DNA of 64,000 bases from a bacterium. Its GTDB lineage: Bacteria; SAR324; NAC60-12. Where the stretch lies: contig CBDBHR010000029.1 in the NCBI GenBank assembly GCA_965205865.1, forward strand, positions 32,001-96,000, in the 5' to 3' direction. The first letter of the stretch is position 1. The number at the start of each line of letters is the position of its first letter. This document shows, one piece after another, positions 1-64,000 of the stretch. Below the pieces are notes generated by a model, which was not told the DNA's origin, did no database searches, and worked only from the letters and a program-made list of their open reading frames with translations. The position numbers and the translations under genes are program-made.

Positions 1-598
1 TTTTTTCATGATGAGGGATGGTTTCGTTGAAGCGCACCCTGCGGATGATTTGGCTCATGAGTTTTTTTGCAGAGCCCATGTACTCCCGCAAGCGCAGCAG
101 TTTCAAGGGGGAGCGCACCCGTTTTTCCAAAAGTTCCAGGTTTGTCCGGACCCGCAGGTGATACGCTTGGGCCATGAGGACGTATTTGAGATATTCCTTG
201 CGCCTCTTTTCTTCACGGGCACGCTTTATTTGCTCAACTTTCGAAGTGGAGGGCCTGAGCTTTTGATGGTTAGCCAACTCATGGATGCGGTCGTAATCGG
301 TGTTGAGACCCAGGCGCAGTACGCCAAGCACCAGAATCTTCCACTGCTCCATCCCGGGACGACCAAGACGGGGGTCCGCTTTGCGATGCCTGTCTTCGTT
401 GCTCAGGCCCGAACCGCTTCGCGAGGGGATGACCCGTTCCGGAACCTTGAATACCGATGCGCGTAATGCTGGCGTGGCGTATATGTATTGCAAACCACTA
501 AGGATAGGAGGGAAGTCATCACGGGATTTTAGATCCAACTCGATGGCGGCAACGTCGACTTCGCCGAACTGCATCTGGGGCTCACGTATGGTGCGCAT
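1..598 (-). mobile_element. ISNCY/IS5-like DDE transposase, N-terminal part (runs off the window)
   Basis: The minus strand from ATG at 598 reads MRTIREPQMQFGEVDVAAIELDLKSRDDFPPILSGLQYIY, a typical N-terminus for this transposase group. It is absent from the ORF track, presumably because no stop falls inside the window. Confidence 0.75.
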
Positions 599-767
599 AA
601 AATTTCAAATCTTGAAGATTTACGGAAAAACGAAAGAAACCAGTCAGAAGATACTGTAACTGCAACGATTGACCCTTCATGCGAGGTGGCGCAAACTCGG
701 GTTTTTTCAAATCTTCGCGTCACAAATATCAGTTTATCATCTTGATATAATTAATGAAAGACTTTAC

Positions 768-945
768 TTGATATTTAATGGTATTCACCTATTTTTAAGA
801 AACGAAGATTTTGGAGAAACTCATAAAAATCCCATTTTTTGCTGATTTTGGCCATCTGAACACTGCATCAAACCAATCTTCATCCTGTGAAATTGAAGAA
901 TTGTCAATGAATATCAGGAATTTGAGTATTTTCGGCCAAGCACTA
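768..945. mobile_element. MITE family A, truncated copy
   Basis: Reverse-complement match to 10068-10276 and 35937-36145. It keeps one end, TTTTCGGCCAAGCACTA. Confidence 0.85.
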
Positions 946-1162
946 GTTACTATGTAAAACAGACAGTCTCCGAGGGTTGTGATAAAAATGAAGTTTATCA
1001 AACTATAAACAACCCTTTTAAAGGAGACTGTCATGAAAAAAGATAACATTGAATCATTATCAGGCCAAATTCTTTTTGTTGGCATTGACGTGCATAAGAA
1101 GAGTTTTCACGTACCCTTTCGGAGCTTTGATTGCGAGATGAGCAGTCAGTCGATCCCAGCTA

Positions 1163-3005
1163 GATCCTAGCCGAAAAGGTATTTTAAGGTATTTTTTAGA
1201 ATTATATCTTTAAACTTGAGGTTAAAAAGTGCCATAATTCATTGAAATAACTGTGAATAACTTCAATATTAAGAATTATGGCACCCAAAATGAAACCATT
1301 CATTCGAGCAGAAAAACATCTTATTTTAAGCGCTCCTGATACAGAATTTGAAAATTTCTTATCAGAACTTGATCAATTGTCTGAGCGAGAGCCGGAGATA
1401 TTGGACAAAATTGAACAGGATTTGGAGAAATACGCAAGAAATAAAAAGAAAGAGCGTTTAGAGGATAAACGATGGCAGGAAGCCCGGAATCCATGGCTTC
1501 CTCATCTTCCCGTGGAAGATGAGGAATTGAAGCCGGAAGAACTGAGGCTGGAAATAGGGTGTCCTCGGATGTCGGCTTTTTTAGTCTACCTTTTTATGAT
1601 GATTCGGGGATATTTAGGAAGTATCAAATCCCAAACGGCCCAAATATTTCTTTCAGAGTCAATCACACTGCATCTGCTTCTGCTCAACCGTGGATTGAAA
1701 ATGCCGGGAGCGAGTACAATCCTTGATAATGTCAATGCTGTCAGCAACGAGACCAGACAGTTTATTTTCGATGCTCAAATTCGAATGGTTCTCGATGAAG
1801 AGTTGGACGATTTTGATATTTTAAAACTGGATAGCACCTCTGTAAAAGGAAATACAGCTTGGCCTACTGATTCGTCGATATTGACTCGTCTCGTGGAGCG
1901 AAGCTACCATCGAGGGCGTTCCCTTGATACATTTGGAATCGCTGAGATCAGTGAAAGAAATTTTGATTTCCTCATCAAGGAGATGAATAAGCTCTCTAAG
2001 ATGATGGCTTTTGAGACAGGTAAAAAGGACAGTAAAACGAAGCGAAAAAAACATTACAAAACCCTATTGAAGAAAGCTCAAAGCGCTCATGGGAAATTTT
2101 TAAAAGAAATGGCAAAGGTGGATATCCGTGCCCAAAAAGCTCTTCTCCCCCCTTCTCGGAAAACGCGTTTGATTCGCCTCATTGAAATGATGAATGAAGA
2201 TATTTCTAATTTGCAACGGGTAATCATCTACTGTCATCAAAGAGTTTTTGAAGAAAAGAAGGTTCCTTCTACTGAGAAAGTATTGAGTCTTTCCGATCAG
2301 AGCTCGGCTTATATTCAAAAGGGAGATCGAGAAGCGCTTATCGGATATAAGCCTCAATTAGGAAGGAGCGGAAATGGTTTTATTTCCGTGTTAATTACTC
2401 CGGAGGGCAATGCTGCTGATTCAGGGCAACTCGACCCTGCCCTTGTTGAACATTTGCGATGCACCATCACCATTCCCTCTGAAGTGAGCCTTGATGATGG
2501 ATATGCCAATCAGGCGATCAGAGAAAAGTGGATGGGCAAAGGCGTTAAGGTTTTTAGTATTAGTGGGGCAAAGGGAAAAAAGATGACCCCGATTGAAGAA
2601 TGGGAAAGTGAAATCTATTTGGAATCACGAAATGGAAGATCTGCTGCAGAGTCGTTGATGTTTCATCTTAAGCATCGTTTCCATTTCGGACAAGTTATGC
2701 GCAGAGGGATTGAAAACGTTCGGGCAGAGTTGCTGGAAAAAGCATTAACCTATAATTTTTGCAAAATGATTGAGTTGAAAAAAAGACAACTCAAACAAGC
2801 GGCCTGAATATTCAATGGGGGAGTGTGAAATATGAGCAGGGGCGAGGAAAGTATGTCCAAAAAAGATTTTTTCCCTATAAAAACTGTGCTGTGGGCGAAT
2901 AAAAAACAAAAAAATCGTTTTCTCGTCATATTGAATCAAATAGAGAATCCAATAGAATCAAATTGGTTACATTTACTATTTTCGAAACCCTTTTCGGCTA
3001 GGGTC
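1163..3005 (+). mobile_element. Complete IS element (ISNCY/IS5-like)
   Basis: Inverted repeats GATCCTAGCCGAAAAGG / CCTTTTCGGCTAGGGTC. Target duplication CAGCTA at 1157-1162 and 3006-3011. Confidence 0.9.
1278..2807 (+). CDS. DDE transposase, 509 aa
   Basis: LDSTSVKGN, SLDDGY and RSAAESL motifs. Lies between the inverted repeats. Confidence 0.85.
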   Translation: MAPKMKPFIRAEKHLILSAPDTEFENFLSELDQLSEREPEILDKIEQDLEKYARNKKKERLEDKRWQEARNPWLPHLPVEDEELKPEELRLEIGCPRMSAFLVYLFMMIRGYLGSIKSQTAQIFLSESITLHLLLLNRGLKMPGASTILDNVNAVSNETRQFIFDAQIRMVLDEELDDFDILKLDSTSVKGNTAWPTDSSILTRLVERSYHRGRSLDTFGIAEISERNFDFLIKEMNKLSKMMAFETGKKDSKTKRKKHYKTLLKKAQSAHGKFLKEMAKVDIRAQKALLPPSRKTRLIRLIEMMNEDISNLQRVIIYCHQRVFEEKKVPSTEKVLSLSDQSSAYIQKGDREALIGYKPQLGRSGNGFISVLITPEGNAADSGQLDPALVEHLRCTITIPSEVSLDDGYANQAIREKWMGKGVKVFSISGAKGKKMTPIEEWESEIYLESRNGRSAAESLMFHLKHRFHFGQVMRRGIENVRAELLEKALTYNFCKMIELKKRQLKQAA

Positions 3006-3362
3006 CAGCTAGTTGGTCGGCGTTGAAAAAGCTGTTGAGTCCCTTCAAAGCGCTCGATTTCGAAGCGGCCTATGAAGCGGTTTATTTCGGTTACTGGCTT
3101 TATCGTCATTTAAGCCAGTGGGGAGTTTGCTGTCGTGTCACTCCACCGAGTTTGATTCCTCTAGCTTCGGGCAATCGTGTCAAAACCGACCGTAAAGATA
3201 GCAAGAAATTGGCATTTTATCTCACCCGCGGAATGCTCAAAAGCATCTTTGTTCCCAGTGAAGAAGGACTGATGCAACGCAAACTGATTCGCCATCGACG
3301 TCAACTGCTCAACGATCGCAACCGTGTTCAAAATCGCATCAAATCCGACTTGAACAGGAACA

Positions 3363-3437
3363 GGGGTCAGGCTTCGGTATTTCGCTAAATGGAAGCATAA
3401 TTGAAAATTCAAAAACGAAATAGCGAAGCCTGACCCC
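3363..3437. mobile_element. 75-bp mini-element of the GGGGTCAGGCTT family
   Basis: GGGGTCAGGCTTCG ... CGAAGCCTGACCCC inverted ends, the same as the 370-bp copies at 39545, 46335 and 62882. Confidence 0.8.
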
Positions 3438-3517
3438 GTTTCTTGCCAGCTTTCCTCCGATTCGCTTTTGGCAGTATTCAACAAGCTTCCATAGCCATAC
3501 CACGATTTATACCCAAT

Positions 3518-4323
3518 CTAGGCCAGCAGTTCTTCTGAGGCTTCTTCCAACACCTCCGGGGAAGTGCCCAGTAATAAATTCTCTTGTTGTCGAAATTGCG
3601 GGGCACAGAAGTTGGTGGTCAGGCCGATGCGAGTCTGATCGCTACGGTTGGCACCGGTGGAGTGCCAGGTGCTTCCTTCAAAAATCATGACGGATCTTGC
3701 GGGAGCTTCCACCGGAATCCAATTGGCCTCTGAATAGAGTTCCGGGTCCGGTTGACGGCCGGAAAGATGGCTTTCAGGCACGACAATCGTGGCTCCATTG
3801 TCGTCCCGAAAATCGTCCAGCATCCACATCGCATTGCAGGCACAGGCGGGGGCTATGGCAGGCAGGTTCATGGTGGCCTCTGCCCCATGATGCCCAAAAT
3901 GACCTTCACGCGTCATGGAACCGGGTTTCATCAGCGTCTCTTTCCGGTCATTGGTCGGGGGGGCATCCACCACTGATCGGTGTGAAATGCCTTCGTGCCT
4001 CCAGGGAGAGCCATATGGCCGACATAGGAGGAGAGCAAATAGACGGAACACAGCACATGACCGACCAGTTCTCGTAAGCCGGGGTGGAACATCAAGTCAC
4101 GAATCCCTTGCCCTTTGTTGATTAAAAAAAGGACGAGTTACTTCTTGTCCTCCGTCAGCCTGGCGATTCCCCGCTGTGCTTCCGTTTCTGCTTGTTCCAG
4201 CAGTCGTGCGCGCAAGGCAGCGGCCTCCTCCGGGCTGATGGCATTGGCCAAAATGCAGTAGCCAAACTTACCCATCTGCGCTTTGGCCTCTGTGAAATCC
4301 GTAGGGGGGTTGAGGTAAACCAT
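3518..4323 (-). pseudogene. Phytanoyl-CoA dioxygenase (PhyH)-family gene, fragmented
   Basis: N-terminal piece 4138-4323 (GYCILANAISPEE). C-terminal piece reads NAMWMLDDF..NGATIVVPESH..WHSTGANRS. Confidence 0.75.
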
Positions 4324-4507
4324 AACTTGAGTGGTTTAACTTTGTCATAAGATTTTTTCCTGAAAAATTGATATTAGGCCCCATACTGTTCATTGTTGGG
4401 CTGTTGTCTCCACATAAAAAAAGGGGGCTTGTCTTCAAGTTTTTTTGTTATTTCGCATATACCTCAATTTAAAAGGTTTTTTTTCGCTGCCATCGGCAGC
4501 GCTAGCA

Positions 4508-4726
4508 TTATTGCTGTTCACAATTGAATAAACCGATGAGGGTGACTTCCTCGATACGATTGCTAATGGAATTAGGAGAAAGTCCATCCATCATGGCCAT
4601 GTTCGTCCCGTGTTTGCCGGAGGCATATTCGGTCTGAATACGCACCTCATTGGACGCCAACAGGTGATCTTCGTATTCCAACACGGCTACCCCGTGTCCT
4701 TTGGTAAAAGCAACTTTTCGGGGCAT
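4508..4726 (-). pseudogene. Zn-binding dehydrogenase N-terminal fragment
   Basis: EVRIQTEYASGKHGT resembles the GroES-like N-terminus. The ORF is truncated at 72 aa. Confidence 0.55.
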
Positions 4727-4754
4727 AAGGTCTACTTATAGCGGTCATATTTGC

Positions 4755-5510
4755 TTACACCTGACTCGATGCGTTGGCCTTGGCTCTTTCAGCAGCAATG
4801 ACCTGCTGCATTCCCTCCCAGGCCTCCCAGGGGTGGCAGAGCAAGTGCTTTGAGCGCTCCCACGGATCCACCCCTTCCGGATACTCCAGCCACTCACCGT
4901 GGAATCCACGGTCCGGGTGGTCGCTATGGCCGTGGAAGTCCACCACCATCGACGGTTGATGGGATTTGGCGCGAAGGCGGAAAAGCACGATCATGCGGCT
5001 CTCGGCGCCCAACTCGTTGCGAGTACCGCTATGTGGCATGTGGGACGTGACGATTGCGGCATCGCCTTCTTCCATCAGAAGCTGCGTCGGTTTGGGCCAC
5101 CGCTTGCCGTCGGGCGTACATTCCGAGGTCTCGTCCGTCAGCGCGTCATACATGTAGTCCGGCATTAACTTCATGCCGCAGCGGTTAGGCGAGGTATAAT
5201 CGAACCGGGGCCAGCCGGGTCCCTCTTGCCCAAGGCGCTCCCCGTCAGCACGTTGCCTGTTGAAGAACCGCTCAGCGACGTGGTGCCCCCCTGGGAGTAT
5301 CGCGGTCTGTCCACAACCCTCTCGTGTCTGGTCATTGAGGCAGACAAAGATGAAGGCGGTGAAGCTGCCGATTCCCAGGGTCATCTCCGGATCCATGAAG
5401 AGCGGATCGTAGTTGGTGCCCGTCAACTCCTTGGAAACAGCGTCCTTTAGGATGAGGTAGCCCTCTCGGTACAACTGTTGCTACTGTTCGATTGAGAGAA
5501 TTTCGGTCAT
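4755..5510 (-). pseudogene. PhyH-like 2OG-Fe dioxygenase, degraded
   Basis: EGYLILKDAV, GQTAILPGGHH and MPHSGTRN motifs. In-frame stop near the start and an apparent internal deletion. Confidence 0.65.
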
Positions 5511-5761
5511 GGATTCTCTTTCCTCTTTTGCTTTTCAAAAAAGATTGGCTTTTTTAAGAATAACCTTACCACTCTGACCAGGTCAGACTCTATTGTCAAG
5601 CACTTTAACTTGCTGTAGATTTTCAGATTTTGCTATAAATCCTCAAGCAATCATTCTCTCTGATGATGCTCTTGCGAGTTTCCTCTTCTGTTAATACTCC
5701 ATGAACTGTTGATGAAGACTTTGCCAAAGAGACGGCACAGCGGCCGCGACATTGAGCTGGA

Positions 5762-6841
5762 TCAGGCCTGCATTCGCTGCGCGGCAGCTTCGTTCAGATC
5801 GATGCCGAAGCCCGGCCGGTCGGTCAATATTATCTTGCCATCCTTGGGGACCACATGTTCCCCGTAGAGTTCCGCCACGTCTTCGAGCGGGCCCGAGAAT
5901 TCCGTCGAGAACTCGTGCGGGCGATTGGCGTTCAGCGTCGTTGCGTAGACGTGCAGCGATGCCATGGAGTTGATACCGGCCTGTGGGCTGTGCGGCATCA
6001 CAGGTTTGTCGATCGTGGTGGCGTAGTCGAAGATGCGCTTCACCTCTGACGGTCCGCCTGCGTTCAGGATGTCCGGCTGTAGGATGTCGGGATTACCCAG
6101 CGCAACGAGGTTCTGAAACCACCAGCGAAAGGCGTCCTGCTCGCCCGCGGATACGGCGACGTCGAGTGCGTCCGAGATTTCGCGCAGCCCCGGCAGATCC
6201 CAGTGAGGGATCGGTTCTTCAAAGTGGTCGATGCCGAGCGCCTCGAAGCGCCGGCCCTGCTGGATGGCGGTCGAAACCGAGTAGCCGTTGTTCGCGTCGA
6301 ACCCGAGGTAGATGGGGGGTTCGAGGAATTCACGCACCAGCTTGAACATCTGGTAGTCTTTCTCCGGGTCGATGTCCTGCCGCCAGCCACGCCAGTCCAT
6401 ACGGATTTTGAACGACCGGTAGCCGGTATCCCAGCCTTCGCGCACCTTCTCCAGCATTTCTTCGGGCTGCATCTTCCACCCCGATCCGGTCGACCAGTAA
6501 AGCGGGATCTCCTTTCGCGTCGCGCCGCCCATGAGCGTGAAAACGGGTTGCCCGGTCTCCTTGCCGAGCAGATCCCAGAGCGCTACGTCGACGCTGCCGA
6601 CCACCGCGCCCGGCAGTTTGTGGAAGCCTTCGCCGCGCCCCAGTGCGAGCGTGTCCCAATGGCGGCCGATGTCGAGCGGATTCTCGCCGACCAGCGCCGG
6701 TTTGATTACGGCTTCGAGATAGGCCGCGAAGACGTGCCGGCCATTCGCCTCCGCCCAGCCTTCGACGCCGGCGTCGGTCTGAATGCGCAGGAGGTTCTTG
6801 CCGGTCTTCAGTGCGGTGAGTGTGATGTCCGTTATTTTCAT
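5762..6841 (-). CDS. Mandelate racemase/muconate lactonizing enzyme family protein
   Basis: DVALWDLLGK, FKIRMD, DANNGY, EEP, GEQ and QPD enolase-superfamily motifs. Confidence 0.92.
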   Translation of the reverse strand: MKITDITLTALKTGKNLLRIQTDAGVEGWAEANGRHVFAAYLEAVIKPALVGENPLDIGRHWDTLALGRGEGFHKLPGAVVGSVDVALWDLLGKETGQPVFTLMGGATRKEIPLYWSTGSGWKMQPEEMLEKVREGWDTGYRSFKIRMDWRGWRQDIDPEKDYQMFKLVREFLEPPIYLGFDANNGYSVSTAIQQGRRFEALGIDHFEEPIPHWDLPGLREISDALDVAVSAGEQDAFRWWFQNLVALGNPDILQPDILNAGGPSEVKRIFDYATTIDKPVMPHSPQAGINSMASLHVYATTLNANRPHEFSTEFSGPLEDVAELYGEHVVPKDGKIILTDRPGFGIDLNEAAAQRMQA

Positions 6842-6955
6842 TGTCTGCTCCTTCCTCGTTGTCTTTTGTTAGAGATGACTTCGTATTCCAAATGATGCTT
6901 ATTGTTTGCCATGGTCTTCGAATTTGGCTGTCACTGTTTCCATCCTTTTTGCTCC

Positions 6956-8195
6956 TTATTTTGTCAAATCCAACACACTGCGGGCCACTTCACCCTTACC
7001 CAGGGCGTCGAAGGCCTCATTGACCTCTTCCAGGGATAGACGCGTGACACCAACTCATCGAGCTTGAGCTTGCCCGCTTTGTAAAGATTGAGCGTAACTA
7101 TTCAGGTGCGAAAACACTGGGCTAGAGGTCGACAGAACCTCTATATTGCGTCAAAATACCTCAAAAGTGGATGATTTAGTGCGCATTTTCAAAGGGAAAT
7201 GCCCGCAAGCCCAGGAAACCCGCACCTGAATAGTTACGATTGAGCAAGCGGGGAAAATCAATCCGGGGGCGACCTGTCCCATACATCGAGCCAATGACGG
7301 TCTTTTCTAAAAACAGATCCCGGGCGTCAAGATCGACCGGCGTGTTCACAGGCGCATGGCCGACATAAACGGTAACCCCTCGCCTGCGGGTACAAAGGAT
7401 GGACTGCTTGAAGGGATCACTGACCAACCCGATCGCTTCAAACGCATAATGGACCCCTTGCCCATTCGTCAATTCCCGGATTGCCTCGACCGGATCGCCT
7501 TGGGAGGCATTGACGGTGTGCGTGGCCCCGAATTGTTTGCCCAGTTCGAGTTTGTTGTCCATGAGATCCACCGCGATAATGGGCTCTGCCCCGGCAATTG
7601 CCGCCCCTTGAATCACGTTCAATCCCACGCCCCCACAACCAAAAACGGCTACGGATTTGCCGGCCTGGACATTAGCCGTGTTTAAAGCGGCACCCACTCC
7701 GGTTATTACCCCACAGCCGACCAGGGCTGCCTTTTGGAGCGGAATGTCCTTATCGATGGGGATGGCCATATCCTTGGGGACAATGGTTTCAGTACTAAAG
7801 GTCCCCAGCCCTGTCATCTTGTCCATGGTGCGGTCGCTCTCCGGAAATTGGGGCAATCCTCGCGTATCGGGTTGCATTTCGCAAAGATTGGGATAGCCGA
7901 CTTGGCACATCTCGCAGAGCCCACAGTTGCGCTTCCACGAAAGAATCACATGGTCGCCTTTCTTGACCGAGTGTGCCGCCGAGCCCACTTCCTCGACTAT
8001 GCCAGCCCCTTCGTGACCTAAGATCGCTGGAATGGGAATGATACCAAGCCACTCTCCCTTGACGACATGCCAGTCGGAATGACACACGCCACTCGCGATG
8101 AGCTGGACGCGAACTTGATCGGGTTCAATGTCAGGCAAGTCAAACTGCTCGATTGTTAAGGGGGTATTGACGTCATAAAGTACTGCTGCTTTCAT
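6956..8195 (-). pseudogene. Zn-dependent alcohol dehydrogenase interrupted by a MITE
   Basis: GVCHSD, GHEGAG, a structural-Zn Cys cluster and GCGGVG. Removing 7094-7237 plus one target copy restores DFPRLLNLYKAGKLKLDELVSRVYPLEEVNEAF. Confidence 0.9.
7094..7237. mobile_element. IS66-like MITE, 144 bp
   Basis: Inverted repeats GTAACTATTCAGGTGCG / CGCACCTGAATAGTTAC. 8-bp target duplication GATTGAGC at 7086-7093 and 7238-7245. Confidence 0.9.
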
Positions 8196-8316
8196 GGATC
8201 TTCTCCTTTTAAAAAAATAAGCTAGTAATCGACAACCATTTTGGCAGTGTTTGAGAAGAGCTTTTTTGCTCTTTCCTTTGTATTCTGAGTCTCTCAAACA
8301 ACATTCCGCCGGCCTC

Positions 8317-9144
8317 TTATTCCTGTTCCAGACGCCGAAGCCGCTTCAAGCCCTTCCCCTCGAAGTCCTTCAGCACGCGTTGGAACCGGTCGGCAAAGGC
8401 CTCGCTCCAGTCTTGGGTGTGGATGTACGCGGCGTTGTCGCGAATGCCCGACACGACCATCTCGCCGACCGGTTCCGGTTGCAGTCCCCAGCGAATGTCT
8501 TCCCACACGACTTGGGACTTGCTGCCTGCCTGATCACCGGAGTCGCGCAGTCGGTCGGAGTCCGCCAGGTTGGTAACGGTGTCCCCGGGGCACAAGGTCG
8601 AGACCCCGATTCCATCGGGTTCGAGGTCGGCACGCAATGCTTCGCTGTACGCGACGACCCCGAACTTGCTGGCGCTATAGGCGACGGAGCCGGCGCCGCG
8701 CAGGAAGCCCCCGATCGAGGCCGTGTTCACGATGTGTCCCCCTCGGTTCTGCTCACGCAGGAGCCGGTCGAAGCACTGCCCGACCCGGAAGACCCCGTCG
8801 AGGTTCACTGACATGACGAAGCGCCAATCGTCCTCGGTAGTGTCGCGCATCTAGCCGCCCAGCAAGACCCCGGCGTTGTTGCGCACGATGTCGACGCCGC
8901 CCATCTCCCGTACCGCCGTCTCGGCGAGCGCCGCGACGGAATCCGTCTTCCTGACCTCGACGTGAACGGGAATCCCCCGAACTCCCTTGCCCGTCACCTC
9001 TTCCGCGACTCGCACCGCGTTGTCGAGGTCGATGTCCGCGACGATCATTTTTGCGCCCGCATCGGCGAGTGCCAGGCAGATGCCGCGTCCAATCCCGCAG
9101 CCCCCGCCCGTCACGAGACCGACCTTTCCTTCAAAACTGTCCAT
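8317..9144 (-). pseudogene. Short-chain dehydrogenase with an in-frame TAG
   Basis: TGGGCGIG..NNAG in 8851-9144 and YSASK in 8317-8850. Both pieces are in the same frame, separated only by one stop codon. Confidence 0.9.
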
Positions 9145-9194
9145 AATCTCTGCCCTCCATGTCAGCTTTTTATGAATTTTTACCCTTTTTCTCT

Positions 9195-9293
9195 ACTCGA
9201 TGCATTGGCCTGGACTCTTTCAGCAGCAACGACCTGCTGCATTCCCTCCCAGACCTCCCAGGGGTGGCAGAGCAAGTACTTTGAGCGCTCCCA
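9195..9293 (-). repeat. Diverged copy of the 3' end of the PhyH-like gene (4764-4862)
   Basis: About 99 bp direct repeat with a few substitutions. Confidence 0.85.
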
Positions 9294-9342
9294 ATACATG
9301 AGCATTCCTGATTCGATAAATGCAGTGTTTTGTCAGCTGTTT

Positions 9343-9819
9343 TTAAACCTCAATTTGCTGAGGAAAACCTGGTACTAACTTAGATTGTTCTAATTCCCCT
9401 TGAGAATCAAAAAATTTTGTTATTCCTTGTTCATCAGAAATCCATACCTCATTTGCACCCTGTTCTAGGTATAAGAATTTTTTTCCTCTCATTTCTTCTT
9501 GTGTATTTGTTGGTGATACGACTTCAATACAAATTTCTGGGGCAATTGAAGCTTCTGCTTCATGCTTTATTTTTTCCCACAATTTTTGAGAACACCAAAC
9601 GACATCTGCGACTTTCGTCCCTTTTGAAGTAGAAATTGCGCATTCAGGGAAAATTTTTCCTTGGTTCAATAAATGTTTCAAAATAATTATAATTTCCCCT
9701 TGTATAGCTGAGTGGAATAATCGTGCAGGACTCATAAGAATCTGTCCCCTTTCATTTAACTCGATCTTGTACGGTAAATCTTTTAAATTTGGATCTTCAC
9801 AAACTTGTTGCCAATTCAT
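9343..9819 (-). CDS. Uma2-family endonuclease
   Basis: GQILMSPA, KVADVVW, APEICIEVVSP and GANEVW motifs. Confidence 0.9.
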   Translation of the reverse strand: MNWQQVCEDPNLKDLPYKIELNERGQILMSPARLFHSAIQGEIIIILKHLLNQGKIFPECAISTSKGTKVADVVWCSQKLWEKIKHEAEASIAPEICIEVVSPTNTQEEMRGKKFLYLEQGANEVWISDEQGITKFFDSQGELEQSKLVPGFPQQIEV

Positions 9820-10067
9820 AGGACCTCTCTATTTAGAGTTTTTAATTTTCCTTTTATCATATCATTAAATGGCTGGACTATGAACATTTTAATCTACTTT
9901 TAAACGAATCGGAAGGAAGAGATTGAGACAAAACTCTTTTTTTCTCAAGGGGCTTTTCGTGATCGTACTCGGGAGACGTGCTCGTGCTCGTGAACGAAAC
10001 GGCATCCCAGAGAACCCTGGCTTCCATGCCTTCTCTTCTAAAGGAGTCAGAAGAATTCATTTATAGT

Positions 10068-10276
10068 TAGTGCTTGGCAGAAAAATACTCAAATTGCTGA
10101 TATTAAATGACATTTCATCAATTTCACAGGATGAAGATTTGTTTGATACAGTGTTCAGATGGCCAAAATCAGCAAAAAATGGGATTTTTGATGAGTTTCC
10201 CCAAAATCTTCGTTTCTTGAAAATAGGTGAATACCATTAAATATCATGAAGTTATCTAATTTTCGGCCAAGCATTA
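10068..10276. mobile_element. MITE family A, about 210 bp
   Basis: TAGTGCTTGGCAGAAAA ... TTTCGGCCAAGCATTA inverted ends. Near-identical to 35937-36145. Confidence 0.9.
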
Positions 10277-10293
10277 ATTAGAAAGGGATACAC

Positions 10294-10689
10294 ATGACTG
10301 ATTTCAAAGCAATCGCCTCCTCGCTCGAGGAACGGAGCTTCTGCGTTGTCCCGGAATTCCTGAGCCGTGAAGAGATCGACTTCCTCGAAGTCGAGGATGT
10401 CATGGAGACTCCGGAGGTTGGGCCCGGCGACTTGGTGCTGACGAGCCTCAACGCATTACACGCGACGCAGGTGACCGCGGATCGGCGCATTGCTGTTTCG
10501 TTACGCACCTGCGATCCGGAAACGCCGATCGACTGGCATCGGGTGGCCGGCAGTCCCACGCCTTTTATGATGGAGCAACTCGCGCGCCAGAACCCGTTGA
10601 GTTTCCCGGTTTTTCAACGCACCCAGGAAAACCACTTCGGCATCACTCTGGGGGAGATTGTGCCGACCCTGACTGGCGAGCGCGAGTAG
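10294..10689 (+). CDS. Hypothetical protein, possibly a dioxygenase remnant with an internal deletion
   Basis: FCVVPEFLSREE joined directly to PGDLVL..LHATQ..RIAVSLR. Confidence 0.45.
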   Translation: MTDFKAIASSLEERSFCVVPEFLSREEIDFLEVEDVMETPEVGPGDLVLTSLNALHATQVTADRRIAVSLRTCDPETPIDWHRVAGSPTPFMMEQLARQNPLSFPVFQRTQENHFGITLGEIVPTLTGERE

Positions 10690-10717
10690 CCTAACACAAC
10701 GCAGAGGAGGGAATCTC

Positions 10718-11473
10718 ATAATTCAACTAAACGGACGGGTTGCAATCGTGACTGGAGGGGTCCAGAGGATCGGCCTGGGAGTGAGCCTGAGCCTGGCCCG
10801 TGCAGGCGCCAAGGTGATGCTGGCCGAGGTGGTGGAGGAGCGTATTCCGGCGGCCGTCGCCAAGATCGAAGCGGTAGGGGCGCTGGCGTTGGGTGTCCAC
10901 ACCGACGTGACCCAGGCGAGCTCGGTGGACCACATGGTGCGCGCGACGCTCGAACGGTTCGGGCGGATCGACATCTTGGTCAACAATGCTGGCATAGTCG
11001 TCAAGAAGCACATCTCGGAACATACCGAAGCCGAGTACGATGCGGTGCTCGGCGTCAATCTAAAGGGAACTTTCCTTTGCTGCAAGCAAGTGGTGGAGGA
11101 GATGCGCAAGCGCAACACGGGAACGATCGTGAACATCGCGTCAGGCGCCGCGTTTCTCTACACCATTCCCCACGTGCCCTATGCCGCCGCGAAGGCAGGC
11201 GTTGACGCGTTGACGAGTGATCTCGCCTGCGAGGTAGGGTCGATGGGCATCCGTGTGAACGCCATCGCCCCGGGGATGATCGAGCCGCCAGGTCAGCATA
11301 GCACCAATACCGACGAGGAAATAACGGAGATGACCAAGGCTATTTCCGCCGGGCGCATCGGCCAGCCGCGCGACATCGGCGATGCGGTGGCCTTTCTGGT
11401 CTCTGATGCGGCGGGATACATCTCTGGGGTCACGCTGCCGGTCATGGGTGGCGCTGGTCTCAAATCAGCGTAA
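10718..11473 (+). CDS. SDR-family (FabG-like) oxidoreductase, start codon probably mutated to ATA
   Basis: GRIDILVNNAG, YAAAK and RVNAIAPG motifs. RBS GAGGAGGG precedes ATA at 10718. Confidence 0.8.
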   Translation: MIQLNGRVAIVTGGVQRIGLGVSLSLARAGAKVMLAEVVEERIPAAVAKIEAVGALALGVHTDVTQASSVDHMVRATLERFGRIDILVNNAGIVVKKHISEHTEAEYDAVLGVNLKGTFLCCKQVVEEMRKRNTGTIVNIASGAAFLYTIPHVPYAAAKAGVDALTSDLACEVGSMGIRVNAIAPGMIEPPGQHSTNTDEEITEMTKAISAGRIGQPRDIGDAVAFLVSDAAGYISGVTLPVMGGAGLKSA

Positions 11474-11581
11474 TACCTTAGTTCGCATGTCACTCACCGA
11501 CTATCCTTTCCTTTAATAAATGGCTGAAGCCATAGCGATCAGCGCGTGGCTAATATTTATCTATCTTGAGAGGTAACACTT

Positions 11582-12334
11582 ATGACACCGAATCAAATTG
11601 CTCAAGCAGCTGAAAAATTAGCAAAGGGGCGGCTGGAAAATGAGAGGATTGAACGCCTTTCCGGAGAATTTCGTCCCCAAGACCAAAAAACGGCAATCGC
11701 CATCCAGGACGAGTTGGCGAGACTCATTGGGCACAAGGTGGTTGGATGGAAAGTAGGCGGTGACTTTGTTGGGCGTGTTTTTCAACCAAATCATTTTAAA
11801 AATCTTGCAGCGCTGCCTGAGAAAAACTACGGTCATGCCATGCTTGAGGCCGAGTTGGGTTTCAGGTTGCTTTCTGATCTTCCGGCTCGATCTGCGGTTT
11901 ATGATTCCAATGAAGTCGCAGAACAGGTCGTGCTCGTGTCTGCATTCGAACTAGGGGATTCGCGTTTTTCGGGCGAAAAGATTGATCCGCGGATTGAAGC
12001 CGATTATCTTCTGGCGTATGCAGACAATTCCGGACAGCTTGGGGTCGTCGTCGGCGACGATATTAAGGACTGGCGGGAGAGGGCTCTGCTTGATATGAAA
12101 ATTGAACTAATGGTTGACGGGGGCTCTCCCGCTCCAGGTTTGCCTGACGAGATGCGACGTGAGCCTTTGGATGTTTTAGTTCGGCTAACCAATGATCTTT
12201 CTCAGAGAGGGATTGGTTTGGAAGCCGGTCAAGTAGTGGTCTGCGGAGCGGTTGCAATCGCGCCCATGGGTAAAGAAGCGATTGCGACTTTCGGGGAACT
12301 TACACGCATTGAAGCAAAGATAACCAACCCGTAA
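11582..12334 (+). CDS. 2-keto-4-pentenoate hydratase-like (FAH superfamily) protein
   Basis: GWKVG, EAELGFRL, DSRF, ADN and LEAGQVV motifs. Confidence 0.85.
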   Translation: MTPNQIAQAAEKLAKGRLENERIERLSGEFRPQDQKTAIAIQDELARLIGHKVVGWKVGGDFVGRVFQPNHFKNLAALPEKNYGHAMLEAELGFRLLSDLPARSAVYDSNEVAEQVVLVSAFELGDSRFSGEKIDPRIEADYLLAYADNSGQLGVVVGDDIKDWRERALLDMKIELMVDGGSPAPGLPDEMRREPLDVLVRLTNDLSQRGIGLEAGQVVVCGAVAIAPMGKEAIATFGELTRIEAKITNP

Positions 12335-12519
12335 CCAATTCAAAAAATTGGCTTTTGTGAAGTTCAGGTCTTACCCTGCCGGTGACCCTACCTGCCGTGG
12401 TGGCTTTTCCCGAGTTGGTCTTGGGCTGCCCTCTACACTGGATTAGGTCGCTTGAGACCTGTCCCTTTTTAAGAAGTCTTATTATGTCCGATAATGCGCA
12501 ATCAAAAGGAGAGCAAGAG

Positions 12520-13350
12520 ATGAATCAGAGCAAGATCGATGCAGTCGCCGATGCCATGGCCGATGCCTACCGCAATGGTGGCGCCGTGGCCGAACTGGCC
12601 GAAGCATTATTGCCGGTAAACTGGCAGGAAGCTTATCAGGTCCAGGATGCGCTCGATGAGCGCATGGGCTTTGAAGTGGCGGGTTGGAAAATAGGCTGTA
12701 CCAGCCGGGCCCAAATGGAGGAATTCGATATGGACCATCCGCCGTTTTTTGGCCGCGAATACCGTAATTTTAACCTGAGTTCGACATAAATCTTCAATAA
12801 TATGAGTATCCTAGTGTATATGTCATCCTCGCGAAACTTGTCCCCGCGAAAGCGGGGAGCGGGGATCCGGATTTCAGTCTGGCTGCATATCTCCGGATTC
12901 CTGCTTTCGCAGGAATGACAAGCTTTCTCTAAGATATGAAGATTCCATAACATATTGAATTTATTAAATTCTTATCTCGAAATCAGGTTAATTTTACCCA
13001 ACACAGCCCGGCGCGCTTCCGGATTGCCGATTTTCGCCACGCCCCGATGATCGAAGGGGAGTTTTCCTTTCGCCTGGGCCGCGATCTGCCGCCCCGCGAA
13101 CAGGCCTACAGCCAAGCCGAAGTGCGCGATGCCGTCACTGACGTCGTCATGGCCATCGATGCGGTCGATACTCGTTGGAGCACGCATCATTTCGAGTTGA
13201 ATATGTTCCTGGGCAATGCCGACAACGCCAATGCGGGTGTTTTTGTCATCGGCGATGTGCTTGCGGGCTGGCAGACCCTCGACCTGACCACGCTGCCGGT
13301 CGAGGTGTACGTCGACGGCAAACACGTTCAGGAGACCATCCTCAGGGGCC
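12520..13350 (+). pseudogene. Second FAH-family hydratase, interrupted by MITE B and fused at its 3' end to an IS1380-like fragment
   Basis: GWKIGCTS..EYRNF | TQHSPARF..MIEGEFSFRL is in frame once the insert is removed. The tail GVQPTYKKVKGFHPL resembles an IS1380 transposase motif. Confidence 0.8.
12772..12989. mobile_element. MITE family B carrying REP-like palindromes
   Basis: Inverted repeats AACCTGAGTTCGA / TCGAAATCAGGTT, target duplication AATTTT. Inverted copy at 36181-36436. Confidence 0.9.
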
Positions 13351-13789
13351 GCCATGGCGTCCAGCCGACTTACAAGAAGGTCAAAGGATTTCATCCCCTG
13401 CATGTGAGCAGCCGACAAGGCTGTGGATTTTTGAGAGTGAAAGTCTCTCTGTCGTCAGTTTCCCATTTGGGCGACTAGCATATCCGGTGCGTTTAGCAGG
13501 TAACTGCTTTGCGTTCTGCCCGGAAGTAAAGTCACCGTCTGCTTTGGACGAGAGTTCATAGTGGGAGCCAACAGAGTGGCGAGCAAAACAGGAGGCCTGT
13601 TAAAGCGTCCTTGCTTGAAAATCCCATGCCGTATTTGATAGATCTCGAATCCTATTGAAATATGACACCATTCTGAAGAAGAGAAAGGATCTGGGGGGGT
13701 TACCGTGTTAATTCTGAACATTTGAAATCGTTGAAGGAAGGCGCTATGATTGGAGACAGTCAGCCATTCATTCGATCTCCACTCTTAGT

Positions 13790-14125
13790 TTGAGAAATCC
13801 CATGAGCGTCAATCTGCCAAAACCTGATGAACTGAACATCAATTCCTTGGAAGAGTCTGTAGAAATCATCCGATTGCTTCTTCTGAAAATTAAAGAAATT
13901 GAAGAGTGGGAACCAATTCGTGATCGAGGGTTGGTAGAAGAAATCATCCATCTGCGCCAGGAAACCAGAGAGGGATTTACAGCCGTGGATAAACGGTTTG
14001 AAAAATTAGAAGATAAAGTAGATGAAAACACGCTTGCTGTTAAATCCCTGGAAACCGTCATGAAGGGTGGTTTTGACAATGTGGGCACGATATTACAAGA
14101 GATTTCAAATAAATTGGATAAATGA
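13790..14125 (+). CDS. Hypothetical coiled-coil protein
   Basis: Heptad-like segment LRQETREGFTAVDKRFEKLEDKVD. Confidence 0.55.
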   Translation: MRNPMSVNLPKPDELNINSLEESVEIIRLLLLKIKEIEEWEPIRDRGLVEEIIHLRQETREGFTAVDKRFEKLEDKVDENTLAVKSLETVMKGGFDNVGTILQEISNKLDK

Positions 14126-14398
14126 TTCTCCCCAATCTTTTCAAGTAAAAGAAATGGCACTTTATATATTGGAGTGACCAATGACCCTCTTAAAAGAGTT
14201 TATGAACATAAAAAAAATCTCATAGAAGGATTTACCAGTAAATACCAAGTACGTCAATTGGTATACTATGAGACCACTTCAGAGCTAACAGCTGCTCTCC
14301 GGAGAGAAAAACAACTTGAGAAATGGAAACGAGCTTGGACAATCGAACTCATTGAGAAAAATAATCCTCAATGGATAGATTTATATGAAACGTTTTAG
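14126..14398 (+). pseudogene. GIY-YIG nuclease (YhbQ/SLX1-like), 5' truncated
   Basis: SKRNGTLYIGVTND..RVYEHK..REKQLEKWKRAW. An in-frame TGA lies at 14123, upstream of the motif. Confidence 0.85.
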
Positions 14399-14420
14399 TC
14401 ACCCTGGATCGCTAGCAAAG

Positions 14421-14449
14421 TGGATTCCTGGTCTTCGCCAGGAATGACA
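14421..14449. repeat. REP-like palindrome downstream of the GIY-YIG gene
   Basis: TGGATTCCTGGTCTTCGCCAGGAATGAC, the same family as the palindromes inside MITE B. Confidence 0.7.
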
Positions 14450-15205
14450 ACTCGATGAGACGCATAACTGCAAAAATTGTTCACGTAACATCAGTAAACA
14501 AGTCAAATGTTCTTGGGAAGGAACGCTTTTTTCCACCACCAATCTCATCTACATTGTCTTTCATCTGCTCATCACGCTGGCCGCTTACAGTTTGTTTGTT
14601 TATTATAACGGCACCAAAGCGGGAAAACGCTTCTCCCAAAAAACCATTCAGCAGGCCAAACGTGAAGAAGGCCATCCCAAAAACATTCGTATTATCCTGG
14701 TGGCCTGGGGATGTTTTGTCATCTTGAGACCGGTTGAACTGGTCTGGTGGCTACTCCATGTGCCTGAGAATGCTCAACAAAAATTGAAACAGCAAATTGA
14801 ACCCTGGGTCCAAGACACCAGCGATCTGTGGCCTTTTGAGTTCCCTTGAGTGAACCAAGACTCATCCAACCACAGCCTGCATCTCCTCTATACAAAACAG
14901 GGGATCGCTGTGTCCGCAATGCAACCAAAACAGAGCATTCCTCCTCGCTTGGGAAATATGGGAAAGGAATTTTCTGCTCAAAAGGCCATTGAAAACAAAA
15001 TCATCGTTCTCAGGCAAGGATGAAAAAATTACCACTAACGATGAAACAGAAAAATAAGGAACCTTTCCGAATCACAGTTGGTTGAAATATTCCCCTTGAA
15101 TTTAAGAAATATACTAATATACTGACCGCTTGTTAAAACTGTTACCATGGAAATTCTTACCAACTGGTTCAAGGGGTAAGCATTGGGCATCGACTCACTA
15201 ACACA

Positions 15206-15392
15206 TCGGGACCACGGTTCCAAAGTCGCGGTTTCCGTGTTCCACGACGATTTGCTGCAATGGGTGAGCGCAGGACGGAAACAAGGACCTCGAATTCCTC
15301 GAGTTTCTTCTGGACCGGGTCAGGGAGTTCGAGGCCGGCATACTCCGGCTGTTACAAGAGTTGGGCCGCCTAAAAGGTTTCCAACCGCCCGA
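15206..15392 (+). promoter_or_regulatory. Candidate structured 5' leader RNA upstream of hppA
   Basis: Several nested GC-rich helices in an intergenic region (listed in findings). Confidence 0.4.
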
Positions 15393-15472
15393 ATCGTAAA
15401 TCTGTCTATAAAATCAACGGAAGTTTCGGCAGCATGGACCATTTAAAACTCAGATAAGAAAGGAATCTTGAT

Positions 15473-17611
15473 TTGGATGCAATCGTATTATGGATCATTG
15501 TATTGGGCATTTCAGGTCTGGTAATCGCTCTGGTTTATGCCCGAAAAACGGTGACCATTCCCATTGATGAGGGTGTAGAATCGCCGGAGCAAGCCGAACA
15601 GTTGCGTTCCATTCATGGGGCCATCGCGGACGGGGCCATGGCTTTTTTATCCCAACAGTACCGCTATCTCGCAATTTTTATCATCGTTTTTGCCCTGGTC
15701 ATCACCTTTTTGATCGACGATCCTCACACAGTGGACATCCATGAAGGCGTATATACCGCCATTGCCTTCGTGCTGGGCTGTCTGATATCTCTCATTTCCG
15801 GATTCATCGGGATGAAAATTGCAACGGCGGGAAATGTACGGGTCACTGTTATGGCGAGAATCTCCATCGAAAGAGCTTTCAACATCGCCTTGAGATCCGG
15901 TGCAGTGATGGGATTTGCTTTAGTAGGTTTGGCGGTGCTTGGTTTGATTCTAATATACGTGATATTGCATGCAATCCTGCCTGATTTGGATACGCATATC
16001 TTGATGGAAGTCATCGCAGGGTTTGGACTGGGAGGTTCTTCCATTGCGCTGTTTGCTCGTGTTGGCGGTGGAATTTTTACAAAAGCGGCAGATGTGGGAG
16101 CGGATCTGGTGGGAAAAGTGGAACAGGGGATTCCTGAAGACGATCCGAGAAATCCTGCCGTAATTGCTGACAATGTCGGGGATAACGTGGGGGACGTCGC
16201 CGGGATGGGTGCCGATTTGTTTGGCTCCTGCGCAGAAAGCACTTGCGCCGCTTTAGTTATCGGAGCAGTCGCCTTTGCCGCCAATCTTCAGGCGCTGCTT
16301 TATCCCATCCTGATTTCTGCCATCGGCATTCCGATCAGCCTGCTCACCCTCTTGGTCATCCGGGTGAAGCAGGAAAGCGATGTCGCCCCTGCTCTCAAAC
16401 GCATACTGCTGATTGCCAGCGCCTTGATGGCCATTGCCATTTTCTTTGTCACTTTGTGGCTGCTGCCAGATTCTTTTGAGATCAATGGCGTTGCTTATAC
16501 AAATCTCGGTGTATTTTGGTGTTTCCTTTCAGGGCTCACTGGAGGATTGGTCATCGGGCTTTTTACCGAGCGATACACCTCCCATGATTACAAACATGTT
16601 CGTGAAGTTGCTAAATCTTCTGAAACCGGTGCTGCAACGAATATTATTTTCGGCCTGGCATTGGGATATTTCAGTTCCGTACCGGCAATACTGGCAATCG
16701 CAATCAGTGTCTTCATTTCCTTTCAGTTAGGAGGCATGTATGGCGTGGCAATCGCCTCTTTAGGCATGCTGGGCACCTTGGTCGTGGCCCTTACCATCGA
16801 TGCTTATGGACCTGTAGCCGACAATGCCGGCGGCATCGCCGAAATGGCGGGAATGGGAAAAGACGTACGTGATCGCACGGATTTACTGGATGCGGCCGGT
16901 AACACGACCGCTGCCATTGGCAAAGGTTTTGCCATTGGTTCGGCAATCTTGACGGCGCTGGCGCTGATCACCGCATTTTTAACGAGGGCCAATTTATTGG
17001 ATCCGGAGGCTCGCATTTTGGAAAGCATCAATTTGATCGATCCCTTGGTATTGACTAGTTTGTTTATCGGAGCGGTTTTGCCTTTCTTTTTTTCAGCCAT
17101 GACCATGAAATCCGTAGGTAAAGCAGCCTACGACATGATTGAAGAAGTCCGGCGACAATTCAAAACAATTCCAGGCTTGATGGAAGGGAAAGCGACTCCT
17201 GACTATCGCAAGTGCGTGGAAATTTCCACTGCGGCCGCTTTACGGGAAATGATACCTCCCGGGATTTTGATCTTTGCCACCCCCTTGACAATTGGATTTT
17301 TATTTGGCATTCCCGCCGTAGCAGGTATCCTCATCGGCTCCCTTGTATCCGGAGGGGTCTTGGCAATTGCTTCTGCCAATTCCGGCGGTGCCTGGGACAA
17401 TGCGAAGAAATTTATCGAAACCGGCCAATTGGGAGGAAAAGGCTCTGATGCTCATAAAGCAGCCGTTGTTGGAGACACCGTAGGAGATCCTTTCAAAGAT
17501 ACTTCCGGACCCTCCCTGAATATCCTGATTAAACTTTCGGCTATTCTGAGTCTTGTGTTTGTGCCTTTCTTTGTCCAATACGGAGGCATACTTACTGACT
17601 TTATAAAATAA
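15473..17611 (+). CDS. hppA: Membrane-integral K+-dependent H+-translocating pyrophosphatase
   Basis: [31 protein letters not shown] and [10 protein letters not shown] motifs. Confidence 0.97.
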
Positions 17612-17649
17612 AGTTCGATTCCCTCTTTTCCTGCAGGTAGCACTACAGG

Positions 17650-18843
17650 TCAACGGACGTGCTGCAGGGCGTTCTCCAAGATTGCCAATCCCTCCTCCAA
17701 CTCCTTTTTCGTAATATTGAGCGCAGGAAAAATGCGGATGGCGTTACCCTGGGTTTGCCTGACGAACAAGGCATGCTCCTGGCAATAATTGCTGACGGCA
17801 GTGGCTGTCTTTTCTTCCTTGAATTCCAGGAGCAGCAACAATCCTTTTCCGCGAATATCCGAAATCATCTCAGTATTTTCTTGCTGCCAACTTCTCATAC
17901 GCTGCAAGGCAAGTCGGCTCATCGACGCCACGTTTGAGGAGATGTCATGATCGAGTAAATATTTGATCACTCCATGGGAAACTGCGCATCCAAGGGGATT
18001 TCCACAATAAGTGCCCCCATGATCTCCTACCTCGAATTGCGCTGCCACTGCTTCGGAAACCGCAAATGCTCCCAGGGGAAATCCACCAGCCATGCCTTTG
18101 GCCATGGTAAAAAAATCTGCTTCCATGTCCAGGGAGTCGATAGCGAACATCGGACCTGTCCTGCAGAATCCTGTTTGGATTTCATCGACAATCAGCAGGC
18201 TGCCATTGGCTTTGCAAAGCCTGGATACCGATTCCAGGTAACCTTCAGCAGGGACTTGTACACCGCCTTCTCCCTGGATCGGCTCCAGGATGACAGCCGC
18301 TACTTGAGGATCCAATGCCTCTTCCAGGGTGGGAATATCATTAAAAGGGATGAATTTGTAATTGGGCATCACCGGATTGAATTTTGCGCGATGCTGTGCC
18401 TGTCCTGTCGCGGATGCCGTACTGATCGTCCTCCCATGGAAACTCTGATTGGTGGAGACAACATCTGTTCTTCCCGTGACTTTGCGCGCCATTTTCAGTG
18501 CGGCATCATTGGCTTCCGCACCGCTATTGGAAAAGAAGACCCGTGTCAGGTTACCAGGTAAAATCTGTTGTAAGAGTTCCAGCAATCGCGCCCGTGCCGG
18601 TGAGTAGGTCAAACCCGAATTGGGATTCTGAATGATCTTCCGCCCTTGCTCCTGCAAGGCATTGGTGATGACAGGATTGGCGTGCCCAATGGAAGTCACT
18701 CCCCATCCTGAAGTAAAATCGAGGTATTTGCGGTTGTTTTCATCCCAAACGTAGACTCCTTCTCCACGCGTGATGGAAATAGGAATTTTATTGAAAAAAG
18801 ATGGGGAGTGCTTGTCTTCAATTTCCATAGTTCTTGTAGTCGT
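17650..18843 (-). CDS. argD: Acetylornithine aminotransferase (class III PLP enzyme)
   Basis: NSGAEAN, SFHGRT, EPIQGEGG, DEIQTGFCRTG and HGGTYCGNP motifs. Start codon uncertain. Confidence 0.85.
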   Translation of the reverse strand, partial: TTTRTMEIEDKHSPSFFNKIPISITRGEGVYVWDENNRKYLDFTSGWGVTSIGHANPVITNALQEQGRKIIQNPNSGLTYSPARARLLELLQQILPGNLTRVFFSNSGAEANDAALKMARKVTGRTDVVSTNQSFHGRTISTASATGQAQHRAKFNPVMPNYKFIPFNDIPTLEEALDPQVAAVILEPIQGEGGVQVPAEGYLESVSRLCKANGSLLIVDEIQTGFCRTGPMFAIDSLDMEADFFTMAKGMAGGFPLGAFAVSEAVAAQFEVGDHGGTYCGNPLGCAVSHGVIKYLLDHDISSNVASMSRLALQRMRSWQQENTEMISDIRGKGLLLLLEFKEEKTATAVSNYCQEHALFVRQTQGNAIRIFPALNITKKELEEGLAILENALQHVR

Positions 18844-19188
18844 CATTGTATCCCTGTTCCTTTCCGTACTTCGTTTGATTACGGATGTTTGAAAATCGTC
18901 ACTCTGCTGCGATTCGTTCATTCAAGTGGCTGTATCCAACAATCCAAATTTCCTGAAAAAAGCTTCAAAATGAGTGAAATTGTAGCAAAGGGTTGGAATA
19001 TAAACAAGGGGCTCCCTCGTGATTACCAAAATGGGATTCCGCTGAAAAAAGTTGTGGTGCCGGAATAGTTGAAATTTATCTTAAGTATCATGCGCAAACA
19101 ATGTATGATGCTCTAAAAAATGAACTCGCTCCTCCTTACAAATTAGAAATGGTGTTTTAAGAGCACTTTTTCGGCAACGGTTATTGAA

Positions 19189-20373
19189 ATGAAACCATTG
19201 GAGATTCCGGCCCCCAACCAAGTTCTTTCGTGGGTCAATCATGAATTGGGCAGTGATGAGAGCCGTATGATCCGGAACATGGCCAGCCTGCCATGTATTT
19301 TCAAACATATCGCCCTCATGCCGGATGCCCATCTGGGAAAAGGGGCTATGGTGGGTTCCGTGATTGCCACAAAAGAGGCGATCATTCCTGCAGCAGTGGG
19401 AGTGGACATCGGCTGTGGGATGATGGCCAGGAAGTTGCCCTTCAAGGCATCGGCGCTGGAGGGGAAATTACACGATCTGCGCCTCGCCATCGAATCCAGA
19501 ATCCCGCTGGGGTTCGAAGGAAACAAACGCGTCGAGAGACCCGTGGATCAATGGAGGGGATGGAAACGCTTCAATGACCTCCATCCCGGAGTGCGGAAAA
19601 AAAGTGAAAAAGCCCTCTCCCAATTGGGATCATTGGGTGGAGGGAACCATTTTATCGAAGTTTGCGTCGATTACGAATCAGCAGATCCTCATGTTTGGTT
19701 GATGCTGCACAGTGGCTCGCGTCATATCGGAAATGCGCTGGCAATTTGTCATATCAGCACGGCCAAACATCTTCGTAAATTGATGGAACAACCCGTTCCG
19801 GACCCCGACTTGTCCTACTTCGTCCAGGGAACCGCAGAATTCAACGCCTATTGGCGGGATCTCCAATGGGCGCAGAAGTATGCTTTCAAAAATCGTGAAG
19901 TCATGATGGAGCGCCTGATGGGTATCATGGCCAGATATTTGAACGACAGGGAACCCTTCGCAGTGGATTTATCGGTCAATTGTCATCACAACTATGCCAG
20001 TCTGGAACACCATTTTGGTAAAGACGTTTATATCACGCGCAAAGGGGCGGTTGCCGCAAACACGGACGATTATGGGATCATTCCAGGGTCGATGGGAACC
20101 AAATCGTACATCGTACGAGGAAAAGGCAACCCGCAAAGTTTTTACTCCTGCAGCCATGGAGCAGGTCGCAGCATGTCCAGAAATCAGGCTAAAAAACGCT
20201 TTTCCATCAGGGATCTGGAGCAGCAGACCTCAGGAGTGGAATGCCGCAAGGACAAAGGCGTTCTCGATGAAATTCCAGGCGCCTACAAAGACATTGACGC
20301 GGTTATGGAAGCACAGGCCGACCTGGTGGAAATCGTTGCCTGTCTCAAACAAGTCCTTTGTGTAAAGGGATAG
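19189..20373 (+). CDS. rtcB: RtcB RNA ligase
   Basis: MPDAHLGKG, GVDIGCG, GGNHFIE, HHNY, PGSMG and SHGAGR motifs. Confidence 0.96.
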   Translation: MKPLEIPAPNQVLSWVNHELGSDESRMIRNMASLPCIFKHIALMPDAHLGKGAMVGSVIATKEAIIPAAVGVDIGCGMMARKLPFKASALEGKLHDLRLAIESRIPLGFEGNKRVERPVDQWRGWKRFNDLHPGVRKKSEKALSQLGSLGGGNHFIEVCVDYESADPHVWLMLHSGSRHIGNALAICHISTAKHLRKLMEQPVPDPDLSYFVQGTAEFNAYWRDLQWAQKYAFKNREVMMERLMGIMARYLNDREPFAVDLSVNCHHNYASLEHHFGKDVYITRKGAVAANTDDYGIIPGSMGTKSYIVRGKGNPQSFYSCSHGAGRSMSRNQAKKRFSIRDLEQQTSGVECRKDKGVLDEIPGAYKDIDAVMEAQADLVEIVACLKQVLCVKG

Positions 20374-20375
20374 CG

Positions 20376-21488
20376 ATGATCTTTTTTCGCTATATCTTTA
20401 TTCAATTACTGATTCCCTACGCCATGGGAGTGGTGATTCTGACCTTCGTTCTTTCACTGGATAGCCTCTATCAGTTGATCAATCTGCTTGTCAGCAAGGG
20501 CGGAGGCAGTAGTGTTTTCTGGCTTGTTTTGTATCGGATGCCCCAATTTTTTGCGTCGACTCTGCCATTGGCGGTCGTAATTGCAGTGATTGTGGTGATG
20601 GCACGACTCTCCATGGATCTGGAAATAACAGCGATGCGGACTATGGGAAGCGGTATTCGAACATTCGTTCAACCAGTCTTGGTTTTTGGTTTGCTGATCA
20701 CGGGAATGACATATTTTGTGACTTTATGGGCCCAGCCGATGGGTTACGCTGCATTTGAAAAAGAAAAAATGAAATTGCTTCGCTCCCATGCTTCCAAACA
20801 AATCCAGCCCAAAGTGATCAATCAAGACTTCAATGGCAAAATCCTTTACGTGGATGGCAAATCAAACAGTGAACAACTCTTGGGAGTGTTTATTGCAGAC
20901 CGGGAACTCAAAAAACAGTCCATGGTTATCATGGCCGATCATGGAAAAATCGCTTTGAAGGAAGAAGAACAAGAGATGAAACTGAAACTGTTTGACGGCA
21001 CTATTCATCTCACGCCAGGAAACCCTGAGATTCACCGCACTGTGACTTTCAAGGCACTGGATTATATTTTTGATGCGCCAGGCGTCCCCGAAGTAAACTC
21101 CAGTATTTGGGGAGTGCCGACACACGAATTGCTCAATTTCGAACGAAAAAAATCCCTCTTGGAATTGCTGCTTCGGCTGACGACTCCTTTGGCAGGAGTA
21201 GCATTCGCCCTCGCTTCCATTACCCTGGGCATCACTGATCCCAGAAGCGGACGTACCGGTTCCTATTTGCGCGCCGTGATCCTGGTCATTGTCTATTACA
21301 TCTTGTGGTTAGGAGCCAAAAACTTATCATCCAGGAATATTGTTTCCCCCCATATTTTATGGGGACCTCCTGCGATCATCCTCACCTACGGCTTCTATAC
21401 GCTATATAAACTGCACTACAACCTAGAACGTCTACCCGCGGTTTTTCAACACTTGTGGTCGAGCAATTCAAAATTCAATCCCTCGTGA
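20376..21488 (+). CDS. lptF: LptF/LptG-family LPS export permease
   Basis: Three N-terminal TM segments, RLSMDLEITAMRTMG, a periplasmic domain and three C-terminal TM segments. Confidence 0.85.
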   Translation: MIFFRYIFIQLLIPYAMGVVILTFVLSLDSLYQLINLLVSKGGGSSVFWLVLYRMPQFFASTLPLAVVIAVIVVMARLSMDLEITAMRTMGSGIRTFVQPVLVFGLLITGMTYFVTLWAQPMGYAAFEKEKMKLLRSHASKQIQPKVINQDFNGKILYVDGKSNSEQLLGVFIADRELKKQSMVIMADHGKIALKEEEQEMKLKLFDGTIHLTPGNPEIHRTVTFKALDYIFDAPGVPEVNSSIWGVPTHELLNFERKKSLLELLLRLTTPLAGVAFALASITLGITDPRSGRTGSYLRAVILVIVYYILWLGAKNLSSRNIVSPHILWGPPAIILTYGFYTLYKLHYNLERLPAVFQHLWSSNSKFNPS

Positions 21489-21624
21489 ACACGAGAATAA
21501 AAGGCATCGTTTTTGGTTTTGAAAGGGTCTCAATTAATCATTTTCTCGGAGTGAGTATTTACTCAACCACAAAAAGGGGCTCTGTCTGAGCCATAATGAA
21601 TATCTCTATCCCTCAAAATCCTTG

Positions 21625-22647
21625 ATGAAATTTGTCGATTCTGTAAAAATTCAGGTGCGTTCCGGCAACGGAGGGGCAGGTTGCAGTTCCTTTCGACGCG
21701 AAAAATACGTACCACGAGGAGGTACGGATGGCGGGGATGGGGGCAATGGAGGCAATATCATATTCCGTGGAGATCCTCATAAAAATACATTACTGGATTT
21801 GTCATTCAATCAGCACCAGCATGCTGAAAACGGACTGGCAGGAGCCGGGAAAAATCAGCATGGGAAAAATGGGCAGGATCGCCGAATTCCGCTTCCTTTG
21901 GGGACGATAGTCAAAAATTCTGAAAGCGGAGAAACACTTTTAGAAATCATAGAAGCGAAATCCTACCTTTTTTTGGAAGGTGGAAAGGGAGGCGCCGGCA
22001 ATACCCGGTTTAAGTCTTCGACCAATCGGGCTCCCGAATATCATCAGCCTGGAAAAGAAGGACAGGAGCTTTGGGTGCGTTTGGAAGTGAAATTGATGGC
22101 TGATGTGGGATTGGTTGGTTTGCCAAATGCCGGAAAATCCACCTTCATCCGTACCATCTCTCACGCCCATCCCAAGGTCGCAGACTATCCTTTCACTACT
22201 CTCATTCCCAATCTTGGAGTGGTCCGAACAGAAAACTTTGAAACATTTGTGGTGGCGGATATTCCGGGAATCATCGAAGGAGCCCATGCCGGCAGCGGCT
22301 TGGGAGATCGTTTTTTGCGTCATATCGAAAGAACGTCGATTTTGGCAATTTTGCTCGATGTTACAGGATTTTCAAAGCATTCCCCCTTAGATACCTACCA
22401 TATTCTGCTCAATGAGCTGCAATTGTTCTCGTCGTTGCTCAAAAAAAAACCACGATTGATGATTCTGACCAAGCTCGATGCGGTTTCTGATCATGCGGAA
22501 CTACAGATGCTTGTGGAAAAACTGGAATCACTGGGAGAAACAGTTTTTACAATTTCAGCGGTGACCGGGAAAAATTTACAGCCGCTATTGCAGTTCCTGG
22601 CAAAATCAGTTAAGAAAAATAAAACCAAAGTAAGCTCGGTTCCCTGA
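21625..22647 (+). CDS. obgE: GTPase ObgE/CgtA
   Basis: FVDSVKI..GNGGAG..FRREKY, GLPNAGKST, YPFTT, DIPG and TKLD motifs. Confidence 0.97.
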   Translation: MKFVDSVKIQVRSGNGGAGCSSFRREKYVPRGGTDGGDGGNGGNIIFRGDPHKNTLLDLSFNQHQHAENGLAGAGKNQHGKNGQDRRIPLPLGTIVKNSESGETLLEIIEAKSYLFLEGGKGGAGNTRFKSSTNRAPEYHQPGKEGQELWVRLEVKLMADVGLVGLPNAGKSTFIRTISHAHPKVADYPFTTLIPNLGVVRTENFETFVVADIPGIIEGAHAGSGLGDRFLRHIERTSILAILLDVTGFSKHSPLDTYHILLNELQLFSSLLKKKPRLMILTKLDAVSDHAELQMLVEKLESLGETVFTISAVTGKNLQPLLQFLAKSVKKNKTKVSSVP

Positions 22648-23378
22648 TTTCGCAAAAACCATTTTGTGAGAGATCATCCCCAATCCTTTCTCTGTTCAAA
22701 GCAATCCTCCCAATCCCTTTCCAGCCAACAATTAAAAAAAAATCAATCGCCTCCTTAGGAACAAACCTTAAATAACCTGTAATTCTTCCAATCGTGTGAG
22801 CAAAATTGGGGGATATGTACACCGCTGCGCATCCCAACTCTACTGTTTTATGCCTGCTGTTACGTGTCCCCTAATTTTGCGAATCCATACTTCTAACTTA
22901 TTTAAATTTCATTCCTTAGCAGACTTCATCGATTTTATTTTATAATTTTTTTTGCGAATCCTGCATTTTTTCATCCAGAGCTTGAAGCTGCGTAGTAGTG
23001 CTAAAATCATGCCTTGTTGTTTTGGGGAAGGAGAGGTTTCCCACTCGTTCGATTCAAAATTAGCTGTGGGAAGGTTCCTGCTCGATCGATTGAACAATAT
23101 CGTGAGAGAACGTGAAAGCGATGGATCCTCCCGGGAATCTTTTTCAACGTTATTGAACTGAACGGCTTCTGACTGTCCCCGGATTTGAGCGGATTTATTG
23201 ATTTCTATTTTTTTTTGCGAATCCTGCATTTATTTTACCTCAGGGGGTTGACATTGTGTTGTTGTGCTAGTATCGTGCCTTCACTGAGTTGTTTTAGTGA
23301 ATGAGAGGGTTCCCGATCGATGGAACAATATCGCAAGAGGAATTGAAAACGATCGATCCTCCCCGGGAATCTTTTTTA

Positions 23379-23468
23379 AACGATATTGAACTAAACGGGT
23401 TTTTCAGAGACCTGAATAGTTACAACGATATTGAACTAAACGGGTTTTTCAGAGACCTGAATAGTTAC
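23379..23468. repeat. Perfect 45-bp tandem duplication ending in an IS66-like end (CCTGAATAGTTAC)
   Basis: AACGATATTGAACTAAACGGGTTTTTCAGAGACCTGAATAGTTAC occurs twice. Confidence 0.9.
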
Positions 23469-23685
23469 CTTTCAAGCTCAGAAAAGGCGCTGAGTGGTTA
23501 CGATTTTTGATCATTTGAACAGGAGAAAAATTATGCAAATCAATAAAAATAACAGAAAGTACAGTTCAATCCTGCTGGCCCCCCTCATGGGGCTAACCGT
23601 AGCAGACGTCGTGTCTGCTGCGAAAACCCGATTCGCCCCAGGGCGGGTGAATCGTTCTCAACACCCTCAACCAAAAGAGGTCATT

Positions 23686-25518
23686 ATGGGTATGATGAAA
23701 AAACTTGTCGCCTCCCTCGTGGGGCTGAACCCGGCAGGCTTCTGGTCTGCTGCAAAAATGCAATTATTGTTGTTAACCCTCATTGTGAGCATCTTTGCCT
23801 TCGGGGAGAGTCTGACCGCTGCCCTTGCGGCAGAGATGGTCTGGGACCGCACCATCCGCAAGATGGTGGAAGCGCCTCGGTATGGCGGAACCTTGACCTA
23901 CGCCAACAATAATGAGGCGCCAAATACTGACCCCTCGATTGGGGGGGCCGAAGCGGGATTTGCCATTTCGGGGGTGCTTGAGAAACTCAGCATCGCGGAC
24001 TGGGCCATCGACCGGAAGGTGAATGACCTGGGAAACGAGTTCCTGGCAGATGATCACTATGCACCAGCGCTGGCTGAAGGTTGGGAACAACCCGACCCCA
24101 CTACGTATATCTTCCACATCCGTCAGGGGGTGCGTTGGCACAATAAAGCCCCTTTGAATGGTCGAGAATTTACGGCACAAGATGTCGAATATAACTATCA
24201 CCGTTTAACGGGAACAGGCAGCTTCAGCGAACCTCCCGGCGTTACCCAACTACTCCCCGCACTGGAATACGAATCGATCCGGGCGACCGACAAATATACC
24301 GTTGTCATTAAGTTGAAGAAACCCCGCCTCGATGCGCTGACGGTGCTCATCGAAGACGCCTATGCCTTTATGGCCCCTCCCGAGCTCATCAAGCAGGACG
24401 GTAACACTGCGGATTGGCGGAAGCTGGTCGGCACCGGACCGCTGATGCTGACCGACTGGGTCGAAGGAAGCTCGATCACCTGGCAGAAGAATCCCGACTA
24501 CTGGGGGGTCGACGAGAAGTTCCCACAGAACCGCTTGCCCTATATTGACACCTTGAAGAGCTTGATCATACCGGAAGAAGTAGCCCGCGTCGCGGCTATG
24601 CGCTCGGGGAAAGTGGATTATATCGGTCACCAATCCAGATCGGCCCTCAAAGTCCCCGACATAGTGGAGAGCCTCCTGCGGACCAATCCCGACCTCAAAG
24701 TGCATGCGTATTATTTTCGCTCGAATGCCGGGATGGGCTATGACGTGACCAAGCCGCCCTTTAACGACATCCGGGTGCGCAAAGCCATGCAACTGGCCCT
24801 GGATCTCGAGACCGTCAACAAGACCTTTTATAAAGGATTATCCATTGTGACCCCGCAAGGGCCGACTGGGCATTTTCAGACCCAGTTTACGGTCCATTAT
24901 GATCAGTGGCCTGAGGAACTCAAAGCGGGCTATCGCTACGACCCGGAGGCGGCAGAGAAGCTGCTGGATGAGGCCGGCTACCCGCGTGGCGCGGATGGCA
25001 TTCGCTTTTCGACGAAAATGGATGGCGCCAAGCACAACGGCTTCATTCTGGATTATTGGGCCATCGTCCAGGAATACTGGCGCAAAATTGGCATTCAGTC
25101 AGAAGTGACGGTCCATGACATAACAGATTGGGTCGCTCGGGTTCGAAACCATACATTTGAAGGCATGACCTGGACGATTGCGGCCGGCCCCTATCACCCT
25201 TTATCTGGTCTGGAATCATATTACACCGGCGCCACCTGGAACCGCGGTCAAGTGGATGATCCCCAATATAATGCCCTCTATGATGCGATGAGAGCCGCGA
25301 CCACCCTGGAGGAACTGGGGAAGTACTCCAAAGAGGCCAATCTGCGTATCGTTGCGCAGCACTGGCAGCTCTGGGGGCCTGTCGAACCCTCGTATAACTT
25401 CGCCCAACCCTGGATCAAAGGGTATAACGGAGAATTCTATATGGGGGTCTGGAACAAAAATGCCGCCTACGTCCGCTTCTGGATTGACCAGGATCTGAAG
25501 AAGCAAATGGGCTTCTAG
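23686..25518 (+). CDS. ABC transporter substrate-binding protein, family 5
   Basis: PRYGGTL, LAEGWEQPDPTTYIFHIRQGVRWH, GTGP and PFNDIRVRKA motifs. Start uncertain. No permease genes adjacent. Confidence 0.9.
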   Translation: MGMMKKLVASLVGLNPAGFWSAAKMQLLLLTLIVSIFAFGESLTAALAAEMVWDRTIRKMVEAPRYGGTLTYANNNEAPNTDPSIGGAEAGFAISGVLEKLSIADWAIDRKVNDLGNEFLADDHYAPALAEGWEQPDPTTYIFHIRQGVRWHNKAPLNGREFTAQDVEYNYHRLTGTGSFSEPPGVTQLLPALEYESIRATDKYTVVIKLKKPRLDALTVLIEDAYAFMAPPELIKQDGNTADWRKLVGTGPLMLTDWVEGSSITWQKNPDYWGVDEKFPQNRLPYIDTLKSLIIPEEVARVAAMRSGKVDYIGHQSRSALKVPDIVESLLRTNPDLKVHAYYFRSNAGMGYDVTKPPFNDIRVRKAMQLALDLETVNKTFYKGLSIVTPQGPTGHFQTQFTVHYDQWPEELKAGYRYDPEAAEKLLDEAGYPRGADGIRFSTKMDGAKHNGFILDYWAIVQEYWRKIGIQSEVTVHDITDWVARVRNHTFEGMTWTIAAGPYHPLSGLESYYTGATWNRGQVDDPQYNALYDAMRAATTLEELGKYSKEANLRIVAQHWQLWGPVEPSYNFAQPWIKGYNGEFYMGVWNKNAAYVRFWIDQDLKKQMGF

Positions 25519-25779
25519 ATCATCCTTCTCATTTTCCCCCTCTTCCACCAGGGGAGAGGGGACTTTCTCACCATAAAATATCAATCATTATGGCGAACAA
25601 TATATGAGCTTCCAAGTGGCAGGCGGTAAGAAAAAAAAGGTTTTCTCTCACGAATAGTCCGACATTCCCACTCCTTAGTTGTCGTGGAATGCCGCTTCGT
25701 CTGACTGGCTGGGTCTTAGCAGACGGAGAACTCATTCGGACAGCTAGCCCCCGCAAAATGTGTCAGTCTTCGCTCGATG

Positions 25780-25854
25780 CGCTAACGTTTGGATAACCTT
25801 ATTCGAGGGAAGCGAAAAGCGCCCCCTCGAATAAGATTTATCCACTGGTTCGCA
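25780..25854 (-). other. Putative attC site
   Basis: Minus strand reads TGCGAAC-spacer-GGATAAATC..hairpin..GGTTATCC-spacer-GTTAGCG, an imperfect palindrome with an extra base in the first arm. Confidence 0.7.
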
Positions 25855-26135
25855 AATTTTGTATTTTCTCTTGTTTCTTTAAAATGTCCTTTTCGCCCTT
25901 AAAAAGGGTGTTCTAAGCCCTGTTTTCGGTCTGTATTTTTTCAAAATATATTTTATATTAGAGAGTTACGGGAAATCATTTGGTCCGACCCCTGATTCCT
26001 GATTCACCTGATTCTCTGATTCTACTATAATGTTGAGTTTTCCATAAAGGTTATTTATAACTAGTTTTATTATTTTGTATGCGAAATTATTACAAATATT
26101 GTTATAATCATACTTAGCAGTTAAACTAATGTTAA

Positions 26136-26384
26136 GGAGATCGCAAGAACAAATTTCACCCATATTTTCTAAACAGTGTCTTAAAAAGAAGACCCTGTTT
26201 AACCAAAGAGATCTGTATTAGAATTGTTGAATCTTCAATTGATGCAGAAGAACAAGAAGACGGACGATTCCGTTTTTGGGGATTTGTTCCGGAACCAGGA
26301 ACTTATTTGAGGGTTATTACCGAAGCGGATCTAGTAACAATCTTCAATGCTTTCAAAGATCCTGATTTTAACCCAAAAATTTAA
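26136..26384 (+). pseudogene. Type II TA toxin (partner of DUF2283), start codon lost
   Basis: YFLNSVLKRRPCL..EQEDGRFRFWGFV..YLRVI..TIFNAFKD, immediately upstream of the DUF2283 gene. Confidence 0.65.
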
Positions 26385-26393
26385 AGAGGACAT

Positions 26394-26624
26394 ATGAAAT
26401 TAGAATATTATCCTGAAGCTGACGCTCTTTATATTGCATTAAAGAACGAATGCAAAAGCGTAGACTCTAAAGAAGTCTCAAAAGGAATTGTGCTGGACTA
26501 TGACAAAGATGGAAATGTAATAGGAATTGATATTCATAGCCAAGCGAGTCAAAAGGTTGATCTTGATAGTATCAACTTTGATAAATTTTTTGAAGCTAAA
26601 CAAGAAAATGCAGAAGTTGCATAA
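26394..26624 (+). CDS. DUF2283-family antitoxin
   Basis: MKLEYYPEADALYI..GIVLDYDKDGNVIGIDI. Confidence 0.88.
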   Translation: MKLEYYPEADALYIALKNECKSVDSKEVSKGIVLDYDKDGNVIGIDIHSQASQKVDLDSINFDKFFEAKQENAEVA

Positions 26625-26657
26625 TCTGTTTTGGAAATCATTCAGAACCAAAGTAGC

Positions 26658-27637
26658 GACGCGGTAGGAATGCCAGTTACCCGGCACCCCCCGCACAGAT
26701 CCCCGCATGAAGTTTTCCCTCACGGGGCTCCTCGGTTGTACTCGCTTCCGCTCAGCGTCTTTCTAAAACAACAGTATGCAGACGTTTCTTTAAGAACGTC
26801 TGATGAGTTTCGCTTTGTACGTCTTCTCTTTCAACCGCCTCTCTAAATCAGAGAGATTGTCTAAAAGATTTTGAGAATACTCCCTCGCCGTTACTTTGTC
26901 TACTCCGCTGGCTGCCTGCTTATTGAGGTGCTTCCAGCCTTCATAGAGCAACTCTCGATTGAGTAATCCGTAGAGATTTCTAAAGCGATGTTGCTTATTA
27001 GAAGCCGCTGTGATTGCTATACCCCTCAGTGAGGTTGGCTTATGTTTATCCGATCCAGCATTGTCCGGCATAAGTTGCCTTTGATAGGTTAAGTACTTCC
27101 GTCAGGTCCTTCCCCCTGTAGTAGGCTCTCCCTACCTCAGAGTACTACGCCTGATTCGCCACCCTGAAACCAAATGGCTTTCCCCATTAAGGTAATTCTC
27201 ATTCGACCTGTAAAAACAGGCTTCTTTTCAGGGCTTCCCAAGTTCTTGTCCGCATCTTTACTTACATGCCATAGTCTAAGGTGGACCCCGGTGGCCCTTC
27301 ACATCCTCGCCATTGACGGATGCTCTTGTGTTGGCTTCGGCATTCGTTAACACCCTCGCCGACCACGACTACTTGTTTCGAGGCTGTATCAACTTTCAGG
27401 AGGCGGCTCTCCCTACGGCCTGCAAGTTTCTCTGTGTACGCTTCGTGTATCTTGTTCGGATAACCGGTGCCTCTCATGGTGGATTGTCGATCGAGCCGAC
27501 TACCAATGTCCTTTGAGTATCCGGGTGATACCCACAAGATTTCCCGGTAGAGCCTCCGCCATACACGCAACACTCGATACGGGTGACAGGCTAGGTCTTA
27601 CCCGACGGGGACTTGCACCCCGCAAGATGCGCCAAGC
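26658..27637 (-). mobile_element. Group II intron, internally deleted (IIB-like)
   Basis: Domain V/VI GAGCCCCGTGAGGGAAAACTTCATGCGGGGATCTGTGCGGGG..CCTACCGCG. 5' region CTTGGCGCATCTTGCGGGGTGCAAGTCCC. Contains an RT stub. Confidence 0.88.
26790..27071 (-). pseudogene. Group II intron reverse transcriptase, N-terminal (RT0) stub
   Basis: TSLRGIA..HRFRNLY..AASGVDKVT..NLSDLERRLKEKTYKAKLIRR, then a stop. No YADD motif. Confidence 0.9.
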
Positions 27638-27758
27638 TGAGCGTGCAGAACCCCAAATCTAAACTCGGCAAAATTGATAAACTTTCAAATTTCTAAGAAA
27701 CTCAGAAAAAACAATCATTTGCGCGGATTTTTGCTACGTCTCTAGCGGTTTGTTAGGC
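27636..27758 (-). other. Putative long attC site, with its R' end separated by the intron
   Basis: GCCTAAC-AAACC-GCTAGAGACGTAGCAAAAATCC pairs with GGGGTTCTGCACGCTCAGC, leaving extrahelical bases. Confidence 0.6.
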
Positions 27759-27795
27759 TACCTCTTTTCTGACGCCACAAAATTTTGTATACTAA

Positions 27796-28053
27796 TTATG
27801 CGGCAACATCCCATTGCGCAGCTTTCGACACACGAACATATTCATCTTCATGTAACCAATGAACAACATCCGAATAAGTTGGCGAACTATAAGCTACTTC
27901 ATAGTTTTCTTTGGGATCATAAACTTTAAATTGTTTATCCTCATTGCCAACGATTAGAACATAAGGAGGATAAGCTGTTTCATCAACCCAATATTCACAG
28001 GCTCCGATTAACTTATTATCTTCATGTGTTTGGTTTGGTACGTGGGATGACAT
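27796..28053 (-). CDS. Small acidic protein, immunity-protein-like
   Basis: 85 aa, EYWVDE..PYVLIV..YDPKENY..WLHEDEY. Overlaps the upstream gene. Confidence 0.55.
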   Translation of the reverse strand: MSSHVPNQTHEDNKLIGACEYWVDETAYPPYVLIVGNEDKQFKVYDPKENYEVAYSSPTYSDVVHWLHEDEYVRVSKAAQWDVAA

Positions 28054-28384
28054 GGTATTCCTTTCTTTTATTAATTTTCATTTCTGCGTAATGGAGGGGA
28101 AGCACATTACCATCCAGATCAAAACGATAACCGATTTGCTCTTTAAACATAAGTCCAAATCGTTGGTGTCCTCGAATCCATCCTGAAAAACACCCTTGCT
28201 GAGAAATTAATTCTGTAACATATTTTAGTTTTGATTCATCATTAAACACATGAATTTCACCTTAATTTTTCAATTTTTTTTGACTCTCCAATATGTTTGG
28301 AAGGTGTTTTCTTGTATGTTTTTCCGATTTAAAAATGGAATCATGAATTCCTGTTCCTGTTTTTCCAACAATCGTATATTTCAT
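28022..28384 (-). pseudogene. Small basic protein with one in-frame TAA (toxin-tip-like)
   Basis: MKYTIVGKTGTGIHDSIFKSEKHTRKHLP..KN*GEIHVFNDESKL reads in a single frame. Confidence 0.5.
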
Positions 28385-28436
28385 AGTGATTCAATGATCA
28401 TATCATACAGAATTTCTCGCACTCAATTGTTTTTTA

Positions 28437-28512
28437 GCCCAACGTCCGGGATAACCATATTCGAGGGGGCGCTTTTCGCTTCCCTCGAATACGGTTTATC
28501 CCCTTGTTCGCA
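28437..28512 (-). other. Putative attC site
   Basis: Minus strand reads TGCGAAC..GGATAAACC..GGTTATCC..GTTGGGC (a perfect GTTRRRY). Homologous to 25780-25854. Confidence 0.72.
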
Positions 28513-28546
28513 AATTCTGGTTTTCTTTAAACAATTATTAATATCA

Positions 28547-29441
28547 CCTAAATTGAGCGATTCTGAAAAAGGATCAGATTTTCAAGATGATTTTTTTGCC
28601 TGAGAAAGGCAATCATTCTGAAATCAGATTTATATCATCAAATCCATGGATGTTTGAGTGAGAATGAGCATCAAAATGCTGTTTTCAGATGTGGAAAGTC
28701 TTCATTTCTCATGTTTTGGACGCACTTATCTCCTTAAACTTTAATGTTTTTGTTTTTTAATTGAGGCGAAACCCGTTGATCAGATTGGCGTCAATGCGTG
28801 CTGGCAGGTGGCAAATAGTTGGTCCAATTGCAAGCGCTCAAAGGTCGTTTTGGGTATTTTCAAGATCAGTTTTCCGGCATGACGAAGCAGTTTGCCTGCC
28901 GTATCAAGAAACTGGCGCCGGAAGGAATCAGCATACATCGTTACCGCAATCACTGGCTTGCTGACATCTTCTTTGAAGGCTTCGAAGAGGTTATTGCCAA
29001 GCAGCATCAGGTAGTAGCATGCGGTATTGGAAATGAAGTCCTTGAAGGGTAGTTGTTGATGACCAAAGTTTTTCAGCGCCCGGTTGGCCAGTTCATCCTT
29101 TCCCCGTCCGTGGTACGAGCCAAGGATGCTATGAGCATTGATGCGCTTTTTATTTTTACGCATCGAAGCAAACATCCTTTCGATGATCGGCATCAGCCGA
29201 ATGTTTTGCAGATACTGGGCAAACAAGGCCAATCCGGCACGACTTGTCAAGTGTTCATCGGTTGGCTGAATGGCATCAATTATCTGTTTCTTTTTATCCT
29301 GAACTGTTATATTTTTTTCCATAAAGCTCTCTACTTGTTGGGTTGTGTTAGATTTTGTCGTGATATTGTTTTTACTCACTGAAATATAACATATTTTCCC
29401 CAAGGTTGGGAGCTTTTTTATTACGAATCGCTCAACTTAGG
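28547..29441 (-). mobile_element. IS1380-family element, internally deleted
   Basis: Inverted repeats CCTAAATTGAGCGATTC / GAATCGCTCAACTTAGG. The ORF joins the N-terminus LTSRAGLALF to the C-terminus YHGRGKDELANRALK..LPF. Confidence 0.85.
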
Positions 29442-29495
29442 GATAAGAAATATTCAAAATTTGGGGATGAAGTGATTTATGAGAGGACATTCTGT

Positions 29496-32400
29496 TCAAT
29501 GGACATCAACGTCGGAGAGGTTGAACTCGGGCAGGGTATTGATGATGCGCATGGTTTCGATGCTGACATGGATAATCCGCTTGATGGCGGTTACCAGATC
29601 TTGCGGGTGTTTGAACCGGGCGTTGGGATCGTTGACGATGCCGCTTTGCTTGTCCTTTATGATGCGGTAACGGTCGATGAACCACTGCAGCGGTGTTTTC
29701 CCGTTGACCTGATAGCGATGCGCGGCAGCGGGAATGCCCTGCAAGCTCACGTGCTCGTTGATGCGAAGGGTGGTTTTTTCGTTGTCGAGGAAACGCATTT
29801 TCTGGTGACCGATGCGAAAATGCTCCGCTCTTGCCTCTCCACCGTGCGCGCACTTGATTGTCAACGGGTATTCCTCACAGGTTTCGTAACCGAGGTGGAG
29901 GGTGGCCAGATCATGCCCGGCTTGGGCAAACGAATGAAAATCCGTTGTGAATGGAATGCGTGGTAACTCTTTGGTCAAATCGTTAGCAAATTGATTCCCA
30001 TAACCAGGAGAGTGCAGGAACCCGTAAACATAGTCGAAAATCTGGTCCTTGTCGATCGAGTCATCTTGATAATGCATGCGAAATTCTGCGCAATGCCGTG
30101 TCCGTGATGTTATCGATACGATCCAGTATTTGTCCTAATCCCGGGTTCGCTCCCTGTCCTTCCATCACTTTCGAATACTCATACCGAGGAAAGCACTGTC
30201 CAAAACCGACAAAGTGGAGATCCGGTATCGAATCGACCATGAGCACGGAAAACGAGGTAGTTGATCCAATTCCCGGTACGCAGATTGCGCGGTTTTCAGT
30301 CGAAACGTGCGGGAAAATGCGATCAAGTTGGTACTTGTTGTTCACTAGTGTGTCGCTCTTTTATTAATGTGTAAATAATTCCTTGGTTTGCTATACTACG
30401 AGCTGTCTTTTTTTTTTCATAAATGGAGACAGCATGAGAAAAGCACCAAGTATAAAACTGACCCGGGAAGAACAGGATGAATTGAGCAAAACCGCACGCC
30501 GTCAGACCGGAGCGATGAGAGACACTCGTCGTGCGCACATCATCCTGTTGGCTGCTGATGGCCTTAAGAATCAAGAGATTGCCAAAACGCTTGGAACCAG
30601 CGGTAATGCCGTTGGAAAGTGGCGACGGCGATTTGTTGAAAAAGGAATAACAGGTCTCAATGATGATCCGCGGCCTGGCAGGACACGCATTTTGGAGCGG
30701 ATAAAATCGAGGAGATTGTGAAGAAAACCATTGAAGAGAAGCCTGAGGACCGTACCCATTGGAGCACGCGATCGATGGCCAAGGCAGTTGGCGTAGGCAA
30801 GACAACCGTCGGTAAAGTATGGAAAGCCCATCGCCTCAAGCCTCATCTGGAAAAAACATTTAAGTTGTCGCATGATAAGCATCACTGCGAAACTGAAAGA
30901 TGTCATCGGAAGGTACATGAATCCTCCTGAGAAAGCGCTGGTCTTGAGCGTCGATGAGAAAATCACAAATCCAGGCACTCGATCGCACCCAGCCAGGTCT
31001 TCCACTGAAAGAGGGCGCAATGGCACCAGAACTCATGATTATATCCGTCATGGCACCTGCTGTCTGTTTACTGCTTTGAATACGCAGACAGGGAAAGTGC
31101 TCGCTCGCTGTGAAAAACGGCACCGACACCAAGAGTATCTGCGCTTCCTGCGTCTTATTGACAAGTCTTACCTCGAAGCAACTGCAGGTATCACTTGATC
31201 CTGGACAATTACGCCACCCACAAACATCTTAAGGTGAAAGAATGGCTCAAAAAACACCCGCGATTTCACCCGCATTTCATTCCTACTTCCTCCTCATGGC
31301 TGAAATGGTGGAACGCTTTTTTGGCAAGATCACTGCAGAACGGATTCGACGAGGCGCCTTCAAAAGCGTCCTCGAGTTGACCAAGCCATCATAGTTACAT
31401 CGAGACACACAATCGAAACCCAAAACCCTATGTCTGGACTAAAACTGCCGAAGAAATTATCGACGTACTCAAACCTGTCTACCAAATAACCAATAATACA
31501 ATGTATTAAACAGGCAATACACTAGCACATATTCAACATAGCAATGCTGCTTGACAAATGGATCGGTATGGAGATTCTCTTATCTTTTTCAGCTCGAAGA
31601 AAATTTTCTTTTCGCTTTTCAAATTATTCCAATTTGATCCCATCGAAGATGTGAGGAAAACAATTGTGTTACTTCATAGAGGGTCAAGTCACGATGATCT
31701 CTGTTAGCTAGTATCGCTCCCAGATAGTCTTTGTTGCCAATTGTGCGTTTTGCGCGCAAGCATCTTGAGAAAAATTGTACAGATACGCATCTCTGCTGGT
31801 ATTTAATCCTTGTGAATACAAATTGAAAACAGCATCGTCAGTCTTGCCTGCCTTGGCGTCCTTCGACCCCATTGGAAAGAAGCGTTGGAATGCTTCATTA
31901 CGCAGGCCCACCCAGTCGTGATGTCGATCAGGCGTAATCGTTTGCCAGTCATTAATACCAGCAATTGACCCTGTATTACTCAGTATTTCTAGTTTCTCAT
32001 CGCGTTTGAGATAGTCACCAACATCGTGGTAGAGGATACGATGATTTACGCGATTGACATGCGGATTACGGACGAGAAGGGTGATGGCGACTGGTGCTCG
32101 TGAGCCCTGGCCAAATGCATTATCACCTTCTGAACGTCTGAGTTCACCTGACGTTCTAGCATTCCCCCGCAGGTGCAGCACATAAATGGAGCTGAACTCT
32201 TCTGCCAGGCAGGCCCGGACACCGGAATCCGCATTGCCATCGACCCAGGAACCGTTGGTCACAAAGGCGATAACGCCATGTTTACCAATCCGGTCCGAGG
32301 CCCAGCGGATGGCCATCTTGTAGGTGTCGTAGAGGCTGTGTTTCAATGATACTGTAGAACGAGCGACATACGTTTCACTGACGCGACTTTTCAACTCAGG

Positions 32401-35400
32401 ATAGTTAATATTAGGATTATTATCTGCTGCGCTTCGTTGTTGTTTTGACCATGGTGGATTGCCCACGATAACCTCGATCGGTTGATCCTGTTGTCGTTCC
32501 GCACGTTCGCTGTTGTCCGGTAGCCAGGATCTGGGGAACCCCTTGCGTTCCGTATGCAGATTGAAGGTGTCCGTTAAAACGATGCCATCGAAGGGTTCAT
32601 AGGAGCTTGCCGTACCGCGCCGTCCGAGATACGCCTCCTCGATGTGAATGGCCGCAATGTAATAAGCGAGCAGGACGATCTCTTTGGCATGAAGCTCGCG
32701 ATGGTACTTCCTGGAGAGATCGGTCGGCTTGATCAGCGCGGACTGGAGCAAGCGCACCAGAAAGATTCCCGTGCCGGTGAAGGGGTCGAGGACGTGAACG
32801 CCTTCATCGCTCAGACTGCGGCCGAATTCCTTACGCAACACATGATCCGCGCTGTTGAGAATGAAGTCCACGATTTCCTCGGGGGTGTAAACGATGCCGA
32901 GGCGGTCGGAATCCTTTTTCAGGGCAGTGGCGAAGAATTTCTGGTAGAGTTCCATCAACACGCGCTGGCGGGCATCGCTGTTGTCGAGTCCACGAGCACG
33001 CAGACGGACGCTTTCGTAGAAGCGCTCGAGATCCCGCGTTTCGTTTTCAAGACCGAACTCTCCGAAATCCCGCTGCAGCGCCTCCAAGGCCTTGGCTACC
33101 GGATTGCTGGCAGCGAAATCATAATGCTCGAAAAGGGCTTCGAAGACCGGTCGCGTGAGGAGATGCTGGGCCATCATGTCGATGGCATTCTCTTTGCGGA
33201 TCGACTCGTTGATCGAGACCTTGAGTTCCTCGTGGAAGGCGTCGAACCATTTACTGAGAGTTGCGTTTTGGGGATTGGCCAGCAAGCTCTCGATGCGATG
33301 CACCAGTTTCCGGAAAATTTCCCCCACGTCCCTGGCCCAACTCTCCCAGTATTTACGATCTCCGCATTTTTCCACGACTTTGGCATAAATCGCGCCGGGT
33401 GGCAGATCCAGCGGGGGAATTGGAAATTCAAGGTTTCTCGCAGTGGCGCCATCATTGCCACTGAAGATAATGCGACTGGTCGGATTGTCGTTGAGATCGA
33501 TATGATTGATTTCGGCATTGAAGCGGTCATCGTGTGAACGCAAAGCGCACAGAACGCTCCAGACGACGGCAAAGCGTTCGTTGTCATTAAAGACTACCTC
33601 CGGATCAATGCCGGCGGGTACCGCGATGGGCAGTATGATGTAACCGTATTTTTTGCCCTCGGATTTGCGCATGACGCGACCGACGGCCTGAACGATGTCG
33701 ACGTGCGAGTTCCTGGGATTCATGAAAAGCACCGCATCCAGAGCGGGTACGTCGATCCCCTCGGAAAGGCAGCGCGCGTTGGAGAGAATACGGCAGTATT
33801 CCCCGGAACCCTCCTTCAACCATTCGATACGGGATTTACGATCGAGGGCGTGATGCTGACCGTCCACGTGTTGCGTCTCGCAGTGAAATGCGGCGGAGTT
33901 TTTTGAGTCGGGTAAGGACTCGATGGCATGTTCGATGATGCGGTTCCAATGGCTCTGCAACCTTTTCGAGGAGGCGATCGTGTTGGTGAATGCGATGGCG
34001 CGAGTGAGGGGATTGAGCGGTCCTTCTCGAGTATTTTTGTTCTCCGGATTCTGCAGGGCATTCCAGCATCCAATGATTTTAGCGGCATCGGTGATGTTGA
34101 TTTCGCTGTCTCCTTCTGCCAGGTGCGCTTGCAGAGCCGCGTCGACGAACTGTTCGGACATGGCGAAAACCACTACTTTGTAATCGGACAACAGCTCCTG
34201 TTCGACCGCGCGGGAGAAGGGAAGCCGGTGGAACTCCGGTCCATAGGTCTCAGGATCATCCATAGAGAACACTTCGACGTCGTGATGCGCCGCCTTTGCT
34301 TTGGCGCCTGCCGTGTAGAGACGAGGCGTTGCCGTCATGTAGAGTCTTTTTCTGGCCCGGATCCTCTGTTCATCGTGAACGAGTACGAAGGGTGAGGTTT
34401 TGTCAGCGGGACGATCGACACCGGTCGTCCTGTGGGCTTCGTCGCAGAGCACGATATCAAAAGCAGGCGCTCCTCCATCCTGCGCACGTTCCACAAGGCC
34501 AAGCGACTGGTAAGTACAAAAGACCACCGTCATCAGGTCCTTATGCGCATCCTCGAGCGCATTGGAAATCAGCACCGTGTCCGTGGTGACCGGAATTTCA
34601 AGCTCCTGCATCGATGCGTCTTCATCCTCTTTACCGGCACGCGTATCGGAGCAGATACCGACGTAGCGTTGTGGAACAGCCTTTTGCGTTGCCCATTCCC
34701 GCATCGACTGGGAAAAGAGGGAAATCGAAGGCACCAGATAAAGCACCCGGCCACCGATGCCTGCGGCGTCTTCCGCAATGCGCAGCGCGGTAAAGGTCTT
34801 TCCCGTACCGCAAGCCATGATCAATTTGCCCCGGTCATATTGTTCAAATTGCCTTTTGACGTCGTGCAATGCAGCCTGCTGGTGGGGACGCAGTATGAAC
34901 GGTTCGTGTCGATAGGAAAGCTCTTCCGGATCGGCATGAGCCAGATCAGGCCAGTCGAAAGACCGGCTTGCGAGATCACTGTAGTGGATCACGGCGCATG
35001 CAGGTTTCAGGGGTGCGATCGTTTTTTTCGCGTTTGGCCCCCATTCGGCACCGGTATCGACGACGATACGGGACGTGAACGGGTCACGTGCCGATGCAGA
35101 GACAAAGGAGTCGAGAGCGGGTTTCGATATCCTGGTGTCAGGCGCATAGCACTTGCACTGAATGGCGCAGTAGCCCCCTCCCCGTTCCTCCGCGACCAGA
35201 TCGATGCCCGTATCATTGCCATCGAATTCAGCCTGCTCTTCCTCCCATTCGGAGTAAAGCCGGACCTGGGAAAATCGTTCCTTGTATACCGGGTCCTCCG
35301 TCAGGTACTTCTTCATCAACCGCTCGAACTTACGCCCTTTCGCCGCTTCGGTGCCTGCAATGGACCTGATGTGATCCAACGCATTCTGAAATCCGTTGTT

Positions 35401-35415
35401 TTCGTTCATCTTCAA
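29496..35415 (-). pseudogene. Type ISP restriction-modification enzyme, copy 1 (Mrr-like nuclease, SF2 helicase, N6A MTase, TRD)
   Basis: GIDLV..AIQCK, ACGTGKT, DEAH, DPFTGTG and GNPPW motifs. Broken by frameshifts near 31730 and 30080 and by an IS630 insertion. Confidence 0.92.
30348..31522 (+). mobile_element. IS630-family element with a frameshifted transposase
   Basis: TA duplicated on both sides (CTAG context), with TAGTGT inverted ends. THWSTR, VDEK, HDYIRHGT, LDNYATHK and PTSSSWL motifs are spread over several frames. Confidence 0.92.
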
Positions 35416-35602
35416 TTAACTTTAATTTTTGACTTGATGTGGTGAGAAATCTCAGAAAATTCGATGCTGGTCCGAATAGATTTTACTAAATGCCATATAA
35501 TTTGCTTTCAAATTCGAGTATTAATTGATCCCTGTATTCAGCATTATCAATTTGTTTAAACAGTTCTAACTCTTCTAATGCCTCACCAAGATTTGACTGA
35601 TC

Positions 35603-35920
35603 TTAGTTCATTTTTTCATAAACTGCATAACTCGGATTAACTTCGATACCCGAAATTTGACAAAAAGCCAGCAGTGCTACTGCATCTCTATAAATTTCTT
35701 TAGGCTGTTCTTTTTTAACTGAATTAATCAGGAACTGATAGATATTGAGATCTAAAAGCAAATTGTATGTAACACCTTCATCCTCCCCGTTAATTATGTA
35801 ATTAGCAGGGTTATAGATTTCTTCGCGTACTTCTAGATCATAATTATGTATCAACCAATTTCTTTTTTTAAAAGAATCAATTACTTCAAAGATATACGGG
35901 GGTACCATAACGTAATTCAT
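35603..35920 (-). pseudogene. Hypothetical AT-rich gene fragment
   Basis: 105-aa ORF of no recognised family, lying between the MITEs and the ISP gene. Confidence 0.4.
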
Positions 35921-35936
35921 TGCATAGCTTAGTAGT

Positions 35937-36145
35937 TAGTGCTTGGCAGAAAAATACTCAAATTGTTGATATTAAATGACATTTTTTCAATTTCATAGGA
36001 TGAAGATTTGTTTGATACAGTGTTCAGATGGCCAAAATCAGCAAAAAATGGGATTTTTGATGAGATTCCCCAAAATCTTCGTTTCTTGAAAATAGGTGAA
36101 TACCATTAAATATCATGTAGTTATCTAATTTTCGGCCAAGCACTA
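35937..36145. mobile_element. MITE family A
   Basis: TAGTGCTTGGCAGAAAA ... TTTTCGGCCAAGCACTA, with TAGTTA overlapping both ends. Confidence 0.9.
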
Positions 36146-36180
36146 GTTAGAAGTTTAATAAGAATTAGATAGTGTAAATT

Positions 36181-36436
36181 AACCTGAGTTCGAGATAAGA
36201 ATTTAATAAATTCAATAAGTTATAGAATCTTCATATCTTAGAGAAACCTTGTCATTCCTGCGAGATCCCTGCGTACGCAGGGAAGGAATCCGGTGGTATG
36301 CAGCCAGACTGAAATCCGGATCCCCGCTCCCCGCTCCCCGCTTTCGCGGAGACAAGTTTCGCGGAGACAAGTTTCGCGAGGATGACATATACACTAGGAT
36401 ACTCATATTATTGAAGATTTATGTCGAACTCAGGTT
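36181..36436. mobile_element. MITE family B (inverted relative to the 12772 copy)
   Basis: AACCTGAGTTCGA / TCGAACTCAGGTT ends, AAATT duplication and internal REP-like palindromes. Confidence 0.9.
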
Positions 36437-36475
36437 AAATTAAATTGTGTGATATTGAGAAGGGCTTGAATCCAA

Positions 36476-36527
36476 GGGACTTTCCCGGTAGGTTTGATGT
36501 TGTCAAACCTACCTGGAAAGTCCCTTA
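36476..36527. repeat. Long near-perfect hairpin
   Basis: AAGGGACTTTCCCGGTAGGTTTGA-TGTTG-TCAAACCTACCTGGAAAGTCCCTT. Confidence 0.85.
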
Positions 36528-36570
36528 AAAATTGAATTGACTGTAACGGGATCTAAGAAAATGCTCAATA

Positions 36571-37242
36571 CTATTCAAAGTCCGGCACATCCGGAAATTT
36601 CACTATCTCGCCTTCTGTTTCAACGATGGCATTCCGGATTTTCTCGGAAAAAGATGAGTCTCGTATGCATTTCAGGTACTTGACCAGTGGAAACATTTCA
36701 GGCGTGTGAACCAGTGCCGTTCCAGTTCGTTTTGCAGCTTGACGGACCTTATCCGTGAAAGGTGGATGTTTTCGATTGTCCGGCTCGATTAGTCTGAAGG
36801 GATTACCAAACAAAACTCCCTTGGCTGGCTCTGTTATTTCAGGTCTGGCAAAATCTTCACTGATATGCCGCTCCAACTGCTGGAACTTATGGATGTCAAT
36901 GGGCTTATTATCCTTGCCTTCGACTTCACCAAGACAACGATTCTGTGCTGATTCAAAGACAATGTCGAAGTCTGAATCTTTATCACTGTACCGGTCTGCA
37001 CTGAAGCCGAAGGTTTCCATGGCGTCAATGACAGCCGATTCCAAAATTATTCCGGCTTTTCGTGTGTAGGTCATGTTCATGCCGAGGGTGAAATCCCAGG
37101 CACCAAAGGAAAGGCGGCGGATTCGGGTTCCCGCATTGCAAATTTCTCTTAGTGCTGCAATACCTTTGCTGGTTTCAATCACAGGGATGATATCGATCTT
37201 TCTTTCTTCCAACCCCCGTTCCCCTTCCAACTGCCGGATCAC
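36571..37242 (-). pseudogene. Chimeric ORF: HpcH/CitE aldolase fragment fused to the C-terminus of the ISP-partner gene
   Basis: IIPVIETSKGI..LSFGAWDF is followed by LESAVIDAMETFGF..., which is homologous to 58816-59300. Confidence 0.8.
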
Positions 37243-37408
37243 CTGACCTTGAGCATGTTTTGCGCAAGAGATCTTCAGTCAATGATTTTGATTTGTTAAG
37301 CAATAGTTGTCCTTTTTTGTATCGTTTTTGCAATTTTTTGTAAAAAGTTATCTTTTTTTGTAAAATTCTCTTCTATTCCAAGTGACACCCCTTTTGTTAA
37401 ACTCTCTT

Positions 37409-38419
37409 CTATTCCAAGTGACGCCCCATTACAGGCAGGAAATGACGCACATGATTTGCGGGAATTTGTTGACCTGCCGGGATCAGGTTTTCTACAAAAC
37501 GCTCGTCTTCTTCTGTGAATGGATGCTCAAAAGCTTTGAGGTAACCAAACAATTGCTCTACATTGCGAGGCCCGGCGACGACACTTTTCACAATCCGGTT
37601 CTGAAGAACCCAAAGCACGGCAAATTGGACAGGTCCCATCTTTTGGTTTTCTGCATGTTGCTTTATTTTTTGAGCAAGCTCCAAACTCTCTGGATGGTAT
37701 TCCGCTTTCATGGTGAATGAGGTTTCCAATGATTTACGACTCTCCTTTGGGGGAGGGGTTCCTGGTTGGTATTTCCCAGTAAGAACGCCACGTGCTAAGG
37801 GAGAATAACCTATAACCGAGATACCGAAATGCTCACAGGCTGGCAGGTATTCTCTCTCTGCAAAACGCTTGAATACATTATAATGTGTTTGAGCGATCAC
37901 AGGGCGAGGGATTCTTTCAAGGTCACAGATTCGGATGATTTCTGCTATTTGCCAGGCATAATAATTCGAAAAACCCCAACACCGTGCTCTGCCGGATTCG
38001 ACAACCTCTCCCATTGTGCGAACCGTTTCGGCAATTGGAGTTTGAGGATCGTTGCAGTGCAAATAATAAATATCGACAAACTCTGTGCCGAGCCGTTTTA
38101 AGCTGGATTCAAATTTTTTTAGAATTCGATCTCGATTCAATCGAGGTCCTTGACCATCGGATGGAAGCGGGTAGCCAGTTTTTGTGGCAAGGATCCATCG
38201 TTTTCGGTCATCGCGAATCAATTCACCTAAGAGACGCTCCGATTTACCGTTTTGATAAGCATCTGCGGTGTCTAGAAAATTGATTCCTTGCTGACGTAGG
38301 GTTTCGATCATTTGTTCAGCTTCTTGTTGCTCCACCAACCCCCCAAGCATATCGGTACCCCAACAAAGGGCGGAAACTTCAATCCCCGTATTTCCAATGG
38401 TTTTATACTGCATCCTCAT
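37409..38419 (-). CDS. Aldo/keto reductase
   Basis: GINFLDTADAY..SERLLG, ATK, SLKRLGT..DIYYLH and YSPLARGVLTGKY motifs. Confidence 0.93.
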   Translation of the reverse strand: MRMQYKTIGNTGIEVSALCWGTDMLGGLVEQQEAEQMIETLRQQGINFLDTADAYQNGKSERLLGELIRDDRKRWILATKTGYPLPSDGQGPRLNRDRILKKFESSLKRLGTEFVDIYYLHCNDPQTPIAETVRTMGEVVESGRARCWGFSNYYAWQIAEIIRICDLERIPRPVIAQTHYNVFKRFAEREYLPACEHFGISVIGYSPLARGVLTGKYQPGTPPPKESRKSLETSFTMKAEYHPESLELAQKIKQHAENQKMGPVQFAVLWVLQNRIVKSVVAGPRNVEQLFGYLKAFEHPFTEEDERFVENLIPAGQQIPANHVRHFLPVMGRHLE

Positions 38420-39420
38420 CACCAAACTTTTTGTATTTTGATAGGTCGATTTTCAGCAATCGATTGAATGGCAGCCTCAGCCACTGCCTGTGCCTTCAGA
38501 CCGTCTCTTAGCGTAGCATGGACTGGGGTTGATTCTGTTAAAGAAGCCACCAGCATGTCTAATTCCGTAGAATATGTTTGCTTGAATTGCTCATACCAAG
38601 AATGGTGAATACCTTCTGTAGAAATAGCGCCTTCAGTATAAAGCAATGTGGTTCCTGTCGGTTGTCTTCCGGCTTGTAGCATCCCTTCAGAGCCGACAAC
38701 TTCGATCAGTTCATCTTGCCCAAAAACCGCTCGTCGACTAAAATTAAAGGAAACCAATGCTTCATTTTCCAGCCGCATCACCAAGGAAGCGGAATCCACT
38801 TTTCCGTAGTCAGCAAACCGTTTATCAATCAAACAGGCTCCTGCAGCATAGATTTCTTTCGGATCCGATGCGGAGATCCAAGAAGCAAGGTCGAAAAAAT
38901 GGGTTCCTTTTGTACGCATCATCCCTCCGGAAGCAGGCAGAGCCTCATGAGGGGGGGCTTGATGACTGCGTGATACAATATGGATCATCTCCACTTTGCC
39001 AAGCTGGCCTGCTCTCACCCGATCAAAGACAGACCGATAATCGTAGTCCAAACGACGATTGAAACCCATTGCGGTTACAATACCGGAATCTTCCACGGCT
39101 CGAATACAGTTGAGAGCCCCTTGCAGACTAATCGCGATGGGTTTCTCACAAAGAAACGCTTTACCGGCTTTTGCGCAGGCGAGAACCTGCTCTTCATGGG
39201 CCGAAGTCGTTGAGGCAATGATTACAACGTCTACTCGGTCGTCCTCCAAGGCTGAACCCACCGTCGTGCTGGGAGAACCACCAAACTGTTCAGTGAGTTT
39301 CTGGGTCCGGTCAACCATCGGATCGACCACGTGAATTAACTGGTAGTGCGGATGCAACCAAACGTTACGGGCATGAATCGTTCCAATCGCACCGGCTCCA
39401 AACAACGCAAATCCAACCAT
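38419..39420 (-). CDS. Gfo/Idh/MocA oxidoreductase (inositol 2-dehydrogenase-like)
   Basis: GAGAIG, CEKPI, GFNRR and SGGMM..H.FD motifs. Confidence 0.88.
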   Translation of the reverse strand: MVGFALFGAGAIGTIHARNVWLHPHYQLIHVVDPMVDRTQKLTEQFGGSPSTTVGSALEDDRVDVVIIASTTSAHEEQVLACAKAGKAFLCEKPIAISLQGALNCIRAVEDSGIVTAMGFNRRLDYDYRSVFDRVRAGQLGKVEMIHIVSRSHQAPPHEALPASGGMMRTKGTHFFDLASWISASDPKEIYAAGACLIDKRFADYGKVDSASLVMRLENEALVSFNFSRRAVFGQDELIEVVGSEGMLQAGRQPTGTTLLYTEGAISTEGIHHSWYEQFKQTYSTELDMLVASLTESTPVHATLRDGLKAQAVAEAAIQSIAENRPIKIQKVW

Positions 39421-39544
39421 GAGTATCTCCTGCTTTTCATTAATTTCACTATTCTCAATTTTCTGCGATCAGAAAATTATTTTCGTCGTTTCCCTGCCAC
39501 TGGTCAAAGGTTTCGGGTTGAGTCACTTCATACCATTGTGAAAC

Positions 39545-39911
39545 AGGGTCAGGCTTGCAAGTTTGTAAAAATGGGTATTCTTTAAATTTTAACCTTTTTC
39601 AATTTGCCAAGATGTCTCGGAAAACGCTTTTGTACGACCCTGGTACGCTTTATCATGTGATACTTCGAGGCAATGGGGGCCAACGTATTATTTTCGATGA
39701 CTGCGACTCTCGACGCTTTTATCAGTCTTCGATTGGAAATCTGCAACAATCCGGGAAGTGGCAAATGCTCTCAATCGAGATGATTCTACTATCAGTCGTG
39801 GAGTGCATAAGTTGAGAGAAAGATTGAAGGAATCCACAAATCTCCAAGAGCGGTTAAAAAACTCAACCTGAAAATGTTTTCTTAAATTCGCAAACTTGCA
39901 AGCCTGACCCC
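39545..39911 (+). mobile_element. RAYT/Y1-transposase-derived non-autonomous element, about 370 bp
   Basis: GGGTCAGGCTTGCAAGTTTG / CAAACTTGCAAGCCTGACCCC ends. The interior has LYHVILRGNGGQ.IF.DD.D joined to the HTH tail TIREVANALNRDDSTISRG. Confidence 0.88.
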
Positions 39912-39914
39912 CTC

Positions 39915-40007
39915 AAATGTCCACTTCAAGACTAAGAACCGCCCTGTGCGGACCAGCATGCAGGGTGGTGTGGTGGGGTAGCGGAGAAAAACCGCTACTT
40001 ACCCGAT
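39915..40007 (+). mobile_element. Group II intron 3' remnant (domains V-VI, IIC-like)
   Basis: GAACCGCCCTGTGCGGACCAGCATGCAGGGTGGTGTG..GTAGCGGAGAAAAACCGCTACTTACCCGAT. Confidence 0.8.
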
Positions 40008-40308
40008 TATTTTTCTTCATCCTCTGGGGTGAAAATAATTTACATAAATGATACGAGGGGCTTGTACATAGGATTGAGGCGTGCTCTCCACATGATACTT
40101 TAGGTGACTGGGGAGGGCTTGGAGATTTTGTAAAAGGAGCAATGGCTCGCAAATCAGTATGAAGATGGGTCGCACTGTTTTATACAGTAGGCAATGTGTT
40201 ACCTTGGAAAGTCGGGTGAGACGCAATCCCCAGTTGGGTGAAGAACTCTTGGACTTGAGACGATATGTTATTACCAATATGCAAACCTGACCCAAACTTA
40301 ATTTGATG

Positions 40309-41088
40309 TTACCCATGGACGTGCTGATACATCTTTCGTATAACTTTGAGGATTTTTGGTGCGTTGGCAAGGTATCGATTTTTTGTCTGTTCTTTGATAT
40401 CTCGAGGAATACCATGTAGCGCCTCGGCAATGGGACCAGCAATGGCTGCGAGGGTATCAGAATCGCCCCCCAGAGAGACAGCATTACGCACCGCATCTTT
40501 AAAACTATCTGATTCCAGCGCGCATGTAATCGCCTGCGGCACGGTGTCCTGGCAAGTCTCGTAAAATTTGTAACCGGGCCGAATTTCGTCTACAGTCCGG
40601 GTCAAGTCATAGCCGTATTCGGTGGTGATAAACTCTCGGATAAACGTTACATTCTTGCCTTGATATGCGAGCCAGATGGCGTGCGTTGTTGCTCTCGCTC
40701 CTTTAATACCCTCGGGGTGATTGTGGGTGACGGAGGTTACTTTGTCGGAAGCAATGAGTGCCGTATCCAAGTCGCCACGGTGTAAGAATGCTGCTGGTGA
40801 GACGCGCATCGCCGCACCATTTCCATAACTTCCGTAAGGTTCAGGCTGATTCAAATCAATCCAGTCTCTGAACATACCGCCGTAGCCACGCCCCGGAAAA
40901 CGGCGACACCACCTCTGCAGCGTTTCCGCAGGCGGGACTTCGCGCATCAGAATATCAGCAACAGCTGCAGTACAAACCGAATCGTCCGTGAAATCACAGC
41001 CATTGCCGAAGAAAGCAAAATCCTTGGTTTTTATTGGGTTCCACTCATAGATAGAACCGACGATGTCCCCGATAACTGCGCCTATCAT
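40309..41088 (-). CDS. ADP-ribosylglycohydrolase
   Basis: MIGAVIGDIVGS, FTDDS, GNGAAMRVSP, THNHPEG and GGDSDT motifs. Confidence 0.93.
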   Translation of the reverse strand: MIGAVIGDIVGSIYEWNPIKTKDFAFFGNGCDFTDDSVCTAAVADILMREVPPAETLQRWCRRFPGRGYGGMFRDWIDLNQPEPYGSYGNGAAMRVSPAAFLHRGDLDTALIASDKVTSVTHNHPEGIKGARATTHAIWLAYQGKNVTFIREFITTEYGYDLTRTVDEIRPGYKFYETCQDTVPQAITCALESDSFKDAVRNAVSLGGDSDTLAAIAGPIAEALHGIPRDIKEQTKNRYLANAPKILKVIRKMYQHVHG

Positions 41089-41407
41089 ATACTCTCCATC
41101 TTGCAAATAGTCTTTCAGAATATCGGGCATTGGACAGTAGTGATTTATTGAAAAAAAACTATCCATAGCCCTTTGCAAGAGCATGACACAATTCGACTTT
41201 ACGGACAAGCGTCAATTCCGACAGATAGATTATTTGTTTCTCCTCTTGGGGGTTGTGGTATGGAAGAAGTTGAATTAATCCTCATTTTTGAAAAACATCA
41301 AAAAATTGACGTCAGAAAAAAATTTTATTTACGATTTCAAATTTTCTTTTATTGTCGGTTTATATCCTGCCGCATTGAATTTCACAGGTTACGCACGAGC
41401 ATTTCAC

Positions 41408-41610
41408 ATGAAACTCCTTTCCTGGAACGTTAACGTTTATACCTTGTCCCAAAATTTAAACAAAGTTGTTGAAGCTATTGGTTCCGTAAAGCCGGACCTG
41501 GTCACATTGCAGGAGGTCAATTCGGAGCTCGCCGGTGAGATGGCGAAATGCCTCGCTGGTCTCGGACTCAAAGACTCCTTTGACAGTGGCAAAGATGCGC
41601 CTGCCAAGGT
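41408..41610 (+). pseudogene. Endonuclease/exonuclease/phosphatase-family N-terminal fragment
   Basis: MKLLSWNVN..PDLVTLQEV, after which similarity is lost. Confidence 0.7.
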
Positions 41611-41738
41611 TAACTTGGTTTTGTCACTCATACCAACGATGATGAATTTTTTAAATGACTTGGGGCAAAATCAAATAAAACACGAAAATTCCGGAGATTC
41701 TGTTTTTGATCTCCCCTATAATTGAAAGGAAAGAATGT

Positions 41739-42713
41739 ATGACTACCGAGAAACTGGGAAAATTGGAACAAATTGATCTCCGTAGTGTTTGGGAATATGA
41801 AGAAAACGACTTCACGCCCTGGCTCGTGGAAGAAGAAAACCTGAATGATCTCGGCGAACTCTTGGCAATTCCATTGGAGTTTCCGGAACGTGAGAAAGCC
41901 ATTGGCCCTTACTACGCCGATGTCTTATGCAGAGATACAGATGATGACCGTTATGTCGACATCGAGAACCAGTTGGAAGTATCAGATCACGACCACCTGG
42001 GCAAACTGTTGACTTATGCTGCGCATTTCGACGCTTCGACCGTGATTTGGATCGCCAAGTCTTTCACTGATCAACACCGTGCGGCAGTGGACTGGCTCAA
42101 CGAGCATTCGGATGAAAAGACTCGATACTTTGGATTGGAAATTGAAGTCTGGCAAATCGGGGAGTCTGCTTACGCGCCAAAGTTCAATATCGTGGCCAAA
42201 CCGAATAATTGGACCAAGGGCACCCAGACCATGGGCTTGACCACACTTCGACAAATGCAACTCAAATTCTGGCAGGGCTTCAAGAACTATGTAAAAGATC
42301 ATGGAGAGCTTATAAAGCAAACCGCAGAACCTCAACCTAAGAATTGGATGGGGCTGGGCAAAAAAATCGGGCGTCCCGGTTTTTATCTCGATGCAGTTAC
42401 CTCCGGGCACAATGAACTGAGAGCGCAACTTTCCATGAATAAAAGTAAATTCCCTGCTCATTTCTATGAACAACTAAAATCTCAAAGAGAAGAGATCGAA
42501 TGCGAGATGGGACAGAAACTGACTTGGAACGATGATCCCAGTAGGATAAGTTCTCGTCAAGACGTTCCGGACCTAAATGATGAAAAAGCTCGTCTCAAGC
42601 AATATGCCTGGCTTCTGGAACAACTGGAGAAGCTTTATCGGGTTTTCTCGTGCTCGGGTCGGATTCAGAAACTGAAGGATCCGGAGGAACCACCAAACGA
42701 ACCATTAGAGTAA
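41739..42713 (+). CDS. DUF4268-domain protein with an N-terminal nuclease-like domain
   Basis: LRSVWEYEENDFTPWL, ADVL..IENQL..DHDHLGKLLTYAA, and the C-terminal segment FYEQLKSQREEIE..G.KLTW. Confidence 0.85.
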   Translation: MTTEKLGKLEQIDLRSVWEYEENDFTPWLVEEENLNDLGELLAIPLEFPEREKAIGPYYADVLCRDTDDDRYVDIENQLEVSDHDHLGKLLTYAAHFDASTVIWIAKSFTDQHRAAVDWLNEHSDEKTRYFGLEIEVWQIGESAYAPKFNIVAKPNNWTKGTQTMGLTTLRQMQLKFWQGFKNYVKDHGELIKQTAEPQPKNWMGLGKKIGRPGFYLDAVTSGHNELRAQLSMNKSKFPAHFYEQLKSQREEIECEMGQKLTWNDDPSRISSRQDVPDLNDEKARLKQYAWLLEQLEKLYRVFSCSGRIQKLKDPEEPPNEPLE

Positions 42714-43031
42714 TAGCCATTGTCATCAAACGGAGAAAAATCTGATCATTTTGTAAAGGGATCAATACCGGATCTTCTATCAAAAACTGATGATGATCGA
42801 ACTCTCTGAAGACTGTCTACAGAAGGATTACCTTAGCTTTTTGAGTCCCCTTCCTCGTTCAACCACCAGTATACGTGCGTCCCTGCGAACGCGGCGTTCG
42901 ACTGGGTGTAGTACCAGGGTGTTTTACCCGCATTGTACGTTTATCACCCTGATTTACCGGTCCTGCTGCGGGGCTTCCACGCGGACGGTGACGATATCCG
43001 TGCCATGGTATTGCTAAAGAGGGGTCAGGCT

Positions 43032-43600
43032 GTGCGCCAGGAAAGCTGGCAAGAAATAGAGAGTGAAAGTCTCTTACTCGGTAAGGCAGTAACGACCCGC
43101 CGAGTCCCCGAGTCATGAGTGGTTATTCGCAAGGATAGGCGCTAAGCGTTGACAGGGGAGAACACAGGCTCGGTATTGAGCTCCGAAATCATAGTTTCAG
43201 GCGCTGACCTTGTGGTCTGGTGGGGAAGGCCATATCAACCGAAGGCGTTAGCGTGAGTCTCGGCTGAGCCTGGCGGAGTCAAAGACCCGGCGCAGGTGTG
43301 GAAGTTTCTTGATCGGAACCTGGGAGATCCTGAAGACGACTGTCAACATTCTATTGGTAGTCAGATCGGGAAAATTAATAAATAACCCCGATATCTACGT
43401 CTTCAGGAAGTCGGACAAGTTCGTAGTAGCGATGAAGCGGCGAACAATGAGATCATTTTCAGAGAGTAACAATGCAAAGGAAATCAACGGAGCCTGTGGA
43501 GCAAAGGGACTTGGCTGAGAGGAATTCTGCTTGCCCTCCCGTATTCGGAACTCAGAGGCCGGTAAAATCAGAGAGCGGTTTAAGCAGGGTGCGCCAAACG
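43032..43600 (+). mobile_element. Group II intron 5' part, truncated at the start of the RT ORF
   Basis: Starts GTGCGCCAGGAAAGCTGGC. Conserved blocks TAAGCGTTGACAGGGG, TGAGCTCCGAAA, GGGGAAGGC and GGAAGTCGGAC. Ends in SGLSRVRQTA. Confidence 0.85.
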
Positions 43601-43885
43601 GCGGCTTCTATTTCGTTTGAAACTCGTATATCCTGATAATTTGGTTTGTCCGATCTCAGTATCACGTCGTTTCTGAAGCGAAATATTCGTTTGCAGAGCA
43701 GTTTTCCCTCGAAGGCGACTACCGCCACCCGGCCGTCCACCTGGTCAATACTGCGGTCGACGATTAAAATGTCATCTGGGAGAATGAGAGGCGCCATTGC
43801 GTTGCCGGAAATCTTGAAAAAGAAAGCGGATGCCTTGTTTTTGATGAAACGCTCATCGAGCGATGAGACTCAATCCACTTAGAAG
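43590..43885 (-). pseudogene. umuD: UmuD/LexA S24 peptidase remnant
   Basis: SLDERFIKNKASAFFFKISGNAM..DILIVDRS..LLCKR. Stops in the 5' part and the catalytic Ser is replaced by Ala. Confidence 0.75.
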
Positions 43886-43959
43886 TAGTGCTCAGAACCA
43901 TTTTGTTGTGTTAAGATGAATAAAAAATCCATCACTCTATGATCAAATGGCTTTAAAAA

Positions 43960-45381
43960 GTGCAACAATATACTTTATTTCCTGACGATACGTTTGTTCC
44001 TGACTCCCCGAACGGTGGGTTGACCTGTGAACGAGCAGGTCTGCATCAACGATTTACAGACCGAGTATCGGTGAATCCGTATTTGACCCGAAAACTTGTG
44101 TCCTATCAGGGTAATAAAGAATCTGTGGGATTTCGCTGGATGAAGTACAAAGAGGGATTTTCCACCGCGCTCGTCCGACAGCTTATCAAGTCGGGAAAAG
44201 GGACACAAGTCCTTGACCCCTTTTCAGGAATTGGTACAACAGCTCTGACAGCGATGGGTATGGGGCTGCAGGGAACTGGCATAGAGATTTTACCCTTGGG
44301 CAATATGGTTGCGCACGCCGTCTCATATGCTGCAAATGGGCTGTCTGTTCAAGAGTTTTGCTGCGTTTCTCAAGCCTTGCTTCATGCAATTACTCATCAT
44401 GACTATGATGACCAATATGCGCTTAAACATGTTCGGATAACAAAAGAGGCTTTCCCCTATCGCACTGGATGCGAAATTGCTAAGGCTAGGAAATTCATAG
44501 CCCAGGTGGCCGACCCAGGTCTTTCAATGATGTTAAACCTTGCCTGTCTGAGTGTTCTGGAAGACGTCAGCTATACCCGGAAAGACGGACAGTTCTTGCG
44601 GTGGGACCCTCGTTCTGGAAGAACCGTTTCAACAAAGCTTGACAAGGGACAGGTTCCGTCTCTTTCGGCAGCCCTTACTGTTCGGCTTCGACAGATTACA
44701 CAAGACTTGCCCCTATTGAAAAAGGCTTATGCCGGCCCAAAACCGACTTTAATTGCTGGCTCTAGTTTGACGGAGTTGCAAAATCTGAATGAAGGTCAGT
44801 TTGATTGTGTCGTCACCTCTCCCCCGTATGCGAATCGGTATGATTACACAAGGACGTATGCGCTCGAACTGGTTTATCTCGGCTACAATGATTTACAGAT
44901 CAAAAACTTACGACAAGCACTTCTCTCAGCAACTGTAGAGAACCGTTCAAAAAAGGCATCACTCCGTGCTACATATCAGAATGCTCAGGATCTTGAGCAT
45001 GCATTTCACATGGTTGATGAACAAGCCGCATTGCAGGAAGTCCTTTCCGTGTTGCGAAATCACGCTTCGGAACTGAGTAATCGTAATGTTGTTTCTCTGT
45101 TAGAGAACTACTTTACTGAAATGGCCGTAATCGTGAAGGAACTTGGACGCGTTGTGAGAGCAGGGGGCAATGTGTTTATGGTAAATGACAATGTGCAATA
45201 TCATGGGGAAGAAGTGCCTGTCGATCTTATTTTGTCGGACTTTGCCGAACAGTCCGGATTCCGGTGCGCTGCGATTTGGATGCTGAAGCAGGGCAAAGGA
45301 AATTCCAGCCAGCAGATGGGGAAATTCGGTCGGCGTGAGATCAGGAAATGTGTATATCGGTGGGTCAAGACCAATGGTTGA
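43960..45381 (+). CDS. N4-cytosine DNA methyltransferase
   Basis: RWMKYKEGFS, then motif I VLDPFSGIGTT before motif IV VTSPPY. Confidence 0.9.
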   Translation: MQQYTLFPDDTFVPDSPNGGLTCERAGLHQRFTDRVSVNPYLTRKLVSYQGNKESVGFRWMKYKEGFSTALVRQLIKSGKGTQVLDPFSGIGTTALTAMGMGLQGTGIEILPLGNMVAHAVSYAANGLSVQEFCCVSQALLHAITHHDYDDQYALKHVRITKEAFPYRTGCEIAKARKFIAQVADPGLSMMLNLACLSVLEDVSYTRKDGQFLRWDPRSGRTVSTKLDKGQVPSLSAALTVRLRQITQDLPLLKKAYAGPKPTLIAGSSLTELQNLNEGQFDCVVTSPPYANRYDYTRTYALELVYLGYNDLQIKNLRQALLSATVENRSKKASLRATYQNAQDLEHAFHMVDEQAALQEVLSVLRNHASELSNRNVVSLLENYFTEMAVIVKELGRVVRAGGNVFMVNDNVQYHGEEVPVDLILSDFAEQSGFRCAAIWMLKQGKGNSSQQMGKFGRREIRKCVYRWVKTNG

Positions 45382-46330
45382 TACAAAACAAAGCAATGCT
45401 CAGGCCCGATCTTAAATCTTGTCAAAGGCACTAAAACGCCGGAATGACATTCGTATCCGTACATTGATTGAGAATTTTACTGGTGATCTGAACTACCTGA
45501 AGCTTGGGTTGAAAGATCTCGCAATCTCAGGTGAAGCGTGGGCGTGCATTCAACAATTGGAGGTGGAGCCGAGAATGGTATTTGCCCACCCTGACTTACT
45601 ACAACGACATCCCGATACCTCACTCTATTATCGTGGAATTGCTACATTGTCCCTAAAACGAGTAAGCGACATGGTGACGAATGTAGACAGTTGGGAAAAT
45701 CCGAAAAGAAATAAACAGCGAACACCGAAACGAAATACTGTCCTCAGAATCACACGGCTATACAATGCTGTGATTTCTTCCATCATCGAAGGAACGGATA
45801 AATGGACTCTGGAAAATGGCTACCGCAACATCCTGGCGACCATTGGCATCACCCAAGACGGAAAAATGCGGAATATCATTGGACAGGAAGCAGAGCGTGC
45901 GATTCAAGAGAAGCTGTTCCAATGGATTGTAGACATGAGGATCCCCTGTGAGCAACAAGGACGGTGGTACCTACTTGGCGAGGCAAAAACCATTCGTATG
46001 GCCTATGGCTCTGAACCAGATATTCTGTTTGAAAAATACAACATGCAGACTAAAACCTGGATACAGGAAGTGACCATTGAAATTAAAGGCGGAACGGACC
46101 CGGCTGGAGCTTTGGAACGATTAGGCGCAATTAAAAAGAGTTTTGATCAAACTCACGCGCGAACAGAAAACATTGCCATACTGGGTGTGGTTACCAACGC
46201 AATGCGAGCAGAGTTGAATGAAATGAAAATTACGGATTTCGACCTGTATGACCTTATACATTCCAAGGAAGGATGGGACGAGTTTATAAAAGAGTTATTC
46301 TATCATAAACTACGGCTACTCTCCTCCTAG
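45374..46330 (+). CDS. XcyI-family type II restriction endonuclease
   Basis: SLYYRGIATLS, YGSEPDI..IEIKGGTDPAGALERLG motifs. Overlaps the MTase stop codon. Confidence 0.78.
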
Positions 46331-46334
46331 AAAT

Positions 46335-46701
46335 GGGGTCAGGCTTGCAAGTTTGTAAAAATGTGTATTCTTTAAATTTAACCATTTTCAATTTGCCAAG
46401 ATGTCTCGAAAAACCCGTTTGTACGACCCCGGTACGCTTTATCATGTGATACTTCGAGGCAATGGGGGCCAACTTATTTTTTTCGATGACAGCGACTTTC
46501 GTCGCTTTTATCAGTCTTCGATTGGAAATCCGCAACAATCCGGGAAGTGGTAAATGCTCTCAATCGAGATGATTCTACTTTCAGTCGTGGAGTGCATAAA
46601 TTGAGAGAAAGATTGAAGGAATCCACAAATCTCCAAGAGCGGTTAAAAGAACTCCACCTGAAAATGTTTTCTTAAATTCGCAAACTTGCAAGCCTGACCC
46701 C
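46335..46701 (+). mobile_element. RAYT-derived element, copy 2
   Basis: Near-identical to 39545-39911, with the same inverted ends. Confidence 0.9.
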
Positions 46702-46719
46702 TTCACTGACCCCTTCACA

Positions 46720-47110
46720 TACGGCAACCAATCCGATACCAAAGAAGGGCATGCTGTTTTCGAGCAAACTGCTCTGAAATATCCAAGCTTGAGAGCTTTT
46801 CCCGCTGACCAAGGAAATTGTGGTACCTTGCTGGAGTTTGTCGAAAAGGTATTGGGACTGAAACTCGACATCGCCAAAGGCACCAAGGGCCAGTGGTTGC
46901 TCTTGAAAAAACGGTGGATTGTGGAGCGCACCTTCGCTTTGTTCGGGGGATTCAGAAGATTAGCCAAAGATTTTGAAATCCTCCCAAAATATAATCTGGT
47001 CGATCGTGTGGGAACCCTCACAAACACTGCTGAAAATATGATTTGTATTGCCATGATCAAAGTTACCCTGGCCAAGTGTCTTATATAACCAAACGAGTTC
47101 TTAGGATATT
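46720..47110 (+). pseudogene. IS5-family transposase C-terminal fragment
   Basis: ADQGN..KKRWIVERTFA..FRRLAKDFE. Confidence 0.8.
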
Positions 47111-47249
47111 GGACAACCCGTTGCTTTAATTGACATTTTCCAATACTTTGATATCTTATTTTAAAGCTCGTTATCTTGCTTAAATAACCGGTTGAACCTC
47201 CAGAATACCCGGAGCAGTGTTTCTCTGCACTTGCTGATACTGAAAATAT

Positions 47250-49181
47250 ATGAAGCACTTAGACGACTTCCCTAAATACGACGAAAATCGTAGAATTCAA
47301 GAACTATCAGAATCGGCATTCCATTCGGCAGTAACCGAATGTGACGCATTCTTTATTCAAAAGGAAGACAAGAAAGACTATGGAACCGACTTCCAAATCG
47401 AAGTGCGCGATGACAGAGCAGCGACGAACATAAGAGTGCATGTGCAACTGAAAGGCACCAAATGCGAAGAGAACTCGGACGGTAGCGTCAGCAGGGATGT
47501 TTCCAGATCGACCTTGAATTACCTGGCGATGCAACCCGATTCGATTTTTGTTTGCTATCATATTCCTTCAAATCGTTTACTTGTTCGCCAGGTGGATAGT
47601 GTGATCCGGGAATATGAGCGTATCCATTTGCGGTCACTTCAACGAAAAAAAAATTGGAGCACCCAAAAAACAATTACAGTCAAATTTATTGACGACTTTG
47701 ATAAGACATATCAAAACACCCTGAAAGCGCACGCCGTAGCTTCCGCAAAAGCAGCGAGAGATCATCGCTTGTCATGTACTATTCAGCCTCCTGGGGTGTA
47801 TGTATCTGCAGACCCGCAACAGGAGAAGGAACGGCTGATCGCTCTTTATAACTGCGGGGAAGATAAAAGCATCAGTCAATCCTTCGAAATTTTTCGCGCA
47901 GTTCTCGGCGCCGCGCCCGAAGACCTGATTCACGCATACATGGCCGAAATCAACTTGGGCATTAACGGTGTGGCATGCGATAAATCCCGCATTGAAGAAG
48001 GTATCAAAGTGCTTGAGAGTGCAGTCAACAACGGCAACTATGATCCTGGATTATTGCTTTATTCCATTGGCAACGGGTGGTTGGCCGTTAGAAATTATGA
48101 AAAAGCAAAGGAAGCGTACAATTCGGCTCTGAGATCATTGGAACATGGAGGTCCCTCAGTAGTCGCTCAATGTTATAAGAATCTGGGGACCACTATGAAA
48201 AATTTGGGAAAGGAAAATGAGGCTTTCAAACTCTATGAAAAGGCATTGGAATATGATCCAAATCTGGGTGAGGCTCATTTTGCTCTGGCAGTTTGGCACT
48301 GTGATCGCAATAGCGAACTGGACCGTGCATTGTATCATTTGGATAAGATAGTCTGGCACGAAGGCTCTGCCGGAACTGCCGCATCAGTACAAGGCTGGCG
48401 TGCGTATATATTTTTTAATACTGGAGACATCAAGTCCGCATTTCGTGAGATTAATACCCTGTTGAGTGAAGTAGACAATTTTGATTGGATATGGACATGG
48501 TGCGAACGACTAGTCAGAATACATGGCAGAACATCGCTTGATGCCGCGCAAAAGGCGCTCCAGTTCTGGGATAAATACCTCAGTAAGTTTCCTGAAAATC
48601 TGAAGGCCAAAACCGAGAGGTTGCTTTGCATTTGGTACATTAAGTCGAACGGAGGTTCAGTTGCGCACGATTTTGAAAGTTTTAAAAAGGATATCGCCAA
48701 CGTCGTTTCCCAAGGTGCCCCGGAACCTGCATTTCTTTGGGATCGCACTGGTCATTGGGCGCAAGATGAAAAGAACTGGGTCGAGGCAGAAAAATGTTAC
48801 CGAAAGGCATTTGAGTTGTCACCGTCGGAGTATGGATATTGTTTGGGAACCGCATTGAATTTTCTGGGCAGATATGAAGAAGCGCTGCCTATACTCACTG
48901 AACAGGCAGAAGAACATATACCAGATGAAAAGAGTTGGTTCCAGGTCGCTGTTGCCAGAAAAGGAATGAACGATGTCGAAGGCTCCATATCAGCTTACAA
49001 ACGTGCCATACAATTGGACGAAAATTACGATCTTGCTTGGTTCGATTTGGGTGGCATCTATTGGAATTCTCAAAATTGGGAACTCGCAATAGCTATATGG
49101 AAAGAAGCGATCCGACGCTTTCCATCACATGAGTTATCATCGAAGTTGTTCCAGGACTTGCCGTCCCTGTTTAAACAATGA
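47250..49181 (+). CDS. DUF4365 (PD-(D/E)XK-like) domain plus TPR-repeat protein
   Basis: KDYGTDFQIEV..VQLKGT at the N-terminus. Multiple TPRs follow (CYKNLG..YEKALEYDP, AWFDLG). Confidence 0.85.
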   Translation: MKHLDDFPKYDENRRIQELSESAFHSAVTECDAFFIQKEDKKDYGTDFQIEVRDDRAATNIRVHVQLKGTKCEENSDGSVSRDVSRSTLNYLAMQPDSIFVCYHIPSNRLLVRQVDSVIREYERIHLRSLQRKKNWSTQKTITVKFIDDFDKTYQNTLKAHAVASAKAARDHRLSCTIQPPGVYVSADPQQEKERLIALYNCGEDKSISQSFEIFRAVLGAAPEDLIHAYMAEINLGINGVACDKSRIEEGIKVLESAVNNGNYDPGLLLYSIGNGWLAVRNYEKAKEAYNSALRSLEHGGPSVVAQCYKNLGTTMKNLGKENEAFKLYEKALEYDPNLGEAHFALAVWHCDRNSELDRALYHLDKIVWHEGSAGTAASVQGWRAYIFFNTGDIKSAFREINTLLSEVDNFDWIWTWCERLVRIHGRTSLDAAQKALQFWDKYLSKFPENLKAKTERLLCIWYIKSNGGSVAHDFESFKKDIANVVSQGAPEPAFLWDRTGHWAQDEKNWVEAEKCYRKAFELSPSEYGYCLGTALNFLGRYEEALPILTEQAEEHIPDEKSWFQVAVARKGMNDVEGSISAYKRAIQLDENYDLAWFDLGGIYWNSQNWELAIAIWKEAIRRFPSHELSSKLFQDLPSLFKQ

Positions 49182-49220
49182 GTCAGGAAGATTTTCAAAT
49201 GGACTGTTCATACTTCGAGA

Positions 49221-49499
49221 ATGATTATCAGTTTTCACCATAAAGGTCTCGAATTGCTCTATGAGAAAGGAATTCGACGGCGCGTACCGCAGGAAGTTAT
49301 CGAAAAAATCGAGCGTATATTAGCCCGCCTCGACGTAGCGTCAAAACCGGCGGACATGAAACTGCCAAGCTTTAGCCTTCATCCCTTGAAAGGCGATCTT
49401 GCAAATTACTGGGCGGTCAACGTCTCCGTGAACCTGCGCCTCGTCTTCCGCTTCGAAGGGACTAATGCTTGTGACGTTGACTTGCTTGACTATCACTAG
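49221..49499 (+). CDS. higB: HigB (RelE/ParE-family) toxin
   Basis: MIISFHHKGL..LHPLKGDL..WAVNVS.N.RLVFRF..DYH. Confidence 0.92.
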   Translation: MIISFHHKGLELLYEKGIRRRVPQEVIEKIERILARLDVASKPADMKLPSFSLHPLKGDLANYWAVNVSVNLRLVFRFEGTNACDVDLLDYH

Positions 49500-49511
49500 G
49501 AGGAATGAAAA

Positions 49512-49748
49512 ATGCCAATGAAACATCCACCCCATCCGGGCCTGTCCATCCAACACGATTGCCTGGAACCCCTTGGGCTCAGCGTATCCGAAGCTGCAAG
49601 AAAACTCGACGTCAGCCAGGAGCAGCTATCCGATATCCTGAATGGTTACTGCGGAATTTCTCTCGATATGGCAGTCCGTCTCAATAAAGTATTCGGTGGA
49701 GGCGTCACTACCTGGCAGCGCCTGCAATTGGCCTACGATCGCAGCTAG
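49512..49748 (+). CDS. higA: HigA antitoxin, probably C-terminally truncated
   Basis: PPHPG..LEPLGLSVSEAARKL..ISLDMAVRL..WQRLQLAYD. Confidence 0.9.
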   Translation: MPMKHPPHPGLSIQHDCLEPLGLSVSEAARKLDVSQEQLSDILNGYCGISLDMAVRLNKVFGGGVTTWQRLQLAYDRS

Positions 49749-49770
49749 ACGATGCAGGATGCCACAGAAG

Positions 49771-50101
49771 GGGGTCAGGCCTTTGATTAAATGAAAAGGG
49801 AGCAAAAAAATTAGACTCGTTCCTAATCAAATAATCAAAAGCCTGACCCCCTTCAAAGCCTGACCCCCTTCCAGTGAAATTCGTAAGGATAAGATCCCTC
49901 TGAAGTTTTTAGGTGGTAAGTTTCGGGCTCATGCTTGAGAGTTTGAGGGAAGCGGTAATTGAGAAGGATGATTGATGATAGGGGATTAAGAGGGTTCATC
50001 CATCGAGGACACGATTCAATCCCGGAACCGTCAAGATAACCTGGAAACCCTTCCAGACTCAAATCTTTGCTAAAAACTCCAAACTTACAAGCTTGACCCC
50101 C
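49771..50101. mobile_element. Cluster of GGGGTCAGG-family ends (mini-element plus extra right ends)
   Basis: GGGGTCAGGCC at 49771, AAGCCTGACCCC twice at about 49839-49868, and CAAACTTACAAGCTTGACCCC at about 50080-50100. Confidence 0.75.
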
Positions 50102-50205
50102 TTTTTTGATAAGCCTGGAGCCTGAGCTCAGTGACGGGAAGTCCTTGACAGTCACCGTTCAGTTCGTTAATGAAAAGAGTATGATGTCATACAACAGGAG
50201 GCAAG

Positions 50206-51066
50206 ATGGTGAATAAAGCATCGAATCCCTCATCCGGCAACTTTGGTGGACAGTGGACAATCGACAAGTTGAACATACTGGAAGAGTACTTGAACTTCTA
50301 TACCACTGCGCTGAAGAGCCAGTTGTTCAAATTGTTGTACATTGACGCCTTCGCCGGCACTGGTGAGGTTAACCCGCGTCACGAAGACGAAGACGCGCGG
50401 GCCTTTATCGAGGGATCAGCAAGACGAGCGACAAGGATTACCGATAAGCCCTTCGACCGCTTGATCTTTGTAGAGAAGGATCCTCAACGATTTGTTTGTC
50501 TACAATCCTTGCGCAAAGAGAATCCCAGTAGGGACATACGGACAAAAAACGCCGATGCTAACTCTTTCTTGAAAAATCTGCAGGAAGACTGGTTGTCATG
50601 GCGGGGCGTACTCTTTCTCGATCCATTCGCCACTGAGGTTGAGTGGGCTACGATCGAGAAAATAGCGGGATTCAACGCCCTTGACACCTGGATACTCTTT
50701 CCAGTGTCTTCGATTGGGAGAATGTTACCGAAATCGAAAAAGCCTGAAGATATTTCGGATAAGTGGGTAGATTGTCTGAACCGAATTTTTGGTGATCGAA
50801 GCTGGGAAAAGCTATATTCCCCTGACCCTCAGTTATCACTCTGGGGGGGACAACAGTATCAAAGAAAAACAGGTGTTGACGGAATCATCCAAATTTACAA
50901 AGACAAGCTGAGATGTCTGTTTGGCTCCAGATTCTTAGGGACTTCGAAGACTCTTATGAATTCAAGGAATTCTCCGTTGTTTGAGTTTATGTTCTGCGCC
51001 GGTAACCCAAGTGGAGCGAAGCTTGCCAAGGACGTAGCCAGTTATATTTTGAATTCGAGTATGTAA
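50206..51066 (+). CDS. tcmP: Three-Cys-motif partner protein (SAM-dependent methyltransferase fold)
   Basis: [25 protein letters not shown] and FLDPF motifs. Directly upstream of the DUF5131 gene. Confidence 0.88.
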
Positions 51067-51068
51067 GC

Positions 51069-51821
51069 ATGGCCACACTCTCCAAAATCGAATGGACGGA
51101 GACCACTTGGAACCCCGTCACCGGTTGTACCAAGATCAGCTACGGTTGTAAGCACTGCTATGCTGAGAGGATGTCCAAGCGACTTCAGGCCATGGGCATG
51201 GAAAAGTATCGAAGAGGGTTCGAGGTCGTCGTCCATGAGTCCGTCCTTAAAGAGCCCCTGAAGTGGAAAAATCCAAGCGTCGTATTCGTGAACTCGATGA
51301 GCGACCTGTTTCACAAGGTTGTCCCCTTGAATTTCATCCAATCCGTCTTCGAGGTCATGAACCAAGCGCCGCAGCACACGTTTCAAGTCCTCACCAAGCG
51401 GCCTGGGCGGGTGATGCAGATAGACGCGCGCCTCGATTGGGGGCCAAATATCTGGTTGGGCACGAGTATCGAGTCGGAGAGGTGGCTGAATCGATTGGAA
51501 CAATTGAAGGCCACCAGCGCCTATACCAAGTTCCTCTCCCTGGAGCCATTGCTGGGACCTCTGCCTGACCTCGACCTGTCAGGCATCGACTGGGTCATCG
51601 TGGGCGGCGAATCGGGCCCGGGCGCAAGACCCATGGACGCCGACTGGGTCAGAGAAATCCGGGATAATTGCCTCGACAGTGAAGTCCCGTTTTTTTTCAA
51701 GCAGTGGGGAGGCGTGTTCAAGAAACGCACTGGCAGAACCCTCGACGGTCAGACTTGGGACAGGATGCCTCGGCCGAGGTTATCGCTTTCTTCGATAAAC
51801 CCAATTGAGGAAAATAGTTGA
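51069..51821 (+). CDS. DUF5131 / phage Gp37-Gp68 family protein (radical-SAM-like Cys triad)
   Basis: [46 protein letters not shown] and FFFKQWGG motifs. Confidence 0.93.
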
Positions 51822-52549
51822 ACGTAAGATTAGAAAGGAATTGCAAATGGAAGAAATAAAACAGCCATGAATTATTTTATCGGAACGCATTCAAAATGGC
51901 GTAGATATTTCTGTAAGAGTTGATTTGGGGAATATGGATACAGGAATAAAATCTATGGTATTGATCACAAAATCTTTATACGAAGATGATGATGACCTTG
52001 CGATTCGAAAAAAGATTTATTGTGAAATTAAGAAGGAAATTGAGAATTTGAAGGAAAAGATAAGTGAAATTCTCAAACATAAATGTCATGTGAAAGTTGA
52101 AATGGACCCCGGTGTTGATGAATATCCAATAACCATGGAAGATGTGGAAAGTATGAAAATTGAATATGAAAAATAAAAATCTCAAACAAATTTAAGGGAA
52201 CCGGACTCCGCGTGGGTGGGTCGTCTTCTCTATGGGATGCTACAATGTTTCATTTTTTTCCGGAGTTGAAAAACGTGAGGATACGAGCTGGGAACATTCA
52301 AGCATGCAAGGTGACGTTTCTATGATACATGCCAGGCCTGGAGAAAATCTCGCACCGGTTTTCGGGAGACCCTGCGATCCAAGATACTTTTTCCTTCCGC
52401 GACGACGGCGATCGCATCCAGCGGCGTAGCGTGGGTGAGAGTGAAGACGAAAATTATGAATTTGCGAACTTTACCCTCATATCAGGCAATGACTGGCGTC
52501 CTATTGTCACGTTGAGCTCCTGTAACGGCCGTAGCGACACGTTTTTTCA

Positions 52550-53104
52550 TCAGCGTTCAGAAATTGAAGAAAACAATCTATCTTGTATCATTATAAGTTC
52601 ATCCATCTTAGATGTCAGGAAAACGCGGTATTTTTCAGTAGACACAGGATGTAATTGTCCTATCTCATAATAAATAATTCTGGAAAATTCTGCTTTCTCA
52701 TCTAATTCCCACCGTTTAATATCGGAACTTATTGACGTATTTAATGATTTTAAAACCGATAGAGAAAACTTCATTTCATGAATTGACCTATCGATATTTT
52801 TGTTGCGTTCATCTTCCCATTCTGAAAAAAGCCAGAAATTTATCTCTGCAAAGGATGCAATGAGTTTCTGTAAGTGATCCACCTCAATCTGGTGTTTCAA
52901 GAATTGGACTCTGTTATGCTCCAGAAATTTCTGATGCCGCAGTGTCATTATCGCAACTATCCATGCCCCGACAGCGGCAAATGCTGACATAATAGGCGGA
53001 ATAATTAATAGTATCTCACTCGTAATCGCAACTATCCATGCCCCGACAGCGGCAAATGCTGACATAATAGGCGGAATAAATAATAGTATCTCACTCGTAG
53101 TCAT
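52550..53104 (-). CDS. Hypothetical membrane-anchored protein with a duplicated TM helix
   Basis: 75-bp tandem duplication at 52950-53099 encodes TSEILL.IPPIMSAFAAVGAWIVAI twice. Confidence 0.65.
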   Translation of the reverse strand: MTTSEILLFIPPIMSAFAAVGAWIVAITSEILLIIPPIMSAFAAVGAWIVAIMTLRHQKFLEHNRVQFLKHQIEVDHLQKLIASFAEINFWLFSEWEDERNKNIDRSIHEMKFSLSVLKSLNTSISSDIKRWELDEKAEFSRIIYYEIGQLHPVSTEKYRVFLTSKMDELIMIQDRLFSSISER

Positions 53105-53223
53105 AATTTCTCCAATAGGGTATTAGTAAGCAAGTTGAAGAAAACTTAATAAGTTTTGTTTAAATACATAGCTTGGGACTTCCTATTCATAGCCTTTCTG
53201 CAAACACATATTTATTGCTGAGT

Positions 53224-53790
53224 ATGTGGGATTTCTTTGTGAACAATTTAGCAATCATCACATTTTGTATTACATTGATTTCGACTATATCTCTTTCGAT
53301 ATTGGCTGTAATTGGAGTGATCAATTTCAGGAACCGTTATGGACATCCATTGATTCATCTTGCTGGCGAAGTTTGTTGTGCAGATTTCCCACCCTCCGCA
53401 TTTGAAAAGCAAATTGGATCATCATTATTTGATGATTTTATTCGTTTTTCTCAACCCATTTCTGATAGAGAATCCCCAAAATGGTCAGTAAATAAAATCA
53501 GTATTTTCAAATCAAGTAAAAAATGGATTTCTGAACCAGGAAAAGCAGTTAGAGATCATGAAATTGTTAATGGTAGCTATAGAATGGTAGGTTATCGTCA
53601 TAAAGAATGGAAAAAAACCATTAAATATGAAATTCCTTTCGACAAAGGTATTATATTGCTCCATCCTGACTCTCCCTCGCATATCAAACTTTTATTCCAC
53701 GTTACGCTGAAGTCCAACCCCCGTGTTAAACGAAAAGTGCATGCGGAAGTTACTATTCCGGATCCTTTGGATGAACCGTGGGAAGATTAG
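53224..53790 (+). CDS. Hypothetical protein with an N-terminal TM segment
   Basis: AT-rich ORF with a hydrophobic N-terminus. Family not recognised. Confidence 0.55.
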   Translation: MWDFFVNNLAIITFCITLISTISLSILAVIGVINFRNRYGHPLIHLAGEVCCADFPPSAFEKQIGSSLFDDFIRFSQPISDRESPKWSVNKISIFKSSKKWISEPGKAVRDHEIVNGSYRMVGYRHKEWKKTIKYEIPFDKGIILLHPDSPSHIKLLFHVTLKSNPRVKRKVHAEVTIPDPLDEPWED

Positions 53791-53929
53791 GACATCGTTC
53801 TGGATATTCGAGTTTGCGGTTATCGCTTTCTTCAATAAACCCAATTATGGAATGAAATATAACAATTTTGCTCGATGTTTCTTGCGGGGCGGAGACGGAG
53901 ATGTTGTGATTTGTGAGTAGTCTTTCTGT

Positions 53930-56900
53930 TCAAGGTCCATGGACATCGTTCAGGTTGAATTCGGGTAGGGCATCGATGATGCGCATGGTTTCGACGCTGA
54001 CATGTACGATGCGGTTGATTGCGGTTACCAGGTCTTGCGGGTGCTTGAACCAGGCATTGGGATCGTTGACGATGCCGCTTTGCTTGTCCTTTGTAATCCG
54101 GTAACGATCGATGAACCACTCCAGGGGCGTTTTCCCGTTGACCTGATAGCGATGAGCGGCGGCGGGAATGCCCTGTAAGCTCACGTGCTCGTTGATGCGC
54201 AGGGTGGTTTTTTCGTTGTCGAGGATACGCATTTTCTGGTGACCGATGCGAAAATGCTCCGCTCTTGCCTCTCCATCGTGCGCGCACTTGATTGTCAGCG
54301 GGTATTCTTCACAAGTCTCATAACCGAGGTGGAGGGTGGCCAGGTCAAGCCCGGCCTGGGCAAACGAATGGAAATCCGTTGCGAATGGAATGCGTGGTAA
54401 CTCTTTCGCCAGATCATTGGCAAACTGTTTGCGAAAACCGGGGGAGTGCAGGAACCCGTAAACATAGTCGAAAATTTGGTCCTTGGCGATCGAGTCATCT
54501 CGATAATGCGTGCGAAACTTTCGCAATGCCGTGTCCGTGATGTTATCGATACGATCCAGAATTTGTCCTAATCCCGGGTTCGCTCCCTGTCCTTCCATCA
54601 CTTTCGAATACTCATACCGAGGGAAGCATTGACTCTTCGAGATCAGCTCGAGATCCGGCATTGAATCGACCATAAGCGCGGAAAATGGCGTAGTCGATCC
54701 AATCCCGGGGACACAGATTGCACGATTTTCTGTCGAACTGTGCGGGAAAATGCGATCAAGTTGGTACTTGCGATTTACAAGAACATATTCGACATAGCAG
54801 TTTTGCTTGACAAATGGACGATATTGCGTATTTCTATTTTTTTTTGGTTCGAAGGAAATTTTTTTCAATCTTTTGAGATTGTCTTTTAATTGGTCATCCC
54901 ATCGAATATGCGAAGAGTGAGAGCGTGCGACCTGATCTGCAATAAGATTGGGATTCTCTTTGTAAGTCTGAATTGCTCCCAAATAGTCTCCAGTCGCCAA
55001 TCGTGCGTTTTGTGCGCAAGCGTCATGAGAAAAATTATAAACGTACGCGTCTCTGCTGGTATTCAATCCTTGTGAATACAAAATGAAAACAGCATTGTCT
55101 GACTTTCCTGCCTTGGCTTCCTTCGATCCCATTGGAAAGATGCGTTGGAACTCTTCGTTGCGTTGGTCCACCCAGTCGTGATGTCGATCAGGCGTGATCG
55201 GTTGCCAGTCTTTGATGCCAGCGATTGATCCCGCATTACGGAGGATTGCCAGTTTCTCTTCACGTTTGAGATAGTCACCGATATCGTGATAGAGGATACG
55301 ATGACTGTCGCGATTGACATGCGGATTACGAACGAGGATGGTGATGGCGACTGGTGCGCGTGAGCCCTGGCCAAATGCATTATCACCTTCTGAACGTCTG
55401 AGTTCACCTGACGTTCTAGCATTCCCCCGCAGGTGCAGCACATAAATGGAGCTGAACTCTTCTGCCAGGCAGGCCCGGACACCGGAATCTGCATTGCCGT
55501 CGATCCAGGAACCATTGCTGACAAAAGCGATAACGCCTTGTTTGCCAATCCTGTCCGAGGCCCAGCGGATTGCCATTTTATAGGTATCGTAAAGGCTGTT
55601 TTTCAGTGTTACGTTGGAGCGAGCGGCGTAAGTTTCGCTAACACGGTTCTTTAACTCAGGGTAGTCGACGTTGGGATTGTCTTCCGCCGCGCTCTTTTGT
55701 CCCTTTGACCACGGTGGATTGCCTACGATAACCTGGATCGGCTGATCCTGTTGACGTTCCGCGCGTTCGCTGTTGTCCGGTAGCCAGGATCTGGGGAACC
55801 CCTTGCGTCCCGTGTGCAGATTGAAGGTGTCCGTTAAAACGATTCCATCGAAAGGTTCATAAGCGATTTCCTTACCACGGCGGCCATGGTAGGCCTCTTC
55901 GATGTGAATGGCCGCAATGTAATAGGCGAGCAGGATTATCTCGTTGGCATGAAGCTCGCGGTGGTACTTCCTGGAAAGATCGGTTGGTTTGATCAGTGCT
56001 GACTGGAGCAAGCGCACCAGAAAAATTCCTGTGCCGGTGAAGGGATCGAGGACGTGCACGCCTTCATCGCTCAGACTCCGGCCGAACTCCTCACGCAACA
56101 CATGATCTGCGCTGTTGAGAATGAAGTCCACGATTTCCTTGGGGGTGTAGACGATGCCGAGGCGGTCGGCATCCTTTTTCAGGGCGGTGGCGAAGAATTT
56201 CTCATAGAGTTCCATCAACACGCGCTGGCGGGCATCGCTGTTGTCGAGTCCACGCGCACGCAAACGAACGCTTTCGTAGAAAGGCTCGAGATCCCGCGTT
56301 TCGTTTTCGAGCCCGAATTCTCCGAAATCTCGCTGCAGAGCATCCAAGGCCTTAGCCACCGGATTGCTGGCAGCGAAATCATAATGCACGAAGAGGGCTT
56401 CGAAAACCGGTCGCGTGAGGAGATGCTGGGCCATCATGTCAATGGCATTCTCTTTGCAGATCGATTCGTTGATCGAGACTTTGAGTTCCTCGTGGAAGGC
56501 ATCGAACCACTCACTGAGGGTTGCATTTTGGGGACTGGCCAGCAAACTCTCGATGCGATGGACCAGTTTCCGGAATATTTCCCCCACGTCCTTGGCCCAG
56601 CTTTCCCAGTATTTACGATCTCCGCATTTTTCCACGACTTTGGCATAAATCGCGCCGGGAGGCAGATCTACCGGTGGAAATGGAAATTCCGGGGCTTCCG
56701 CAGTTGCGAGGTCATTGCCACTGAAGATAATGCGACTGGTCGGATTGTTGTTGAGATCAATATGATTGATCTCGGCATTGAACCGGTCATCGTGTGAACG
56801 CAAGGCGCATAGAACGCTCCAGACGGCGGCAAAGCGTTCGTTGTCGTTAAGAGCCTTTGCGGGATCGATGCCGGCGGGAATGGCGATGGGCAATATGATG

Positions 56901-58676
56901 TAACCGTATCCTTTGCCCTCGGACTTGCGCATGACGCGACCGACGGCCTGGACGATGTCAACGTGTGAGTTTCTGGGATTCATGAAAAGCACCGCATCCA
57001 GAGCGGGCACGTCGATCCCTTCGGAAAGGCAGCGCGCGTTGGAGAGAATACGACAGTTTTCCCCGGAACCTTCCTTCAGCCATTCGATACGGGATCTACG
57101 ATCGAGGGCGTGGTGCTGACCGTCCACATGTTGCGTCTCGCAGTTAAACGTAGAGGAGTGTTTTGAGTCGGGTAAGGACTCGATGGCATGTTCGACGATG
57201 CGGTTCCAATGGCTCTGCAACCTCTTCGAGGAGGCAATCGTGTTGGTGAATGCGATTGCGCGGGTCAGGGGAATCAGCGGTCCTTCTCGAGAATCTTTGT
57301 TCTCCGGATTTTGCAGGGCATTCCAGCAACCAATGATTTTCGCCGCGTCGGTGATGTTGATTTCGCTGTCTCCTTCTGCCAGGTGCGCCTGCAGAGCCTC
57401 ATCTACGAACTGCTCGGACATGGCGAAAACCACGACTTTGTAATCGGACAACAGGTCCTGCTCGACCGCGCGGGAGAAGGGAAGCCGGTGAAACTCCGGT
57501 CCGTAGGTGTCAGGATCATCCATGGAGAACACTTCGACGTCGTGGCGCGCCGCCTTTGCTTTGGCGCCTGCCGTGTAGAGACGGGGCGTTGCTGTCATAT
57601 AAAGACGCTTTCTGGCCCGGATCCTCTTTTTATCGTGAACGAGTACGAAGTGTGAAGTCTTGTCACCGGGACGATCAATACCAGTCGTTCTGTGGGCTTC
57701 GTCGCAGAGCACGATATCAAAAGCAGGCGCTCCTCCATCCTGCGCACGTTCCACAAGGCCGAGCGACTGGTAAGTACAAAAGACCACCGTCATCACGTCC
57801 TGATGCGCATCCTCCAGTGCTTTGGAAATCACCACTGTATCCGTGGTGACCGGAATTTCAAGCTCCTGCATCGATGCGTCCTCATCGTCTTTACCGGCAC
57901 GCGTATCGGAGCAAATACCGACGTAGCGTTGTGGAACAGCCTTTTGCGTCGCCCATTCCCGCATCGACTGGGAAAAGAGGGAAATCGATGGCACCAGGTA
58001 AAGCACCCGGCCGCCGATCCCTGCGGCGTCTTCCGCAATGCGCAGGGCGGTAAAGGTCTTTCCCGTACCACAAGCCATGATCAATTTGCCCCGGTCATAT
58101 TGTTCAAATTGCCTTTTGACGTCGTGCAATGCAGCCTGCTGGTGAGGGCGAAGTATGAACGGTTCATGCCTGTAGGAAAGCTCTTCCGGATCGGCTCGAG
58201 TCAAATCGGGCCAGTCGAAAGGTCGGCTTGCGAGATCACTGTGGTGGATCACGGCGCATGAGGGTTTCAGGGGTTCGATCGTTTTTTTCGCGTTCGGTCC
58301 CCATTCGGCACCGGTATCGACGACGATACGAGAGGTGAACGGGTCACGTGCCGAAGCGGAGACAAAGGAGTCGAGAGCGGGTTTCGATATCCTGGTGTCA
58401 GGCGCGTAGCACTTGCACTGAATGGCGCAGTAGCCTCCTCCCCGTTCCTCCGCGACCAGATCGATGCCCGTATCGATTGCCATCGAATTCAGCCTGCTCT
58501 TCCGCCCATTCGGAGTAAAGCCGGACCTGGGAAAATCGTTCCTTGTATACGGGATCCTCCGTCAGGTACTTCTTCATCAACCGCTCGAACTTACGCCCTT
58601 TCGCCGCTTCAGTGCCTGCAGTGGAGCGGATGTGTTCCAATGCACTCTGAAATCCGTTGTTTTCGTTCATCTTCAA
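53930..58676 (-). CDS. Type ISP restriction-modification enzyme, copy 2, with a single +1 frameshift near 58475
   Basis: Same domain order as copy 1. CCGTATCGATTGCC here versus CCGTATCATTGCC in copy 1 splits off the N-terminal ~65 aa. Confidence 0.92.
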
Positions 58677-58815
58677 TAAACTCTAATTTTTGACTTGATA
58701 AAGTGAGAAATCGTCAGACTTGATCTTCATTTTCAGTGATCTCCCTCATTTCCATGCATTTCCTATTCTTAAAAAAATTTATTTCTTGAGAAAACAAAGA
58801 ACTGAAGAATTCGGA

Positions 58816-60228
58816 TCAGTTTTTTGATGTATCTTTCATGCTCGGTACATCCGGAAATTTCACTATCTCACCTTCTGATTCAACGATTGCTTTCCGGATT
58901 TTCTCGGAAAAAGATGAGTCTCGTATGCATTTCAAGTACTTGACCAGTGGGAACATGTCCGGCGTGTGAACCAGTGCCGTCCCAGTTCGTTTTGAAGCTT
59001 GACAGACCGTAACTGTGAAGAGTGGTTGTTTTCGATTGTCCGGTTCGGTAAGTCTGAATGGGTTACCAAACAAAACTCCCTTTGCTGGCTCTGCTATTTC
59101 AGACTTGTCCAAATCTTCATGGATATGCCGTTCCAACTGCTGGAACTTTTGGATGTTAATGGCTTTATTATCCTTACCTTCGACTTCACCAAGACAACGT
59201 CCCTCTGCTGATTCAAAGACAATGTCGAAGTCTGATTCATTATCACTGTACCGGTCTGCCCTGAAGCCGAATGTTTCCATGGCATCAATGACAGCTGATT
59301 CCAGTGCTTTTCCAGTCTCGTACAGAAGTGCTCTTGGCAGGGTTTGCTTCTCAAGGTCTTGAATGCTTGAATCGTGTTCTATTTTCAGCTTATGAATCTC
59401 TTCCTCAATTTTTGTGACTCGACAAAGCAAGATCTTTTCTCCTTCAAGAATGTACATCTCCGTTTTGCACCAATCAGGCTGGGGAGTACGGGTCGTACCG
59501 CTACGAAGGACTTTATGGATCTGGACCAAACAGTCAATTAAAGCATTTCCCTGATTCGAATTTTCCAGGTCCAAAGCAGGCAGCAGAATGAAGTGGCCGC
59601 TGCTGCCCTTGATCCATGATGCAACGCACCGGTCACCAGAACTGGTGACCATCAAGGGTAAATTTTTATTCTGTGAATCATTAGAATGACAGAAAGCATT
59701 CTGTGAATCATTAGAACGACAGAAAGCATAATGTACTTTATATTGAGAGGATATCACTGCATTGTTTTCCAATATGAAGCTAAGAAATTGACCATCCTTC
59801 GTAAGTTTCATTTTCTTGCCAGTTTCTACTTTGATTGAACGGAAGTCGATCGGAAGACATTCATAGTTATTGAAATGATGGTATTGGCGTTGAACCGATT
59901 TACGATGGTATTGGCGTGGAACCGATTTACTGAAATGATGGAGTTGGTTGACTTAGAAAGATAAAGATCGTCTTACCTGCAATAAAAGGCGTCCCGTAGT
60001 TTTTCCTGCCAACTGGACATCAACGATTTCATTTGATCGCTAACTATTAATTCATTTGATGGGAGATCGTCTGGTTTTATAGTTCAAGTCTCTGAGCATG
60101 TTTTCAAGATCAGGTTCAAAAATAATTATGTCCGCATCGAGGAGCGATTGCTTGGAGTTGAAGGGCACATATTGGTGGTCGTAGCCTGGAATCTTTTTCC
60201 CAACGCAAAAAATTTCTTCTTTTGCCAT
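58816..60228 (-). pseudogene. Hypothetical protein with a C-terminal PD-(D/E)XK-like domain, 5' part frameshifted
   Basis: Start MAKEEIFCVGKKIPG..SLLDADIIIFEP. C-terminus DFDIVFES..LGEVEGKD..QL. Confidence 0.65.
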
Positions 60229-60877
60229 ACAAATTTTTCTCAGCGATCGTTATGCAGGAAATGTCCTAAAATTAGTTGAAAATTGAAAGATGACCTTCCA
60301 TTCTTATGTTGTGGTTTCATTGACCACGTAAAAACCAACCCCAACGAAGGGAGGTCGTATGAAAAAGGTAAGCAAAATCCTGAGAAAGAAGCAACGCGGA
60401 AGATCGAGTGGAGACGTATAAAGAATTGCTAGCCAGTGAGTTTGAGTCTTCCACTGCGCATTGGACATGGTTGAGAACTACGACATTAAAATTAAATCTA
60501 CGCAAAAACCCTTTGCAGTCAAGTCCGAATCACAATTCATATGAGCAATCATTGAAAACATCGATCCCTTACCTTTGTCCCCATCAAAACGTCCAGTGTC
60601 CGCCAAATGAGAGTCTCGAAATATTCCGGATTCGCATCAAAAGGGCCTTATTGAGTCAAAGTATACAAAACCCCGTCAATGGTGTCCTTCAGGCGCCATT
60701 CAGCCTTTTTCACGCCAGGCCTGCGTTGCATTACTTAATCATATCAGCTCAAGAACAACACAGTAGGGTTGACTACTCATAAAAAGTGTGTCATTCAATA
60801 TTCAAGATACAATGCAAGCATAAATACCGCACACCGAATGGTGAGCACAAGACGAGCTGAAAACAAAAGGGAATCGT

Positions 60878-61135
60878 ATGATCATGGATACTCAGGAAGC
60901 ATTTGAGGACTTGCAACAAGTTGGTTTTCAACAGGAGCAAGCAAAGGTCATTGTCAAATTATTGCGGAACACGGAAGCCAGGGGGATTACGCAAAGCGAT
61001 CTCGAGACACTAGGAACCAAAATTGATGCAAAATTTAACGTGCTCAATTCTCGCATGACAGTATTACAGTGGGTTGTGGGATTGCACTTCACATTCACAG
61101 TAGCCATCCTGGCCAAGCTGTTTGAAGTTATCTGA
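60878..61135 (+). CDS. DUF1640/CCDC90-like small coiled-coil protein with a C-terminal TM segment
   Basis: DTQEAFEDLQQVGFQQEQAKVIV..TQSDL..LQWVVG. Confidence 0.7.
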   Translation: MIMDTQEAFEDLQQVGFQQEQAKVIVKLLRNTEARGITQSDLETLGTKIDAKFNVLNSRMTVLQWVVGLHFTFTVAILAKLFEVI

Positions 61136-61402
61136 AAGTGCCAGGCACGAATTCTCTCCACTGCCACCTGCCGACCGGACTTCATGATCCGGAGTATGAA
61201 TTTGCGCAAATGCCTTTGTTTTCCCATCAATCTGCTCCAGCTGTCGACAGACTGAAGCAGTGACCCGAGTTGCCGTATTCCTCCAACCCCCTCTGCCTAT
61301 TGACCTACCTGAAAACGTGGCATCACAGTTGTTTTAAGAGCTTCTGAATTTTCCGGATTCGCATCCAAAGGCCCTTTTTGAGTCAAAACACGCACACCTC
61401 TT

Positions 61403-61726
61403 TCAACAAATCGCCGTCGCCACTGGTTCCAACTCTCCCTTGTGCAGTTTATTTGTAAATTCACTGTAAGAACAGCGAAATCTTCTTTCCAAAGCAAGGT
61501 AGTAAGCGTCAAGAATAAGAAAAATTATCGTCGGAATTACAGCCAACCGGACGAGGTCCGGAGTATCGTTCGTAGCTAACAAGACCAAAGTAGCGGAGAC
61601 AATCGTAATTCACCACAGCTTACAAGAACGGCTGTTGTCCGCCATTCTTTGTACGACTCCTTGTAATATGGAAAGGTGGCATTGGACAGCAGAGCTTTCC
61701 TCATTGAGAATTGACTTGTCACTCAT
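61403..61726 (-). pseudogene. Small multi-TM protein with an in-frame TGA
   Basis: HLSILQGVVQRMADNSRSCKLW*ITIVSA..LDAYYLALERRFR reads in one frame. Confidence 0.7.
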
Positions 61727-61987
61727 GTGATCCTCGCCTGATAAATCCGTCAAACCACGATTGCCGGCCCAATGGACTTTTGACTTTTCGTATGAATCTT
61801 CGGCACTGTTTGCATTTTGAGGAATTAGAGGGTATTTCAAGTATGAGAAAAGAATCCCTAACGATCGCCTGAATGTTTATCACAAAACTCTTCTACTCGT
61901 CAAGTCTCGATTCGCTTGTATTGGCACGTTGAACGCAGGAAAAGTAAGTGCTATATTTCATTATCAGAGAATAGAATGGAGGTCTGA

Positions 61988-62272
61988 ATGGATGTAAAAG
62001 AAGCGGCGCGTACAGCGAAAAATTATCTTGTCAGTCTATTTGATGACGAAGAGATTATGAACGTCGGCCTGGAAGAGGTCGTGTTCGAAGAAATGTCAAA
62101 TAGTTGGAGAATAACTATAGGCTTCTCCCGGCATTGGGACCAGAAAGGAATCTTGACTACTGCACTTGGCGAGGGACGGCCAGCACGCTCATATAAAGTC
62201 TTATGTATCGATGATGTTGACGGTCAGGTCAAATCCCTGACAGACCGTGTCCTGCCTGACCTGAAAAGCTGA
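61988..62272 (+). CDS. Hypothetical protein, partner of the PIN protein
   Basis: VGLEEV..WRITIGF..RSYKV. Translationally coupled (TGATG) to the next gene. Confidence 0.75.
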   Translation: MDVKEAARTAKNYLVSLFDDEEIMNVGLEEVVFEEMSNSWRITIGFSRHWDQKGILTTALGEGRPARSYKVLCIDDVDGQVKSLTDRVLPDLKS

Positions 62273-62733
62273 TGCGCCAAAAAGGACTTTACATCGATGC
62301 GAGTCTCCTTGTGCTGCTTGTCGTAGGCAGCGTGGGACGAAAGTTGATCGCCAAGCACCGCCGACTACGAGAATTTTCTGTGGAAGATTACCAGTATTTG
62401 CTCAACCTGATCGACCAAGTGGCCCGGGTGTTCGTAACACCGAACACCCTGACTGAAACGTCTAATTTGATTGCTCAGCATGGAGAACCCGAGCGTGGCC
62501 GCTTTTTTGACAAGCTCAGAGTCCTTATTGAGAAGACAAAGGAAGTGATGGTTGCCAGTACAGAAGCCTCGCATATCCACGAGTTCAGGCGGCTTGGGCT
62601 AACCGACGCGGCGCTTCTGGTGGTTGTCACGGCGGAAACCCCGCTGATCACCGTGGATTTGGAGTTGTACCTCGCGGTGTCAGCAAAAGATCCAAAAGCT
62701 GCTAAGAATTTCTGGCATCTTCGGGACCAATAA
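62272..62733 (+). CDS. PIN-domain ribonuclease
   Basis: IDASLLVLL, TPNTLTETSNL, LGLTDA and LITVD acidic motifs. Confidence 0.85.
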   Translation: MRQKGLYIDASLLVLLVVGSVGRKLIAKHRRLREFSVEDYQYLLNLIDQVARVFVTPNTLTETSNLIAQHGEPERGRFFDKLRVLIEKTKEVMVASTEASHIHEFRRLGLTDAALLVVVTAETPLITVDLELYLAVSAKDPKAAKNFWHLRDQ

Positions 62734-62881
62734 TCGTTTGTCCACCCTGTCGAAAAATCAGACCAATGCCCACTTCATTTTCCTTCGAACGACAGTGTGG
62801 GAAGCCTCAGAAATTCTGCTAACAATCAAAGTTACGGTCGTATGTTTTCAACCTAACGGGATCTGAGCGATACTTCGAAAT

Positions 62882-63343
62882 GGGGTCAGGCTTGCAAGTT
62901 TGCAAAAATGGGTATTCTTTAAATTTTAACCTTTTTCAATTTGCCAAGATGTCTCGGAAAACGCGTTTGTACGGACTCTGGTACGCTTTATCATGTGATA
63001 CTTCGAGGCAATGAGGCCACCGTTGTCGCCGCCGCTCCCCCACGTATTTCACTCACATTTGGCCCCAGCACAACCAAGTCCGGTGGAGGCCCGTCCACCG
63101 TGATCGGCCGAGCGTCCGAGCATTTTTCGATGACTACGACTCTCGACGTTTTATCAGTCTTCGATTGGAAATCTGCAACAATCCGGGAAGTGGCAAATGC
63201 TCTCAATCGAGATGATTCTACTATCGGTCGTGGAGAGCATAAGTTGAGAGAAAGATTGAAGGAATCCACAAATCTCCAAGAGCGGTTAAAAAACTCAACC
63301 TAAAAATGTTTTCTTAAATTCGCAAACTTGCAAGCCTGACCCC
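62882..63343 (+). mobile_element. RAYT-derived element, copy 3, with two short foreign inserts
   Basis: Same ends and interior as the other copies. The extra 63018-63042 and 63046-63122 match 63625-63649 and 63701-63777. Confidence 0.88.
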
Positions 63344-63435
63344 CTCACTCCGCCATGTAGGCCCATTACGAAATGCAAGAGCTTTTCAAGTGGCTTTAGT
63401 TTACGTCCAAACTTGCGGACGATGACGAACAATTG

Positions 63436-63790
63436 TTAGTGGTGTCGGACTCCCTGGGCACCACATCCACGCATGCGCCGTAGTAGTACGTGCCAGCCTT
63501 CGACGGCGCCGTCAGCTTGATCGTCGCTCGCGTAGTTGCCGGAAGGGAAAAGCGTATTCACCGCGTCCGTGCCCACCGTCGTGTCAGAGGTCGTGATCGT
63601 CCCGTCCGTTGAGCGTTTATACCGCACCGTTGTCGCCGCCGCTCCCCCATCGCCTTGGTTGTGCACCGTCACTATGAGCCAAAACGTCCCATCCTCTCTG
63701 ATTTCACTCACATTTGGCCCCAGCACAACCAAGTCCGGTGGAGGCCCGTCCACCGTGATCGGCCGAGCGTCCGAGCAGTTGTTGGTGGAA
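63436..63790 (-). pseudogene. CARDB/Ig-like surface protein fragment
   Basis: PDLVV..TVHNQGDGGAAATTVRY.RSTD.TITTSDT.VGTDAV. A shifted frame gives GTYYYGACVD. Confidence 0.75.
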
Positions 63791-63792
63791 AC

Positions 63793-64000
63793 GGGGTCAG
63801 GCTTGCAAGTTTGTAAAAACGGATAAATTAACCTTTTTTTAATTTGCCAAGATGTCTCGGAAAACGCGTTTGTACGACTCTGGTACGCTTTATCATGTGA
63901 TACTTCGAGGCAATGGAGGCCAACGTATTTTTTTCGATGACTGCGACTCTCGTCGCTTTTATCAGTCTTCGATTGGAAATCTGCAATAATCCGGGAAGTG
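63793..64000 (+). mobile_element. RAYT-derived element, copy 4 (runs off the window)
   Basis: GGGGTCAGGCTTGCAAGTTTG followed by the same interior. Confidence 0.88.

Follow-up and report, generated by a model that had tools for sequence, protein, structure and literature searches.

Remnant of a class-E-like group II intron in a cassette-like cluster points to a lineage that may home to attC sites on the cassette-sense strand

The habit of inserting into attC recombination sites has hitherto been detailed for only one class of group II introns, class C, and on the strand opposite to the one considered here. A degenerate intron on the minus strand of a bacterial DNA stretch of 64,000 nucleotides (hereafter, the window) raises the question of whether a second kind of intron has acquired the same habit, as a first-pass annotation had proposed. 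To answer it, one needs to know what remains of this copy, to which class it belongs, where its full-length relatives insert and whether the site that it now occupies was an attC.

The assignment to a group II intron on the minus strand was correct: the remnant, which lies between two small cassette-like units (Table 1), matches the Rfam models RF02005 (D1-D4) at 27615-27272 with 109.7 bits (gathering threshold 49) and RF00029 (DV/DVI) at 26732-26659 with 41.7 bits (gathering threshold 40), both on the minus strand. Firm homology to its relatives starts at about 27644/27638, as judged from 5' end alignments and BLAST. A full-length copy, L021, is found in a genome of the same genus and is 99% identical to the remnant over 27638-26791 and over 26791-26656, the corresponding segments being L021 1935-2781 (99.1%) and L021 3793-3928 (99.3%). 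As only these two flanking segments align, 1011 nt of reading frame (L021 2782-3792) have been deleted from the window copy. The deletion junction lies at about 26791, and the last 12 IEP codons are still readable after it, out of frame. The stub that is left shares 95% identity with the N-terminal 93 residues of the 443-aa IEP P0001 and gives no Pfam match on its own, confirming that most of the RT has been lost.

Table 1 Features of the intron remnant and its surroundings, in window positions; a slash in a sequence marks the insertion point or the equivalent place in an unoccupied site.
Feature	Positions	Strand	Basis and details
Group II intron remnant	26658..27646	-	Rfam matches, BLAST to L021, 5' and 3' end alignments with relatives
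Domain V	26698..26730	-	Full length, AGC triad, GAAAA pentaloop; RF00029 and family alignment
Domain VI	26658..26694	-	Bulged A at 26665; last intron base C at 26658; RF00029 and 3'-end alignment
EBS1 (UAACG) in D1 hairpin loop	27345..27349	-	Covariation column across relatives
RT stub ORF, 93 aa (RT0 to start of RT1)	26790..27071	-	ORF list
5' flank, putative left and centre of degenerate attC	27647..27761	-	Ends ...GGGGTTCT
First five 3' exon bases GCTAC, putative rest of split R' box	26653..26657	-	Pairs with GTAGC in the fold
attC-like imperfect palindrome 1	25780..25854	.	Repeat search; fold z = -5.63; minus strand ends ...AAACGTTA/GCG
attC-like imperfect palindrome 2	28437..28512	.	Fold z = -3.71; plus strand begins GCCCAAC, minus strand ends ...GGACGTTG/GGC
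Cassette-like unit A	27796..28249	-	DUF6972 ORF 28249-28022 (PF22319, E = 5e-27) and 85-aa ORF 28053-27796
Cassette-like unit B	26136..26624	+	82-aa stop-to-stop frame 26136-26384 and DUF2283 ORF 26394-26624 (PF10049, E = 8e-16)

The 3' end of the remnant is clean. It closes with ...CCTACCGCGTC (...CGCGTC) at 26658, exactly as in L021 and in two further relatives, L022 and L023, so that the GTC ending that had been listed as a caveat is shared with these relatives. For the 5' end, we aligned the 5' regions of 80 loci fetched with the IEP alignment. The family starts with GTGCG-CCAAGC-GAA-GCTTGG-CGCATC, and the Rfam model begins only 35-45 nt inside this end. The window copy has GCACGC--TCAGCTTGGCGCATC at this place; it reads GCACGC--TCAGC as opposed to GTGCGCCAAGCGAAGC in relatives, and keeps the loop and the 3' strand of the first hairpin. 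In place of the first 9-16 nt of an intact intron (GCGCG and the terminal hairpin's CCAAGC strand), the remnant shows a gap or garbled sequence, and the alignment reveals in it neither the GUGCG (5' GUGYG) terminus nor an intact first hairpin, both of which are present in relatives. The loss of the GTGCG end had already been recognised. It also means that the window ribozyme is not intact, given that the 5' strand of the hairpin and GUGCG are missing or garbled, and the statement that this copy keeps the ribozyme domains has to be withdrawn accordingly.

A larger loss, of about 165 nt of domain I, had been considered on the basis of a GTGCG at 42876 that seemed to open the second intron of the window, and was rejected because the alignment of the relatives places the start of the Rfam model so close to the 5' end. 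Directly 5' of the remnant lies the 12-nt TTTGGGGTTCTG (27646..27657, minus strand), which recurs as TTTGGTTCTG at 26652-26643, beginning 5 nt past the 3' junction; we have no explanation for this recurrence. Other mobile-element debris is present in the surrounding 6 kb.

The same genome contains two further copies of the intron, at C30:986464-986957 and C3:13971-14070. All three copies lack the same 5' terminal bases, though their upstream flanks are unrelated, which suggests that the shared loss arose when reverse transcription stopped at the terminal hairpin, that is, that cDNA synthesis halted there. No IEP elsewhere in this genome exceeds 43% identity, and decay has gone further in the two other copies than in the one in the window. 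Thus, the suggestion that the remnant might be mobilised in trans finds no support. Deprived of its RT and its 5' terminus and flanked by a 5' exon that does not match, the window copy would no longer be able to splice or move. It is a fossil, and mainly a pointer to its lineage.

The class of the intron can be read from the relatives and, in part, from the remnant itself. Full-length relatives measure 1.9-2.1 kb, with about 700 nt of RNA outside the ORF. Their IEPs, of about 440 residues (438-460 aa), consist of RT and maturase only (PF00078 plus PF08388) and have no endonuclease domain; P0001 scores 350 bits on TIGR04416 (group II RT/maturase, cut-off 300) and carries just these two Pfam domains. 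DV is 33-34 nt long and capped by a GAAAA pentaloop, both in the window and in the relatives. Class C ribozymes, on the other hand, are small and have a shortened DV. The full-length pentaloop DV, the length of the relatives and an IEP made up of RT and maturase only exclude class C as far as RNA and protein features can tell, in concordance with the first-pass annotation, which had called the intron non-IIC on account of its full-length DV. In their available text, Nagy et al. 2013 (PMC3753933) single out a DV loop of 5 nt, instead of the usual tetraloop, as a special trait of classes E and F. The relatives show the class E traits of an IEP with RT and X only, without D/En, and of a 5-nt DV loop, the latter being retained in the window. 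We propose to call the intron class-E-like (IIB-type), a label that rests on these traits.

Where does this lineage insert? As the first-pass annotation had proposed, we tabulated exon flanks, using the 45 relatives whose 5' end could be mapped and whose exon was readable. CGTTA closes the 5' exon in 21 of these 45, the exon end differs from CGTTA by at most one mismatch in 27, and many of the CGTTA-type targets are attC-shaped. A five-base stretch at a single alignment column is exactly complementary to the end of the 5' exon in 30 of 43 relatives, and retargeted members (L039, L041, L053, L056, L066, L076, L094 and L097) show compensatory changes there. Examples of exon ends and the facing intron bases are ATGTTA with TAACAT, AGTACG with CGTACT, TTTATT with AATAAA, AATGCG with CGCATT, TTGTTG with CAACAA and AAGAGT with ACTCTT, the pairing spanning 5-6 bp. 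This covariation identifies the D1 loop as EBS1. In the window, the hairpin loop reads GTTAACG at 27350-27344 and its UAACG core (27349-27345) is retained; it is complementary to the exon end of the lineage, CGTTA, and not to the present flank GGTTCT. A simple scan for a covarying EBS2, with G-U pairs allowed, gave nothing convincing, the best column being satisfied in 11 of 43 relatives. The modelling of EBS1 and EBS2 against IBS, suggested earlier as a check, thus succeeded for EBS1 alone.

We then have to consider the shape of the targets. When the exons are rejoined, they fold in a characteristic way: an R'' box (GCCTAAC, GCATAAC, GCTAAC or CATAAC) is followed by a long imperfect hairpin and then by GTTA/GGC, with the intron inside R'. 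This arrangement is found in L027, L031, L059, L064, L058, L030 and L047, and in the second intron copy of L059 too. The L059 array also has unoccupied sites ending in CCGTTAGCC or CCGTTAGGC. To put numbers on this shape, we used a constrained-fold attC score, in which bases exactly complementary to the final four of the exon are required 40-150 nt upstream and each site is compared with 100 dinucleotide shuffles. Values of p <= 0.05 were obtained for 11 of 39 relatives and of p <= 0.02 for 9 of them; 28 of the 39 did not pass. A finder of attC-like sites written for this analysis was not selective enough in GC-rich DNA, where it returned similar counts on both strands, and served only for the canonical sites of the L110 array. 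L021, the closest intact copy, occupies a GC-rich site that is not attC-like (fold z = +1.74) and has CGTTT as its exon end. In a quick unrooted tree of the IEPs, the CGTTA type is spread over all subclades and the retargeted members stand at the tips; its own-genome outgroups were long-branched and misplaced, leaving the tree without a root.

The hosts of the relatives are often integron carriers. The curated cut-off of the IntI model TIGR02249 is exceeded in 30 of 50 host genomes (3 of 5 and 27 of 45); the figure is 16 of 88 among genomes of the window's phylum and 0 of 14 among controls. The groups compared are not matched, and the excess is therefore to be read as a tendency only. Six loci share a contig with intI: L024 at 3.5 kb from the gene, L030 at 4.8 kb, L076 at 12 kb, L023 at 30 kb and L022 at 45 kb, together with L059, whose two intron copies lie at 5.2 and 8.6 kb; the lengths of the contigs bear out this mapping. 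The intron points away from a divergent intI, that is, in the direction of the cassettes, at five of these six loci, and at L059 the intI gene and the introns run in the same direction. A same-strand ORF ends at most 250 nt upstream of the intron in 10 of the 13 loci examined. The CGTTA exon ends with their covarying EBS1, the attC-shaped targets, the IntI found in 30 of 50 hosts and the six loci on intI contigs indicate that the lineage, in part of the family only, inserts into attC sites on the cassette-sense strand.

Whether the window's own site is of this type is less readily answered. An extended R'' box, GTAGCCTAAC, lies at 27761-27752 on the minus strand; within it, GCCTAAC (27758-27752) has the canonical R'' form RYYYAAC, and it is located 35 nt past the stop of the 85-aa ORF with which unit A ends, in the same sense as the intron. 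The best inverted repeat at the site spans the junction: GTAGCCTAAC and GTTCT/GCTAC are complementary at 8 of 10 positions, a value that 309 of 5000 shuffles and 97 of 1622 positions drawn at random from the window also reach (p ~0.06) and that is hence marginal. The rejoined R' box reads GTTCT/GC and does not match the RRR of GTTRRRY. In the minimum-energy fold of the rejoined exons, GTAGC..AAC pairs with GTT..GCTAC across the junction, and a candidate L pair of 5 bp can be picked out by eye. The fold of the rejoined exons does not stand out from that of shuffled sequences (z = -0.46), the attC-score test gives p = 0.26, and a repeat search found no sequence likeness between the putative attC and the two flanking palindromes.

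Other sequencing runs give a view of the same junction. In run X17, an RNA library from another sample, a contig of 212 nt contains 60 nt that match 26598-26657 and no intron: in the intron sense, ...TTTGCGTTA precedes 26657, giving GCGTTA/GCTAC. Contigs of runs X5 and X7 also cease to match exactly at 26657, and X4 has the window's own structure. The 19-letter motif beside the intron-free junction of X17 is absent from the window's genome. No intI was found in that genome, which is 91.9% complete, or in the relative of the same genus, the best match reaching 43 bits against a cut-off of 265. With a marginal complementarity, a weak fold and a genome that lacks intI, we regard the attC reading of the site as plausible, and put the chance that the target was an attC at slightly better than even. 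The proposal of an attC-homing intron therefore stands for the lineage, given the CGTTA/EBS1 match, the targets and the IntI of the hosts; for the window's own site it is plausible only.

The neighbourhood of the remnant resembles a cassette array. The genome has no other repeat like the two flanking palindromes of about 75 nt, both of which fold much more stably than shuffled sequences (Table 1) and have an R-spacer-L box architecture. On the intron's strand they end in CGTTA/G and CGTTG/G, and these ends may represent unoccupied targets of the lineage's type. Extrahelical bases of an attC mark its bottom strand; the palindromes have an extra base in the 3' arm on the plus strand, so that the minus strand would be the top strand. 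Cassette-like unit A has the sense of the intron, which agrees with the cassette-sense orientation proposed earlier, since the intron lies in the sense of the small ORFs upstream of it; unit B is antisense to the intron. The units are about 800 and 870 bp in size, a cassette-like spacing. Read along the minus strand, the region may thus be a CALIN, formed by the palindrome at 28512-28437, cassette A, the split attC with the intron, cassette B and the palindrome at 25854-25780.

The most serious alternative holds that the remnant is an ordinary stray, a 5'-truncated and ORF-deleted copy that reached AT-rich intergenic DNA by ectopic retrotransposition; the likeness to an attC would then be due to chance, and the palindromes would be unrelated elements (REP- or MITE-like, or transposon ends). 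Such an origin would be compatible with the three statistics obtained for the window site (complementarity, fold and attC score), with a genome devoid of intI and with the position of the closest intact copy in a site that is not attC-like. The 5' bases missing from all three copies of the genome, next to unrelated flanks, resemble the outcome of incomplete reverse transcription, and the mobile-element debris nearby would be in keeping with a stray as well. Against it stand the conserved specificity of the lineage for CGTTA at attC ends, the canonical GCCTAAC at the expected distance past a same-sense ORF, the intron-free junction GCGTTA/GCTAC in X17, palindromes that combine the box architecture of an attC with the target motif of the lineage on the intron's strand, and units of some 800-870 bp that fit cassettes. 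We consider a stray unlikely, but to be taken seriously.

Two further readings fare worse. According to the anatomy given in the first-pass annotation, the right arm of an attC (..CTGCACGCTCAGC) runs straight into the intron, which would sit between this L' arm and the spacer, with GCTACTTTG-GTTCTGA downstream supplying spacer and R' box. A GTT-containing heptamer, GTTCTGA, does occur 9 nt past the 3' junction. At least the GCTCAGC of the supposed arm belongs to the intron, however, because it aligns with the loop and 3' strand of its first hairpin and has as its counterpart GCGAAGC in L021 and, in the C30 and C3 copies, GCTAAGC. Moreover, GTTCTGAATG is complementary to the R'' region at 4 of 10 positions (by eye) as against 8 of 10 for the repeat that spans the junction, which makes the latter the better inverted repeat, and the relatives insert inside R' after GTTA, not ahead of a spacer. 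The R' box is not supplied by the downstream GTTCTGA, and this anatomy is very improbable. The remaining candidate, a class C attC-targeting intron of the known S.ma.I2 type, would account for the association with attC-like sites and for relatives whose IEP has no endonuclease domain. It is contradicted by the sense instead of antisense orientation, by the RNA (about 700 nt outside the ORF, relatives of 1.9-2.1 kb, a DV of 33-34 nt with a pentaloop), by the RF02005 match and by an EBS1-IBS1 pairing of 5-6 bp, and we give it next to no credence.

We therefore favour, as the probable explanation, that the window holds a dead copy of a class-E-like, endonuclease-less lineage that homes to attC sites, and that the site itself may have been an attC within an integrase-less cluster (CALIN). 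In the mechanism that we envisage, the EBS1 loop (5'-UAACG) would pair with the 5'-CGTTA that closes attC hairpins on their right-hand side, and the intron would then come to lie inside the R' core (GTTA/GGC), three bases beyond the integrase crossover and on the cassette-sense strand, from which it could in principle be spliced out of cassette transcripts. As the crossover (G/TT) is upstream of the insertion point, the intron should travel with the downstream cassette. Two routes could have brought the copy to its place in the window, namely retrohoming in an ancestor and transfer within a cassette; given the position of the crossover, inheritance or acquisition along with cassette B is just as possible.

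On a wider scale, we lean towards the view that this widespread class-E-like lineage is a second, independent attC specialist. Its EBS1 would read the R' core CGTTA, it would insert in the sense orientation and be spliced from transcripts, and the crossover side would keep a near-normal GTTAG. The intron would accompany the downstream cassette when IntI mobilises it, thereby being both a passenger and a shaper of arrays, integrase-less ones included. Such a lineage would alter the picture in which attC targeting belongs to class C only, as it has another class of RNA, uses the opposite strand and has a legible code (UAACG/CGTTA), and it would imply that introns have settled in structured recombination sites on more than one occasion. 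Since insertion into the sense strand permits splicing, introns of this kind need not silence the cassettes downstream, and their position relative to the crossover predicts that they move together with cassettes. The idea can be tested, because full-length relatives have cultured hosts, Motilimonas sp. KMU-193 and Paraglaciecola sp. MB-3u-78.

How does this lineage compare with the introns already known? A 2015 review (PMC4424553) distinguishes, in its accessible part, three kinds of target specificity; attC sites and terminators are in its account targets of class C only, and the other lineages use ordinary homing sites. In the main texts of open-access papers, we found no attC-homing lineage outside class C with a defined pairing code, the cases in PMC7923331 aside. 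Toro and Martinez-Abarca 2013 does not mention attC or integrons in the text available to us (PMC3552965).

The closest functional parallel is provided by the group IIC-attC introns, such as S.ma.I2, which are likewise described as endonuclease-less and as recognising attC through a short conserved EBS and a DNA hairpin (PMC3001079, PMC4424553, both as available in part). They enter the bottom strand, antisense to the cassettes, as also stated in the accessible text of PMC7923331, whereas the window lineage uses the top strand in sense orientation and has an IIB-type RNA with a DV pentaloop. The insertion point differs too, being inside R', after GTTA, in the window lineage. In RNA and protein, the lineage is similar to Cl.be.I2 and Pe.th.I2 (classes E/F), which according to the excerpted text of PMC3753933 have an IIB-like RNA, a 5-nt DV loop and an endonuclease-less IEP. 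For these two introns the same source reports that EBS1-IBS1 is decisive for the choice of the 5' exon and that EBS2 is dispensable for splicing. They had been chosen for their EBS2-IBS2 pairs and have ordinary homing sites (PMC3753933), in contrast to the window lineage, in which a simple scan revealed no covarying EBS2 and whose target is a structured recombination site.

Partial precedents are reported by Sonbol and Siam 2021 (PMC7923331, accessible in part). The CL1 intron UHB.I2 is located just after an attC in cassette orientation, and truncated class E fragments, H.ha.F1 and H.ha.F2, follow attC-like hairpins in a CALIN of Halorhodospira halochloris, which has no intI. The independence of the lineage, as suggested at first, is thereby qualified: the separation from class C stands, and these class E fragments partly anticipate it. 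Like them and like UHB.I2, the window lineage is not of class C and is found in cassette arrays after attC or attC-like hairpins; with H.ha.F1 and H.ha.F2, compared here by description, the window further shares a truncated copy and a host without intI. No conserved exon motif was found for UHB.I2 according to the text available (PMC7923331), and a role of the hairpin is only speculated there. Unlike these single cases, the relatives of the window intron show a conserved CGTTA/EBS1 pairing and a fixed place inside R'.

Elsewhere in the window's own genome (G000), the two further copies of the minus-strand group II intron (see table) are more decayed than the window copy, and the same 5' terminal bases are missing in all three. 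The flanks of the copies on contigs C30 and C3 are unrelated.

A contig of X17, an RNA-library run from another sample, which was matched to window positions 26656-27638, has the last base of the intron running head-to-tail into an intron 5' end that is intact (GCGCGCCAAGCGA...). The same arrangement is present in DNA at 806/807 of L051, a locus of an intron relative, and the family of the window intron has either intron circles or tandem copies.

The second group II intron fragment in the window, with GTGCG at 43033 and an RF02005 match at 43066-43288 (165.6 bits), has an RT frame that seems to be cut off past about 43600. The 5' exon of this fragment ends in GGTCAGGCT, which does not belong to the CGTTA type.

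The region at 25.5-31.7 kb is a mobile-element graveyard. Two attC-like palindromes (25780-25854 and 28437-28512), the second adjoined by a transposase fragment, have their arms and outer flanks in common as direct repeats, while a repeat search found their 14-nt loops to be mutual reverse complements, which gives the appearance of a flipped hairpin tip. A Type ISP restriction-modification gene (29496-35415, minus strand) looks split in two.

Coordinates of intron copies, debris and the L110 integron (window positions unless a contig is named)
Feature	Position	Strand	Remark
Intron copy	G000:C30:986464-986957		
Intron copy	G000:C3:13971-14070		
Second intron fragment	43033-43600	+	GTGCG and RF02005
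DDE_Tnp_1_4 transposase (PF13701)	28780-29403	-	C-terminal fragment
Type_ISP_C piece (PF18135)	29496-30077	-	
HTH and transposase-like ORFs	30383-31380	+	separate the Type ISP pieces
Type ISP N-terminal ORF	31708-35415	-	1235 aa
L110	G005:C37:198700-209400		Terriglobia integron

In L110, a locus of intron relatives, intI and the cassette array run in the same direction. The array includes two attC sites bearing introns, and several intron-free attC sites end in CCGTTAGCC or CCGTTAGGC.
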